A stretch of DNA of 64,000 bases from an uncultured Spirochaetota bacterium (GTDB lineage Bacteria; Spirochaetota; Spirochaetia; SZUA-6; CAVTHK01): positions 96,001-160,000 of the forward strand of contig CAVTHK010000013.1 of assembly GCA_963734495.1 (NCBI GenBank), given 5' to 3'. Shown here in pieces: positions 1 to 64,000 of this stretch. Below the pieces are notes generated by a model, which saw nothing but the letters and a program-made list of their open reading frames with translations, was not told the origin of the DNA and did not search any database. Both the position numbers and the translations under genes were made by a program. Positions within the stretch are counted from its first letter, which is position 1; the number at the start of each line of letters is the position of its first letter.

Positions 1-991
1 GAGGCGCGCGCCCCTCGTCGACTACGGCATCCTCATCCCGGTCGCCCCCGGAAAGACCGACCGCATCCTCGCGGCGCTTCGTGCGAACCCCCTGCTCGGG
101 CCGCGCGAGCCCGAGTGGCACCTGCAACGGGACGGCACGACAATGGGGCGCGAGGACCTGTTGCGTGCCCACTCCGAGCGTTACGTCGACGAGCTCACCT
201 CGGCGGGCCTCGAGCGCGCGATCATCCGTGCCTACGAGCTCGAGGACGAGCAGGGGCGGCCGCACCGCTACGACCCGTCGCGGGCCACCCGGCCGCTCTC
301 CGAGCTGCTCGACGGGGCGCTCGAGAACTCGGCGGGCACATACCAGTGCTGCCGCGAGGCGCTGCGGCACGGCTTCTGCTTCTACCTCGGCGGGGGCGCG
401 CACCACGCCCACCGCGACTTCGGCCACGGCTTCTGCGTGGTCAACGACTCGATGGTCGCCCTGCGGCGCCTGCAGGCCGAAGGCGTCGTGCGGCGCGCGT
501 GGATCATCGACGTGGACGCCCACAAGGGCGACGGCACCGCGGAGATCGCGAGCGGCGACCCGTCGATCGTGACGTTGAGCGTGCACATGGCCCGCGGATG
601 GCCGCTGGACGGGCCGGAGCGCGACGCGCTCGGCAGGCTCAACCCTTCCTTCATCCCGAGCGACATCGACGTCGGCATCGAAGCCGGCGAAGAGGCGAGC
701 TATCTCCCCCGTCTCGACGCGGCGCTGCGCTCGCTCGAATCCGGCGCCCGGCCCGACCTGGCGCTCGTTCTCGCGGGCGCCGACGCCTACGAGAAGGACG
801 AGCTCCCCTCGGCCGCGCTGCTGCGGCTGTCCGCGGACCAGATGCTCGAACGCGACCTGATGATCTACCGGTTCCTGAAGTCCCGCTCGATCCCTCGCGC
901 GTTCCTGATGGCCGGCGGCTACGGGGCGCACGCGTGGGAGGTGTACCCGCCCTTTCTCGAGCGCGCGCTCCTCGATCAGCTCGGGGGCTGA
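1..991 (+). CDS. Zn-dependent histone deacetylase-family (AcuC/AphA-like) amidohydrolase, 5' partial and frameshifted near the start
   Basis: Motifs GGGAHHAHRDFGHGFCVVND, IIDVDAHKGDGT, AGADAYEKD and AGGY in ORF 143..991. Confidence 0.88.
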   Translation, partial: RRAPLVDYGILIPVAPGKTDRILAALRANPLLGPREPEWHLQRDGTTMGREDLLRAHSERYVDELTSAGLERAIIRAYELEDEQGRPHRYDPSRATRPLSELLDGALENSAGTYQCCREALRHGFCFYLGGGAHHAHRDFGHGFCVVNDSMVALRRLQAEGVVRRAWIIDVDAHKGDGTAEIASGDPSIVTLSVHMARGWPLDGPERDALGRLNPSFIPSDIDVGIEAGEEASYLPRLDAALRSLESGARPDLALVLAGADAYEKDELPSAALLRLSADQMLERDLMIYRFLKSRSIPRAFLMAGGYGAHAWEVYPPFLERALLDQLGG

Positions 992-1452
992 GGCCCGGGG
1001 CCGGGCGCGCGGCGGGCCCTGCGCAGCGCGAGCCAGGCGACAGCCGCCAGCGCGGCGGCGCCGATCGCGAGCCCCGCGGCCGCGAGCGGCAGATAGACCG
1101 GACGGAGGACCGCGCGGTGCAGATCGAAGCGGCCGCCGTGGATCGGGGCGTACAGCGCGAAGCGGAGCGCCTCGATCGCCGGCAGCAGCAGAAGCTCGCT
1201 GCCGGTCACGAGGAGGAACGATTCGAGCAGGCGGCCCTTGCGCTGAGCGCGTCCGAGGACTGCGTCCACCGCGATGACGAAAGCGATCTCCGCGATCGCC
1301 AGCGGAATAAGCGACGTGAGCCCCGGCAAAGGCGGCGAGGCCGCCGTAGATCTTGACGACGTCGACCCCGAGCTGGAGGAGCAGGAGGAACGGGAAGATG
1401 GACAGCCCGATCGCGATCGCCGCGAGCAGGAGCCTCGCGATCCGCGCGCTCA
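976..1452 (-). CDS. Hypothetical membrane protein (one frameshift)
   Basis: Hydrophobic N-terminus MSARIARLLLAAIAIGLSIFPFLLLQLG from ATG ~1452 continues into hydrophobic ORF 976..1329. Confidence 0.5.
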
Positions 1453-2325
1453 TGCCGGGCGGCCCTCCCCCTCCGCCGCGGCGCAGGCGGCGGCCAGCCG
1501 GTCGACAAAGGGCCGCGCCTCGCGGCCGACGAGCCTGAGCCAGTTGTCCCGCGACGCGGGGGGCCGGCGCGCGGCGGCGACCAGCGCGTCGTTCGCGACC
1601 ACCCGGTACGGCGGGAGGTCGAGCGTTTCGGCGATCCGCTCCCGGGCGGCGTGGAGCGCCGCGAGCGTGTGCTGCCCGTCTTCGCTGAGAGTGCGGGCGC
1701 CGCGCAGGCGTATCCAGGCGTCCGCGTCCGCCCGGAACTCGCGCTTCTCCAGGGCGCGGCTCTGCTCCTGCGCCTTGACGAGCCGGTCGCGCGCCGCGAG
1801 CGACTCGCGCATGCGCTGCCAGGCGGCCAGCAGGTGCCGCACGTCCTCGGCCGCGTAGTCGAGCTGCGCCGGGGACAGCGGCCGGCGGTTCCAGTCCGAG
1901 CGCTGGAGGACTTCCTTCTTCTCCATGGTTCTGCCCAGGGTGGTCTCGATGATCCGGCCGAGGCCCGGCGTGCCCTGGCCCAGCAGCCGGGACCCGACCT
2001 GCAGGTCGAAGATGCCGCGCAGAGCGATCCCCTGCGCGCGCTTGATCAGCTTGACGTCCTCGTCCGCGGAGCACATCACCTTGGTCACCCGCTCGTCCTC
2101 GAGGACGGGCGCGAGCGGCGCGAGCGAGCCCAGCCTCACCGGGTCGACGAGATGCACGGCGTCGCCGTCGGCGATCTGTACCAGGCAGAGGTGGATCCCG
2201 TACCGGTGCAGGTTGTACTCGCCCTCGAAATCCACGCCGATCGCGTCGAGGCCGCGGAGGCGGCGGGCGAGGGCGTCGAGATCGGCCTGCCGGTCCACGA
2301 GCCTGAAATCGCTCCGGTCGCTCAC
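1450..2325 (-). CDS. rnd: Ribonuclease D (DEDDy 3'-5' exonuclease plus HRDC domain)
   Basis: IGVDFEGEYNLHRYGIHLCLVQI, IFDLQVG, SDWNRRPLSPAQLDYAAEDV; HRDC-like RERIAETLDLPPYRVVAN; GTG start overlaps the upstream TGA. Confidence 0.88.
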   Translation of the reverse strand: MSDRSDFRLVDRQADLDALARRLRGLDAIGVDFEGEYNLHRYGIHLCLVQIADGDAVHLVDPVRLGSLAPLAPVLEDERVTKVMCSADEDVKLIKRAQGIALRGIFDLQVGSRLLGQGTPGLGRIIETTLGRTMEKKEVLQRSDWNRRPLSPAQLDYAAEDVRHLLAAWQRMRESLAARDRLVKAQEQSRALEKREFRADADAWIRLRGARTLSEDGQHTLAALHAARERIAETLDLPPYRVVANDALVAAARRPPASRDNWLRLVGREARPFVDRLAAACAAAEGEGRPA

Positions 2326-3116
2326 GCGAGCAGCCTCGCCTCGAGCACCGTCACCGCGCGGCCGCCGAGAACCACGCGGTCGCCCGCCGGGCGGCAGTGC
2401 ACCGTCCCGCCGCGGGCCGAGGCCTGCCAGCCGATGAGGCTCTTCTTCCGGAGCTTCGCGGACCAGTAGGGGGCCAGGTAGCAGTGCGCCACGCCGGTCA
2501 CCGGGTCCTCGTCTATCCCGACGGCGGGAGCGAAGAAGCGCGAGACAAAGTCGTGCGCGCCGCCGCGCGCGGTCACCAGCGCGGTTCCCGTGCCCGAGCG
2601 CGCGAGCAGCCTGAAGTCCGGCGCGAGAGCCTCGACCTGCTCCTTCGACGCGAGCTCGAGAAAGGTCAGCGCGTCGTCGGTGCCGCTGAACAGCGGCTCG
2701 GGAGGCTCGCGTCCGGGCGCCAGCGCCTCGAGCACCCCGGCCGGCGGCGGGGCCGGCTCGACGGCGTGCGCCGGGAAGTCCATCTCGATCAGGTCGCCCG
2801 CGCGCCTGGCGCGCAGCAACCCGCTCAGCGTGTGGAACTCGGCGGCCTGCGCCGGCTCGAGCACCCCCGCCTCCCACAGAACGTGCGCGGTCGCGAGCGT
2901 CGCGTGGCCGCACAGCTCGACTTCGCAGGTGGGGGTGAACCAGCGCAGCGAGAAGCCGGAATCGACCCTGCGGGCAAAGGCCGTCTCCGAGACGTTCATC
3001 TCCGCGGCGACGCTCTGCATCCAGGCGTCCGGCTTCTCGTCCTCGAGCAGGCAGACGCCCGCAGGGTTGCCGGTGAACGGGCGGTCGGCAAACGCATCGA
3101 CCTGGTAGATCTTCAT
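2322..3116 (-). CDS. PhzF-family isomerase/epimerase
   Basis: YQVDAFADRPFTGNPAGV, SETAF, LRWFTPTCEVELCGHATLA, EDPVTGVAHC. Confidence 0.92.
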   Translation of the reverse strand: MKIYQVDAFADRPFTGNPAGVCLLEDEKPDAWMQSVAAEMNVSETAFARRVDSGFSLRWFTPTCEVELCGHATLATAHVLWEAGVLEPAQAAEFHTLSGLLRARRAGDLIEMDFPAHAVEPAPPPAGVLEALAPGREPPEPLFSGTDDALTFLELASKEQVEALAPDFRLLARSGTGTALVTARGGAHDFVSRFFAPAVGIDEDPVTGVAHCYLAPYWSAKLRKKSLIGWQASARGGTVHCRPAGDRVVLGGRAVTVLEARLLA

Positions 3117-3700
3117 GAGGCTCTCTCTTCCGAAAGGTGGCTGACGTCGTTCATGGTCAGGGCGGATAGCCTTCCGTCCTCGCCTTCGAAGACGAAGACG
3201 CCCGCGTTGCTCATCTCGACCGTGGCTTTGGCCTCCGCGAGGGTCCTCCCCGTGATCGCGGCCACGATGGCGTAGTTGATGCCGCCATGGCCCGACAGCA
3301 GGACGGTCTGGCCAGGGTGCTTTTCGCGCACGAGACGCAGCACGCGCCTGGCCCTTTCCAGCATCTGCTCGTCTTTCTCCACCTCCTCGGCGTCGGTGAG
3401 CCGGGACCGATCCAGGTCGCTGCCGCTGCACCCCTGGTAGCGGCCGAGGAAGCGCTCGCGCAGATCGGGGCACCAGGTCACCCGGACGCCCGGATGGCGG
3501 CGCATGATCGCCTCGGTGGTGTCGCGCGCCCGCGCGAGGTCGCTGGAGTACGCCGCGTCGATCGGCTCCCGGGCGAGACGCGCGGCGAGCCGCTCCACCT
3601 GCTCGCGGCCCCGCGCGGACAGCCGGCCCGGCAGGTGGCCCTGGATGATGCCCGCGGCGTTCTCTTCGGTCTCGCCGTGCCGGACGAGGATGATTCTCAT
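3113..3700 (-). CDS. Histidine phosphatase (phosphoglycerate mutase family)
   Basis: LVRHGET, YSSDLARARDT, LRERFLG, SGHGG. Confidence 0.9.
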   Translation of the reverse strand: MRIILVRHGETEENAAGIIQGHLPGRLSARGREQVERLAARLAREPIDAAYSSDLARARDTTEAIMRRHPGVRVTWCPDLRERFLGRYQGCSGSDLDRSRLTDAEEVEKDEQMLERARRVLRLVREKHPGQTVLLSGHGGINYAIVAAITGRTLAEAKATVEMSNAGVFVFEGEDGRLSALTMNDVSHLSEERAS

Positions 3701-3853
3701 CGTTGCTTTCCGGCGCCAACATAGCGTCACGCCCCTCATGGGTCAAGGACAGGCCCCGCGAGGGATGCGTGCCGCGCGGGATGTAGCAACGGGGCCTCTT
3801 TCCCTGTATAACGGGGACGCGCGCGGTGCGCGGAATCGGAGAGAGCGGGCGGC

Positions 3854-4519
3854 ATGAAGGCCTTCATCGTCATTTTCTCCCTGTCGTTCGTCGTCGCGCT
3901 GAGCGGCGCGATGGCTCCCGGCCCGCTGCTGACCTACACGATCGTGAGGTCCGCGCAGGCCCGCAGGCGGGGGTTCCTCGTCGGTGCGTGGGTCATCCTC
4001 GGCCATGCGCTGCTGGAATCGGCCCTCATCGTGGCCCTGCTTCTGGGTCTCGCCGCGCTGCTGCGGAGCGGGATCGCGGTCCGCCTGATCGGCGCGTTCG
4101 GCGGCTCGTTCCTCGTCGTCATGGGGTTGAGCCTCCTCCGGCAGGTCGTGCGCGGCCGCATCGCGCCTCCCGGAGCCGATCCCACCGCAGAGGCCATCCG
4201 TCCCGCCAACCCGGTGCTGGCCGGCGTGCTCGTGTCGATGAGCAACCCCTACTGGTGGGTCTGGTGGGCGTCGGTGGGTTTTGCTTTCATGGCGCAGTAC
4301 GACATCTCCTTCGCCAGGTGGCCGCTGCTGATCGCGTTCTTCGCGGGCCACGAGGCGGGGGACCTGCTGTGGTACTTCACCGTGTCCGTTCTCGTGTCGA
4401 TGGGGCGCTCCCGCCTCACGGGGCGGGTCTACCAGGCGGTCCTCGCCGCCTGCGCGCTCGTCATCGTCGGCTTCGGCGTCTTTCTCGGAGTCTCGTCCTT
4501 CCTCTACAGGGCGGCGTGA
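3854..4519 (+). CDS. LysE-family transporter
   Basis: SGAMAPGPL, GHALLE, SNPYWWVWW; multiple TM helices. Confidence 0.85.
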   Translation: MKAFIVIFSLSFVVALSGAMAPGPLLTYTIVRSAQARRRGFLVGAWVILGHALLESALIVALLLGLAALLRSGIAVRLIGAFGGSFLVVMGLSLLRQVVRGRIAPPGADPTAEAIRPANPVLAGVLVSMSNPYWWVWWASVGFAFMAQYDISFARWPLLIAFFAGHEAGDLLWYFTVSVLVSMGRSRLTGRVYQAVLAACALVIVGFGVFLGVSSFLYRAA

Positions 4520-5415
4520 CGGCCGCCGCGTCGGGCCGCGGGCGCGCGCGCAAGGCCCACGACGCCGACGCAGGAGACCAGCACCAGGATGCTGCCCGCG
4601 AGCTCGATCGCGCTCATCGCTTCGGCAAAGAACGCGATCCCGACCACCACGTTGAACAGCGGCGTGAGGAGCCCGAGAAGGGACCCGGCGGTGAGCGACA
4701 CGCGGCCGAAGCCCCAGGTCATGAGGATCTGCGCGGCCGTGGCCGTCAGGCCGATCGCGACCAGCAGCACCCCGCCGCCCCAGCCGACGCCGCCGGCGCC
4801 GCGGACGGCCGGGACGGCCACCAGCCAGAACCCGATGAGGCACTGGGCGAGGAAGATCGCGTAGCTCGAATCGGTGGCGGTCGCCCTCTTGAGGCACACG
4901 AGCGCCGCCCCCGCCGCGACGGCGCCGGCGATCGAGAGGATGGTCCAGGCATCGACGCTTACGGCGCCGCCCTTCGGAGCCACCAATAGCGCCAGCCCGA
5001 CCAGCCCGACCGCCATCAGCACCCAGGCAGAGGCGCTCACGCGGTCCTTGAGGAAGATCACGCCGCCCCCGGCGGCGAAGATCGGGTAGAGGTAGCTGAG
5101 CACCGTGCCCCTTGCCAGGCCGAGCTTGACGACGGACATGTAGAAGAGGAGCACGGATATCCCGCCGAAGAGGCCGCGCAGGAAAAGCACGGAGCTGTTG
5201 GTGAACTCCAGGCGGATGCGGCGGAAGAGCGCCAGTGTCCCGAGCGCCGCCGTGCCCACGGCGAAACGGTAGAACGCGATCGTGAAGAAGTCGATCCGCT
5301 GCGCGAAGCGGATCATGATCGCCATGACGGAGAAGAGGACCGACGACAGCAGGATGGCGCCCACCCCGGCGGCGTAGCCGCTTCGGGCAGGCGCGGCGAC
5401 CGTGGACTGCGGCAT
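4504..5415 (-). CDS. DMT/EamA-family transporter
   Basis: About 10 TM helices; FYRF, LFLRGLFG, YLYPIF, FLKDRV duplicated EamA pattern. Confidence 0.88.
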   Translation of the reverse strand: MPQSTVAAPARSGYAAGVGAILLSSVLFSVMAIMIRFAQRIDFFTIAFYRFAVGTAALGTLALFRRIRLEFTNSSVLFLRGLFGGISVLLFYMSVVKLGLARGTVLSYLYPIFAAGGGVIFLKDRVSASAWVLMAVGLVGLALLVAPKGGAVSVDAWTILSIAGAVAAGAALVCLKRATATDSSYAIFLAQCLIGFWLVAVPAVRGAGGVGWGGGVLLVAIGLTATAAQILMTWGFGRVSLTAGSLLGLLTPLFNVVVGIAFFAEAMSAIELAGSILVLVSCVGVVGLARAPAARRGGRHAAL

Positions 5416-5506
5416 GCGGGAGAGAATAGCGGTTTGAGTCCCCGGTTGGGAAGCGCGCGGTCGGGGCGGGTGCGGAGCCCGCCGGCCTGCCGCGCCGGCG
5501 CGCGAT

Positions 5507-6343
5507 TCAGCCCGCCCGGCGCAGGGCGCTGATGCCCGAAACGATCTGGCTCCAGAGCAGGCCGGAGAAGTCCGTTTCCCCTTCGAGCGTCACGAGGCCG
5601 TCGTAGCCCCACTCATCCGCGATCATTCGCAGGAGCGCCGCGTAATCGATGTGAGTCCCGTTGAGCGTCCACATCCGGTCCACGAGGCTGCCGTGAAGGT
5701 GCACGTCGGCGATCCGGTCCTTGATCCCCCTGAAACGATCGAGCTCGTTGTAGTGATAGGCCCACTTCATGTCGAGGGTGACCCAGTCGAAGGCCGAGAC
5801 CGCTTCGAACGGTGTATAGCCGGGCGTGTAGGTGGGAATGTTCTCGACAGCCGCCTTGACGCCGGTGCCCGACGAAAGACGGACGAGGAGCGCGTGAAGG
5901 CGGGGGTGGTCCACCGCGGCCGACCACGCGTCCCAGAGGTGGAAGACGCACGTTCCCGCGCCGACGCCCTCCGCCGCCTGCAGCGCCCCGCGCACGAGGG
6001 CCTCGCCGCGCTCCACGAGCTCCGGCTGCTCCGAGCAGAGCAGCGGGCCGATGTCCCTGTTCGCGTGGATCGCGAGGATGGGCACGCGGGCGCGATTGAT
6101 GACCTCGACGAGCTGGGGGATGTCGTACTTGCGGCTCGCCTCCCACTCGAACTTGCGGTCGTACTTCGTGTCCTTGTCCACCGGGGCGAAATGCGGGTTC
6201 CACTCCGCCAGCAGCTCCAGCTCGAACCCGTCGACCACCCGCTCGCGCAGCAGGATCTTCATCACGTAGATCGTGGCGCCGAGGTCATAGTACTTGCGGT
6301 GCATGTAGGTGGCCAGAGGAACAGTGCTGATCGAAAAGCGCAT
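5507..6343 (-). CDS. Sugar-phosphate isomerase/epimerase-like (xylose isomerase TIM barrel) protein
   Basis: Metal-binding pattern AIHA...VFH...AVEN...TLD...VHLHG...YDGLVTLE. Confidence 0.7.
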   Translation of the reverse strand: MRFSISTVPLATYMHRKYYDLGATIYVMKILLRERVVDGFELELLAEWNPHFAPVDKDTKYDRKFEWEASRKYDIPQLVEVINRARVPILAIHANRDIGPLLCSEQPELVERGEALVRGALQAAEGVGAGTCVFHLWDAWSAAVDHPRLHALLVRLSSGTGVKAAVENIPTYTPGYTPFEAVSAFDWVTLDMKWAYHYNELDRFRGIKDRIADVHLHGSLVDRMWTLNGTHIDYAALLRMIADEWGYDGLVTLEGETDFSGLLWSQIVSGISALRRAG

Positions 6344-6382
6344 CGTCGGCTCTCCCGGGGATTGCCGCCCGCGAATCTCAGG

Positions 6383-7045
6383 TCAAAGGCGCCTGGCGGT
6401 CACGCTCCCATCCCGCCTCACTACACTTCTCGGCGGAACGACACCTCCCACGTTAACGAGCGGGTGCACCAGGCTCTGGCGTCCGATCACGGTGCCGGGG
6501 TTCACGACCGAGTTGCAGCCGACCTCCACGAAGTCTCCGAGGATCGCCCCGAACTTCCGCAGGCCCGTCTCCAGCGGACCTCCCTCGTCCAGGACGCGCA
6601 CCGTACGGCCGTCGAGACGCACATTGGACAGGATGGCGCCGGCCCCGAGGTGGCTGCGGAACCCGAGAACGGAGTCGCCGACGTAGTTGAAATGATTCAC
6701 CTCGACTCCGTCGAAAAGGATCGCGTTCTTGATCTCGGTGGAGTTGCCGACCACGCAGCCGTCGCCGATGATCGCGATCCCGCGCAGCAGGGCCCCGTGA
6801 CGGATCTCGCACCGTGCGCCGATGATCGCAGGCCCCCTGATGAGGGCCGACGGCTCGATCCGCGTCTCCGGTCCGACCCAGACTCCGGGGAGCTTCTCGA
6901 CGAAGCCGGCGGGGAGCTCTCGAACGACCTCCGCGATCACGTCGGCGATGCGCGGGAGGATCTCCCACGGATACGCCAGCGGCTCGAGAAACGGGCCCGC
7001 GAGCGAGCGCTCGAGATCGAAGAGGCCGGCGGCCGGAAATCTCAC
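6383..7045 (-). CDS. GlmU C-terminal-like left-handed beta-helix acyltransferase
   Basis: Hexapeptide repeats; GNSTEIKNAILF, HFNYVGDSVLG, GLRKFGAILGD, GCNSVVNPGT; no nucleotidyltransferase domain. Confidence 0.85.
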   Translation of the reverse strand: MRFPAAGLFDLERSLAGPFLEPLAYPWEILPRIADVIAEVVRELPAGFVEKLPGVWVGPETRIEPSALIRGPAIIGARCEIRHGALLRGIAIIGDGCVVGNSTEIKNAILFDGVEVNHFNYVGDSVLGFRSHLGAGAILSNVRLDGRTVRVLDEGGPLETGLRKFGAILGDFVEVGCNSVVNPGTVIGRQSLVHPLVNVGGVVPPRSVVRRDGSVTARRL

Positions 7046-7147
7046 GCCCTCACCCTTTCACCCTAATCTAAGCGAGGCAGGGCCGGGGTTCAACGGGCGC
7101 AAGAGGCGCCAGGGGCGCCCTGCGGAGCCTTGCGGCGTTGGGACTAT

Positions 7148-8107
7148 TCAGCCGCGGTTCTTCCTGGCCGCGACGACCTGGCCCGCGGCCTCGGCGATGC
7201 GCGCGGCGGACATCCCGTACTTGCCGAGCACCTCCCGGTAGCCGCCGCATTCGGCAAACGTGTCCTGGAGGCCGAGGTTCTCGAACGGCACCGGCCTGTT
7301 CTTGAGGCACCACGCCGCCAGCTCGTATCCGAGCCCGTTGCGGGCCTGGTGGTTCTCCGCCACGACCAGGGCGCCCGTCCTGTCGAGCGACTCGGCGAGC
7401 GCCTCGCGGTCCCACGGCTTGACGCTGTAGAAGTCGAGCACGTCCGCCTGCACGCCCGATCCGGCGAGGGTCTCGGCGGCTTCGAGGGCCTGGAACACCA
7501 CGTCGCCGTACGCGACGACGGTCACGTCCGACCCCTCCCGCAGCCGCTTGCTGCCGCCCAGGACGAACCGCTCGTCGGCCCCGTACAGCTCGAACAGCGG
7601 GTCCCTCATCAGACGGACGTACACCGGCCCGGGCGTCTCCATCGCGACGTCGAACAACCCGTGCGCCGACCGCGTGTCCGCCGGCGCGAGCAGCTTCATG
7701 TTCGGCAGGGTCGTCATGAAGGCGACGTCCTCGGTGGCCTGGTGGCTCACGCCGTCGATCGCGGCTGTGACTCCGGCGTGAGACGAAAGCAGCTTCACAT
7801 CCAGGTTGGGGTAGCAGATCATCGACCGCACGCTCTCCAGGGCGCGCATGGTGAGGAACACCCCGTACCCGCACACGACGACCTTGCGGCCGCAGGACGC
7901 CATGCCGGCCGCGGCCGAGAGCGCGGCGAGCTCCGCGATGCCCATGTTGAGGTAGCGATCGGGATACCGCTCGGCGAACAGGTAGGCGGAGGTCGCGTAC
8001 CCGAGGTCCATGTCGACCACGACGAAGTCGCCGTCGACCCGGCCGTACTCGAGCATGCGGTCCGTGCACGCCTGCCTTGTCGGCGCCTTTGCCTTGGGAA
8101 GGTTCAT
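7148..8107 (-). CDS. Transketolase C-terminal (pyrimidine-binding) subunit
   Basis: YPDRYLNMGIAE, DGVSHQATED, GPVYVRL, VVAENH. Confidence 0.9.
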   Translation of the reverse strand: MNLPKAKAPTRQACTDRMLEYGRVDGDFVVVDMDLGYATSAYLFAERYPDRYLNMGIAELAALSAAAGMASCGRKVVVCGYGVFLTMRALESVRSMICYPNLDVKLLSSHAGVTAAIDGVSHQATEDVAFMTTLPNMKLLAPADTRSAHGLFDVAMETPGPVYVRLMRDPLFELYGADERFVLGGSKRLREGSDVTVVAYGDVVFQALEAAETLAGSGVQADVLDFYSVKPWDREALAESLDRTGALVVAENHQARNGLGYELAAWCLKNRPVPFENLGLQDTFAECGGYREVLGKYGMSAARIAEAAGQVVAARKNRG

Positions 8108-8942
8108 CGCAGCCCCCTTCCGATCTCGGCGACGGCCCGCTCGTACTGGGCATCGTCGGGCGCGAGGCCGTGCCACTCCCGCTTGCTCTCCATGAAGGAC
8201 ACCCCGCGGCCCTTGACCGTGCGGGCGATGATGCAGGTCGGTCCTCCCGTGTGCGCCTGTGCGGCCTCGATCGTGCTCACGATCCCGCGCCATGTCGTGG
8301 CCGTCCATCTCGAGGACGTTCCAGTGGAAGGCCCGCCACTTGTCCGCGATGGGCTCCATCGGCATGATGACGCTGGTCTCGCCGTCGTTCTGCAGGCGGT
8401 TCGCGTCCACGATCGCAGTGAGACGCTCGAGGCCGTACTTGTTCGCCGCGGATGCGGCCTCCCAGACGATGCCTTCGTTGAGCTCGCCGTCGCCGACGAG
8501 GGCGTAGGTGCGGTAGTCCCTGCCGCGCATCCTGCCGTCGAGCGCCATGCCGACGGCGGCCGCCAGGCCGTGGCCCAGCGACCCGGTGCTCATGTCGACG
8601 CCGGGTGTCTTCATGATCGGGTGGCCCTGGAGGATGCTCTCGAACCGGCGCAGCGTCCCGAGGGTCTTCCAGCGGGAAATAGCCCCGCAGCGCGAGACAG
8701 GCGTACAGCGCGGGGCACGCGTGCCCCTTGGAGAGGACGAAGCGGTCCCGGTCCGGCCACCGCGGCTCGGCCGGCCTGAGCCTGAGAACATCGAAGTAGA
8801 GCGCCGTCATCACGTCGGCGGCGGACAGCGAGCCCCCCGGGTGTCCGCTTCGGGCCGTGTGGATCATGTCCACGATGTGGAACCGGACTTCCCTGGCCTT
8901 CGCCTCGAGCATCCGGATCCTCTCGCCGTCACCGTGCGCCAT
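8104..8942 (-). CDS. Transketolase N-terminal (TPP-binding) subunit, frameshifted
   Basis: SGHPGGSLS, DRDRFVLSKGHACPALY, STGSLGHGL, GDGELNEG, DGHD spread across three frames. Confidence 0.9.
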
Positions 8943-8982
8943 CGATGCCCCCCCGCGAGCCCCCGCGCCCGCCGCGGCTGGA

Positions 8983-9023
8983 TTGCATGCAAAATCGTAT
9001 TTGTGAATGGTCCGTCCTGTCAA
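8983..9023 (-). promoter_or_regulatory. Sigma70-type promoter of the transketolase genes with a palindromic operator
   Basis: Minus strand TTGACA (9023-9018)-18 nt-TACGAT (8999-8994), followed by the perfect palindrome TTGCATGCAA (8983-8992). Confidence 0.6.
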
Positions 9024-9137
9024 CCGGGTGTTCCAGCCCGCATGGCCGCGCGTGGAAGCGCGTGCCCGGGCCGCCCGGCGAGCCCGCCAGCCCCGAGGCC
9101 GCCGCGGGCCAGGGGCGCCGGAGCCGGCGCCGCGCGC

Positions 9138-9615
9138 TCATCCGACAAAGCTCTCCTGACCCGGGTAGCCCAGCCGTTTCCGGGCCGAGAGACGGAGGGT
9201 ACGTGAAGTAGGTCACCCGGCCCTCCGTGCACAGCTTCCCGGCGCCGTCGGTGAGGACGACGCGCACCGTCACGAGGTGATCGTCGGTGCCGGCAAGGGA
9301 GGCGCGCAGCGTCACTTCGCCTTTGGCCGTGAGCACCGGCCGCTTGAAGTCGACCTCGACCCGCGCCGTCGCCCCCGCGGTCCCGCGGTTCACGAAGATC
9401 CACCAGCTCGCGATCTCGTCCATCAGGACGCCGTCTGCACGCCGCCGTGCAGGACGCCGCTGTAGCCTTCGAGCTCCAGCCCGCGGCTGCCAGCGGCACA
9501 CCACCTCGTCGCCGTCCTGGAAGAAGCGCATCCGCAGGCCGAAGGGGTGGTCCGGGCTGCAGGCGAAGCAGTGGTAAGTCTCGCGGCCGACATAGGGGTT
9601 GGCGATCGGTTTCAT
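9138..9615 (-). CDS. PaaI-family (hotdog fold) thioesterase, frameshifted
   Basis: CFACSPDHPFGLRMRF, (LHGG)..LMDEI, TARVEVDFKRPV. Confidence 0.8.
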
Positions 9616-9683
9616 CGGCTGAACTTACACCACATCGGGCTTTGAGGCCCAGGCAGCCGAGCCGCGGGAGCCCGGCGCCCCGC

Positions 9684-10484
9684 TCAGCGGTCTGCGGGCG
9701 GCCGCAGCGCGCGCCAGCGATCCAGATAGCGCTGGAAGTGCGGCCGCGCCTCGACCCCGGCGACCAGGAAGCGCTCGAGATTCTGCTGCTCGCGATCGTA
9801 CTCGTCGCCGCTCAGCTGCCCCTCGAAGTGCGCCCAGCGAAGCCAGACCAGGTACGTCGTGATCGCGTCCATCTCGTTGTAGGCCATGATCTCCGCGTGC
9901 CTGCCCGCGAGCCAGAGATCCGCGACGTCACCGCCGTGCGTGCCGATCTTTCCGGGTACGCCGCAGGCGGTCGCGAGCTCGTCGAGCGAAGGCGTGCTCC
10001 GGCCTCCCCAACCGAGGGCGGCTATCAGGTCGACGTGCAGCGCGGTCTTCCACCCGAGGTATTCGAGGCGCTGGAACTCGGCCGCGGACAGGCCGTGCGC
10101 GACCCCGCGCTGGATCAGGATCGGCAGGTCCGCGTGCCGCGAGTTGAAGCCCACGAGGCAGGGCCGCTCGCGGCCCGCCGTGCCGAGAAACTCCGCGAGC
10201 AGCTCGGCCTCCGAGAGCCGCTCCGCGGACAGCGACACCATGGAAAGCTCGGCGCTTTCGCCGGAGCCGATCCTCCGCAGGACGGCGAGCGAAACGACCC
10301 GGCACAGCACGGTCTTGAGGTAAGGCCGCGGGTTCTCGTCGCTCGCGCCGCCGCGGCGCCACATCTCTTCGAAGACCGCGGCGTCGGGCATCTGCGGGGC
10401 GAGGCCGTAGAGTCGCCGCCCGAGCTCGGCATCGGGGACCCATTCCGCATCGAAGGCCCAGATCTTGTCACGGAGAGCGGCCAT
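9684..10484 (-). CDS. Predicted 3'-5' exonuclease related to the PolB exonuclease domain
   Basis: [42 protein letters not shown]. Confidence 0.82.
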
Positions 10485-10502
10485 CTGATCGCGCCTCCCG
10501 GG

Positions 10503-11252
10503 CTACCAGCGACGTTCCACGCGCCTGGCGCCGATCGCGAACAGCTTGATCAGGATCACGCCGGCCACGAAGCCGCCGATGTGGGCCCCGTAGGCAACAC
10601 CCCCGCCGCCGCCGCCGAGGTAGCCGAGGCCGCTCACGAGCTGGAACAGGAACCAGATCCCGATCACCACGATCGCGGGCACGTTCATGAGGATCCGCAG
10701 CAGGATGACGCGCACGCGGTTGCGGGGAAACAGCACGAGGTACCCGCCGAGCACGCCGGAGATGGCGCCGGAGGCGCCGAGCGACGGGGTGTAGGCCGCG
10801 TCGGCCCCCGTGGAAGTGAACACGTGCGACGAGGCCGGCGATGATGCCGCAGACCAGGTAGAAGACCAGGTAGCGCCGGTGGCCGAGGCGATCTTCGATG
10901 TTGTCCCCGAAGATAAAGAGGTACAGCATGTTGCCGAGCAGGTGCGCGATCCCCGCGTGCATGAACATCGACGTGATGAGCGTGAGGTACACGGGGATCG
11001 GAGTCGGCTGCAGTCCCGGGAACGCTGGTAGCGGGTCCCCGTTTGAGGGTCGACTGCCACGCGATCGCGGGTCACGACGTCCTTGCCGGTGAGGATCTCG
11101 GCCGGAACGGTCGAGTAGGCGTAGGTGAACGTCAGGTTCTGTCCGAACCCCTGGAGAAAGACGAAGACCGCCACGTTCGCGGCGATGAGCAGCCAGTTGA
11201 CGACCGGCGTCGTGGTCCGGCCGCGATTGTCGTCGCCGATGGGCAGGATCAC
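10503..11252 (-). CDS. Rhomboid-family intramembrane serine protease, frameshifted
   Basis: [49 protein letters not shown]. Confidence 0.9.
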
Positions 11253-11971
11253 CGCCTCCGCCCCTTGCGCTCGATCAGCTCGATGCCCTCGGGCCGCGCG
11301 ACCACGACCGTGTCGACGATTCCGAGAAAGAAGCCGCACTCGACGACGCCGACCATCGCCTTGATCTCGCTCTCGAGGGCGCGCACGTCGGCGACCGCGC
11401 CGGGGCTCAGGTCCAGGATGAAGTTGCCGCCGTCGGTGACGAACTCCCTGCCCGGCGCCGCGCCGCCGGGCTTGCCCTCTGCGCCCGACTCCCTGCGCAC
11501 CTCGACGTTGTAGCCCCGCTCGCGCAGGCGCCGCTGCACGTGCTTCCACCCGATCGGGATCACCTCGACGGGCACCGAAGTCCTCACCAGGGCCTTGACC
11601 AGCTTGCCGCCGTCGACCACCCAGACATTGCGCCGGGAGTTGGTGGCCACGATCTTCTCGCGCAGCAGCGCGCCGTGACCGCCCTTGATGCCGTTGAGCG
11701 CCGGGTCGACCTCGTCGGCGCCGTCCACCGTCACGTCGACCGCGTTCACGTCGTCGAGGGACACGAGGGGGATGCCGAGCTCGCGGCAGAGCCGGCTCGT
11801 CTCCTCGGAGGTGGAGACCGCCCGCACCTTCAGGCCCTGCGCCACCCGCCTGCCGACCGCCTGGATGGTGTAGTAGACGGTGGTGCCGGTGCCCATCCCG
11901 ATCACCATGCCGTCCTCGACGAACTCCGCCGCGCGCTCGCCGGCGATCCGCTTGAGCTCGTTCTGCTGCAC
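11249..11971 (-). CDS. rpiA: Ribose-5-phosphate isomerase A
   Basis: [46 protein letters not shown]. Confidence 0.95.
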
Positions 11972-12054
11972 GACGAACCTCCTCGGCGCCCCGCATCATA
12001 GACAAACGCCGCCCACCTGGCAAGATTCCGGCGCGGCCGCTATCATGCGGGAGC

Positions 12055-12533
12055 GTGGCCGCAGCCAAGACAAACGCGGTGCGCCTGCTCGAAAGCCGCG
12101 GGGTCGCCTTCACCCTCGCGTCCTATCGAGGTCGGATGAGAGCGCCCTCGACGCCGTGACCGCGGCCGCGAAGCTGGGCGTGGAGCCCGAGCGGGTCTTC
12201 AAGACGCTCGTGACGCGCAGCGACCGCGGCGACGTCTTCGTGTTCTGCATCCCGGGCCCCGCGGAGCTCGACCTCAAGAAGGCCGCGCGCGCGGTCGGAC
12301 GGAAGAAAGTCGAGATGGTGCGGGCGGGCGAGCTGCTCGAGCTCACCGGCTACGTCCGGGGCGGCTGCTCGCCGATCGGGATGAAAAAGCCCTACCCGCT
12401 GCTCGTCGACGAATCGGTCCAGCTCTTCGACGCGGTCTACGTGAGCGCGGGAGTGCGGGGACTGCAGCTCGTCATCGGCCCCGACGCCCTCATCGCGGTC
12501 ACGGGCGCGACGATCGCGGACGTCGCGTCCTGA
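12055..12533 (+). CDS. ybaK: Cys-tRNA(Pro) deacylase YbaK, frameshifted near the 5' end
   Basis: KTNAVRLL, VFKTLV, LDLKKAA, TGYVRGGCSPIGMKK, VSAGVRG. Confidence 0.9.
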
Positions 12534-12554
12534 AGCGGCGGCGACGGCCGGCCG

Positions 12555-14294
12555 CTACGCGCCTTCGCCCCTGCTCTCGATCTTCGACCAGCTGTCCTTG
12601 AGGCCGACGATGCGGTTGAACACCGGCCGCTCCGGCGTGGTGTCCGGGTCGACGACAAAGTAGCCCTGGCGCAGGAACTGGAGACGGGTCTCAGGACGGG
12701 CGCCTTTGAGCCCCGGCTCCACGAGGCAGCCTTGGAGGACCTTCATCGACTCGGGGTTCAGCCGGTCGAGGAACGTCGCGCCTTCGTCGTCGTCGTCGGA
12801 GGCGTCCTGCGGGTTCTCCTTTGCGAAGAGCTGGTCGTACAGCGCGCACCTCCGCCCGCACGGCATGCAGCCGCGGAGACCCAGTGCGAGGTGCCGCGCA
12901 CCTTGCGGCCGTCGGGGGTCGAGCCGCCGCGCGACTCGGGGTCGTAGGTGCAGCGCAGCTCGCTCACCCGGCCGCGCGCGTCCTTGATCACCTCGACGCA
13001 CTTGATGTAGTAGGCGTGCTTGAGCCTGATCTCGGCGCCCGGCGACAGGCGGAACCATTTTTTCGGCGGCTCCTCGCGGAAGTCGTCCTGCTCGATGAAG
13101 AGCTCGCGTGAGAAGGGAAGCATCCGGCTGCCCGCGCTCGGGATCCTCCGGGTTGTTCTCCGCCTCGATCTGCTCGACCTTGCCCTCGGGGTAGTTGACG
13201 AGCACCACCTTGAGCGGCTCGAGCACCGCCATCACGCGCGGCGCCGTCCAGTTGAGCTCCTCGCGGATAAAGTGCTCCATCACCTTGATGTCCACGGTGC
13301 TCGGAACGCGCGAGACGCCCACGCTGCGGATAAAGGCGCGCAGCGCGCTCGCCGTGTAGCCGCGGCGCCGCAGGCCCCGCAGCGTCGGCATGCGCGGGTC
13401 GTCCCAGCCGCGCACGTGGCCTTCGTCGACGAGCTGCTTGAGCAGGCGCTTGCTCATCACCGTGTAGGTGAGGTTGAGCCGCGAGAACTCGTACTGGTGC
13501 GGCGTCGGCCGGGACGGGGACGTTGTTGATGAACCAGTCGTAGAGCTCGCGGTTGTTCACGTAGCCGATGTCGCAGAGCGAGTGGGTCACGCCCTCGATC
13601 GCGTCGGAGAGGCAGTGGGCAAAGTCGTACATCGGGTAGATGCACCACTTGTCGCCGGTGCGGTGATGGCGCACCTTGCGGATGCGGTACATCGTCGGGT
13701 CGCGCATGACGAGGTTCGGGTGCGCCATGTCGATCTTCGCGCGCAGGACGCAGCGCCCCTCGTCGAACTCGCCGCGCTTCATCCGCTCGAGGAGGTCGAG
13801 GTTTTCCTCGACGCCGCGGTCGCGGCAAGGGGCTGTTGCGGCCGGGCTCGGTGGGAGTGCCCCTGTGCTCGCGCATCTGCTCCTGGCTCAGGTCGTCGAC
13901 GTAGGCCTTGCCCTGCTTGACCAGGTAGACCGCCCACTCGTAGAGCTGCTCGTAGTAGTCGGAGGCGAAGTACTCCCGGTCGCCCCAGTCGCAGCCCATC
14001 CACTTGAGGTCTTCGCGCTGGGCGTCGACGTACTCGACGTCCTCCCGCTCCGGGTTGGTGTCGTCGAAGCGCAGGTTGCACTTGCCGCCGAACTCGTCGG
14101 CGATGCCGAAGTCCAGCAGAAAGGCCTTCGCGTGCCCTATGTGCAGGTAGCCGTTGGGCTCCGGCGGGAAGCGCGTCACGACGCGTCCCGCCGTTGCGGC
14201 CCGCCGCAACGTCGGCGGCGACGATTTCGCGTATGAAGTCCCGCCCCGCCTCGGGCGCGCCGGCGCCGGCCGTTTCAGTGACTCGACTGCTCAT
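12555..14294 (-). CDS. glnS: Glutamine--tRNA ligase, several frameshifts
   Basis: [70 protein letters not shown]. Confidence 0.95.
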
Positions 14295-14345
14295 TGTTAC
14301 ACCCGGCCGCCTGGCGGCCTTTCCTGTGTCGCCCGACACATGCTG

Positions 14346-14374
14346 AAAATAGCCGCGCACATATCCAGTGTCAA
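14346..14374 (-). promoter_or_regulatory. Sigma70-type promoter upstream of glnS
   Basis: Minus strand TTGACA-17 nt-TATTTT. Confidence 0.55.
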
Positions 14375-14491
14375 CGCAACGGCCCGCTCGCGTCGACGGC
14401 CCGCTTGTGACGGCGCGTCCGTGACGGCCCGCCCGTGCGCCCCGGACGGTGCGCCCGCGCGATTCCCGCCGTCCGCGGCGACCGCCGGCTT

Positions 14492-15507
14492 TCAGGACGT
14501 CAGCTCGTCCCAGGAACGGAAGACCGCCTCGACGTTCTCGGGCCGGGCGCCAACCCCGAACTCGCACTGCGCGATCACGCCGCCGTCGGCGAACAGCCGG
14601 TCCCGGACCGCCCGCACGGCGGCCTCGACCTCCTCGACCGGCGCGCGGGAGAGGAGGCGCTGCCGGTCGATCTCGCCCCAGAACGTGATCCGGCCGCGAA
14701 AAGGGGCGAGGGCATCGAGCCCCATGCAGAAGAGCTGGGAGTTCAGGGCGTCGACCCCGAGCTCGACCAGGTCCGGCACGATGGGCAGGATCCAGCCGTC
14801 GGAATGCATGAACGCCCGCTTGCCCGCCGCGTGCGCGATCCGCACGTAGTCGCGGTACAGCGGCTTGAACAGCTCCCGCCAGAGCGCGGGCGAGACGAGC
14901 AGGCTCTTCTGGCCCCCCCAGTCGTCCATGAAGAAGAGGCCGTCGACTCTCGTCGACGCCCACAGCTCCATTTCCCGCAGGTAGAACGAGTGCAGGCGGC
15001 CCAGGAACTCGCGCATTCCCGGCGGTCTCTCGAGGAGGTCGGCGTAGAGGTTTTCGGACCCCCGCAGGAACTGCAGGCGCTCGAAGGGCCGCGCGACGCA
15101 CGGGGCGAGCACGAAGAGGTCGGTCGACTCGCAGAACCTGTCGACTTCGGCGACGTCGACGCCGAGCCTCTCGAGCGGGAACCGGACCCGGCTCAGGTCG
15201 TCCCAGCTTGCGATCGCGGGCCGGCTGACCTCGCCGATCGCGCCCGGCTGGATGTTGCGGAACTCGGCGCCCCACTCGTCGACGTAGGTCCCGGCCGCAT
15301 GCGGGTCGCCCGAAACCCGCAGCGGCGTCCGCAGGCAGGAGGGCGCGCCGACGATGTCCGAAGGGTAACGCTCCCGCAGCCCCGCGAGCGCGCCGGGTGA
15401 TGCAGGTCCGCCCACGGGAGCGTCCACAGGTGGCGGGGAACGCGGCCGCGCAGCCGGAAATCGAGCGCCGCGAGCACGCGGGCCCGGCCGCCCGGGGCCG
15501 CTGCCAT
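14492..15507 (-). CDS. Uroporphyrinogen decarboxylase / MtbA-CmuA-like methyltransferase family protein, frameshifted near the 5' end
   Basis: YVDEWG, PFERLQFLRG, DDWGGQ, FMHSDG, TFWGEIDRQ. Confidence 0.8.
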
Positions 15508-15515
15508 CCCACGCG

Positions 15516-15933
15516 TCACGGCCCGAGCCGGCGCATGAACTCGGCGAACTCGTACTCCACGCGGCCGTCATCCGTGACGTGCATCGCCGCGTACCCTTTG
15601 CGGGCCATGCGCTGCAGCGCCTCCTCGGCCTGCGCCGCGGTGAGATCCGTTTCCAGCGCGATCAGGGCGGGGGTGACCTTGCCGTTGGCGTCGCGGGCGA
15701 TGCGCAGGACCTGCTTCTCGTCGGCGGCCTCCCGCTCGGCGGGGGAAAGGCGGGCGGGGCGCGCGGCGATGAGCCGGCGCAGCCCGTGCAGGAACGGCAG
15801 CACCCCGGCGAACACGATGGGGAAGACGGGCCAGAACGTCGCGGGGGTTCAGCGCCCAGACGACGCCGAACGCGCACCCGAAGGCCAGCCCGCTGATGAG
15901 GCTCTCCCACGGCCCCTTCTCGCGCTTTCCCAT
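15516..15933 (-). CDS. Hypothetical membrane protein with a small C-terminal soluble domain, frameshifted
   Basis: Two TM segments, then VLRIARDANGKVTPALIALETDL...GRVEYEF. Confidence 0.6.
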
Positions 15934-16050
15934 GCAGACCAGTTTAGCCGCGGCCGCGCCGGTGAGTCCAGCGCAGTCCACCGCATCCGGCGCCTGCGCG
16001 GCCGTGCCGGCGCCGCCGCCGCGCGCCGCGCCGTCAAGCCGGGCGCCCCG

Positions 16051-16968
16051 TCAGTGGATCGCGCTCAGGTCGTAGGGCGTCGTCTGGTACACGTAGTAGT
16101 TGAGCCAGTTCGAGAAGAACAGGTTCGCGTGGCTCCTCCAGCGGACCTCGGGCGTCCGCGCAGGGTCGTCTTCGGGAAAATAGTTCCGCGGTACGTCGAT
16201 CGGCAGCCCCTTGCTCACGTCGCGATCGTACTCCTCCTTGAGCGTGAGCGGGTCGTACTCCGAGTGGCCGGTCACGTAGATCTCGCGGCCGTCCATGCTG
16301 GCGAGCATGTACAACCCGGCCTCCGCCGACTCCGCGATGATCTCGAGGTCGGACACGGCCGCCACGTCGGTCTCGCGGATCTCCGTGTGCCGCGAATGAG
16401 GGGCGAGGAACACGTCGTCGAAGCCGCGGACGATGGGCGCCCTCTTGTTCAGCACGACGTGAGGGAACACGCCGAACATCTTGCGCGAGAGAGGATACTT
16501 CGGGATCCCGTACTTGTGCTTGAGCGCGGCCTGCACCGCCCAGCAGATGTACAGGGTCGAGGTCACGTTGTGCCTGGTCCAGTCGAGGATGTCGCAGAGC
16601 TCCTTCCAGTAAGTGACCTCTTCGAACTCGATCTGCTCGACGGGGGCTCCCGTGATGATCATGCCGTCGTACTTGCGGTCGTCGATCTGGTCGAAGGTCT
16701 TGTAGAACCTCTCCAGGTGCTCGATGGGCGTGTGGGTCGACGTGTGCGTCGTCGTGCGCAGCAGCTCGATCTCGACCTGCAGCGGCGAGTTCGAGAGCAT
16801 GCGCAGGATGTGCTTCTCCGTCGTGATCTTCACGGGCATGAGGTTGAGCAGGACGATCCTGAGAGGGCGGATGTCCTGGTGGATGGCCCGGGTCTCAGTC
16901 ATGACAAAGACGTTCTCGCCCCGGAGGGTCTCGATCGCGGGCAGATTGTCCGGAAGAATGAGCGGCAT
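16051..16968 (-). CDS. metA: Homoserine O-acyltransferase (MetA family, predicted acetyltransferase)
   Basis: ILLNLMP-like [55 protein letters not shown] before ATG 16968. Confidence 0.95.
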
Positions 16969-17054
16969 CGTGGATCTCCTCGCAAGCTCGAGAAGATAGT
17001 ATGTGAAGGCGGACCTCGGCCTGTCCAGCCCTCCGCCGGGCGGCGCCGCCGCGC

Positions 17055-17831
17055 TCAGCGGGCCTCCGCGAGCAGAATGACGTGGTGGTCGCAGAACGAA
17101 GCGCCCGCCTCGCCCCAGCGCTCGGGCCGCATCCACTCGCGGACCGCGGGGCTCATCTCCCGCATGAGCGCGACGAGCCGCGCGACCGTCTCCTCGCTGC
17201 ACCCCTGCCGCGAGGTCCATTCCGCGAAGTCGTGACGCTTGAGCACGTGCTCGACAGCGGCGGGCCGGAAGCCCGCTTCCACCAGCATCCGGGTCCACTC
17301 CGCCTGCGAATACGCCCGCACGTGGCTGGGGTCGCGCACCCGCTCGAACCCGTCGATGGCGCGTGCCGCCTCGTCGTCCTCGGGCAGGACGTGGTCCTGC
17401 ACGAGGAGCCTCCCGCCCGGCCGCAGCACCCGGCGGGCCTCGGCGAGAAAGCGCTCGGGGGCCGCGAAATGGTGCGGGGCGATGCGGCACGTGACGAGGT
17501 CGAACGCGCCGGAGGCGTAGGGCAGGTCCTCCGCGTCCGCCTGTTCGAAGGTCACGTTGGACAGTCCGCGGCCGGCGGCGAGCCGCCTGCCCTGCTCGAG
17601 CATGGGCGCCGCGATGTCCGTGGCGACGACCCGCGCGACCCGGGGCGCAAACGCCAGAGCCGTGTGCCCCGCGCCTGTGGCTACGTCGAGCACCGACCAC
17701 CCCGCCTGCGGAGCGGCGAGCCGCACGAGCAGCTCGAGCTCGTCCGCCGCGGCAAAGGTCTTCGCGGAGGCATACGCCTCCGCGAACCGGCCGAACCGCT
17801 CCGCGGCGAGGGACGCAGCGGGCTCCGTCAT
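17055..17831 (-). CDS. Class I SAM-dependent methyltransferase
   Basis: [38 protein letters not shown]. Confidence 0.9.
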
Positions 17832-18423
17832 GTCCTCCCGACGGGCCCTCGCCATAGACGCGGTCGACGAGGCGGTCCAGCTTCGTCCCGCCCAGCTCCG
17901 CCTTGACGATGTCCATCATGACCCGGTCGTAGCGGCGGCCGCCGATGAGCTTCGACTCGCGCCAGCGGCCGATCTCGCGGAACCCGACCTTCCGGTAGCA
18001 GGCGATGGCCCGCCGGTTGTAGGAGAAGACCTCCAGCATGACGCTGTGCAGGTTGAGCACGTTGAAGCCGTAGTCCAGCAGGAGCCGCAGCGCCTCGGTG
18101 CCGTAGCCCCGGCTCCAGTAGCGCTTGTCGCCGATGAAGATCCCGACGACCGCGGTGCCGTTGACGTGATCCTGCCTGTCGAGGGTGCAGTTGCCGACGA
18201 GCTGGTCCGTTTCGAGGTCGACGATGCCGTAGTGGTGGCCCGCCCCGGCCATCCTGCCCAGCAGCTCCCGCTCGCCGGCTGCGGTCACGTGCCCGGTGAC
18301 CATGCTCAGCCCCGAGGTCACGTCCAGGTCGTTGAGCCACTCCGTGTACCTGAGGTAGTCGTCGGCGTCGATCGGAGACAGGTAGCAGTGCTCGCCGACG
18401 AGCTTCCTGAAGTAGCGCCCCAT
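17828..18423 (-). CDS. GNAT N-acetyltransferase (RimJ/RimL type); stop probably lost to an indel
   Basis: [32 protein letters not shown]. Confidence 0.88.
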
Positions 18424-18450
18424 GCTTCCCCCTCGTCGGCCGCGCCCGGG

Positions 18451-19440
18451 CTACCGCGCGAGAACCCGGTCGATCTCGGACATCTGCGACTCCGTGAGCG
18501 GGCCCCGGTCCATGGCGCCCGCGTTCTCCCGGACCTGAGCGAGCGACTTGAAACCCGGGATGGGCACGGTCCGGGCGCTGCGCGCCCAGATCCAGGCGAG
18601 CGCGCCCTGCGCCAGCGTCCGGCCGTTGCTGGTGAGAATCCCGCGGAGCGCCTCGATCTTCGCGATCCACTCGGGCCTCGGCCTGCCTGCCGCAAAGTAG
18701 CGCATCCAGGGCGGGCTCTTCGGCCCGCGCACGTCGTCGGCCGGCAGCACCGACTCCGCCGTGTATCTGCCCCCGAGCAGCCCCATCGCGAGAGGCCCCC
18801 GGTTGATGCTCGCGAGGCCCAGCTCGTCGCAGAGCCGCAGCATCTCGGGGGCGTCCTCGACCACGTTGAGGCGGTTCTGGACGGACGTGCAGTGGGCGCC
18901 CGCTGCGAAGATGCGCGCCCGGTCCGGCAGGTCGGTGCTCCATCCGTAGGCCCGGATCTTGCCGGCCTCGACCAGCCCTTCCAGCGTCTCCCGAACCTCG
19001 GCTGCCCGCGCGGCCTCGTAGGAGCCGAGGTGGAACTGGTAGAGGTCGATGTACTCAGTGCCCAGCCGCCGGAGCGAGGCGTCGCACGCGGACCGGATGT
19101 ACCGCGGTGAGGCGTCGCCGGCTCCGAGCTGCCGGCTCGCCTCGTCGAAGGTGTTGCCGAACTTGGTGGCGATCACGACGGAAGAGCGCCTTGCGCCGAG
19201 CGCCCGGCCCAGCACCCGCTCGCTGTGCCCCGCGCCGTAGACGTCGGCGGTGTCGAAGAAGGTCACGCCCAGGTCTATGGCCGCGTGGATCGCCCGCTCC
19301 GACTCCGCGTCATCGACCCCGCCCCACCCGTCCGCGTTCTCCCCCCGCCAGGCGGGACCGCCGATCGCCCAGCAGCCGAGCCCGAGGGCGCTGACTTCGA
19401 TCCCCGACCTGCCGAGCGCCCGTGCCTGCATCGCACCCAT
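18451..19440 (-). CDS. Aldo/keto reductase
   Basis: LGLGCWAIGG, FFDTADVYGAGHSE, IATKFG, SLRRLGTEYIDLYQFH, PIPG. Confidence 0.93.
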   Translation of the reverse strand: MGAMQARALGRSGIEVSALGLGCWAIGGPAWRGENADGWGGVDDAESERAIHAAIDLGVTFFDTADVYGAGHSERVLGRALGARRSSVVIATKFGNTFDEASRQLGAGDASPRYIRSACDASLRRLGTEYIDLYQFHLGSYEAARAAEVRETLEGLVEAGKIRAYGWSTDLPDRARIFAAGAHCTSVQNRLNVVEDAPEMLRLCDELGLASINRGPLAMGLLGGRYTAESVLPADDVRGPKSPPWMRYFAAGRPRPEWIAKIEALRGILTSNGRTLAQGALAWIWARSARTVPIPGFKSLAQVRENAGAMDRGPLTESQMSEIDRVLAR

Positions 19441-19449
19441 GGCTCCTCC

Positions 19450-20151
19450 CTACGTCCTGCCCAGCAGGAGCAGCGCGGGGGCCGCCTCCACCCCCGTGCG
19501 CCGCACGCGCTCCTCGAGCGCGCGCCCCTCATCGCGCAGCCGCGTGGCCTCCGCGCCGCCGGCGCCCGCGAGGCGGGCCCGGTGCTGCGCGATCTCCTCG
19601 AGCGCCCGCGCCGCGGTCTTGTCGCGGTCCGCGGGCTGGTAGTCGATCACCTCCGGATCCTGCAGCCCCAGCCGCGCCACGAGCGCGATGAGGACCTCGC
19701 GGGAGAACGTCTGGTTGTGTCGGACTCCCGCGAGGGTGTCGGCGCGCGCGCGCCACCCGTGCACCAGGACGTCCGTCCGCTGCGCCTCGCTGGTCGTGCC
19801 CGTGTGCGGCTCGGCAACGATGATCCAGCCGCCCGGCCGCAGGACGCGCCGCATCTCTGCGAGGACCGCCGCGGGGTCCTTCACGTGGTGAAGGGCATAG
19901 GAGATCGACGCGACGTCGAAGCTCGCGTCGGCGAATGCGAGCCGCTCCCCTTCCATGGTGTGGTAGTCCAGGTCGAGCCGGGGGAAGCGCTCCCGGAGCC
20001 TGGGCCCGTAGTCGTCGACGACGTCGACGGCGGTGACGCGGCCGCAGCGCCCGAGGTGCGCCTGCAGCCGCGCGATGGACCCGCCCAGCCCGCAGCCGAC
20101 GTCGAGCACCCGCTCCGCCTCGATTGTCGCCAGTCGGTCGAAGACATCCAC
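19450..20151 (-). CDS. Class I SAM-dependent methyltransferase
   Basis: [34 protein letters not shown] start with GGAGG SD. Confidence 0.85.
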   Translation of the reverse strand: MDVFDRLATIEAERVLDVGCGLGGSIARLQAHLGRCGRVTAVDVVDDYGPRLRERFPRLDLDYHTMEGERLAFADASFDVASISYALHHVKDPAAVLAEMRRVLRPGGWIIVAEPHTGTTSEAQRTDVLVHGWRARADTLAGVRHNQTFSREVLIALVARLGLQDPEVIDYQPADRDKTAARALEEIAQHRARLAGAGGAEATRLRDEGRALEERVRRTGVEAAPALLLLGRT

Positions 20152-20290
20152 CCCGTCCGCCTCCGGCGGCGCTCGCCGCCGCGCCGCGGTCAGGCCCCGC
20201 GGCGCATTCGCCAAAGTATCATCGGCCTCGGCAACGGGCAACCCGCGACCGACCCTCGACAGAACGCCGGGATTCGGCTATCTGTCACGC

Positions 20291-20908
20291 GTGAGCCTCT
20301 CGCCGTCCGACGCAGCGTTCTGGCGCAGGCTGCGGCCGGGCACGCGGCTCGTCGTCCGCGCTCATCCTCCGGGAGCGGATCGGCCGCGGGCCGCGCGCAG
20401 CCGCGAAGTCGAGATCGTCGGCGTACGCCCCCTCGCCGTGGCCGACGAGCAGGGCGCCCTCAGGTCGGAGTACCTGCTCTTCGATCTGCGCTCGGGCGAG
20501 GCCTTCCACACCCTGGTCGTCACGATCGCGGACGGGCGGCTCTCGATCCGCGTCTGCGGGATCCTCGATGAGGGAGCCGTCGGCACGCGCGAGGAGCTCT
20601 CTCAACGAGGCCTCGACTGGCTGTTCGAAGGCGGCGCGGAGGGCCTGAGATACGCCTGCTACCCCGTCGTTCCCCTCGTCGAAGGCGGGCTCGAGCGGCG
20701 CATCCCTTTTGCAGCGGTGTCCGCCGCTCCCGTGCGCGGTGAGTACGCGCCGCCGAAGTCGGATCGCGCGGCCGCCTTCCTGATCATGGAGTACGCGGCG
20801 CTGGAACAGTGCGAGGAGCCCGTTCTCGTCGTGCTCGAGGAGGTCGACACCGCCCGCGTGACCGTCCTTGCCGGGAGCCCGATCGATCCGCGCCAGTTCG
20901 AGCGCTGA
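20291..20908 (+). CDS. Hypothetical protein
   Basis: Open frame with typical codon usage and protein-like composition; no motif recognised. Confidence 0.55.
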   Translation: MSLSPSDAAFWRRLRPGTRLVVRAHPPGADRPRAARSREVEIVGVRPLAVADEQGALRSEYLLFDLRSGEAFHTLVVTIADGRLSIRVCGILDEGAVGTREELSQRGLDWLFEGGAEGLRYACYPVVPLVEGGLERRIPFAAVSAAPVRGEYAPPKSDRAAAFLIMEYAALEQCEEPVLVVLEEVDTARVTVLAGSPIDPRQFER

Positions 20909-20981
20909 GCGCCCGCGGCGGCGCGCGCAGGCGCCGCGGGCGGTTGCCGCCGGCCCCGCTCTCGGCTAATATGGGGCAGCC

Positions 20982-22191
20982 ATGGATCGCAACCGGTTCC
21001 TGATGATCGCGATCGTCGTGATCGCGGTCGTCTTTATCTTCAACCCTTTCGGCCGGAAGCAGCCCGCCGAGCGGCTCTATCCCTCCTACATCAAGAAGGA
21101 AGTCCTCGACCCGATCAGGGCCGACGTCCTCGCCAGGGCCCGGAAGCCCGAGGACTACGTCGCCGGCCTCTTCGATCGACGCGACATCGTCTTCCTGGGC
21201 GAGTTCCCGAAGATCAAGCAGCAGGTGGAGTTCGTGAGCGGACTGATCCCGGTGCTGTACAGGCACGGCGTCACGAACCTCGGGATCGAGCATGCTCTCT
21301 ACGCGAGCCAGGCCGACATCGACGCGCTGCTGTCCGCTCCCGCGTTCGACGAGGCCCGCGCCCGCAGGATCTCCTTCGACTTTATTGTCCTCTGGGGCTT
21401 CGAGGAGTATGAAGGGCTGCTCAAGAGCGCCTGGCAGCTCAACCGGAGCCTCCCGCCCGGCGCCAAGCCGTTCCGCATCGTCGGGCTGAACGTCCGCAGG
21501 CACTGGGAGTACATCCGGACCGAGGACGACATCGACAAGCCCGAGGTCGTGCAGAAGGTGCTCTCCGAGGGCGTTCCCGACCGTTTCATGGCGGACACGA
21601 TCCTGCGGGAGTTCGTCGACCGCGGCGAGAAGGCGCTGGTCTTCCTGAACCTGCAGAGCGGCATCACCAGGTACCGCAACCACGAGTACGAGAAGAACGC
21701 GCAGGCCAAGGGCCTCTCCGAGACCCGGCGCGCCGGCAACATCGTCTTCGACCGGATCGGCGACCGCGCGGCCTTCGTGCCCATGCACGCCCCCTGGCCC
21801 GACAAGAACACGCTGAGCCGGGTCAACTTTCCGGTCGACGGGGTGCTCGACCGCATCATCGCCGCGCAGCCGAAGAGCGGCCGCCGCATGGGGTTCGATG
21901 TCCGCGGCACGCAGGTCGGGGCTCTCGAGATCAAGACCGACGTGTATCGATCGGGCTATGACAACCTCACGCTCGGGGACTTTGCCGACGGCTACGTCAT
22001 CCTCGGTCCGCTGTCGGAGTACGAGACGGTCACGCCGATCCCCGACTTCATCACCGACGCCAACGTCGAGCAGGCGCTGGCGAACTTTCCCGGGCCCCAA
22101 GGAGCCGCGCAAGCTCACGCCGGCGGAGCTCAACCGCTACATCTCGCAGGACGTGGCCAACCTCAAGCGCGTCCTCGATCAGTTCGAGTAA
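20982..22191 (+). CDS. Membrane-anchored hypothetical protein, EreA/ChaN-like fold suspected; frameshift near the 3' end
   Basis: N-terminal TM helix; DIVFLGE...GVTNLGIE pattern. Confidence 0.6.
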
Positions 22192-22297
22192 TCCCCGCGC
22201 GCAAGACGCGCCGGGGTGCGGCGCGCGTCACGGACCCACGCGCTTGCGGAGACAAACGGGTCCTTGTGGGTTAGTACTTCCCGGGAGGCGAGAAAGC

Positions 22298-23471
22298 GTG
22301 CGGATTGCCTTCTTCTTCGAGATCTTCTATCCGCAGATCAACGGAGTCGTGACCTCGACGCTCAACCTGGCGCTGAACCTCAAGAAGCGCGGCCACGAGG
22401 TGCTGTTCTGCGCGCCCAAGTCGCGCGGATTCGAGACCACGCACATCCACGGGATCGAGACGTACTACCTCGAGTCGGTGCCGTTCTTCGCCTACCCCGG
22501 CATGCACGTGACGCTCCCGTGGTCGTACCGGGTGGTCGGCAAGATACGCCGCGACGGGATCGACGTGCTGCACTTCACGGGGCCCTTCACGCTCGGCATC
22601 AACGCGATCAACGCGGCGCGCAGGCTCGACCTGCCGGTCGTGCAGACGTTTCACACGATGATCGCCGACCCCAGCTACATCAAGTACGTCACCCGCATGG
22701 ACCTGCCCCACGGCGAGCTCCTGACGTGGCAGTACATCGGGCTGTTCGTGCGCGAGTCCGACGTGATCACCTGCCCGAGCCGCTACATCCTGGAAAAGGT
22801 GCGCCGCCGCTTTCCCGATCACCGCTACGTCCACATCTCCAACGGCATCGACCTCAAGGACTTCCAGCCCGGCGGGAGCGACGCGACGCTCCGCGCGCGC
22901 GTGGCCGCAGTTCAACGACAAGACGTTCCTGTTCGTGGGCAGGCTGGGTACAGGAGAAGTCCATCGACGTCGTGATCCGCGGCGTCGCCGAAGCGGCCAG
23001 CGAGGACCCCGACATCCGGCTCGTCGATCGTGGGCGACGGGCCCGGCGGCCGAGGGGCTGCGGGAGCTCGCCCGCGGCCTCGGCTGCGCGGATCGCGTGT
23101 TCTTTACGGGCAAGATCGACCACGACGCGCTGCTGCGCAGCGGGCTCATACACGAGGCGCGGGCCTTTGTCACCGCCTCGAGGACGGAGATCCAGTCGAT
23201 GACGGTGCTCGAGGCGATCGCCTGCGGAACGCCCCTGCGTCGTCGCGAACGTGCGAAGCGATGGAGGAGATCATCGACGGCAACGGCCTGTTCTTCGATC
23301 CGGACAACGTCAAGGACCTGGCCGCGGTGCCTGCTGCGCATGGCCTCCGACGACGGCGCTGTACACGGAGTTCCGCAGGCGGACCGTCCAGATGTCCGCC
23401 CGCTACGACGGCGCCGAGGTGGCCGACGAAGTTCGAAGAGGTCTACCAGTCGCTCCTCGAGAAGGGGATGA
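22298..23471 (+). CDS. GT4-family glycosyltransferase (monoglycosyl-diacylglycerol synthase-like), frameshifted
   Basis: [53 protein letters not shown]. Confidence 0.85.
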
Positions 23472-23472
23472 G

Positions 23473-23994
23473 ATGGACGTCTACGAGGCCATCCGCGCTG
23501 CGCAAGGCCGTGCGCTCCTACGAGGACCGTCCCGTCGAAAAGGACAAGCTCGAGCGCGTGCTGAACGCGGCGCGCCTCGCCCCGTCGGCGCGCAACATGC
23601 AGGAGTGGCGGTTCGTCGTCGTGTCCGACCGCGCAGACCCGGGAGGCCCTGCGGCACGCGGCGAACAACCAGGCCTTCGTCGCGGAGGCGCCGATCGTGA
23701 TCGCGGGCTGCGCCGTCAAGAGCGACCACGTCATGCGCTGCGGGCAGCCGAGCTACCCCATCGACGTCGCGATCGCCACCGACCATCTCATCCTGGCCGC
23801 GGCCGCCGAGGGCCTGGGCACCTGCTGGATCGGCGCGTTCGACGAGGGCGAGGTGCGCCGCGTCCTCGGCATCCCGTCCGGCGGTCCGCGTCGTCGAGCT
23901 GCTCACGCTCGGCTACCCCACGGATGCCGTCGCCCGTCGAGCAAGAACCGGCTGCCCGCTGCGCGACGTCGTGCGCTACGAGCGCTGGACCTGA
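23473..23994 (+). CDS. Nitroreductase-family protein, frameshifted
   Basis: [53 protein letters not shown]. Confidence 0.88.
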
Positions 23995-24031
23995 TCGCGG
24001 GGCTGCCGGGAGCCGCGACCGGCTGTCGGCG

Positions 24032-26470
24032 TCACGGCGACTTCAGCCGCACCACCGTCCTGCCGAACCCTCCGAGCTCGGGCCGGGAGAAGCTGAACTC
24101 CTGGACCGAGGGCTCCGCCTTGAGGAACCTGTGGACCGCCTCGCGCAGGACCCCTTCGCCCTTGCCGTGGATGACCCCGAACTCGCGCATGCCCGCCAGG
24201 ACCGCGGCATCGAGCTGCCGCCTCAGGGCCGCGAGCGCCTCTTCGAGCCGGTAGCCGCGCAGGTCGAGCTCCATCGCGGCCGGCGGGGCCGCCTCGAGGC
24301 TCGAGACCACCTCCACGGCGGGAGTCTCCTCCTCGGCCGCGACCGGCCGCAGCTGGGCGGCCGGCAGCGTGGCGCGCACCGTGTCGGTCTCCACGACCCA
24401 CAGCCCGCCGCGCGCCCGGCGCAGCAGGCGCCCCCGGCGCCCGGTGCGCCCGCACGACGACCTCCGCGCCGGGCTCGAGCTCGGCGTCGACGCGGCCGCC
24501 TCCTCCTCCTCGGCCTCGACCCTCCGCTCCTCGTCGTCGACGCGGTCGCGCAGCTCGCGGACGAACTCCGCGGCCTGCCGCGTGAGGTCCCGGCCGAGCG
24601 CGCGCCGCCCCTTCCGATTCGCGGATCTGCTGGATGAGCCCGTCGAGCCGGCGGCGTCCGTCGTCGAGGAAGCGCTTGAGGTCGCGATGCCGGCCCGGCG
24701 CAGCTCCCGCTCGCGCTGCCGCAGGCGCAGCTCCTTGAGGTCGGTGGCGCGCTGCTGCTCGCGCAGCTCGCTCTCGCGCGCGCGCGCGCTGCGCTCGGCG
24801 TCGGCGAGCGCGCGCTCCTTCGCCGCGAGGCGCTCGATCACCCGCGAGATGTCGCTGCGCTCGTCGTTCAGGTACGCCCGCGCCCGCTCGACCAGGCCGG
24901 CGGGCATCCCCTGGCCGCGCGCGATCTCGAGGGCGTGGCTCTCGCCCGGGACGCCGAGGCGGATGGCGAAGGTCGGCGAGAGCGTTCGCGGTGTCGAACT
25001 CCATCGAGGCGTTCATCACGCCCGGCGCGGGTGTAGCCGTAGTTCTTGAGGATCCCGTGGTGGGTCGTGACGAGCGTGACCGCCCGCGTCTCGATGAAGT
25101 GATCGAGCACTGCCATGGCGATGGCGACGCCCTCCTCGGGGTCCGTTCCGGCGCCCAGCTCGTCGAGCAGCACCAGCGATCGCGCGAGTCGGCGAGCCCG
25201 ACGATGCGCGACGAGGTTGCGCACGTGGCCCGAGAACGTCGACAGCGACTGCTCGATCGACTGCTCGTCGCCGATGTCGGCCAGCACGTTGTCGAACACC
25301 GGCAGGCGGCTGCCCGGCGCCGCGGGGATCTCCATGCCGAACTGGTTCATGACGGCGAGCAGGCCCACCGTCTTCAGGGAGACGGTCTTGCCGCCGGTGT
25401 TGGGCCCCGTGATGATGAGCGTGCGCACGTCGCCGGCGAGCCGCACCTCGATGGGGATGGCCCGCCGCGCCGAGCAGCGGGTGCCGCGCCTCCACCAGCG
25501 CGAGCTCCCCGTCGGAGGCGAGCGCCGCGCGAGCACCCGTGCACGGCGGCGTAGCGCGCCCTCGCCTGCAGGGCGTCCAGCTCCGACACCTGGCGCACGA
25601 GCCGTCCGCAGGTCCGCCTCCCGGACGGCCAGCTTCGCGCTCGCCTCCCGCAGGATGCGCGCGAGCTCGCGGTCGTACTCGCCCCGCTGCAGGGCGATCT
25701 CGTTGTTCTTCTCCGCGATGTCCGCGGGCTCGACGTAGACCGTGGCGCCGCTCGCGGAGCTCTCGTGCACGATCCCGGCGACGCGGCTGCGGAAGTTGGC
25801 CTTGATCGCGAGCACGAGGCGTCCGTCCCTCGTGGTGGGCCGGTCGCTCTGCCACCAGGGCTCGCGTTCCGGATCGCCGATCCAGCTCGACGCGAGGCGG
25901 GCCACGTCGCCCCGGAGGCCCTGGATCCGCGCGGCGATGGAACGCAGCTCGGGGATCTCCTTTTCCTTGACCTGGCCTTCGCGGTCGACGATCCGGAAGA
26001 TCATGCGCGCGAGGTCGTCGAGCTCGGGGATCTCGGCGGGCCATCTCCGCGAGCGCCGCAAAGGCGGCCTCGCCCGGCCCCCGGCACGCCCGCTTCCGCC
26101 GCGGGACCCGGCGCGCCGGCCTTCGCCCGAGAGGGCCGAGGCCGATCGCGTCACGTAGCGCCGCAGCTCCGCCGCCGAGAGGATCGCGCGGCCGACCGCG
26201 GCCAGCTCCTCGGCTGCGAGCGTGACGCCGCTCTTGGCCAGGCGCGCGACGCTCGGAGCCACTTCGGGGAAGTCGAGGGCCGGCAGCGGCGCCTGCTCGA
26301 CGAGGGCGCGGAACGCGGCGGCGAGGGCGACCCGCTCGCCCGTCTCCGCGCGCGTCGACGCTCACCGGCTGGGCGGCGACCACCTCGGCGCCTTCGCTGG
26401 AGACGCAGTAGTCCTTGACCTCGGCGACGACGCGGCCGAACTCCAGCAGCCTCAGGGCATGCTCATCCAT
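24032..26470 (-). CDS. mutS2: Endonuclease MutS2 (RqcU-type) with C-terminal Smr domain, several frameshifts
   Basis: [61 protein letters not shown]. Confidence 0.93.
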
Positions 26471-26506
26471 GGCGGTCCCTCCCGGAGCCGCTCGCGGCCG
26501 CGCCGG

Positions 26507-27340
26507 TCACGGGATCTCCCCCGCGAAGTCGATGCCTCGCTCCTCGCAGAAGCGCCTGTAGCGCGGCTCGACGCCGTCGGTGCGCGTGACGTAGAGCCGC
26601 GCCGCGGCCCGACGGCCCGGCGCGGGCGCTCCGCTGTCGGCCGGCGTCTCAGCCAGCACCCGCCCGAGCTGGCGGACCACCCCGTCGCGCGAGTCTACGA
26701 TCCTGATCCCGTCACCGAGGACGCCGCGCAGCTCGGGTTCGAGGTGCAGGAAATGCGTGCACGCGAGCACGACGACGTCAACGCGGTGTCGCCGCATCGT
26801 GTCGGCTGCCCGCCGGGCGATCGCGCGCCGCTCCTCCGGAGGGGCCTCGAACCAGCGGCGCTCGACAAAGTCCACGACGCCGGGCGCAGGCACGAGCACC
26901 ACGCGGCAGCCGGCGGCGAAGCTGCGGATCATTCCCTTGAGATACCGGGCATGCACCGTCCGGCGGGTGGCGAGCAGACCCACCCTGCCGCTTTCCGTCG
27001 CGAGGGCGGCCGGCTTGATGGCCGGCACCGTTCCCACGAACGGGACGGCGAAACGTTCGCGCAGGCTCTGCAGGGCCACCACGGACGCGGTGTTGCACGC
27101 GACGACGATGGCGCGCGGCTGCAGCGCCGCTATGCCCCTGCGGGCCGACTCCACGACGGCGGCGGTCACGCGCGCCCGACTCTTCTGCCCATAGGGGAAA
27201 TTGGCCGTGTCGGCGAGGTAGACGAAGGTCTCTCGGGGAAGCCTCTCCCGCGCCAGCTCCAGGTACGGCAGCCCGCCGATGCCGGAGTCCAGAAAGAGGA
27301 CGGGACCGCGGCTACCCGCCGAACAGCTTGCCAAAGGCAT
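26507..27340 (-). CDS. murI: Glutamate racemase
   Basis: DSGIGGL, DTANFPYG, VVACNTAS, VPAIKPA, LACTHF. Confidence 0.95.
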   Translation of the reverse strand: MPLASCSAGSRGPVLFLDSGIGGLPYLELARERLPRETFVYLADTANFPYGQKSRARVTAAVVESARRGIAALQPRAIVVACNTASVVALQSLRERFAVPFVGTVPAIKPAALATESGRVGLLATRRTVHARYLKGMIRSFAAGCRVVLVPAPGVVDFVERRWFEAPPEERRAIARRAADTMRRHRVDVVVLACTHFLHLEPELRGVLGDGIRIVDSRDGVVRQLGRVLAETPADSGAPAPGRRAAARLYVTRTDGVEPRYRRFCEERGIDFAGEIP

Positions 27341-27599
27341 CCTGCGCCTTGTCGCGCCCGCCGGTCTGTCCGCGCTCCTGGCCCCCGGAGCGGAAGCGGA
27401 ACCACGAGCAGAAGTTGGCCCTCGCCTTGTCCACCACCTGCTCGTCGACCGTCTCGTGGCAGTCCCAGTGCGCGCCGGGGCTGTAGAACTGGCAGTTGAG
27501 GCAGCAGCGCAGGTCGGCGCCGCAGGAGGGGCACAGGGTGGCGCGGAAGACTTCGAGCTTGTCGTCTAGCGGCGTCCCGCACTTGTGGCAGCGTCGCAT
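27312..27599 (-). CDS. Small Cys-rich (zinc-ribbon-like) hypothetical protein
   Basis: CHKC, CPSC, CLNC, C...C motifs in about 95 aa. Confidence 0.75.
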   Translation of the reverse strand: MRRCHKCGTPLDDKLEVFRATLCPSCGADLRCCLNCQFYSPGAHWDCHETVDEQVVDKARANFCSWFRFRSGGQERGQTGGRDKAQDAFGKLFGG

Positions 27600-27697
27600 G
27601 GTGCGCCCATGATAGCAGGAATCGGCGGGCGCCATGCAAAGCCGGCGGGGGTCCACCGGCCGCGCGCACGGCATCGTCCTTGCCCCGACGGCCTGGA

Positions 27698-28222
27698 ATG
27701 CAGTACCGTCGCCGTAGAGTGACCGACGACGAAGTCAGAGCCTACGTCCGCGACGCGCGCATCATCCGCGACGTCGACTTTGCGGGCCTGGAGCTCGCGG
27801 ACATGGTGCTCGAGGACAAGGTCTTCTGGCTCTGCAACCTGCCGCGGATCCGCATGCACCGCGTCAGGCTGAAGAACGTGAAGATCCGCCTGAGCTTCTT
27901 CGACTTCGGCTCCTTCGAGCGCTGCCAGACCGTGGGCTGCGACATCCGCAACTCCGTGTTCGCGGGCTCCCATCTCACCGCCTGCCGCATCGAGGAGACG
28001 GTGATGCACCGCGCCAACTTCGTCGGCGTCGAGGTGCGCGACAGCCTCTTTCTCGCCTCCGACCTGTACGCCACCCGCTTCACCTCGTCGCGCCTCGAGC
28101 GGGTCACGTTCCGGGACTGCAACCTGAAGCGCGTGCAGTTCCGCCGGGCGCTGCTCAGCCGCACGGACTTCCCCGCGTCGAACCTGCGCGAAGCCTACAT
28201 GGAGGAGGCGCTGCGGCGGTGA
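27698..28222 (+). CDS. Pentapeptide-repeat protein
   Basis: Periodic (A/S/C)-(D/N)-(L/F)-x-x repeats, e.g. ANFVG, SDLYA, CNLKR. Confidence 0.8.
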   Translation: MQYRRRRVTDDEVRAYVRDARIIRDVDFAGLELADMVLEDKVFWLCNLPRIRMHRVRLKNVKIRLSFFDFGSFERCQTVGCDIRNSVFAGSHLTACRIEETVMHRANFVGVEVRDSLFLASDLYATRFTSSRLERVTFRDCNLKRVQFRRALLSRTDFPASNLREAYMEEALRR

Positions 28223-28819
28223 AATTCTTCTGCCACTTCGGTCTCGAGGCCTTCTCCAACGCCTACCTGGTCGGGCCCGACGAGGGGGGCGAGGCCGTCC
28301 TGATCGACCCCGGCGACTTCGACGAGACTCTGCTCGGCATGATCGAGAAGAACCGCCTCGACCTGAAGCACATCCTGGTCACCCATGCGCACGAGTCGCA
28401 CGTGAGGGGCGTGCCGACCGCGCTCAAGATCTACGACGCCACCGTCTACGGGGTCGTCCCGCTGCCCCGAGTCGAGCAGGCACCGGACGATCGAGGACGG
28501 CGAGGAGCTCGAGCTCGGGAGCTTCCGGGTGCGCGTGCTGTGGACCCCCGGCCATTCCCCGGACTCGGTCGTCTACCACATGCCGCCTTACCTGTTCACC
28601 GGGGACACGCTGCAGGCGGGCGCCCTCGGCTCGACGACTTCGGCGGCGGCCAGGCAGCAGCTCCTCAAGTCGATCCGCCGGGAGATCCTGAGCCTCGACG
28701 ACGAGACCATCATCTTCCCGGGACACGGGCCGCCGAGCAAAGTCGGGGTCGAGCGGGCGCTCAACCCGGACCTGCGCGAAGACGAAGAAGACGCCCTCGC
28801 GGGCCTCGGCGCGCCGTAG
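28219..28819 (+). CDS. MBL-fold metallo-hydrolase (glyoxalase II-like), frameshifted
   Basis: LIDPG, THAHESH, TPGHS, FTGDTL, IFPGHGP. Confidence 0.88.
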
Positions 28820-28840
28820 CCGGGCCGGACCGCGCCGGGG

Positions 28841-29749
28841 CTACGGCCCGTCGAGCAGCGCGAAGGCCGCGCGAAAGCGCCCGGGAAGCGGCGCCCGGAA
28901 ACGGAGAGGCGCTTCGCGGCGGGGCAGGCGGATCGTGAGCGAGTACGCGTGGAGCATGAGCGTCGCGTCGGGGAACCTCGGGTCCGGCCTGCCGTAGATC
29001 GGGTCGCCCAGGATGGGGCACCCGATGGCCTTGGCGTGGACGCGCAGCTGGTGCGTCCTGCCGGTGCGCGGGGCAAAGCGCAGCAGGCTGTAGCCGGGCC
29101 ACGAGCGCGCGACGCGGTACCCGGTGGAGGCCTCCCGGCCGCCGCCGGGCGAGGCGCGGAACCTCTGCCTGTGGGCCGGATCGCGCTCGATGGCGAGGTC
29201 GATCACGCCCCGTGATCGCGGCGGTCTCCCCTGCACCAGCGCGTAGTAGACCTTGCGGGTCGTGCGCAGGCGGAACTGCTCCGCGAGCATCTGGTGCACG
29301 GCCGCGCTCTTCGCCACGATGAGCACGCCCGAGGTGTCCTTGTCGAGCCGGTGCACGATGCCCGGCCGGAACGGCTCGCCGCCGACGAGCGTCCCGCAGC
29401 GATGGAGCAGCCCGGCCACGAGAGTCCCGCGATAGTGGCCGCAGCCGGGATGCACGACGACCCCCTGCGCCTTGTTCACCACGACGGCGTCGTCGTCCTC
29501 GTAGAGCACGTCCAGGTCCATCGGCTCCGGCTCCAGCGCCGGCTCCTCCGGCAGGTCGTACGCGATCTCGAGGAGGTCGCCCGGGCGCACGCGGCTGCTG
29601 AGCTTGCCGGACCGGCCGTTCACGGCGATCGTCACGGCGCGGGCCTTGAGCTGGCTGCGGGTGAGCAGGTCGAGGTGATCGACGATGTACCGGTCGAGAC
29701 GGCAGCCCTCGGCCGCATCCTCCTCGACCGAAATCCTAAGGCTTTCCAC
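28841..29749 (-). CDS. rluD: RluA-family 23S rRNA pseudouridine synthase (RluD-like)
   Basis: S4-like RLDRYI; VNKAQGVVVHPG, RPGIVHRLDKDTSG, TGRTHQLRVH, ILGDPIYG. Confidence 0.9.
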   Translation of the reverse strand: MESLRISVEEDAAEGCRLDRYIVDHLDLLTRSQLKARAVTIAVNGRSGKLSSRVRPGDLLEIAYDLPEEPALEPEPMDLDVLYEDDDAVVVNKAQGVVVHPGCGHYRGTLVAGLLHRCGTLVGGEPFRPGIVHRLDKDTSGVLIVAKSAAVHQMLAEQFRLRTTRKVYYALVQGRPPRSRGVIDLAIERDPAHRQRFRASPGGGREASTGYRVARSWPGYSLLRFAPRTGRTHQLRVHAKAIGCPILGDPIYGRPDPRFPDATLMLHAYSLTIRLPRREAPLRFRAPLPGRFRAAFALLDGP

Positions 29750-30239
29750 CGTGGGCCCCGCGCTCCGCCTTCCTGGCCCTCGCACGGCCGATCAGGTAGT
29801 CGGCCGTCGCGACGACGACCGACAGCGAAGCCGCGCCCAGCAGGACCCCGATCGTCTCGCTGGTGGAATAGGGGACCTGGTTGGGATTGCCCAGGGGCGC
29901 GTACTGCGAGTCCCCCCCGTGGACGCTGTAGCGGTAGATGTTGTAGCCGAGCTGCGTAAAGAGATAGACGATGGGGAAGGCGCCGATCGTGATGATCTCG
30001 CCTCTCCTCAGGTCGTGAAGCCACTGCGGGAACTCGTCGGGCGCGTACGGCAGCGGCTGCGGCTCGGTCGGATTCTGCGCCGGCGCGGCGGGCGCGGCGG
30101 GAGTCGAGGGCGTCGCGGCGTCGTCGCCGCGGGAGGAGTCGAAGACGGCCGGCGGCGTCGAGCTCTGCTGGCCCTGCAGCGGCGAGACGAGAACGGCCGC
30201 CGCGAGGGCCGCAAGAGCGAGCGGCTGCGCCCTACGCAT
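29736..30239 (-). CDS. Hypothetical exported/membrane protein
   Basis: Signal peptide, Pro/Ala linker, two TM segments; overlaps yggS and rluD. Confidence 0.65.
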   Translation of the reverse strand: MRRAQPLALAALAAAVLVSPLQGQQSSTPPAVFDSSRGDDAATPSTPAAPAAPAQNPTEPQPLPYAPDEFPQWLHDLRRGEIITIGAFPIVYLFTQLGYNIYRYSVHGGDSQYAPLGNPNQVPYSTSETIGVLLGAASLSVVVATADYLIGRARARKAERGAHGGKP

Positions 30240-30930
30240 CGATCCTTGCTCCGAACAACGCGGTCCCCAGCCTCACCATCGTCGCACCTTCTTCCACGGC
30301 CGGCTCGTAGTCGCTGCTCATGCCCATCGACAGGATATCGAGCCCGGGGAGGATGCCCCGCGCGCGCTCGAAGAGCTCCCGCAGCTCCGCAAACGCCGCC
30401 CGCAGCCTCGCCTCCTCGCTCGTGAGCGGCGCTATCGTCATGAGGCCGCGCACGCGCAGGCCTGGGAGAGCGCCGATGGCGCCGAGGTCCTCGAGCAGCC
30501 GCCCGGCGTCCCTGTACCCCGACTGGGTCTGCGCGCCCGACGTGTTCTTCTCCAGGAGCACGTCGAGAGTCCTCGCGGCGGCGACCGCGGCGCGGCTCAA
30601 CGCGGCCGCCGTTTCCATTCCGTCGATGGACTGCACGCACGCGAACAGCGCCGCGGCCTTTCGCGCCTTGTTGCGCTGGAGGTGCCCGATAAGATGAAGC
30701 TCGCAGCCGTCGGGCGCCTCGCCCGCCTTGGATTCCGCTTCCTGGACTCGGTTCTCGCCGATGACGCGCAGGCCGCTCTCGACGGCGAGACGCACCGTTC
30801 CGGCGGGGTGGCCCTTGGTCACGGCCATGACGGTCACTGAGTCCGGGCTCCGGCCCGCGCGCGCCGCCGCCACGGCGATACGGTCGCGTACGATGCCGAG
30901 GTTCGACTCCAGATCGGCGCGGCTCACCAT
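30232..30930 (-). CDS. yggS: YggS/PLPBP pyridoxal-phosphate homeostasis protein
   Basis: MAVTK, GENRVQE, HLIGHLQRNK, GLMTIAP, LSMGMSSDY, GATMVRLGTALFG. Confidence 0.95.
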   Translation of the reverse strand: MVSRADLESNLGIVRDRIAVAAARAGRSPDSVTVMAVTKGHPAGTVRLAVESGLRVIGENRVQEAESKAGEAPDGCELHLIGHLQRNKARKAAALFACVQSIDGMETAAALSRAAVAAARTLDVLLEKNTSGAQTQSGYRDAGRLLEDLGAIGALPGLRVRGLMTIAPLTSEEARLRAAFAELRELFERARGILPGLDILSMGMSSDYEPAVEEGATMVRLGTALFGARIDA

Positions 30931-31158
30931 GCCGGGCTTATTATAGGTTCCGGCCGCCGTGTTGGGCAATCCGGCGTAATCCGCCGGCATCCCGCGAGCA
31001 GTCCGCGCGCAGCGCGAGGACTGGCAGTATTCTCCTCGCTTCCGGCCATTCCCTGATGGCGTTTGTCAGGAGCCCCGTGTTATCTTGGGGCGCGGCGCCC
31101 CGGCTGCGGCCTTGGCGGACCAGGGCCGCAGCCGGGGCAGCCGATGAGGAGGAGACCC

Positions 31159-32628
31159 GTGAGCAGGGCGATGGCGTGCAGCGCAATCCTGGCACTCGCG
31201 GCTGCGCTCGCCTGGGGCGGCGGGCAGGCGGAAAAGGCCCGGGCCGGCCAGGTGACCCTGAGGATATACGTCGGGGAGTACACCCCCCGCGCTCGGACCC
31301 AGTCGGACCGCTGGGACCCGCCGCAGTACGTGAACAAGCTGATCGCCGACTACCGCGCCAGGCACCCCGAGGTGACCTTCGAGGTGCTGCCGGAGATCCC
31401 TGCCGGCGACGCGTACGAGACGTGGGTCGTCACGCAGTTCCGCGCGAACAAGGCGCCGGACCTCGGGGTCCAGCTCTTCAGCGAAGTCAACCGCCACTAC
31501 CAGAAAGGCTGGTACGTCGACCTTCGTCCGTACCTGGACAAGCCCAACCCCTACGTCACGGGCAACAAGGCGTGGCGCGACATCTTCCTGCCCGGCGTGA
31601 TCTCGACGGGGACCGCGCCCGACAACGCCGTGTACGTGCTGCCGACGACCCTCACGGGCACGGCGATCTTCTACAACAAGGACATCTTCAAGAAGGTCGG
31701 CGTATCGGTGCCCGAGACGTGGGCGCAGTTCATCGAAATTCAGAAGAAGATCAAGGCGGCGGGCACCATCCCCTTCGCCTTCCACATGGCGGGGAACCCG
31801 TACCAGGCGAACTGGGCGCTGCGCTCGATCCAGGACATGCTGCTCGACTCGAGGCTCGCGGCTATCAAGGGCGGCTCCAAGCCCGAGCGCAACATGATCG
31901 AAGGGTCCGGGATCAGCCAGAAGGAGCTGGTCGCCGCGATCGTGCGCGGCGACTACAACGCGAAGGACGCGCAGTGGCTCGAGCAGCTGCGGCTGCTCCG
32001 CCAATGGGCGGACTACTGGGACCCGGGCTGGCTCGCTATGAACGTCGACGACGCCTACCGGCAGTTCGTCACGGGCAAGGACGCGATGTTCTGGCACTCC
32101 TCGTCCAAGGTCAAGCCGATCAAGAGCGACAGCCTGAGGAAGTTCGACTACGGCACGTTCGGCTTTCCCACGATCACAAAGGAGAGCTCGCCGTACGCCG
32201 CGGGCCTCGGAGCGCCAGCGATCGGGGGGTTCACGGGAGGCGGGCACTTCTTTGTCTCCGCCGACACGAGGACCAGGGGCACGACCGACGCGACGGTGGA
32301 CTTTCTCATGTTCCTCACGGCGCCGCAGAACATCTCTCCCCTCAACGACGACCTCGGCGCCTACGCTCCCGGCGTGAGGGACATGGGGGCCATGGACCCC
32401 GACATCCAGCCGTTCCTCCAGACGCTGCAGCGCGGAGTGTTCCGCATCGAGAGCTTCTATCGCGGCCTGACGCGCCAGTACTCGGACCAGTTCGTGAAGA
32501 CCCTCGAGCAGTACCTCACGGACCGGATCAGCCTGGAGAAGGCGGGCGACGACATCGAGAAGCTCCTGCTGGATACGGCGAAGGCCATGATCCAGGAGAA
32601 CGGGTGGACGGACATCCGCCGGCCGTGA
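31159..32628 (+). CDS. Carbohydrate ABC transporter substrate-binding protein
   Basis: Signal peptide ending AWGGGQAEK; IFYNKDIFKKVG..VPETWAQF; FVTGKDAM. Confidence 0.9.
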   Translation: MSRAMACSAILALAAALAWGGGQAEKARAGQVTLRIYVGEYTPRARTQSDRWDPPQYVNKLIADYRARHPEVTFEVLPEIPAGDAYETWVVTQFRANKAPDLGVQLFSEVNRHYQKGWYVDLRPYLDKPNPYVTGNKAWRDIFLPGVISTGTAPDNAVYVLPTTLTGTAIFYNKDIFKKVGVSVPETWAQFIEIQKKIKAAGTIPFAFHMAGNPYQANWALRSIQDMLLDSRLAAIKGGSKPERNMIEGSGISQKELVAAIVRGDYNAKDAQWLEQLRLLRQWADYWDPGWLAMNVDDAYRQFVTGKDAMFWHSSSKVKPIKSDSLRKFDYGTFGFPTITKESSPYAAGLGAPAIGGFTGGGHFFVSADTRTRGTTDATVDFLMFLTAPQNISPLNDDLGAYAPGVRDMGAMDPDIQPFLQTLQRGVFRIESFYRGLTRQYSDQFVKTLEQYLTDRISLEKAGDDIEKLLLDTAKAMIQENGWTDIRRP

Positions 32629-32662
32629 GCCGGGCCGCGATCCGGGCGGCGATGGGGACGCG

Positions 32663-33571
32663 ATGACCCCGCGCGAGGTCCGTCCGGGCTCGCGCGGGTT
32701 CTCGCTGTTCTTCCTCTTCACGGCTCCGGCCTTCGTAATGCTCGCCCTGTTCTTTGCCTGGCCCGTCGCGTCGGCGCTTTACCATTCGTTCTACGACTGG
32801 GACGGGTTCCGGGCGGGCCGCTTTGCCGGCCTCGACAACTACCGGCAGCTCGCCGCCGACGCGCACGCGCGCGCGTCGGCGGTCAACATCGCGCAGTTCA
32901 TCGCCGCGCGAGTCGCCCTGAACCTCGCGTTCCCGATGATCGCGGCGCTGCTGCTCTTCCACATGCGGTCGCGAGGCGCAGCCGGCGCGTACCGGGCGCT
33001 GTTCACGATCCCGATGGTCGTGCCGCTGATGGTCGTGCTGCTGGTGTGGAAGTTCATCTACCACCCGCACGACGGGCTCCTCAACCGCCTCCTCGAAGCC
33101 GCAGGGCTGGCGGGCTGGCGGCACGTGTGGCTGGGGGAGTTCGGCACCGCGCTCTACGCCGTGATCGCGATCGGGTTCCCCTGGGTCACCGGGCTGGGGC
33201 TCGCGGGGTTCGCGCTGCTGATCTACCTGGCCGGGCTCCAGGCGATCCCGGCCGAGATCTTCGACGCCCTCGCCGTCGACGGCGTGGGCCTTGCGCCGCG
33301 CCTCTCCAGGATCGAGCTGCCGCTCATCGCGGGCCCGATCCGACTCATCGTCATGCTCACGATCATCAACACGCTCAAGAGCTACGTCCCGGTGATGATC
33401 CTCACCAACGGCGGCCCGTCCGACGCGTCCCTGGTGCCGGGCCTCTACCTCTACCAGAGCGCGTTCTACTACGACCGGTTCGGCTATGCGAGCGCGATCG
33501 GGGTGGTGATGACCGTGTTCCTCGTGGCGATCACGTGGCTCAACAACCGCGCGATCGGGGCCGCCGGATGA
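32663..33571 (+). CDS. Carbohydrate ABC transporter permease (MalF-like)
   Basis: GLDNY, GLLNRLL, YLAGLQAIP, GYASAIG. Confidence 0.9.
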   Translation: MTPREVRPGSRGFSLFFLFTAPAFVMLALFFAWPVASALYHSFYDWDGFRAGRFAGLDNYRQLAADAHARASAVNIAQFIAARVALNLAFPMIAALLLFHMRSRGAAGAYRALFTIPMVVPLMVVLLVWKFIYHPHDGLLNRLLEAAGLAGWRHVWLGEFGTALYAVIAIGFPWVTGLGLAGFALLIYLAGLQAIPAEIFDALAVDGVGLAPRLSRIELPLIAGPIRLIVMLTIINTLKSYVPVMILTNGGPSDASLVPGLYLYQSAFYYDRFGYASAIGVVMTVFLVAITWLNNRAIGAAG

Positions 33572-34395
33572 GGCGCCGCGCCGCTTCGGCCGCGCTCGCG
33601 CACGCGGTGCTCGCCGCGCTCGCCCTGGCGAGCCTCACCCCGTTCGCCTTTATGCTCGTCACCTCGGTCAAGGCGAACGACCAGTTCTACCACAGCTATT
33701 TCGTTCCCACGCTGCCGCTGCAGTGGGGCAACTTTGCCGAGGCCTGGTCGGCGATCGGACGATACGTGGCCAACAGCGTGCTGGTCACCGCGGCCTCGGT
33801 GCTCGCCGTCGTCGTGATCGCCTCGCTCGCCGGCTACGCGTTCGCGCGCTGGCGGTTCCCCGGCAGCGGCGCGCTGTTCGTCGCGATCCTGACGGTGCTC
33901 ATGATTCCCGACATTCTCACGATGCTGCCGGTGTTCGTCACCCTGCGGAACCTCGATCTGCTCGACCGGCAGATCGCCCTCGTGCTGGTCTACGTGAGCG
34001 GCTCCCAGGCGCTGGGCATCTTTGTCTTCCGCAGCTTTTTCGCGACCATCCCCGACGACCTGGTCGACGCGGTCCAGATAGACGGGGCGGGCGAGCTTCA
34101 GGGGCTTTACCACATGGTGCTGCCCCTCTCGCGCCCGATCCTCTTTACCGTGGCCGTGATGACGGCGCTCACCTGCTGGAACGACTACATCTGGCCGCTG
34201 ATCACGCTGTCGACTCAGCGCCGCTGGACGGTCACGCTCGGGCTGGTGACGTTCCAGGAGCGTTACGCCGGCATGGCCGCCTGGGGCCCGCTGTTCGCCG
34301 GCTACGTGATCGCGTCGGTTCCCCTGATCGCTCTCCTCGGCTCCGGGATGAAGCACTTTGTCGCGGGCCTCACCTCGGGCGCCGTCAAGGGGTAG
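33568..34395 (+). CDS. Carbohydrate ABC transporter permease (MalG-like)
   Basis: TSVK, AGYAFAR, FFATIPDDLVDAVQIDGA, WNDYIWPL, GLTSGAVKG. Confidence 0.9.
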   Translation: MRRRAASAALAHAVLAALALASLTPFAFMLVTSVKANDQFYHSYFVPTLPLQWGNFAEAWSAIGRYVANSVLVTAASVLAVVVIASLAGYAFARWRFPGSGALFVAILTVLMIPDILTMLPVFVTLRNLDLLDRQIALVLVYVSGSQALGIFVFRSFFATIPDDLVDAVQIDGAGELQGLYHMVLPLSRPILFTVAVMTALTCWNDYIWPLITLSTQRRWTVTLGLVTFQERYAGMAAWGPLFAGYVIASVPLIALLGSGMKHFVAGLTSGAVKG

Positions 34396-34544
34396 CGGCC
34401 GCACGCTCCCGTCCCACGCCGCCCGCGCCGCCGCGGGCACGGCCGGCGGGCATCCGCCTTCACCTGAAAATCCTATTCAGCGAGTCATACTTATCTTGTG
34501 GGCGCCGTCACGATCGAGCGGATCAGGCAGTGAGGAGGCCCGGG

Positions 34545-35039
34545 ATGGGAACGAGAGCAGGTGTCGTCGCCGCGGCGCTGGCGCTCGCGCTGGGCGGCTG
34601 CTATTGGACTTCGCCCCGCGCGGACGGGGCGCTGGCGGTCATGACGAGCATCCCCCTCTCGGTGATCTCCAACCCCAGCGGGTACACGATGAGGGCCTAC
34701 CTTTACCGTGCGGACGGTGTCTCGGCCAGCTACAAGGACGCGACAGGGAAGGCGACGACGACCCCGGGGCCCGGCAGCACGATTCACGTCACCGCCTCCG
34801 GGAAGCCGATCACGCTCGACGGCCACTCCTACTGGGAAGTGCAGCTGGCAGTCGGCGCGGCCTCGGGAGACTTCGCGATCGACGGCATTCCCGCGGGCGT
34901 CCGCTGCCGCCTCGCCCTGCAGCTGTGGAACTGGACGCAGTCCGGTCGGGTGGACTACGAGGGCCTCTCGAACGAGTTCGTGGCCTCCCCCGGCGTGCCC
35001 TCGATCGTGGCCGTCGACCTCTACGTGCCGGGTCTTTGA
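34545..35039 (+). CDS. Hypothetical lipoprotein
   Basis: GAGGAGG SD; signal peptide with lipobox LGGC. Confidence 0.65.
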   Translation: MGTRAGVVAAALALALGGCYWTSPRADGALAVMTSIPLSVISNPSGYTMRAYLYRADGVSASYKDATGKATTTPGPGSTIHVTASGKPITLDGHSYWEVQLAVGAASGDFAIDGIPAGVRCRLALQLWNWTQSGRVDYEGLSNEFVASPGVPSIVAVDLYVPGL

Positions 35040-35168
35040 TCGACGCCGCGCCGCTCACGCCGCCCGCGCCGAGCGTCGACGCCGCCGCCGGCTGGCGGCT
35101 GCCGCGGCGGGCGGCGATTGATGTTGCCGGCGCCCATTTGCTATACTAGGTCATTATCGGAGGCATCG

Positions 35169-36075
35169 ATGAGCGATCTCCTATGGTCAGCGCGACAGAC
35201 GTCGACCTGGCGCAACAAAGTCGGATTAGCCGAGATGCTCAAGGGCGGCGTGATCATGGACGTGACCAATGCCGACCAGGCGCGCATCGCCGAGGAGGCG
35301 GGAGCGGCCGCGGTCATGGCGCTCGAGCGGGTTCCCGCCGACATCCGCGTGCAGGGCGGAGTCGCCCGCATGGCGGATCCCGACAAGATCAAGGAAATCC
35401 AGGACACGGTCACGATCCCGGTGATGGCCAAGTGCCGCATCGGCCATTTCGCCGAGGCGCAGATCCTCGAGGCCCTCAAGGTGGACTACATCGACGAAAG
35501 CGAGGTTCTCACGCCGGCCGACGAGGAGTACCACGTCAACAAGCACCTGTTCAAAGTTCCCTTCGTCTGCGGCTGCCGCGACCTCGGCGAAGCGCTCCGC
35601 CGCATCGGCGAAGGGGCGGCCATGATCCGGACCAAGGGCGAAGCCGGCTCGGGCAACGTCGTCGAAGCCGTTCGTCACATGCGGACGGTCATGACCGCGA
35701 TCCGCAGGCTCAAGGCCCTCTCGGAGGAGCAGCTCATGACCGAGGCCAAGAACCTCGGGGCGCCCTACGAGATCGTCGTCGAGGTCGCGCGGACCGGGAA
35801 GCTGCCGGTGCCCAACTTCTCCGCCGGCGGGATCGCGACGCCCGCGGACGCCTCGCTGATGATGCAGCTCGGCGCGGAGTCGGTGTTCGTCGGCTCCGGC
35901 ATCTTCAAGAGCGAGGACCCGATGCGCCGCGCCAAGGTCGATCGTCGAAGCGACCACCAACTACGACAAGCCCGAGGTCCTCGCCGAGATCTCGCGCGGC
36001 CTCGGCGAGCCGATGCCCGGAATCGACGTGCGCCAGCTGGATGAGAAGCAGATGCTCGCTCTCCGAGGCTGGTAA
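35169..36075 (+). CDS. pdxS: Pyridoxal 5'-phosphate synthase lyase subunit, frameshift near the 3' end
   Basis: [39 protein letters not shown]. Confidence 0.97.
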
Positions 36076-36092
36076 CCAACGCGAAACCGTCG

Positions 36093-36662
36093 GTGACCAT
36101 CGGCGTCCTCGCCCTTCAGGGTGACTTTGCGCTCCATCTGGAACATCTGCGCCGCTGCGGCGCGTCCGCGCGTATCGTGCGCACGGCCGACGAGGTGTCC
36201 GGCTGCGACGGCCTCTTGATCCCGGGAGGCGAGAGCACCACGATCGGCAAGCTCATGGACCGCATGGGGCTCCTGCCGCTGCTCGTGCGGCGCATCGGCG
36301 ACGGCATGCCGGTCTACGGCACGTGCGCCGGCGCCATTCTGCTGGCGCGGGCGATCGTCGAAAGCAGCCAGCTGCGGATCGGCGTCATGGACATCACCGT
36401 GGCGCGCAACGCCTACGGCAGGCAGGTGGACAGCTTCGAGGCGGACCTCATGGCCCCTTCGCTCGGGTCGGAACCGCTGCGCGGGGTTTTCATCCGGGCG
36501 CCCATCATCGAGGCCGTCGGACCCGGCGTCGAAGTCCTGGCGCGCTTCGAGGATCGGCCGGTGCTGGTCCGCGAGCGCAACATGCTGGCCGGGACCTTCC
36601 ACCCGGAGCTCACTGACGACCTGCGCATTCACCGCTATTTCACCGCGATGGTCGCGGCCTGA
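36093..36662 (+). CDS. pdxT: PLP synthase glutaminase subunit
   Basis: GVLALQGDF, PGGESTT, GTCAG, RNAYGRQ, FIRAP, FHPEL. Confidence 0.97.
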   Translation: MTIGVLALQGDFALHLEHLRRCGASARIVRTADEVSGCDGLLIPGGESTTIGKLMDRMGLLPLLVRRIGDGMPVYGTCAGAILLARAIVESSQLRIGVMDITVARNAYGRQVDSFEADLMAPSLGSEPLRGVFIRAPIIEAVGPGVEVLARFEDRPVLVRERNMLAGTFHPELTDDLRIHRYFTAMVAA

Positions 36663-36733
36663 AGGCGACTCGAGACCTCACCCCGGCGCGGGCGCTTCCG
36701 CGGCGGGACGCCGGCGAGAATCTTCAATTTGTT

Positions 36734-36762
36734 CTGACATTCCGGTGGTCTGCTGCTATACT
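36734..36762 (+). promoter_or_regulatory. Sigma70-type promoter, leaderless type, of the UvrD/PcrA gene
   Basis: CTGACA-17 nt-(TG)cTATACT, 9 nt before the TTG start. Confidence 0.6.
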
Positions 36763-36771
36763 GGCCGCGCC

Positions 36772-38877
36772 TTGAGAGAGCTCGAGCGGCTGAACGCGGA
36801 GCAGCGGCGCGCGGTCCTGCACGCAGGCCGGCCCCTGCTGATACTCGCCGGCGCCGGGTCAGGCAAGACGCGCGTCATCACCACCAAGATCGCCTATCTC
36901 GTGAACGCCTGCGGCCAGGATCCGCGATCCATCCTCGCGGTGACCTTTACCAACAAGGCGGCGGCCGAGATGCGCGAGCGCGTGCTCGGCCTCGCCCCCG
37001 ACGCCGAGGCCGTGATGATCCGCACGTTCCACTCCTTCGGCGCCTGGCTCCTGCGCCGCAGCAGCCACCTCGTCGGACTGCCCGACCGGTTCTCCATCTA
37101 CGACGACGAGGACCAGCTCTCGCTCCTCAGGTCCGTGGCCGGCGATGCGGACAAGCGCCCCGACCTCAAGTCGACCCTCTCGGCGATCTCGAGGGCCAAG
37201 GACAAGTGCCTCGGGCCGGACGACGTCCTCGGCGGGGTCTCGTCCGACCCGCGATTCCCCGACCTCTACGCCCGGTACCAGCGGAGGCTCGACGAGACCG
37301 GATGCGTCGACTTCGGCGACCTGATCATGCGGCCGGTCAGGCTGCTGCGCTCCGAGCCCGAGGTGGCCGAAAGGATACGCGACCGTTTCCGCGTCATCCT
37401 CGTCGACGAGTACCAGGATTCCAATCGCGCGCAGTTCCTGCTGCTCAAGGAGCTGTACCGCGAAGGCAACTACCTCTGCGTGGTCGGCGACGAGGACCAG
37501 TCGATCTACGGCTTCCGGGGCGCGGAGGTGGAGAACATCCTCGACTTTCCGCAGGCGTTCCCGGGCACCGAGATCATCCGCCTGGAGCAGAACTACCGCT
37601 CCACGGGCGCCATCGTGGAAGCGGCGACGCGGGTCGTCGAGAACAACCGCAGGAGACTGGGGAAGAGCCTGTGGACCGAGAACTCCGGCGGGGCGCCCCT
37701 CACCCTCGCGCTGCTGGCGGACGAGGACGAGGAGGCGCGCTACTGCGCGAGGCTGCTCTCGGACGGGGAGCTTTCGTCGAGCGCCATTCTCTACAGAAAC
37801 AACTACCAGTCGCGGGCCTTGGAGACGACGTTCGGCAACCTGGGCATCCCCTACCGGATCGTGGGCAGCGTGCGCTTCTGGGAGCGCGCGGAGGTCAAAG
37901 ACGCGCTCGCTTACCTCGATCTGCTGCTGAACCCGCGCGATGAGGTCGCTTTCGCGCGCGTCATCAATCGCCCGCCCCGCGGCATAGGCGAGGTGAGCGT
38001 CGCAAAGATCCTCGCCGCGCCCGGCGGCGACCTGATCGAACGCTGCCGCGGATCACGTCTGCGCGGGGCGGCGCAGAAAGGAGTCGACGCGTTCGTCGCG
38101 GTCTACGAAGCGCTTCGGGACCGCATGGCGACTCTGCCCCTCGCCGAGCTGGCCGCGGCCGCCGTGAAGGACTCGGGTCTGCTCGCGTTCTACACGGAAA
38201 AAGACGGCGCGGACTTCCGCGGCCGCGCGTCGAACCTCGAGGAGCTCGTGAACGCCTGCCTGCCTTACCCGGCGGGAGAGGAAGGCCTGGTCCAGTTCCT
38301 CGAGCGCGTGAGCCTCGACACCGCCGCCGACCAGGCCGAGGGCGGCACGGAAGCCGTCACCCTCATCACCGCCCACAACACGAAAGGGCTCGAGTTCGAG
38401 CGCGTCTTTATCACGGGCCTCGAAGAAGGGCTCTTCCCCTACCGCCGCGACGACGACGATGCCGACGACATGGAAGAGGAGAGGCGGCTCTTCTACGTGG
38501 CGCTCACGCGGGCGCGCGCCCAGGTGCACATGACGACGTGCGTCCGCCGCCGCGTCTTCGGGGCGTGGAAGGAGCGGCCGCCTTCGCGTTTTCTCGGCGA
38601 GATCCCCAGGCAGCTCGTCACCGTCGTGCCGGCGCCCGCCGCCGCGGCCGCGGCCGTCCGCTCCGTCCGCGGCCATCGCCCGGCCGCCGACGACGACTAC
38701 CCGCAGTTCCCGCCGGGCTGCGCCGTCTACCACGATGAATACGGGCCGGGCACGATCGTGCGAAAATGGCGGTCGGGAGAAGATACGCTCGTCCAGGTGC
38801 AGTTCTCGTCCGGGAGGTCGACCCGGTTCATCCTGCAGTACACGAAGCTGGAGCGCATCAGTGAAGACCAGGTCTGA
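36772..38877 (+). CDS. pcrA: UvrD/PcrA/Rep-family DNA helicase
   Basis: LAGAGSGKT, TFTNKAA, VDEYQD, VGDEDQSIYGFRGA, LEQNYRS, KGLEF, EERRLFYVALTRA. Confidence 0.93.
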   Translation: MRELERLNAEQRRAVLHAGRPLLILAGAGSGKTRVITTKIAYLVNACGQDPRSILAVTFTNKAAAEMRERVLGLAPDAEAVMIRTFHSFGAWLLRRSSHLVGLPDRFSIYDDEDQLSLLRSVAGDADKRPDLKSTLSAISRAKDKCLGPDDVLGGVSSDPRFPDLYARYQRRLDETGCVDFGDLIMRPVRLLRSEPEVAERIRDRFRVILVDEYQDSNRAQFLLLKELYREGNYLCVVGDEDQSIYGFRGAEVENILDFPQAFPGTEIIRLEQNYRSTGAIVEAATRVVENNRRRLGKSLWTENSGGAPLTLALLADEDEEARYCARLLSDGELSSSAILYRNNYQSRALETTFGNLGIPYRIVGSVRFWERAEVKDALAYLDLLLNPRDEVAFARVINRPPRGIGEVSVAKILAAPGGDLIERCRGSRLRGAAQKGVDAFVAVYEALRDRMATLPLAELAAAAVKDSGLLAFYTEKDGADFRGRASNLEELVNACLPYPAGEEGLVQFLERVSLDTAADQAEGGTEAVTLITAHNTKGLEFERVFITGLEEGLFPYRRDDDDADDMEEERRLFYVALTRARAQVHMTTCVRRRVFGAWKERPPSRFLGEIPRQLVTVVPAPAAAAAAVRSVRGHRPAADDDYPQFPPGCAVYHDEYGPGTIVRKWRSGEDTLVQVQFSSGRSTRFILQYTKLERISEDQV

Positions 38878-39682
38878 AGGCGACGCCCTCCGCGACCTCG
38901 TGCCGCCGATCAGCCGCGCCCGCGGCTTCCGGCTCTACGACCGGCGCGGCCGCAGGTACCTGGACCTCTTCGTCAACCACGGGAGCGCCGTCCTCGGTCA
39001 TCGTCCTTACGGCGTCGACAACGAGGTCAAGGCCGTCGTCTCAAAGGGCGGCCTCTTCGCCATGCCGTCGGCTTACCCTGCCCGCCTCGCCAGGGCCCTC
39101 GGCAGGGCCTACCCCGGCTTCGCCGGCGTTCTCGTCGCGGCGAGCGACGCTGAGGCGGTGGGGTTCGCCGCCCGATACTTGAAATGTGAGCCGTCGCAGG
39201 TCGAAATCCGCGATCCCGCGCTCGGAGAGCGGGGCCGCGTTGTGCTCGACAGGCCCTTCCTGCCCGAGGCGATGCGCGAGGACGCCATGAAGGGAGCGGA
39301 GGTCGTGCTTCCGGTCCTGCCCTTCCGGCTGGGCGAGGCGCCCTGCCCCGTCCTGTTCCGCGCGAGCGCCCCGGAGGCGAAGCCGGCATGGATCGCCCCC
39401 GCCGTCGCCGCGGCGGCCTTGAGGGCCTTTCACGACCTGGACCGGCGGGTGCAGCCGGAGTGGTACCGCGACGATCTTCTCGAGGGTTGCGAGGGGTGGG
39501 TGCAGCGGGGTATCTACGTGACGCCCCGTTTCTCCGCCGATCGCTACGCGGGGGTCTTCAGGCGATTCCTGGACGCGGGAGTCCTGCTGCCTCCGGAGTA
39601 TCCCGGCCCGGCCGTGCTTCCCGGCGAGGCATCGGCCGGCGAGCTGGCGCTCCTGATGCGGCTCTTCGGAGAGAAAACGTGA
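38861..39682 (+). CDS. Hypothetical protein with a class-III aminotransferase-like N-terminus
   Basis: RARGFRLYDRRGRRYLDLF...SAVLGH; only ~273 aa. Confidence 0.6.
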   Translation: MKTRSEGDALRDLVPPISRARGFRLYDRRGRRYLDLFVNHGSAVLGHRPYGVDNEVKAVVSKGGLFAMPSAYPARLARALGRAYPGFAGVLVAASDAEAVGFAARYLKCEPSQVEIRDPALGERGRVVLDRPFLPEAMREDAMKGAEVVLPVLPFRLGEAPCPVLFRASAPEAKPAWIAPAVAAAALRAFHDLDRRVQPEWYRDDLLEGCEGWVQRGIYVTPRFSADRYAGVFRRFLDAGVLLPPEYPGPAVLPGEASAGELALLMRLFGEKT

Positions 39683-39987
39683 TGCAGTTGCCAGAGCTCT
39701 CGATCCTGATCCGTGTCTGCGTGGGCGCAATAGGCACTTTCTGCGCAATCCTCCTGTGGGCGAAGACGCGCGACGTCGCGTGGATCCTCGTCGTGACAGG
39801 GGTGCTGCTCTCCTACGCCGGCATCATCTTCGACACGCTCGCCAGGCTCGGCCTCTTCGGCTGGGAGGAGCTGCCCGTCTTCGGAGTCCCCGCGGGACAG
39901 CTGGCGCGGCTCGTGCTCGACAACGTCCCGACGCTGCTGTACTCCGCGGCGTTCGTCGTGGCCGTGGCCCGGCGGCGAGTGCGCTGA
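39682..39987 (+). CDS. Small hypothetical membrane protein
   Basis: Three hydrophobic segments; TGATG overlap with the upstream stop. Confidence 0.7.
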   Translation: MQLPELSILIRVCVGAIGTFCAILLWAKTRDVAWILVVTGVLLSYAGIIFDTLARLGLFGWEELPVFGVPAGQLARLVLDNVPTLLYSAAFVVAVARRRVR

Positions 39988-40053
39988 CCGCGACCGGCCC
40001 CGGGCCCCGGGCCGGCAGACTGCGGCGAATGGCGCGTCACGTGGGCGGCGCCC

Positions 40054-40178
40054 GCGCCATCCGTGGCGCTTGCCCGCGGGCCTCGACATCCATGTCGCCC
40101 GCGGGCCCGCGCCATCCTGTCACTTGGGTGGCGCCTACGCCATCCATGGCTGCGCCACCCCCGTGACATCCATGTCAC
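40054..40178 (-). repeat. Array of five GGA motifs, four in clear hairpin loops (candidate CsrA-binding sRNA or REP-like repeat)
   Basis: Minus strand GTGACATGGATGTCAC, GCCATGGATGGC, GACAGGATGGC, CGACATGGATGTCG, GCGCCACGGATGGCGC. Confidence 0.75.
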
Positions 40179-40216
40179 TTGACACAAGACGCAGAATCAT
40201 TATCTTTGCGTCTTGT
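40179..40216. promoter_or_regulatory. Sigma70-like promoter overlapped by a 10-bp inverted repeat
   Basis: TTGACA (40179-84)-16 nt-TATCTT (40201-06); ACAAGACGCA (40184-93) / TGCGTCTTGT (40207-16). Confidence 0.6.
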
Positions 40217-40244
40217 ATCCAGCAATGGCACAAGGAGAAAGGAA

Positions 40245-40493
40245 ATGGTGGCACTTCTGGTCGGAGTCCTGCTCGTCCTTTTTGGCGTCTATGCCGTGCT
40301 GCCGGTTGACTCTCCGGGCTTTCTCAATTGGTCCCGCGAAGTTGTTCAATTTCTCAAAGGCGCCGCCCCGATCATGGCTTTCCTGATTGGTTTGGTCTCC
40401 TTCTTTATTGGAATCGCCGACATCAAGGACAAGATCGAGGCCAAGAAAGAAGAAAAAGAGGACAAGGAGAAGGCAGAGCAGAAGGCTACCTGA
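40245..40493 (+). CDS. Small membrane protein with a charged C-terminal tail
   Basis: Strong SD AAGGAGAAAGGA; two TM helices, then GIADIKDKIEAKKEE. Confidence 0.75.
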   Translation: MVALLVGVLLVLFGVYAVLPVDSPGFLNWSREVVQFLKGAAPIMAFLIGLVSFFIGIADIKDKIEAKKEEKEDKEKAEQKAT

Positions 40494-40571
40494 CACGCGC
40501 CGACGCGGCCGGCTTGACAAGCCTCCCGCGTTATGGCTGAATGGCGCGGCTTCTGAACCCGGTTGAACCAA

Positions 40572-41000
40572 ATGAAGACTATTTTCCCCAACCCCAAGGA
40601 CATCGAGCACAAGTGGTATCTCATCGACGCCGAAGGGAAGCGCCTCGGCCGGCTTGCCGTCCGTGTCGCGGACATCCTGCGCGGCAAGACAAAGCCCACT
40701 TACAGCCCGCACATGGATACGGGTGACTCGGTGATCGTCGTCAACGCAGGCAAGGTGGTGGTGACGGGCCGCAAGAAGACGGACAAGCTGTACCACCGGT
40801 ATTCCGGCTACCCCGGCGGGCTCACGACCGAGACCTTCGGCAAGGTCATCAACCGCAAGCCGACGTTCCCGCTCGAGCACGCGATCAAGGGGATGCTGCC
40901 CAAGGGACCGCTCGGCCGGAGGCTCTTTGGCAACGTGAAGGTTTACGCAGGGCCGAGCCACCCTCACGAGGCCCAGAAGCCCGAAAAGCTGGAGTTCTAG
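40572..41000 (+). CDS. rplM: 50S ribosomal protein L13
   Basis: [39 protein letters not shown]-like [26 protein letters not shown]. Confidence 0.98.
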
Positions 41001-41064
41001 GGGCGGCGGCGTAGAGCGCCGCGAGAACGCACGGACCGCCGTGCAGGAGTCAAGGAGTTCAGTT

Positions 41065-41457
41065 TTGGCGAAGACGATTCTGGCGCAGGGGACCGGACGC
41101 AGGAAGACGGCGGTGGCGCGGGTCTTTCTGCGCGAGGGCACGGGCCGGGTCAAGGTCAACGGACGCAAGCTCACCGACTACTTCGTCGGCGGCCTGGATT
41201 CGATCGTACAGGCGCCGCTCGCGGTCACCGACAACCTCACCCGGTACGACATCCACGTCAACGTGTCCGGCGGAGGCATCAGGGGGCAGGCGGAGGCTTG
41301 CCGGCACGGGGTCTCGAGGGCGCTGCTCAAGGCGGACGTCGCCAACCGGGCGGCCCTGCGGGCCAACGGCTACCTGACGCGGGACGCGCGCATGGTTGAG
41401 CGCAAGAAGTACGGCCAGGCCGGTGCAAGGCGCAGGTTCCAGTTCTCCAAGCGGTAA
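41065..41457 (+). CDS. rpsI: 30S ribosomal protein S9
   Basis: [43 protein letters not shown]. Confidence 0.98.
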
Positions 41458-42116
41458 TCCCGTCGTAGAGACAGTCAAAGACAGCGGAGCCGGACGAGGG
41501 AGGGTCTGCGTGATCCTCTCCGACGGCTCCTCTTTTTTTATTCTCAAGGAAGTTCAGCTCACCGAGGCCGTCTACCCCGGACTGGAGGTGAGCGAGCAGG
41601 TCCGCTCGCGTCTCGAGCGCCTGTCCGAGACGCGCGCCGCGGTGAGGAGCGCGCTCGCCCTGCTCGCCCGCGCGCCTCACTCGCGGGCGGGCCTCCGGCT
41701 CAAGCTGCTGCGGCGCGGGCACGGCGAGGAGGCGATCCTTGCCGCGCTCCAGCGTGCGGAAGAGATGGGCTACCTCGACGACGGCCGGTTCGCCGAGGAG
41801 TGGGTGCTGCTTCGCCTCGACCGGCACCCGCAGGGCCGCCCGGCGCTCGTCGCGGACCTGCGGGAGCGGGGCGTGCCGCGAGAGACCGCCGAGGGCGTCG
41901 TCGCGCGCATCGTCACCGACGCCGTCGAGGAGGAAGCGTTCCTCCGGGCGCTCCGCCGGGCTTCCAAAGCAGGCTCCACCGACCGCGGCGGTCGCGCCGG
42001 GCGTGGACGGGACGCCGACGGGAGGGCGAAGGCTCGCCGCGAGGCTGAGCGCCCTCGGCTTTCCAGGCAGCCTGATCCGCAAGCACCTCTCAGGCGCGGA
42101 GCCCATCGAGCCCTGA
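41458..42116 (+). CDS. recX: Regulatory protein RecX, with indels at the start and 3' end
   Basis: ALALLARAPHSRAGLRLKLLRRG, MGYLDDGRFAEEWV, LRERGV, LSALGF. Confidence 0.82.
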
Positions 42117-42123
42117 CCGCCTG

Positions 42124-42816
42124 TCACGGGTCGGAATCGGCAAACGCCGAAATGCCGGGCGGCTCGAACCCGAACGCCCTGTGCAGCGAATGCCGCGCGA
42201 GATCGACGACGCCGGCCGCGGCGTCGAGGATCACCGAATCTGCCGAGGCCACTATCCCGCCGTAGCTCTTGAGAAAGTAGTCGGGCGACTCTGCGACTTC
42301 CACGCCGGCGGCAACCGGGAATCCCTGCAGCCTGAGCCGGAGCCCCGCGGCCATGTCTCCGGAAAAGGCCACCGGCGCGTCCACGTAGAGATCGACCCTT
42401 CCGGGTGCAGCGCAGCGGAGCGCGTCCAGAACGACGGAGATCGCGCGCTCGGTAGCGGGGCCCGTGCGGTAGCTTCCGTGTACCCCCGCCGCGTCCCGGA
42501 TCACCCCGTCGTCTGCGAGAAAGACCGGGACTCCCTTCAAATAACTTTCCACTATGATCAATACGTTGTACCAGTCCACACCGATTGCGAGGCCGGCTAC
42601 CGAGTCGAACGAGACGATCTTGGCCCGCCTCGCCCGCGCGACAGGCTCCGGCAAAACCCCTCGGAACAACAAGTTACGCTGTCTGGCGGTCAGCCGGTAG
42701 CGGTCGCCGACGATCTTGAGGGCGGCTTGTTCCGGGTAAATCCGCTCCCTGAGATACCGGTAATCGTCGATCGCTCTACTGAAATCGTTCATTGACCTTC
42801 TGGATATATTTGCCAT
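42124..42816 (-). CDS. DUF434-like hypothetical protein
   Basis: DYRYL..YP..AL..VGDRYRL..RQR, VDWYNVLI, DDGVIRD, YVDAPVAFSG, ASADSVILD. Confidence 0.75.
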   Translation of the reverse strand: MANISRRSMNDFSRAIDDYRYLRERIYPEQAALKIVGDRYRLTARQRNLLFRGVLPEPVARARRAKIVSFDSVAGLAIGVDWYNVLIIVESYLKGVPVFLADDGVIRDAAGVHGSYRTGPATERAISVVLDALRCAAPGRVDLYVDAPVAFSGDMAAGLRLRLQGFPVAAGVEVAESPDYFLKSYGGIVASADSVILDAAAGVVDLARHSLHRAFGFEPPGISAFADSDP

Positions 42817-42860
42817 TATATGCTATATAGAGAAACGGGCGGGGGTGGAGTGGACGATTA

Positions 42861-43469
42861 ATGGGGAAGGATAACAGGAAGGTCCGCATCTTCTCGGCTC
42901 TTGAAGTAGCGAACATCTGCGGCGTCGTCAACCAGACGGCAATCAACTGGATCAAGAGCGGATACCTCAAGGCGTTCACGACTCCCGGCGGCCAGTACCG
43001 CGTATACTCCGATGATCTCTACAGGTTCCTCGTCGAACGCGGCATGAGAATCCCGTCGGAAGTGGAGGACATCGTCAACGACGAGCGGCGGGCGAGGAGG
43101 CTGCTCATCGTGGACGACGACGCCGAGCTGAACAACCTGCTGAGGAAGTTCCTCGCCCGCTCGATGCCGGATTACGACGTCTGCCAGGCGTTCGACGGGT
43201 TCGAGGCCGGGAAGCTGCTGGCGGAAAGCAAGCCCGGAGTGGTCATCCTCGACATCAACCTTCCGGGCGTCAACGGCCACCGCCTCTGCCAGACCATGAA
43301 GAGCGATCCGACGCTCGGGAATCCCATCGTCGTGGCCATCTCGGGTCTCTCGGACCCGGACACAGAGGCGGCCATATTGAAGGAAGGTGCGGATTCGTTC
43401 CTCGCGAAGCCGCTCGACCTCGAGGAGCTCGCGGCCAGGGTCCGGGAGCTCGCGGCGGCAAGGGCGTAG
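42861..43469 (+). CDS. Response regulator with an N-terminal excisionase/MerR-like HTH
   Basis: FSALEVANICGV..QTAINWIKSGYLKAFTTPGGQYRV plus REC domain (IVDDD, ILDINLPGVNG, KP). Confidence 0.88.
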   Translation: MGKDNRKVRIFSALEVANICGVVNQTAINWIKSGYLKAFTTPGGQYRVYSDDLYRFLVERGMRIPSEVEDIVNDERRARRLLIVDDDAELNNLLRKFLARSMPDYDVCQAFDGFEAGKLLAESKPGVVILDINLPGVNGHRLCQTMKSDPTLGNPIVVAISGLSDPDTEAAILKEGADSFLAKPLDLEELAARVRELAAARA

Positions 43470-43477
43470 GTGCGAAG

Positions 43478-43843
43478 ATGGCCGGCGCCACGGTCTTGAT
43501 CGTCGAAGACGAAGACGGGATCAGGCTCAGCCTGCGGGACTACCTGCGGAAAAAGGGCTATCAGGTGCTGGTGGCTTCCGAAGGGGTGGGCGCCATCAAG
43601 CAGCTGCTCGACAACAATATCGACGTGATCGTCACGGACTACCGGATGGAGCTCCTCGGAGGCGACTACTGGCTCCGGTTTCTCGAGCGATTCTGCGGGC
43701 CGCAGGAAGTCATCCTCACGAGCGGGTTCCTCAAGTCGGACCGCCTTCTCCCCTACCCCGTCATCTACAAGCCCTACGACTATGGCGATCTCGTCAAGCT
43801 GATCGAACAGAGGCTGACGGAGAAAAAGGCGCGTGGCGGCTGA
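43478..43843 (+). CDS. Single-domain response regulator
   Basis: LIVEDE, IVTDYRM, LTSG, KPY. Confidence 0.85.
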   Translation: MAGATVLIVEDEDGIRLSLRDYLRKKGYQVLVASEGVGAIKQLLDNNIDVIVTDYRMELLGGDYWLRFLERFCGPQEVILTSGFLKSDRLLPYPVIYKPYDYGDLVKLIEQRLTEKKARGG

Positions 43844-44118
43844 AACCCGCGGCCTGTACGCGCGTGTCCACGGCATCGTTCAGGGGGTGGGGTTCCGCTA
43901 CGCGGCCATCAGCCACGGCGCGCGCGCTGCGCCTCTCCGGCTACGTCAGGAACATGCCCGATGGCAGCGTCGAAGTGCTGGCCGAGGGTCCGCCCGATGC
44001 GCTCTCCCGGATGCTCACCTGGCTGAACCGGGGCCCCACGGGGGCCCGAGTGACCGCGGTCGACCACCGCTATGTGCCGGCGCAGGGCACCTACCGCGGC
44101 TTCGACGTCGAATGGTGA
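43833..44118 (+). CDS. acyP: Acylphosphatase, frameshifted
   Basis: VHGIVQGVGFR, LSGYVRNMPDGSVEVLAEG, GP..ARV. Confidence 0.9.
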
Positions 44119-44146
44119 AAGCGGGCGCTGCCTCGGAGGCGCCGCA

Positions 44147-44175
44147 AACGAAAAGGGCCGGCTGCCGCCGGCCCT
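44147..44175 (-). terminator. Intrinsic terminator downstream of eno
   Basis: Stem AGGGCCGGC/GCCGGCCCT with a T-rich tail on the minus strand. Confidence 0.65.
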
Positions 44176-44199
44176 CGTGTTCCCTGTGACCGGATGCGC

Positions 44200-45822
<1,623 letters not shown>

Positions 45823-45845
45823 TCAGACAAAGTGGACGGTCTGCC

Positions 45846-46769
45846 ATGAATTGGGAGTTCACCCCTGAGCTCGTCGACCAGGTCATCTATTCGATGGAAA
45901 ACCAGGAGGAGTCTTTTCTGCTGGACTTCGAGACTGGGGACATCCTCCAGGCCGACCAGGTCACCGACTCAGGCAACGACAACCGGTGGTACGAGCTGCC
46001 CGTATGGCGCTCCAACGAGGGCTTCCAGCTCATGGAGCGCTTTGTGGCGGGCCTTCGCAATCCCATAGTCCGCGACGAGCTGCGCGGCGCGCTCTCGGCG
46101 GGCAAAGGGGTCTTCCGACAGTTCAAGAACGCGCTCAAGAGCCGCCAGGAGGTGGAGAAGGTCTGGCACCGCTTCAAAGAGCGCGAGATGAAGAAGGTCG
46201 TCTACGACTGGTTCAACCAGATCCTCGAAGTGCAGGGCCTCGCGCGGCTGGAGCTGCCGGCGGACGAGCCGACGGACGAGCTGATCCTTTCCGATTTCGC
46301 CCTTCGCGAGGGTCCGGGCAGCCATGAGCAGGCCATCCTCGCGCTGGACCGCGAGGCGTTCGCCATGGCGTTTCCCCAGGCCGACCCGTCACGGCTTCCC
46401 GCCGTCTACGAGCGGCGCAGGAAGGTGCTGCCTCCGCTAAGCGAGGGGGTGGTCATCCACGCGGAGGCCCCTTCGGGCGAGTTCGCGGGCTTTGTCTGGG
46501 GCGTGAAGCTCCGCGACGAGATCACCGAGGACATGGTCGTCGAGCTCGTTCAGATCGCCGTCGCCGAAGAGTTCCGAGGCCTGGGGCTCGGCAGATCGCT
46601 CTTCCGCGGGTTCATCGCCGCATCCGAAGCCGCGGGCGCCGCCCGCGCCACCATGCGTCTCGAGGGAAGGCAGCTCGCGATCTCCGGGCTCCTCGAGCGC
46701 GAGGGCTTTGTCGTCACCGCTCACACAATGGAGATCGATTTGAACCGCTGGCAGTCGGAAGACGCGTGA
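45846..46769 (+). CDS. UPF0158-like protein with a C-terminal GNAT domain
   Basis: IYSMENQ, PVWRSNEGFQLMERFV..LRNP..GKGVFRQFKNAL; VAEEFRGLGLGRSL. Confidence 0.75.
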   Translation: MNWEFTPELVDQVIYSMENQEESFLLDFETGDILQADQVTDSGNDNRWYELPVWRSNEGFQLMERFVAGLRNPIVRDELRGALSAGKGVFRQFKNALKSRQEVEKVWHRFKEREMKKVVYDWFNQILEVQGLARLELPADEPTDELILSDFALREGPGSHEQAILALDREAFAMAFPQADPSRLPAVYERRRKVLPPLSEGVVIHAEAPSGEFAGFVWGVKLRDEITEDMVVELVQIAVAEEFRGLGLGRSLFRGFIAASEAAGAARATMRLEGRQLAISGLLEREGFVVTAHTMEIDLNRWQSEDA

Positions 46770-46782
46770 TTCGGGACCGGCC

Positions 46783-47595
46783 TCAGAGACGCCGCGCCAG
46801 GATCGTTTCGGCGGCCTCGCAGAAGCCCGCGGCGGAGGCCGCCTTGGTGAGATAGCGAGGCAGGTGCCGCATGTCGTCCAGGTAGCGGGTCAGGTTGGCC
46901 ACCCCGATCGAGTATTCCATCCCTTCGAACATCGGCTCGTCGTTTGGTGAGTCGCCCACGAACAGCGACCGGGTCCTGGCTTCTGTCCAGTCGAGCCGGG
47001 ACCTCTCGCGGACGTAGAAGCGCGCGCAGGACACCTTGTCGAAGTCCCCATACCAGCAGTTCACGTGGATGCTCGAGATCTTCGCCGTGGCACCTTCTTC
47101 TCTGGCGATTTCCGCGATGCGCCTGACCTCATCCATGGGCAGCGGCTCCACGTCCTCGCAGAAGTCGATCGCGAGGTCCGCGATCCGGTAGGGCTGGTCG
47201 GCCGCGACCGCGCAGCCATGCACCTCGGCCAGGGCCCGCTCGCGCACGCGCGCGAGCCGCCTTCGGCCCTCTTCGCGTTCGGCCGGCGAGAGCAGGTAGC
47301 GGCGCTCCATCTTGCGCCGCTGCCGGTCGTAGGCAAAGAAGAAAGCCCCGTTCTCGCCCACCACGCCGTCCACCGGCCACATGCGGGCCAGGTGATCGCA
47401 CCACCCCGCGGGCCTGCCGGTCACGACGACGACCCGCACCCCGGCCTCGTGAAGACGCCATACCATCCCGTAGGACTCGGCCGGCAGCATGCCGTTCACC
47501 GTCAGGGTGTCGTCGAGATCGGTGAACAGGTAGACGAGCTTCCGGCACAGGTCTGCCGGGATGGCGTCGATGGGCTCGGGGCGGTGGTGTTGCAT
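46783..47595 (-). CDS. HAD-IIB family hydrolase
   Basis: FTDLDDTL, VTGRPAGW, GENGA, FVGDSPNDEPMF. Confidence 0.9.
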   Translation of the reverse strand: MQHHRPEPIDAIPADLCRKLVYLFTDLDDTLTVNGMLPAESYGMVWRLHEAGVRVVVVTGRPAGWCDHLARMWPVDGVVGENGAFFFAYDRQRRKMERRYLLSPAEREEGRRRLARVRERALAEVHGCAVAADQPYRIADLAIDFCEDVEPLPMDEVRRIAEIAREEGATAKISSIHVNCWYGDFDKVSCARFYVRERSRLDWTEARTRSLFVGDSPNDEPMFEGMEYSIGVANLTRYLDDMRHLPRYLTKAASAAGFCEAAETILARRL

Positions 47596-47714
47596 GGCGG
47601 CCCGCATCTTATGGCGAATCGAGAGTCGGGTAAAGCGGGGCCCGCGCCCCGGCCGCCCGCCGCGGCGGTCTGTGCGCCTTGACACGTCGGGCGGGCGAGG
47701 GCGGGCGAATCAAC

Positions 47715-47743
47715 TTGGCAAATCGAACGACCTGCCCTATAGT
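47715..47743 (+). promoter_or_regulatory. Sigma70-type promoter of the opp operon
   Basis: TTGGCA-17 nt-TATAGT; AAGGAGG SD downstream. Confidence 0.6.
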
Positions 47744-47777
47744 GTGGTGCTGATCTGTATCTCCAAGGAGGAGAGTC

Positions 47778-49359
47778 ATGAAAAGGCTTTGCCTGCTACT
47801 TCTCTCGCTGAGCCTTGCCGGCGGCTGGCTCTTTGCCGGGCCGCAAGGCGAGAAGGCTTCGGCTGCCCCCGAGTTCATCGTGTGGAACGGCGCCGAGCCC
47901 AAGTCGCTCGACCCGCAGCTGATCACGGGCGTTCCCGAGCACCGGATCTACGGGGCCTTGTTCGAAGGGCTGCTGACGAACGACCCCAAGACCTGCGAAG
48001 GGATCCCCGGGCTCGCCGAGAGCTGGACCGTGAGCGACGACGGGCTGACCTGGACGTTCAAGCTGCGCCACACGACCTGGAGCGACGGCGTCCCCATCAC
48101 CGCCCAGACCGTGGTCAAGAGCTGGCTGCGCGAGCTCAATCCCGAGACCGCCGCGCAGTACGCCTGGTTCCCCGCCATGTTCATCAAGGGGGCCGCCGAC
48201 TACAACTCGAAAAAGGCGGGACCCGAAGCCGTGGCGATCAAGGCCGTCGACGACTACACGTTCCAGATGACGCTCGTCGGGCCGCTCCCCTACGTCCAGG
48301 GCGCGCTGGCCCACTACTCCTTCGCCGTCGTTCCGATCCACGCCATCGAGAAGTATGGCAAGGACTGGATCAAGCCCGAGAACTTCGTCTGCAACGGCCC
48401 CTTCAAGCTCGAGACCTGGAAACCGCAGGACAGGCTGACCGTCGTCCCGAACCCGAAGTACTGGGACCGCCAGAACGTCAAGCTCGGCCGCGTGGTCTTC
48501 CTGCCCGGTGACGACAACAACACCGCGTTCCGCATGTACGAGAACAAAGAGATCGACTGGCTCACGAACGTTCCCACCGACCAGATGGACGCCGTCAAGG
48601 GCCGGCCCGATTTCTACAACGTCCCTCGCCTGGGCTCCTACTACTACGTGTACAACACCGTAGAGGGCGCCGCTCACGGACGCACGCGTGCGCAAGGCGC
48701 TTTCGATGGCCATCGACCGCAAGCAGCTCGTCGAAAAGGTCTCCAAGGGCGGCGAGATCGCGGCGCTGTCGATCGTTCCTCCGATGGCCGGCTACGACGC
48801 CATCAAGGGCAACCCCGAGAGCGTCGAGAAGGCCAAGCAGCTGCTCGCCGACGCCGGCTTCCCCGGCGGCAAGGGCTTCCCCAAGCTCGCCATCCTGTAC
48901 AACACCCTCGAGGCGCACAAGAAGATCGGCGAGTACATCCAGCAGCAGTGGAAGGAGAACCTCGGCATCAACGTCGAGCTCGTCAACCAGGAATGGAAGA
49001 CGTACCTCGACACCCGCCGCGAGGGCAAGTTCGACATCGCGCGCGCGGGCTGGATCGGCGACTACCTCGATCCCGAACACCTTCCTCGACATGTGGGTGA
49101 CCGGCGGCGGCCAGAACGACGCCAAGTACGCCAACCCGAAGTACGACGAGCTCATCAAGAAGGCGGCGACGATGAAGGCCGGCAAGGATCGCTTTGCCGC
49201 GCTCACGGCCAGGCCGAGGAGCTCTTCATCACCCAGGACGAGGCCATCATGCCGATCTACTTCTACACCAACAAGGAAATGATCGACGGGAACAAGTGGG
49301 GCGGCTGGTACACCAACACGCTGGGCTATCACCCGGTCAAGTACATCTACAAGAAGTAA
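47778..49359 (+). CDS. oppA: Oligopeptide ABC transporter substrate-binding protein, frameshifted
   Basis: EPKSLDP, LFEGL, PGLAESWTVSDDGLTWTFKLR, NGPFKL, NPKYWD, RAGWIGDY. Confidence 0.93.
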
Positions 49360-49415
49360 CGATGAAGGCTGCCGCGAGGGGGTCCTCCCCCTCGCGGCGC
49401 GTCCTCGACCGTCCC

Positions 49416-50347
49416 ATGACGAAGTACATCGTCCGCCAGCTCGCGGGCCTGATACCGACGCTGCTCGATCATCGTCACCATCGGCTTCTTCATCGTGCGC
49501 ATCGCGCCCGGAGGCCCGTTCGACGCGGAACGCGCCCTCCCGGCCGAGATCCTGCGGAACGTGGAGGCGAAGTACCACCTCGACGAGCCCTGCTCGTGCA
49601 GTACGGCCGCTACATGCTCGACGTGCTTCGGGGCGATCTCGGTCCGTCCTACGTCTACCCGGACCACGACGTGAGCTTCTACATCGCCCAGAACCTGCCC
49701 AACTCCCTGCTGCTCGGCCTCGTCGCGATGCTGATCGTCGATCACCGCGGGCATCGGAACCGGGATGGTCTCCGCAACCAGGCAGAACACCGTCGGCGAC
49801 TACGCCTCGATGGCCGTCGCCGTCATCGGCATCTCGGTGCCCCTGTTCGTGATCGGGCCCGGTTCTCATGTACGTGTTCGCGCTCAAGCTGAAGTGGCTG
49901 CCCACCTCGGGGTGGATCAACGGCCGCCAGGGCCTGAAGACCCTGATCATGCCGGCGGTCACGCTGTCGCTGCCGCAGTTCGCCTACATCGCGCGCCTCA
50001 GCCGGGCGAGCATCCTCGAGGTGCTGCGCAGCGACTACGTCCGCACGGCCAGGGCCAAGGGGCTGTCGGCCCGCGCGGTCATGTTCCGGCACGTGCTCAA
50101 GGGCGCGCTGCTCCCGGTGGTGAGCTACCTCGGGCCCGCCTTCGCCGGCGTGCTCACCGGCAGCGTCGTCGTCGAGACGATCTTCAGGGTCCCCGGGCTG
50201 GGGATCTTCTTCGTCCAGTCGGCCTTCAACCGGGACTACACCCTGATCATGGGGACGGTCATCGTGTACTCCGTGATCCTGGTGGTCCTGAACTTCCTCG
50301 TCGACGTGGCCTATTCGCTGCTCGACCCGCGGATCTCGTACCAGTAG
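49416..50347 (+). CDS. oppB: Oligopeptide ABC transporter permease, frameshifted
   Basis: APGGPF, GDLGPS, DYVRTARAKGL, TGSVVVETIF, NRDY, LLDPRI. Confidence 0.92.
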
Positions 50348-50360
50348 GGAGGCGAGCAGC

Positions 50361-51457
50361 GTGATCAAGACAGCGCCGAAGACGATCGCCAACGAGTTCG
50401 ACCAGCAGGTCCGCGGCGTCAGCCTCAGCCGCGACGCCTGGCGGCGCCTGCAAGAAGAACAAGATGGCCGTGGCCGGCGGCGTGATCGTGATCCTGTACG
50501 TCCTCGTCGCGCTCGCCGCCCCGCTGCTGCCGATCCACTCGTACACCAAGATCATCGTCGACCACCAGAACCTTCCGCCGTCGCTCACGAAGAACGCGGG
50601 CGAGCTGCTCTACGCCAAGACCGAAAAGCAGCTGCTGGCGGTCGCCGGGCGCCAGGGGCGCAGCGGCCTCAACGACCAGGAGCGGGCGCAGCTCGCCGCG
50701 CTGCGCGAGAAGATCCGCACGGAGACCGCCGTGATCAACGGCGAGGTCGTCAAGGTCCACGAGCGGCGCTACCCTCTCGGCACGGACTACCACGGCCGGG
50801 ACATGCTGGCGCGCATCATCTACGGGGGCCAGATCTCGATCGCCGTCGGCTTCGTGGGCACGGTGACCTCGGTGCTCATCGGCATCCTCGTCGGCGCCAT
50901 CGCCGGCTACACCGGCGGCAGCGTTCGACTACCTCATCACGCGGTTCGTCGACGTCATGTACGGGCTGCCGTACATGCTGCTGGTCATCATCTTCATGGC
51001 GATCTTCGGCCGCAGCATCGTCAACCTCTTCGTGGCGCTGTCGCTCGTGAGCTGGCTCACCGTCGCGCGCGTGGTGCGCGGCCAGATCATCTCGCTCAAG
51101 GCGAGCGAGTTCGTCGAGGCCGCCCGCTCGATCGGCGCGGGGACCGCCCGCATCATCCTCCGGCACCTGCTGCCCAACACGCTGGGCATCATCATCGTGT
51201 ATTCGACGCTGCGCGTCCCGAGCTTCATCATGCAGGAGGCCTTCCTCTCGTTCCTGGGCCTGGGGATCTCGGCGCCGCTCGCCTCGTGGGGAACGCTGGT
51301 GCGGGGACGCGATCGACGGGATGGATCTCTATCCCTGGCTCCTGTTCTTCCCTTCGCTCGCCATGACGATCTTCCTGTTCTCGATGAACTTCCTCGGCGA
51401 CGGCCTGCGGGACGCCTTCGATCCGCAGAGCAAGAACGAAACGGGCGGCGCCGCTAG
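50361..51457 (+). CDS. oppC: Oligopeptide ABC transporter permease, frameshifted
   Basis: [50 protein letters not shown]. Confidence 0.92.
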
Positions 51458-51483
51458 TGGACGGCTGCCGCACGGGGAGCCGG

Positions 51484-52463
<980 letters not shown>

Positions 52464-52467
<4 letters not shown>

Positions 52468-53471
52468 GCTCGCAGACCGCTGCTCCAGGTTCGCAACCTC
52501 AAGCAGCATTTCCCGTGGAAGAAGGCCTGTCTGATCCGGCGGCGGGTCGGCTCGATCCGCGCCGTCGACGGCGTCAGCTTCGAAATCGCGCCCGGCGAGA
52601 CCCTCGGGCTCGTGGGGGAATCGGGCTGCGGCAAGTCGACCACCGCGCGCTCGATCGCCATGCTCCATCGCCCGACCGCGGGCGAGGTGCTGCTCGAAGG
52701 GCAGGGACCTCTGCGCGCATGTCGGCCGAGGACCTGCTCGCGGCCCGCAGGAACCTGCAGCTGATCTTCCAGGACCCGTACGCCTCGCTGAACCCGAGGA
52801 TGACCGTGGGCGCGATCATCGCCGAGCCGCTCGTCATCTACGCGCGGCGCGGCTTCCTCTCCGTGGACGCAGGCGAGATCAGGGAGCGCGTCGACCTGCT
52901 GATGGAGCGTGTCGGGCTGAACAGGCTGTTCCGCAACCGCTACCCGCACGAGTTCTCCGGGGGACAACGCCAGCGCATCGGCGTCGCCCGCGCCCTGGCG
53001 CTCGAGCCCAAGCTGATCCTGGCCGACGAGCCGGTGAGCGCGCTCGACGTTTCGATCCAGTCGCAGATCCTGAACCTGCTCGACGACCTGCAGCAGGAGA
53101 TGGGCCTCGCCTACCTGTTCATCGCGCACGACCTCGGCGTCATCGAGTACATCTCGCATCGCGTCGCCGTGATGTACCTCGGGCGGATCGTCGAGACGGC
53201 CGCTTCGACCGAGCTGTACCGCAAGCCCCTGCACCCCTACACGCAGGCGCTCCTCTCGGCGGTGCCGATCCCGGATCCCGCGGTGGAACGGAAACGACGG
53301 CGGATCATCCTGAGCGGCGACGTGCCGTCGCCCGACCGGGAGCGCACGGGCTGCTACTTCGTCGACAGGTGCCCGGTGCGGATGGACAAGTGCCGGGACC
53401 ACATCCCGCGGCTCAAGCCGATGGAGAACGGGCACGAGGTGGCGTGCTTCAAGTACTTCGAGCCGGACTGA
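52464..53471 (+). CDS. oppF: Oligopeptide ABC transporter ATPase, frameshifted
   Basis: [44 protein letters not shown]. Confidence 0.92.
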
Positions 53472-53504
53472 GACTCGACGAGGCGCCTGAGACGGCGGCT
53501 CGGG

Positions 53505-53981
53505 CTATTTTTCTATCGGGATGCCGCTGACCCGCGAGAGCTCGCTCGCGATCTCCCGCAGCCGCTCGCCCGCCGCGCCCCTGGCCATGTCGATCCGGCA
53601 GGGCTTGCCGTCCGCGAGCAGGAACGCCAGCGAAACCATCGCGCGGCCCGCCGACTGGCGGCTCTCGACCACCCGGAGGCACCTGGCCTGCGACAGGGTC
53701 CAGCGGCGCCGCCGCGCGAGCCCGATGATCCCGACGCTGTACTCGACGCCTTCGGGCGAGAACTGCCACCGTTCGTCGTAGAGCGCCGCGGCCAGGCTCC
53801 CGGCGAGCAGGACATAGGCGAGCGTGTTGGATCGATCGAACAGGTGCTCGGCCACGGAGGCGAGCGCCGCGATCAGCAGCGCCGCGATGAGCGCGAAGCC
53901 GATCCGGTAGACCGTCGATACGGAGTACTCCAGCCGGTCAGGACCGCGACGTTTGATGGTGAGCCAGCTTGCGCCGAACAT
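53505..53981 (-). CDS. Hypothetical membrane protein
   Basis: Two TM helices plus a soluble C-terminus; follows rodZ closely. Confidence 0.6.
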   Translation of the reverse strand: MFGASWLTIKRRGPDRLEYSVSTVYRIGFALIAALLIAALASVAEHLFDRSNTLAYVLLAGSLAAALYDERWQFSPEGVEYSVGIIGLARRRRWTLSQARCLRVVESRQSAGRAMVSLAFLLADGKPCRIDMARGAAGERLREIASELSRVSGIPIEK

Positions 53982-53986
53982 GGCCG

Positions 53987-55249
53987 TCAGAATACCGAGC
54001 CGACCTCGAGCTGGTACCTGCCCGTGGCATCCTGCTTTGCCCAGCGGATGACCTTGGTCACGACCTGACCCGGGCGTCCCAGCGGAACCTCGCGGCCCTG
54101 AACGGTCAGCCGGACCGCGCCGGCGTTCGAGATCCAGAGGCGGATCTGGCGCTGGACGTTGTCCAGGACGAACGTCTCGCCCTTCTGGAAGAAGCGCTGG
54201 TCGCTCGCGGTGTCGTCCGACAGGTACCGGAAGAGCGTGCTCCCCCGGAAATCCGCGCTCACGGCGAACACGGACGGGGCGTCGGCGGTGAGAAGCACCT
54301 GCTTGTCCGCGTTGTCGGCCGCGGGCTGGATCGGCGCCGGCGGCGGCACCGGCGCTAGCGCCGGCGCTGGCGACGGCGGCGGCACCGGCGGCGGCACCGC
54401 AGGCTGCGCAACCGCGGCTGGCGCGGCGGCCGGCGCGGCGGCCGGCGCCCCCGCACCTGCCGCGGCGCCGGCGGCGGGAGCCCCGGCCGCCTGGCCGCCC
54501 GCCTGGGCCGCAGCGCCCGCGTCGGCCTTGGCGACAGCGGCGCCCGCGCCCTCGACGAGGCGCGTCAGGCCGAGGTTGACCCGCTTCTTCGCCTGGAGCA
54601 GGTCGATATCGTTGAAGACAATCTTCACGTCGGGCTTGGAATCCAGGTCGAGGTCAATAAAGCGATCCTCGCTGTAGTTGAGTCGCACCATGCCGCCGGG
54701 AACGGTCAAGTCGACGCGGTTGTCGCTCACGGTGGTGACTTCGATGCGGTAGCGCCGGCTGCCCATGACGACCGAGATGGAGTCCTTCTCGTTGAACCAT
54801 TGAGTGAGCGCGTCGCTCTGGAACACGACCTCTTCGCTGCCCCTGGGCTTCGGCGGCTCGACCGCCGCGCCCGTGGACGCGCTTCCGCGCGAGCTCACCA
54901 GCCATGCGAGGCCCCCGACGACGAGGGCGAGGACGACGACCCCGGCCGCGATGAGGAGCCTGACCGGGGGCGTGCGCCGGCTCGCCAGGAGCTCCACCAT
55001 GGGCAGCGGCTGCTCCTGGATCTTGATGTTGCGGTAGAGCGCTACGAGGTCGTCGCGCGGCAGACCGAGGTAGTCGGCGTAGTTGCGCAGGAACCCGATC
55101 AGGTAGGTCTCGCCGGGGAACGCCGCGAAGTCCTCCTGCTCGAGGGCTTCGATGTAGCGCCGCGAGATCCTGGTGTCGCGAGCGATCTGATCGACGGTGA
55201 TGTTCCGCTTTTCGCGGGCCGTCTTCAGCATCTCACCGAGCGACTCCAT
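53987..55249 (-). CDS. rodZ: RodZ-like HTH membrane protein
   Basis: LGEMLKTARE, TRISRRYIEALE, FPGETYLIGFLRNYADYLGL, TM helix, Ala/Pro linker, C-terminal ISNAGAV (DUF4115-like). Confidence 0.82.
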   Translation of the reverse strand: MESLGEMLKTAREKRNITVDQIARDTRISRRYIEALEQEDFAAFPGETYLIGFLRNYADYLGLPRDDLVALYRNIKIQEQPLPMVELLASRRTPPVRLLIAAGVVVLALVVGGLAWLVSSRGSASTGAAVEPPKPRGSEEVVFQSDALTQWFNEKDSISVVMGSRRYRIEVTTVSDNRVDLTVPGGMVRLNYSEDRFIDLDLDSKPDVKIVFNDIDLLQAKKRVNLGLTRLVEGAGAAVAKADAGAAAQAGGQAAGAPAAGAAAGAGAPAAAPAAAPAAVAQPAVPPPVPPPSPAPALAPVPPPAPIQPAADNADKQVLLTADAPSVFAVSADFRGSTLFRYLSDDTASDQRFFQKGETFVLDNVQRQIRLWISNAGAVRLTVQGREVPLGRPGQVVTKVIRWAKQDATGRYQLEVGSVF

Positions 55250-55251
55250 GG

Positions 55252-55932
55252 CTACTCCGTTTCGAAGAGGAAATTGCGGTACACGTTGGCGCTCGCCGGC
55301 GGATCGTAGTCGAAGCGGGCGTCGGGGATACCCTGGTTCAGCCGGACATTCTTGATGTCCATCACGAGCGTGCGCGCCCCCAGCGAGCCGGTGACCCTGC
55401 GGATCATCAGGTTCCTGTCGAAGGCGATCTCCAGCCTGCGGAACCCGTCCACGGCAAGGCTCTGGAACTTGAGCTTGGTCACCACCTCCCTCGAGCCGTC
55501 GTCGAGGGGCACGGGCTCGGGGCCGACGACGTACGCCGCGCTGTAGTGCGTCTTGAGGTAGGCCAGCTCGCGGCTCGAAGCCATCAGGGCGAGGCTCGCC
55601 TCGCTCCGCTTCTGCAGCTTCTGCTCCAGGACGTAGGAATACTTCGGGACGTAGACCAGCAGCGTCTCGCCGTTGGAGTCGAGCACCTGCTCGCGCGGCT
55701 TCGAGAAGTCGATGCGGATCTTGTTCGGGCTCTTGTAGGCGAGACGGCCGACCATCGAGTCCTGCTCGCCTTCGGTGGTGATCGTCACGTCGGCCTGGTA
55801 GTCGCGGATCCCGCTGAACTTCTTGGAAGCCCGGTCGAGAAAATCGGTTGGTGTGACGATGTCCTGCGTCGCGGCCGCGAGGGCCGCGAGTAAGAGCGTG
55901 ACCGCAGCGGACACGCGTAAAAAGCGCTTCAT
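55252..55932 (-). CDS. lolA: Outer-membrane lipoprotein carrier LolA-like protein
   Basis: Signal peptide; GRLAYKSPNKIRIDF, SNGETLLVYVP, FDYDPPASANV. Confidence 0.8.
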   Translation of the reverse strand: MKRFLRVSAAVTLLLAALAAATQDIVTPTDFLDRASKKFSGIRDYQADVTITTEGEQDSMVGRLAYKSPNKIRIDFSKPREQVLDSNGETLLVYVPKYSYVLEQKLQKRSEASLALMASSRELAYLKTHYSAAYVVGPEPVPLDDGSREVVTKLKFQSLAVDGFRRLEIAFDRNLMIRRVTGSLGARTLVMDIKNVRLNQGIPDARFDYDPPASANVYRNFLFETE

Positions 55933-55943
55933 GGCGACAAACC

Positions 55944-55971
55944 ATCTTAGCGATCGCGTCCGCTTTGTCAA
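55944..55971 (-). promoter_or_regulatory. Sigma70-type promoter of lolA-rodZ
   Basis: Minus strand TTGACA-16 nt-TAAGAT, 11 nt before ATG. Confidence 0.55.
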
Positions 55972-56310
55972 GGACAAGGAGGTCCTTGCCCGGGCGCGAC
56001 AGGCGCTTTGGCCCGGCGTACTCGCGGGGATGTCGAAGCGCCGGGCTGGAACATGCGCTTTGGCCCGCGTACTCGCGGGGGAAGTTCTTGCCCGGCACAG
56101 CCACGCGCCCTGGTCCGGCGTCTGCGCCGGAGATGGCGTTAGTGCCGGGCTGGGACAAGGAGGTCCCCGAAGGCCCAAGCCCGCGATGCGGGGTTGGGTT
56201 GCCCCCGTAGGCCCACGCGTACTCGCGTGGGGTGGCGCGACAGGCGCTTTGGCCCGGCGTACTCGCCGGGGATGTCGAAGCGCCCGGGCTGGGACACGGA
56301 CAAGGCGGCC
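55972..56310. repeat. Second cluster of GCG-TACT-CGC hairpins with a ~57-bp direct repeat
   Basis: GCGTACTCGC at 56016, 56067, 56217, 56257; GCGCGACAGGCGCTTTGGCCCGGCGTACTCGC..GGGGATGTCGAAGCGCC..GGGCTGG at ~55994 and ~56235. Confidence 0.85.
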
Positions 56311-56333
56311 CGCCGGGCGCGGCGGCGACCGCG

Positions 56334-58782
56334 TCAGGCGGTGCCGTCGGTGTCACGGACGTAGCGCAGGACGAGATAGCGCAGGGCGTCGTCGTCGAGC
56401 TTGAGAGGCCCGCCGCAGGCGACGCACCGCATCCGGCCGTCGGCCACCGCCTGGGACGCGCACCCGATGCAATAGACGCGGCCGCAGGCGGTACAGCGGC
56501 CGGCCGGGCAGTCGGCCGGCGGCTCGCCGCGCAGCCGCAGGGTCGGCTGAGGCGGGACCTGCCTGGGCAGCCACCAGGAGCGGCCGCACCCGGCGCAGGA
56601 GATCTCCGTCTCCCACCCCTCCCGGATGCGCTCCCTGACCCGCAGCGCCTTCTCGTTGCCGGGCTCTTCCTCCAGCAGGGTCGCGACGATCCCGCGGGCC
56701 CGCTCCACGTCGCCGCGCTCCAGGTAGAGCCTGGCGAGGTTCACCCGCAGGTCCGCGTTGCGGGGATCAAGCTCCAACCCCGCCTTGAGCGACAGCTCCG
56801 CGCGGCCCCGCTCGCCCTGCACCAGGGCGAGATGGGCGTTGAGGTTGTACACGTCCGGCGTGGGGCTCTGCTCGGTAAGCCAGCCCAGCAGCTCCTCCGC
56901 CCTGAGGACCATGTCCGTTTCGATGCAGACCGCGGCCAGGTTCCTGGCGATCTCGATGTTCGTGGCGTCAGCTTCGAGCGCTTTCTCGTAGTCCGCCAGA
57001 GCCGTGTCGAAATCGCGCGCAAGGACGGCCAGGTTGCCGCGCTGGTTGAGCAGCCGCGGGTCGTCAGGATGCCCTTCGAGGGCCTCCGCGAGCACGCGCT
57101 TCGCTTCGTCGAGCGACCCGCCGCGTGAGAGCGCCTCGGCGAGGTTCGCCGAGATGTCGGGCTCCGCGGGCAGGGACCGCAGGGCGGCGCGGAACGTCGC
57201 CTCGGCCTCGGCGACGCGCCCGCCGGCCAGCAGGAGCTGGCCCTGCAGGTTGTTGATCCAGGGGTCGTCGGGAGCCAGCGAGCGGGCCTCCGCGAGAGGG
57301 CCGCTGCAATCCTCGCCGAGAAGGTGGAGCGTCTCGGCGAGGCGGAAGCGGTACAGCGCGCTCGCCGGCTCCAGCTCGACCGCGCGCCGCAGCGGGGCGA
57401 GGGCCTCGCGCCGGGCGCCCCGGTCGATCAGCGCCATGCCGTAGAGGTAGCTCACGCCGCTGTCCTCGTACCCTTCGGCCGCGAGCTCCCTCAGCAGAGC
57501 CTCGGCCTCGCGCTTGCGGCCTTCGTGATAGTGCGCCTTGGCCTCCAGCGCGCGGGCCTCGGCGTCGGCTGGTTCGATGCGTCGGATCCTCGCCAGGACG
57601 GCGGAGAGGTCGTCGTACGCCTCCTGGCGGAAGAGCTCCCTCGCCGCCTCCCGGAAGAGGACCACCGCCTCCCGGTCGCGCCCGCGGGCGATGAGGGCGC
57701 GGCCTGCGTTCACGCGGTACAGCGGCATGTCAGGCTCGAGCTCGATCGCCTTGAAGTAGGCGGCCTCCGCGTCGTCGAAGCGGCCCAGCGCATGGCTCAC
57801 GTTGCCGGCAAGGTTCGCCATCGGCGAGCTCGCCGGGAAGCGCGGCAGGATCTGATGGAGGTGGGCGTCGGCCTCGGTCAGTCGGTTCAGGAGATAGAGG
57901 AGGTTCGCCTTCTCCTGAAGCGCCCCCTCGTGGCCTGGTTCCGCCTCCAGCGTCTTCTCGACGGCATCCAGGGCGTCGGCGTGCAGGCGCAGGCGCATCA
58001 GGCACTCGGCGAGGAGGAAGAGCTCCTCGGCCTTTCCGCGTCTCCCCCGCAGCGACCGGCGAAGCTGCACGACGGCCGCGGCGAACTGCTCCTGCCCGGC
58101 GAACGCCTGCGCAAGGGCGAGCCGATACTCGGGGTCGGCAGGCACGCGCTCCACCCACCTGAAGTACGCCTTCTCGACTTCCAGGGGTCTCGCCTCGAGC
58201 ACGAGGCTGTCCAGAGCAAAGAGCGCCCGGGGCTCTTCGTCGTAGTTCTGCGCGGCGAACCCGAATCGGCCGGCCCGGATGGTGTCGTCCTCGACCTCTC
58301 CGATCCAGTCGTCGTCGATGTAGAACGAGAAGTGGGCGCCGCGAGCGATCACCCGCAGCGGGTTGCCGGCAGCCGCGATCAGCGGATTCGCCACCCAGCC
58401 GATCAGCGGCGTCGGGTTCCCGTTGAAGACCAGGTCGAAGCGGAAGAAGCCGCGGTTGGAGACGAGAAAATAGTAGAAGTTCGAGTCATCGACGCAGCGC
58501 AGCACGAAACCGAGCGCCGAGTGACCGTGTCGCGGGATCGAACGAGGCGCGCGCCTCGATCAGCGAAATCGTCGAAGCGGAAGAGGCTGTTCGTGGTCCA
58601 TGCGAACAGGTTCTCGCGCTCGAGCAGCAGCGAGAAGCGGCCCCGCCCCGCCCGCGCGGTGTAGTCGGGCGTCTCCTGCTCCTCGAGGCGGCGCCGGTCG
58701 AGCCAGCGGAACGAGGTCCGCCAGTGCTCGCGGCCTATGGCCTGCGGGGTCGATGCGTCTTTCGAAACCACGGGAACAGCAT
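56334..58782 (-). CDS. Large TPR protein with an N-terminal beta-sandwich-like domain and a C-terminal Cys-rich domain; frameshifts near the 5' end
   Basis: Multiple TPRs (..A..L.P....); N-terminal FYYFLVS..GRFGFAAQ; C-terminal CAGC..CTAC..CIGC..CVAC. Confidence 0.8.
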
Positions 58783-59026
58783 GGGTGATCCGTAAACAGC
58801 CTGTCGGGCTCTCGCGCCGTCCGCACCGACCGCTTCGGCCGGCGCGGAGCGCCCGGCGTTCACGCCCGGGCCGAGACACACGGCGCTGCGGTCCGAACTG
58901 ACGCAGACGCGCGCGCGCCGACGCGGCGCGGGGCGCATTATAGCGGAGCCGCCGTGCGCGCGTCCACGCCGCAAGTCGATCCGCGGCGGGCGCCGCGCCG
59001 GCGGGGCTCGCCCGAGACGGCCGGCC

Positions 59027-60539
59027 TCACGGCGCCGGCTTGGTCTCGCTCTCCTTGTCGATGACGTCGTGGGCGCCGCCCTCGCGAAGGCTGGTGGCGG
59101 AGATCACGGTGAGGCGGGCCTTTTTCTGGAGCTCCGCGATCGTGAGGGCGCCGCAGTTGCACATCGTCGAGCGGATCTTGCGCAGCGTGAGCTCGACGTT
59201 GTCCTTGAGCTTGCCCGCGTACGGGATGTAGACGTCGACGCCCTCCTCGAACGCGAGGCGGCCCTCCGTCTCGTCGCCCTCGTCGTAGCGCTGCCAGTTG
59301 CGGGCGCGGTTCGAGCCTTCGCCCCAGTACTCCTTTACGAATCCGCCCTGCACGCGCAGCCTGCGTCCCGGCGCCTCGTCGAATCGCGCGAAGTAGCGGC
59401 CCATCATCACGAAGTCGGCGCCCATCGCCAGCGCCAGCGCGATGTGGTAGTCCAGCACGATGCCGCCGTCGGAGCAGATCGGGACATACCAGCCGGTCTC
59501 CCGGAGGTAGGCGTCGCGCTCGCGAGCCACTTCGATGACCGCCGAGGCCTGGCCGCGGCCGATTCCCTTCTGCTCGCGTGTGATGCAGATCGAGCCGCCC
59601 GCCGATGCCGACCTTGACGAAGTCCGCGCCCGCCTCGACGAGGTAGCGGAAGCCCTCGCCGTCCACGACGTTGCCGGCGCCGACCGGGAGGCCGAACTTC
59701 TCCTTGACGAACCGGATCGTCTCCGCCTGCCACTCGGAGTAGCCGTCCGAGGAGTCGATGCACAGGACGTCGACGCCCGCCTCGACCAGCGCGGGCACCC
59801 GGTCGCGGTAGTCGTGCGTGTTGATCCCGGCGCCGACGAGCAGGCGCTTTTCGGCGTCGACCAGCTCGTTCGGGTTCTGCCTTGTGCGTATCGTAGTCCT
59901 GGCGGAACACGAGGTAGCACAGGCGCTGGTGCTGGTCGATGATCGGAAGCGTGTTGAGCTTGTGCTTCCAGATGAGATCGTTGGCCTCGCTCAAGCTGAT
60001 GCCCTCGTTGCCGCAGACGAGGCGTTCGAACGGCGTCATGAGCTCGGACACCGGGCGTGTCGAGGCTCATCTTGTCGGCGCGGTAGTCGCGTCCCGTGAG
60101 GATCCCGAGGAGACGGCCGGTCGGCGTTCCGTCCTTCGTGACGGCCATGGTGGTGTGGCTCGTCCTTCGGGCGAGCGCGAGCACGTCGCGCAGGGTGTCT
60201 TCGGGCCTGATGTTGGAGTCGCTGCGCACGAAGCCGGCCTTGAAGCTCTTGACGCGCTGCACCATGTCCGCCTGCGCCTCGATGGGCTGCGACTGGTAGA
60301 TGAACGCGAGGCCGCCGCAGCGGGCCAGCGCGATGCGCCAGGCTGTGGTCCGAGACCGCCTGCATGATCGCCGAGGTCAGGGGCACGTTCAGGTGCAGCC
60401 GGGGTGACTCTCCCTGGCGGAACCTCGCGAGCGGAGTCGCGAGCGCGACGTTCTCCGGCAGGCAGACCTTGGTGGTCAGGTTCGGGAGCAGCAGGTACTC
60501 GCTGAACGTCCTCGACACTTCCGGTGTGTACGTGGCCAT
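59027..60539 (-). CDS. guaB: IMP dehydrogenase with CBS subdomain, frameshifted
   Basis: [74 protein letters not shown]. Confidence 0.93.
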
Positions 60540-60540
60540 G

Positions 60541-61788
60541 TCACCCTCCTCCGGTCTTCGCCCGCGCGCGCTTGACGGGGGCGCCCGAGGCGCGCGGCTG
60601 CGCCCGCGCCCGCCGGCGCCCGTGGCGCGCCCGAGGCCCCCGACGCGCCGCGCAGGCTCGCGTATTTGCGCCGGATGCGCTCGAGGCTGCTCGCCACCAG
60701 CGCCTCCGCCTCGTCCACCTTGTAGCGGTCCGACGGCACCCACTGCCGCGTCCTCAGGCGATAGGGCCGCAGCCCTGCCCGCATCTCGTCCAGCGTGCAG
60801 AACAGCGAGTCGGGCTCCGGCCTGCCGACCCATGCCTCGCCGAGGTTGCGCTCCAGCGCCGCGAACCAGTGCACGTACTGCTCGATGCGATCCTCGTCGA
60901 AGTAGCCGACGGGCCCGAGCAGCTCGAGCAGCCGCTGCAGCTTCTCGCTGCGCAGGTAGCGGTGGTAGTGGGCGACGTACAGGCTCTCGGAGACGAAGAG
61001 CGGGCTCCCCCGGACCGACAGGCCCTTGCGCCGGACCGTGGAGCCGGTCTGCACGATCTCGATGCCCACGCCCTGGCCGGCGCCGAGCACCTCGTCCTCG
61101 ACGTTCGCGCAGGGCACCGTGTTCATCCCCGGGAAACAGCTTGCGGACGAGCTCGTCGTAGCGGCCCTTGACGAAGACCGGCATCCGGTGCCTGGCGAGC
61201 CACCGGAAGTCCAGGTCCGCGCGCTGGAGGCCCGGCCCCGAGATGAGAAAGAAGCCGACAAAGTCGCTGATCTCGCGGCCCGCCTGCGCGTCGTGCGCCG
61301 ACAGCCCGGCCGAGCCGGCGATGCGCAGGTCGGTGTCGCCGACGAGGTTGTAGTTGTAGAGGCCCCACTTCGTCACGCGGCTCGGGTCGCGGAGGAACGG
61401 CTGGCACATGGCCAGCAGCTCGTCCAGCCCGACCACGGCAAAGTCGGCCTCGTCGAGCCTGATCAGCGACGAGCCGTTGTGAGGCTCGTCGCCTTCGAGC
61501 CGCAGGCGGATGCCCTGAACGTCGATGTCCATGCCGACGAACCCGATGCGATAGGGACGGTCCGGCCTCTTGCGGTCGGGCGCGATTCCCGACGTACGGG
61601 CAGTCCGCGGCAGCGAGCGCGCGGCTCGCCTCCGCGGGGTCCGCCGATGCCAGATCGCGAGCGCCGGCCACGACCTCCAGGACGCGCTCGATCCCGCGCG
61701 GATCCGTCGCCACTCGCGCGAAGCGCCGCAGGACGCGGACGAACGAGCGCCCCCAGCGCGGGATCACGCACGCGACGTCATGCGCCAC
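60541..61788 (-). CDS. Divergent ATP phosphoribosyltransferase (HisG)-like protein with a C-terminal extension, frameshifted; end approximate
   Basis: CVIPRWGRS (cf. IALPKGRL), EADFAVVGLDEL (cf. ADLGIVGKDVL), VE-x12-EIVQTGSTVRRKGL (cf. VE-x12-DIVETGTTLRENGL), SESLYVAH; AGGAGG SD before GTG. Confidence 0.65.
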
Positions 61789-62368
61789 CGAGCGCCTCCT
61801 TGAGGTACGGCCGCGTCGCCATCTCGGCGAGGTCGAGCTCGGCGAAGAGATCAAGGGGAAGGCCGGCGTCCGAGAGGACACGCCCGAGCAGGCCGAACAC
61901 GTTCTCCGCGATGGGCTCCGAAGCCGCGGAATGCGCCTGCTCCCCGACGGAAACCGCGCGCGCGCCCGCTTTCGCGCCGCTGCGCAGCGCGGCCTCCAGG
62001 TCGCCCGCGTCCGGCACCCGACCCGCCGCGAGCTCGCTCACGATCCACCAGTAGGAGACCTGGCTCGCTTCGAGCAGCAGGTCGGCCAGCCGGACCTCGA
62101 GCCCGCGCTCCGCGAGCAGGCCTCGGGCCAGGCCGCTCTTGTCCGCAAGGTGAGAGTGGGTGCCGCCGAGCACGGCGACCAGCTCGCCGATTTCGTCGCG
62201 CAGCCGGGCCAGCGGGAGCGACGCGTCCGAGGAGCGGATCAATGCAGCCGTGCGTGATTTCTCTGTCGGGACCGAACGAGATAGAGCCTGGTATGCTGAC
62301 ACGAGGCGCTGAAGGGCCGCCATCGGAAAGGAATCTGCAGCGGGGGACGATGCGAGCTCGGCACCCAT
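61778..62368 (-). CDS. HisE-like (all-alpha NTP pyrophosphohydrolase) protein
   Basis: KSRTAALI..LARLRDEIGELVAV...LLLEASQVSYWWIV (cf. HisE SYTA.L..KVGEEAVE...EAADLLYHLLV). Confidence 0.55.
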   Translation of the reverse strand: MGAELASSPAADSFPMAALQRLVSAYQALSRSVPTEKSRTAALIRSSDASLPLARLRDEIGELVAVLGGTHSHLADKSGLARGLLAERGLEVRLADLLLEASQVSYWWIVSELAAGRVPDAGDLEAALRSGAKAGARAVSVGEQAHSAASEPIAENVFGLLGRVLSDAGLPLDLFAELDLAEMATRPYLKEALGGA

Positions 62369-62484
62369 AGAAGCGAATACCACGGGAGCACGGAGTCAGT
62401 CAAGACAACCACGGCCCCCCGGCCCCCCAAAGGCACCCGCGCCGTGGACAAACGCCCGACGCGGCGATACCCTCGGGCAACCTT

Positions 62485-63340
62485 ATGAGCACCGTCGCCG
62501 TGCCCGCCGCGCTGCTCTGGCTCGTGCCCTTTGCCGCGGGGCTGATCGCCCTGCTCATGCTCGTGGCCTTCCGGCGGCGGCAGGCGGAGCTCCGCCTGCC
62601 GTCGGACCTCGTCGCGCGGATCGCGGAGATCGACACGCTCGCCCGCAACCTGAACGATCTGTCGCGGACGCTGCTCCTGCCCCAGAGCCGCGGCGCGCTC
62701 GGCGAGACCATGCTCGCCGCGGTCCTCTCGAACTGGCTGCCGCGCCGCTCCTTCGAGCTGCAGCATGCCTTTCGCGACGGCGGCCGGGTCGACGCCGTCG
62801 TGCGCCTGGCCGACCGCCTGGTCCCGATCGACTCCAAGTTCCCGCTCGAGGCGCTCCGCGAAGAGCTCCTCGGCCCGCAGGCGCAATCGCCGGATCTCGC
62901 CCGAAGCGCGCCGCGCGATCTCCCGCACGATCGCCGACATCGCCGCCCGCTACATCCGGCCGGCCGAAGGCACCTACGACTTCGCCCTGATGTACGTGGC
63001 GTCCGAGGCGGTCTTCTACCACGCGTTCGTGGCGGCAGACGGCGCGGACGAGCTCGCGCGCGCCGCGCTTTCCGCGCGCGTCATCCCCGTGAGCCCTTCG
63101 AGCCTCTTCCTCTATCTTCAGACCGTCGCGCACGGATTGCGCGGGTTTCTTCTCTCCGCGGACCAGAGGCGCCTCGCGGTGCTGCTCGAGGAGCTGCAGC
63201 GCGACCTGACGGCCCTGGCGCGCGCCCACGCGACGCTCGGCGGCCACCTCCGCAACGCCGCCCGCTCCTACGAGGAGAGCCTCGCCCCGTTAGGCGGCCT
63301 CGACCGGGCGGTGAGCCGGATCACGCGGCCGGAGGACTGA
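62485..63340 (+). CDS. rmuC: DNA recombination protein RmuC family, short form, frameshifted
   Basis: QSRGALGETML, VDAVVRL, PIDSKFPL, YIRPAEGTYDFALMYVASEAV, VIPVSPSSL. Confidence 0.85.
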
Positions 63341-63362
63341 GTGCGGCGCGCCCCGCGGCGCC

Positions 63363-64000
63363 CTAACGGCCGGCCGCGATGCGGTCCAGGGACGCGAGCA
63401 GGGGCAGGTGGTCGGAGTAGCGCCACACGAGCGCCCGGTCCTTGAGCGGGAATCCGGTGCGCGGGTCCAGCATGAACGAGTGGCGGACCGCGGCGAACGA
63501 CCCCTTCCTGTACGCGAGCCCCGCCCGGTCGAAGAGCCCCGCGGACAGCAGCAGGTGATCCGGTGTCTGCCACGCGCCCCGGTAGACGGCGCTTCCCCGC
63601 GCGGACGGCGGGAGCTCGTTCCAGGCGTCGTACAGCGACACGCGGCCGCCGTCGACGCCGGCCCGCGCGGGCGCATCCACGCCGACCAGCGGCCGCTCGC
63701 GCGCCGCTGCAGCCAGCTCCTCCACGCTCTCGTTCAGGTCCCCGGCCACCACCACGTCGCGGCCGGGCTTGTCCGCCAGCAGGCCGCGCACCCGGCGCGC
63801 CACGGCCCGGGCCGCGGCGTCGCGGCCGGGCTGCGTGATGCCTTGACCTTCCATCCTTGATTTCCAGTGAACGACGAGCAGGACGAGGGGCGCGCCATGG
63901 CAGTCGACCTCGACCTCGAGAGCCGGCCGGAGCTTCTCGCCCGCCCACTCGCCGCAGTCGAGCGTTCCCGCACGGAGTATCGGCAGCCGGCTCGCCACGC
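63363..64000 (-). CDS. Endonuclease/exonuclease/phosphatase-family protein, 5' partial
   Basis: VVHWKSR, VVAGDLN, PDHLLLS, YSDHLPL. Confidence 0.85.
   Translation of the reverse strand, partial: VASRLPILRAGTLDCGEWAGEKLRPALEVEVDCHGAPLVLLVVHWKSRMEGQGITQPGRDAAARAVARRVRGLLADKPGRDVVVAGDLNESVEELAAAARERPLVGVDAPARAGVDGGRVSLYDAWNELPPSARGSAVYRGAWQTPDHLLLSAGLFDRAGLAYRKGSFAAVRHSFMLDPRTGFPLKDRALVWRYSDHLPLLASLDRIAAGR

Follow-up and report, generated by a model that had tools for sequence, protein, structure and literature searches.

Divergent HisE- and HisG-like genes upstream of guaB in an uncultured spirochaete probably encode non-canonical enzymes of histidine biosynthesis

The pathway of histidine synthesis is considered completely mapped, and the many genomes that score without hisG or hisE are suspected of auxotrophy. 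A contig of an uncultured Spirochaetota bacterium carries two genes, here called A and B, directly upstream of guaB, the gene for IMP dehydrogenase. The first-pass annotation had read A as an enlarged HisE-like protein and B as a divergent HisG-like phosphoribosyltransferase, both by eye, and it had left two interpretations standing: a highly diverged entry to histidine synthesis, or a purine-nucleotide or histidine-purine module tied to IMP dehydrogenase. Which of these do A and B represent, and are they functional genes at all? We addressed these questions in the window, a stretch of 64,000 nt (C13:96001-160000) whose first letter is position 1 in what follows, in the rest of the genome to which it belongs (G000), and in other genomes that carry the same genes.

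The three genes all lie on the minus strand and, as had been claimed, are tightly packed (Table 1). The stop codon of A was said to run over the GTG start codon of B; it does so with an overlap of 11 nt, and the upstream RBS can be read directly. The overlap of the A stop with the B start suggests that the two genes are translationally coupled. It recurs in the spirochaete genome G004 (A 186-851, B 841-1983, again 11 nt) and in a Fibrobacterota contig, where A ends at position 129 and B starts at position 125. Once its frameshifts are corrected, B closes with ...KTGGG-TGA (stop codon at 60543-60541), and a single base separates it from the guaB ATG at 60539-60537, so the description of B as ending at the guaB start is also accurate. 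A second in-frame Met codon in A, at 62326, coincides with the start of the homologues. The promoter proposed upstream of A fared less well: the string is present at the distance described, but only three of six positions match in its −10 hexamer, with the final T missing, and a consensus scan did not call it, the one site called in the region lying elsewhere.

Table 1. Features of the A-B-guaB locus (positions in the window)
Feature	Position	Strand	Remarks
Gene A	61778..62368	-	ORF intact, 196 aa; ATG at 62368, TGA at 61780-61778
Gene B	60541..61788	-	GTG at 61788-61786; ~408 aa once three 1-nt frameshifts are read through
guaB (IMP dehydrogenase, PRK07107 type)	59027..60539	-	Four 1-nt frameshifts in the assembly
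AAGGAGG RBS of B	61795..61801	-	6 nt before the GTG, inside the 3' end of A; read from the letters
GGAGGAGGG RBS of guaB	60544..60552	-	Within the final codons of B; read from the letters
Promoter-like string TTGACT-18-TATTCG	62374..62403	-	5 nt before the ATG of A; weak

As assembled, B and guaB are interrupted by seven 1-nt frame changes in 2.8 kb, near 61580, 61130, and 60600 in B (frames −2, −3, −1, −2) and near 60335, 60053, 59880, and 59598 in guaB. This number of breaks could mean that the locus is decaying and that both genes are pseudogenes. Intact homologues of B are found at L008:841-1983 (380 aa) and in P0011 (408 aa), and we placed the shifts in B against the latter, a close homologue. 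The coding sequence between shifts proved to be 88 to 98% identical to intact homologues, and with the indels repaired, as the first-pass annotation had advised, B and guaB read through across three and four one-base shifts, respectively. Four independent runs from wetland or peat gave contigs that lack exactly one base at five of the seven shift sites (59598-59601, 59882, 60334, 61127/61134, and 61591). Since these contigs do not have the bases in question, the frameshifts are extra bases of this assembly or strain and not decay shared by the lineage. Other genes are broken in the same way in this assembly (18 contigs, 83% complete), and guaB is the only IMP dehydrogenase of the relatives. 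The frameshifts in B and guaB look like assembly errors, and we regard decay of the locus as very improbable. Separately, the sequencing-run shares were all ≤0.14.

We then compared B with known HisG proteins. With an AF2 model of B (pLDDT 86.8, pTM 0.87), a Foldseek search of the PDB gave 298 matches below an E value of 0.001. Each of the 30 listed among them was an ATP phosphoribosyltransferase, with E values from 1.9e-9 (the best, to 6czl_C) to 7e-7 and target-normalized TM scores of up to 0.70, to short-form HisG; known structures include 1z7m, 6fca, and 5m8h for the short form and 6czl, 1h3d, and 2vd3 for the long form. The fold predicted for B is thus the two-domain, periplasmic-binding-protein-like fold of HisG, and the reading made by eye holds. 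Alignment of B to six canonical HisG sequences with hhalign brought together the region of the GxD motif and the PRPP loop (P = 6.4e-4). The signature of this loop in HisG is D-[LIV]-x-x-[ST]-G-x-T-[LM] (PROSITE); in B it is E-I-V-Q-S/T-G-S-T-V/I. Residues E243, Q246, G248, and T250 of the loop were invariant in a 32-sequence alignment that takes in both B-only and B-plus-HisG lineages, in which about 90 columns were invariant altogether. B stays under the curated Pfam and NCBIfam thresholds: it scores 13.2 to 13.7 bits on PF01634, below the cut-off of 25.5. A whole-genome PF01634 search of G000 does not detect it, and a B profile found no HisG among PDB chain sequences.

Among 47 non-spirochaete genomes bearing B, PF01634 was absent from 42 and present in 5, while HisD was found in 44 and a strong canonical HisE (E ≤ 1e-14) in 39. 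For comparison, 38 of the 41 spirochaete relatives and all 14 control genomes have PF01634. One gammaproteobacterial order showed perfect exclusion: of 41 genomes sampled from it, 13 had B and the remaining 28 had PF01634, with no genome having both and none having neither. A class-level sample around a Caldilineaceae genome, with B in 1 of 61 genomes, was too broad to inform. Because PF01634 is mostly missing while HisD is present, and because the 13/28 exclusion is perfect, the data support the conclusion that the B family takes the place of canonical HisG in most genomes bearing B.

B and canonical hisG do occur together in the spirochaetes G001 and G004 and in the Fibrobacterota genome G048, as well as in G047, G049, G074, and G075. 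B is therefore not required as the sole ATP phosphoribosyltransferase in G001, G004, and G048. In both G001 and G004, canonical hisG adjoins hisI. Neither gene was found in G000, in an assembly that is 83% complete. The hisI-hisG operon of G001 has a single flank with a counterpart in G000 (C10:306.8-308.7 kb), and the neighboring genes differ, so a hisI-hisG deletion cannot be distinguished there from an assembly gap. Whole-genome searches placed other his genes of G000 elsewhere, with hisD on C16 and hisA/F-type genes on C3, on C9, and at C13:208 kb; none lies inside the window, in agreement with the earlier report that the locus has no other his genes. Whether separate canonical genes accompany A and B, a question raised by the first-pass annotation, therefore has a split answer: hisG is present in G001, G004, and G048 and was not found in G000, and a strong canonical HisE is absent from all four of these genomes, which are the ones bearing A.

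Gene A gave no match at E ≤ 1 to PF01503 or to the MazG families in Pfam, and its match to TIGR03188 was weak (E = 0.0064; 16.7 bits against a cut-off of 42.7). A word-index search for homologues returned only five proteins; an exhaustive profile search of 1.84 billion representatives revealed a wider family, with 68 proteins at E ≤ 1e-3. The profile of the resulting 69-sequence family aligned to canonical HisE in hhalign with a probability of 87.8% (P = 3.3e-6), compared with 34.7% (P = 4.1e-4) for a narrow 7-sequence profile, and the motifs S-x-T, R-L-x-E-E-x-x-E, and L-L-E-x-S-Q-V-x-Y-W of A fell on HisE helices. Three Glu residues (E44, E47, and E85) do not vary across the 69 diverse sequences, and H56, H58, and D161 are nearly invariant. 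The second metal motif of HisE, ExxD, is ExxQ in A, and Q88 is nearly invariant. An N-terminal PRA-CH (HisI) domain was present in 17 of the 69 representatives, and in 8 of 10 in another scan, with the A-like domain behind it at about residues 140 to 330. Two of the 69 members matched PRA-PH (PF01503) weakly (best E = 1.9e-4), and one was fused to a class I/II aminotransferase.

The AF2 model of A (pLDDT 89.4) is all-helical, with nine helices. Its Foldseek search gave 0 of 500 matches at E ≤ 0.001; the best TM score was 0.45, to a dimeric dUTPase (E = 1.4), and others were 0.37, also to a dimeric dUTPase, and 0.24, to the MazG-like DR2231. A profile of A found no HisE among PDB chain sequences. 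Judged from its sequence relationships, A is an enlarged, very diverged relative of HisE, as had been claimed by eye. Of the 41 relatives, 3 carry it, and no others among them carry B; it also lies directly upstream of B in G048. The wider A profile found no further members in 21 relatives or in five B-bearing genomes without a strong HisE.

The identity of guaB was straightforward. PF00478 matched its pieces in the window (2.4e-50 and 2e-18), the G-S-I-C-I-T-R-E loop is visible in the translation, and the intact orthologue in G004, which has a CBS match, clears the NF005493 cut-off of 585 bits with a score of 810.5. It is the only strong IMP dehydrogenase of G001 and G004 and therefore a housekeeping gene. 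The A-B-guaB order is kept in three spirochaete genomes of two families, with 1 to 13 nt between the B stop and the guaB start in two genus-g1 genomes and 122 nt in G004, and guaB is probably cotranscribed with A and B in the window. Conservation of the trio, which the first-pass annotation had proposed to survey, thus holds within this small clade, but outside it guaB is unlinked to B, an outcome that the first-pass annotation had named as refuting its proposal: besides the window, the two genes are close together at only 2 of the 77 related loci, both of them spirochaete. The Fibrobacterota A-B contig has no IMP dehydrogenase match, and the ORF that follows B there runs on the opposite strand.

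Across the 77 loci, the neighbors of B are lineage specific, with no conserved partner. In SAR324 the neighbor is a convergent gene for GTP cyclohydrolase I; in Caldilineaceae there are genes for an acyl-CoA dehydrogenase and for a nucleoside phosphorylase, and in Bacillota there is one for a MurD-like ligase. Searches with phmmer and HisD, HisA/F, HisI, HisE, and HisG queries turned up no his gene within 6 kb of B at any of these loci, so operon context gives B no support. A purine function, at one point hinted at by purine-related neighbors of B, was abandoned once the complementarity with HisG emerged.

Where A and B coexist with a canonical HisG, as in G001, G004, and G048, they might be a repurposed module that makes another N-phosphoribosylated purine nucleotide feeding, draining, or regulating the IMP-to-XMP step, and the A-B-guaB order kept across two families, with its short gap in genus g1, would fit such a role. 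However, the 32-sequence alignment shows no visible active-site split between B-only and B-plus-HisG lineages, relatives of A are fused to HisI and not to purine enzymes, and 75 of the 77 related B loci, including the Fibrobacterota A-B contig, are without guaB. The wide gap in G004 and the housekeeping character of guaB also argue against it. We consider this reading quite unlikely, and the proposal of a purine module tied to IMP dehydrogenase was not borne out. We assign a similarly low probability to a specialized second entry point in those spirochaetes and Fibrobacterota that have kept hisI-hisG, whether as a histidine-insensitive pair of ATP phosphoribosyltransferase and PR-ATPase whose purine drain and AICAR return are tied by transcription to IMP dehydrogenase, or as a pair that acts on another purine nucleotide, making an undescribed phosphoribosyl-purine metabolite.

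A different question is whether A is an enzyme. It always adjoins B, with stop and start overlapping, its second metal motif is altered, and HisE has nothing that corresponds to its additional helical C-terminal half. All of this would suit a subunit of B that derives from HisE and serves as a regulator or scaffold, like HisZ for short-form HisG. Yet the family places this domain behind HisI in 17 of 69 representatives, the position of the catalytic HisE in HisIE, and its Glu, His, and Asp residues are conserved as would be expected of a metal site. The lack of a strong canonical HisE in A-bearing genomes and the absence of A from most B-bearing genomes point the same way, and a non-enzymatic A seems unlikely to us.

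We think it likely that A and B encode non-canonical enzymes for the first two steps of histidine biosynthesis. The fold of B, its PRPP loop, and its replacement of HisG, taken with the homology of A to HisE and its HisIE-like fusions, make non-canonical HisE plus HisG the most likely identity of the pair; the replacement of HisG in most B-bearing genomes and the want of a strong HisE in the four A-bearing ones favor the diverged-entry alternative of the first-pass annotation. B would be a highly diverged ATP phosphoribosyltransferase built on the catalytic core of HisG, to which one insertion and some 100 helical residues at the C terminus are added; it has no HisG_C domain. It would convert ATP and PRPP to phosphoribosyl-ATP. 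A would be the phosphoribosyl-ATP pyrophosphohydrolase, releasing phosphoribosyl-AMP and pyrophosphate, with the four-helix unit of HisE as its N-terminal half and an added helical module as its C-terminal half. Translation of the two would be coupled through their overlap. The A-B cassette probably entered the spirochaete clade by horizontal acquisition, landing upstream of the housekeeping guaB, and the three genes are now probably transcribed together.

The trio in the window is therefore not a new purine module. The A and B families appear instead to fill "missing gene" gaps of histidine synthesis in several other bacterial groups, and recognizing them would remove false pathway gaps from metabolic reconstructions. 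The role of ATP phosphoribosyltransferase appears to fall to the B family in SAR324, Caldilineaceae, and some uncultured Bacillota, and likewise in the large sulfur bacteria Thiomargarita, Thioploca, Marithrix, and Parabeggiatoa; in the records of all these groups B goes by the name of hypothetical protein. The A family, for its part, looks like a HisE of double size that has yet to be described, and its fusions with HisI are presently annotated as HisI only. A literature search found no paper on PF25936 (HisG_halo), a Pfam family discussed below, or on the A family. For enzymologists, B would represent a third architectural form of ATP phosphoribosyltransferase, with neither HisZ nor HisG_C evident.

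Compared with canonical HisG (type IV phosphoribosyltransferase, PF01634), B has the same predicted two-domain fold and an aligned PRPP loop. The GxD-x-L/E strand-helix motif of HisG also aligns, and the N-terminal I-P-R-x-G-R-T of B resembles the I-P-x-K-G-R-L of HisG when the consensus lines are compared by eye. B differs in its length of ~380 to 410 aa, in an insertion that follows the first strand-helix, in the helical C-terminal extension of ~100 aa, in having no Pfam HisG_C match, and in carrying Glu in place of the PRPP-loop Asp. The first-pass annotation correctly foresaw that both genes would be labeled hypothetical, although Pfam 38.1 does have a HisG-type family for B. This family, PF25936 'HisG_halo', is precomputed on most of the listed B homologues (45 to 95% identity) and marks 49% of the ESM Atlas cluster nearest B, a cluster whose automatic name is 'Halobacterial ATP phosphoribosyltransferase domain-containing protein'. 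The precomputed matches on homologues and the Atlas naming indicate that B probably belongs to PF25936. The members that we encountered are almost all bacterial, and their source records name them 'hypothetical protein'.

The N-terminal half of A aligns with the whole HisE / PRA-PH domain (PF01503, TIGR03188) and keeps the EExxE helix, and in the fusions the A-family domain sits C-terminal to HisI, the same architecture as HisIE. The A domain is about twice as large as HisE (~170 aa versus 90), and a G-x-H-x-H segment is inserted in it. The best structural neighbors of its model, all weak, are dimeric dUTPases and a MazG-like protein. HisE, MazG, and the dimeric dUTPases reportedly form one superfamily, that of NTP pyrophosphohydrolases with an all-alpha fold, as Moroz and colleagues are said to have described in 2005. 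In Desulfovibrio, according to Price et al. 2018 (PMC5764234), the missing HisE is a MazG-family protein, the DVU1186-type phosphoribosyl-ATP diphosphatase. This enzyme is recognizable as a member of the MazG family, unlike A, and it sets a precedent in that a non-canonical protein from the same superfamily fills a missing HisE step.

Six-frame reading of the window (GC 0.66 to 0.69), which is C13:96001-160000 of an assembly of 18 contigs and 5.38 Mb rated 83% complete, yielded three minus-strand genes: the HisE-like gene A, the HisG-like gene B, and guaB, for IMP dehydrogenase. They are packed as tightly as the first-pass annotation had described. The start of B overlaps the stop of A by 11 nt, with an AAGGAGG 6 nt upstream of the B start codon, and the corrected stop of B lies one base from the guaB ATG. 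Of the promoter candidate proposed ahead of gene A, TTGACT-18-TATTCG, the string is indeed present but weak, matching the −10 consensus at three of six positions and going unreported by a consensus scan. A gene for an RmuC-like recombination protein diverges from gene A both in the window, where its frame is seemingly broken past about 130 residues, and in G001, a relative of the same genus (L088:4512-5477). Elsewhere in the window, flanked on one side by a RodZ-like or LolA-like gene region and on the other by a gene for a TPR protein, lies a degenerate array of ~50-nt repeat units (70 to 95% identity; spacings of ~51, 102 and 139 nt) with a 16-nt inverted repeat at both ends.

Features of the A-B-guaB locus and its surroundings, in window coordinates
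Feature	Coordinates	Strand	Remarks
Gene A	ATG at 62368 to TGA at 61780-61778	−	Intact ORF, 196 aa
Gene B	GTG at 61788-61786 to TGA at 60543-60541, after frame correction	−	Six-frame reading and comparison with the homologue P0011
guaB	ATG at 60539 to 59027	−	Four frame changes
RmuC-like gene	62485-63366	+	Divergent from gene A
Repeat array	55978-56300		Intergenic

Gene B can be read only by passing through frames −2, −3, −1, and −2, which we traced against P0011, an intact close homologue of 408 aa; the in-frame pieces are 88 to 98% identical. Contigs from four independent wetland or peat runs are one base shorter at 59598-59601, 59882, 60334, 61127/61134, and 61591, that is, at five of the seven frameshift sites in B and guaB, and further genes of the same assembly are interrupted in the same manner. 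The indels look like errors, and we treated them as such: faults of the assembly or, at the most, changes confined to the strain. Searching 40 relatives with a B fragment, we found it in two, G001 and G004, the latter from another family of the same order. The trio is divided between two contig ends in G001 and uninterrupted in G004 (A, 186-851; B, 841-1983, 380 aa; guaB, from 2106), and most protein analyses were done on the intact G004 versions.

The first-pass annotation had called B HisG-like, and its predicted fold and PRPP loop bear this out. B scored 13.2 to 13.7 bits on PF01634, below the cut-off of 25.5, and covered the last third of the model; it had no match in NCBIfam, and a B-family HMM run against PDB sequences did not find HisG. 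An AF2 model built from a 32-sequence family alignment, which has about 90 invariant columns, reached a pLDDT of 86.8 and a pTM of 0.87. All 30 PDB matches listed by Foldseek for this model were ATP phosphoribosyltransferases (best E, 1.9e-9), with target-normalised TM scores of up to 0.70, to short-form HisG. B also has a helical extension at its C terminus, which may serve in oligomerisation or hold an allosteric site for histidine. Alignment of B with six canonical HisG proteins from relatives by hhalign spanned 160 columns (P 6.4e-4, 27.8%), within which the PRPP loop reads E-I-V-Q-S-G-S-T in B and D-I-V-E-T-G-S-T in HisG. The relationship is visible mainly in structure and motifs. A word-index search returned 298 homologues; among the best 120, all those named by their source are hypothetical proteins, and a precomputed match to PF25936, whose name in the ESM Atlas is "HisG_halo," is attached to most of the 120. 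Pfam 38.1 thus already marks the B family as HisG-like.

A scan of species-representative genomes found 77 B loci, spanning SAR324, Caldilineaceae, uncultured Bacillota, Fibrobacterota, Myxococcales, the large sulfur bacteria Thiomargarita, Thioploca, Marithrix, and Parabeggiatoa, and others. The neighbours of B are lineage-dependent across the loci surveyed, and no his genes were found within 6 kb of B among the related loci. In 21 SAR324-type loci (L031, L034, and 19 others), a GTP cyclohydrolase I gene lies convergent to and directly downstream of B, which looks like conserved synteny of one lineage and not a functional link.

The informative result on B-family function is its phyletic pattern. 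Among 47 B-bearing genomes, mostly those whose loci had longer flanks, PF01634 is present in 5, histidinol dehydrogenase in 44, and a strong canonical HisE in 39; PF01634 is present in 38 of 41 spirochaete relatives and in all 14 control genomes. Of 41 genomes drawn evenly from the order containing the Marithrix genome, 13 have B and the other 28 have PF01634, with none having both or neither, although these genomes are related and therefore not independent, so that one displacement event may account for the split. The pattern nevertheless recurs across several phyla. Having HisE and HisD, a genome requires a source of PR-ATP, and the sole candidate with a HisG fold in the genomes concerned is B.

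Gene A had no match in Pfam, and TIGR03188, the HisE domain, matched it with an E of 0.0064. A word-index search gave only 5 relatives, and 68 proteins at E ≤ 1e-3 emerged when 1.84 billion representatives were searched exhaustively with a profile. Its AF2 model has nine helices (pLDDT 89.4) and no significant Foldseek match; the best TM scores, from matches that were not significant, were to a MazG-like protein and to dimeric dUTPases, all of which belong, like HisE, to the all-alpha NTP pyrophosphohydrolase superfamily. The family profile aligned with canonical HisE by hhalign at 87.8% probability (P 3.3e-6), compared with 34.7% for a narrow 7-sequence profile. A Pfam scan found an N-terminal PRA-CH (HisI) domain in 17 of 69 family members (8 of 10 in a smaller scan), along with two weak PRA-PH matches and one fusion to a class I/II aminotransferase. 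The profile alignment and the HisI fusions uphold the first assignment of A as an enlarged HisE-like protein. Where these fusions are named by their source, only the HisI part is named, and searches of a local copy of Pfam-A, of NCBIfam, and of the literature turned up no account of the A family. In two metagenomic proteins, P0154 and P0191 (574 and 588 aa), an A-like domain precedes a class I/II aminotransferase domain that is possibly HisC; if so, they represent a second kind of fusion between an A-like domain and a histidine-pathway enzyme.

Three of 41 relatives have A, and these are exactly the ones that have B. In G048, a Fibrobacterota genome, the contig that carries the start of B opens with the C-terminal 38 residues of A, with a stop-start overlap of the same kind as in the window and no guaB downstream. 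A strong canonical HisE is absent from all four A-bearing genomes (3.8e-4 in the source genome, 2.5e-4 in G001, 1.2e-6 in G048, and none in G004). A canonical hisI-hisG pair is also present in G001 and G004, and a canonical hisG in G048; in this clade, B is a second HisG, which may be redundant, differently regulated, or specialised. Canonical hisG and hisI were not found in the source assembly, which is 83% complete and in which synteny is broken, so their absence may reflect either loss or a gap in the assembly.

Strong canonical HisE is missing from 14 of 21 relatives, 11 of which lack A as well. Many genomes of this spirochaete order (G002, G003, G006, G009-G014, G016, and G018) combine a canonical hisG with a hisI that is monofunctional, lack both A and a strong canonical hisE, and give either no PRA-PH match or weak ones, with E of 1e-4 to 1e-6, in frames 270 to 320 aa long. 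A passage of Price et al. (2018; PMC5764234) identifies the missing HisE of Desulfovibrio as a MazG-family protein, which offers a precedent for substitution within the superfamily. By analogy, the PR-ATP pyrophosphatase of the HisE-less relatives may be of the MazG type.

The first-pass annotation had gone further and read the trio as a possible new purine-nucleotide or His-purine module. The genes abut so closely in the source genome and G001 that, judging from their spacing, B and guaB are likely to be cotranscribed. The guaB orthologue of G004 scores 810 bits on NF005493 (cut-off, 585), and guaB itself is the one strong IMPDH in each of G001 and G004. B lies near guaB in 2 of the 77 related loci, both from spirochaetes, plus the window, and the genes upstream of guaB vary from genome to genome in four relatives without A and B. 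The linkage therefore looks like a gene order peculiar to the clade and not like a property of the module. We regard a new purine module made up of A, B, and guaB as improbable. The evidence argues, with fair assurance, for a noncanonical HisE-HisG pair adjoining a housekeeping guaB, in which B and then A would catalyse the first two reactions of the histidine pathway. Contig C9 of the source genome carries a second IMPDH gene, canonical in type and also frameshifted, in its final ~50 kb. That tail (~375000-424061, outside the window) has a GC content of 0.49 to 0.60, versus 0.62 to 0.73 in the preceding stretch, and the bin is rated 4.7% contaminated; the tail is probably not from the source organism, and either foreign DNA binned with it or a chimeric join would probably explain it.

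The HisI-A fusions have the same architecture as bifunctional HisIE, in which a HisI domain is followed by a HisE domain. The entire canonical HisE domain is spanned by the N-terminal half of A, which retains the EExxE helix. The second motif is ExxD in canonical HisE but ExxQ in A, and A has two additions, a G-x-H-x-H insertion and a C-terminal half that is helical and conserved.
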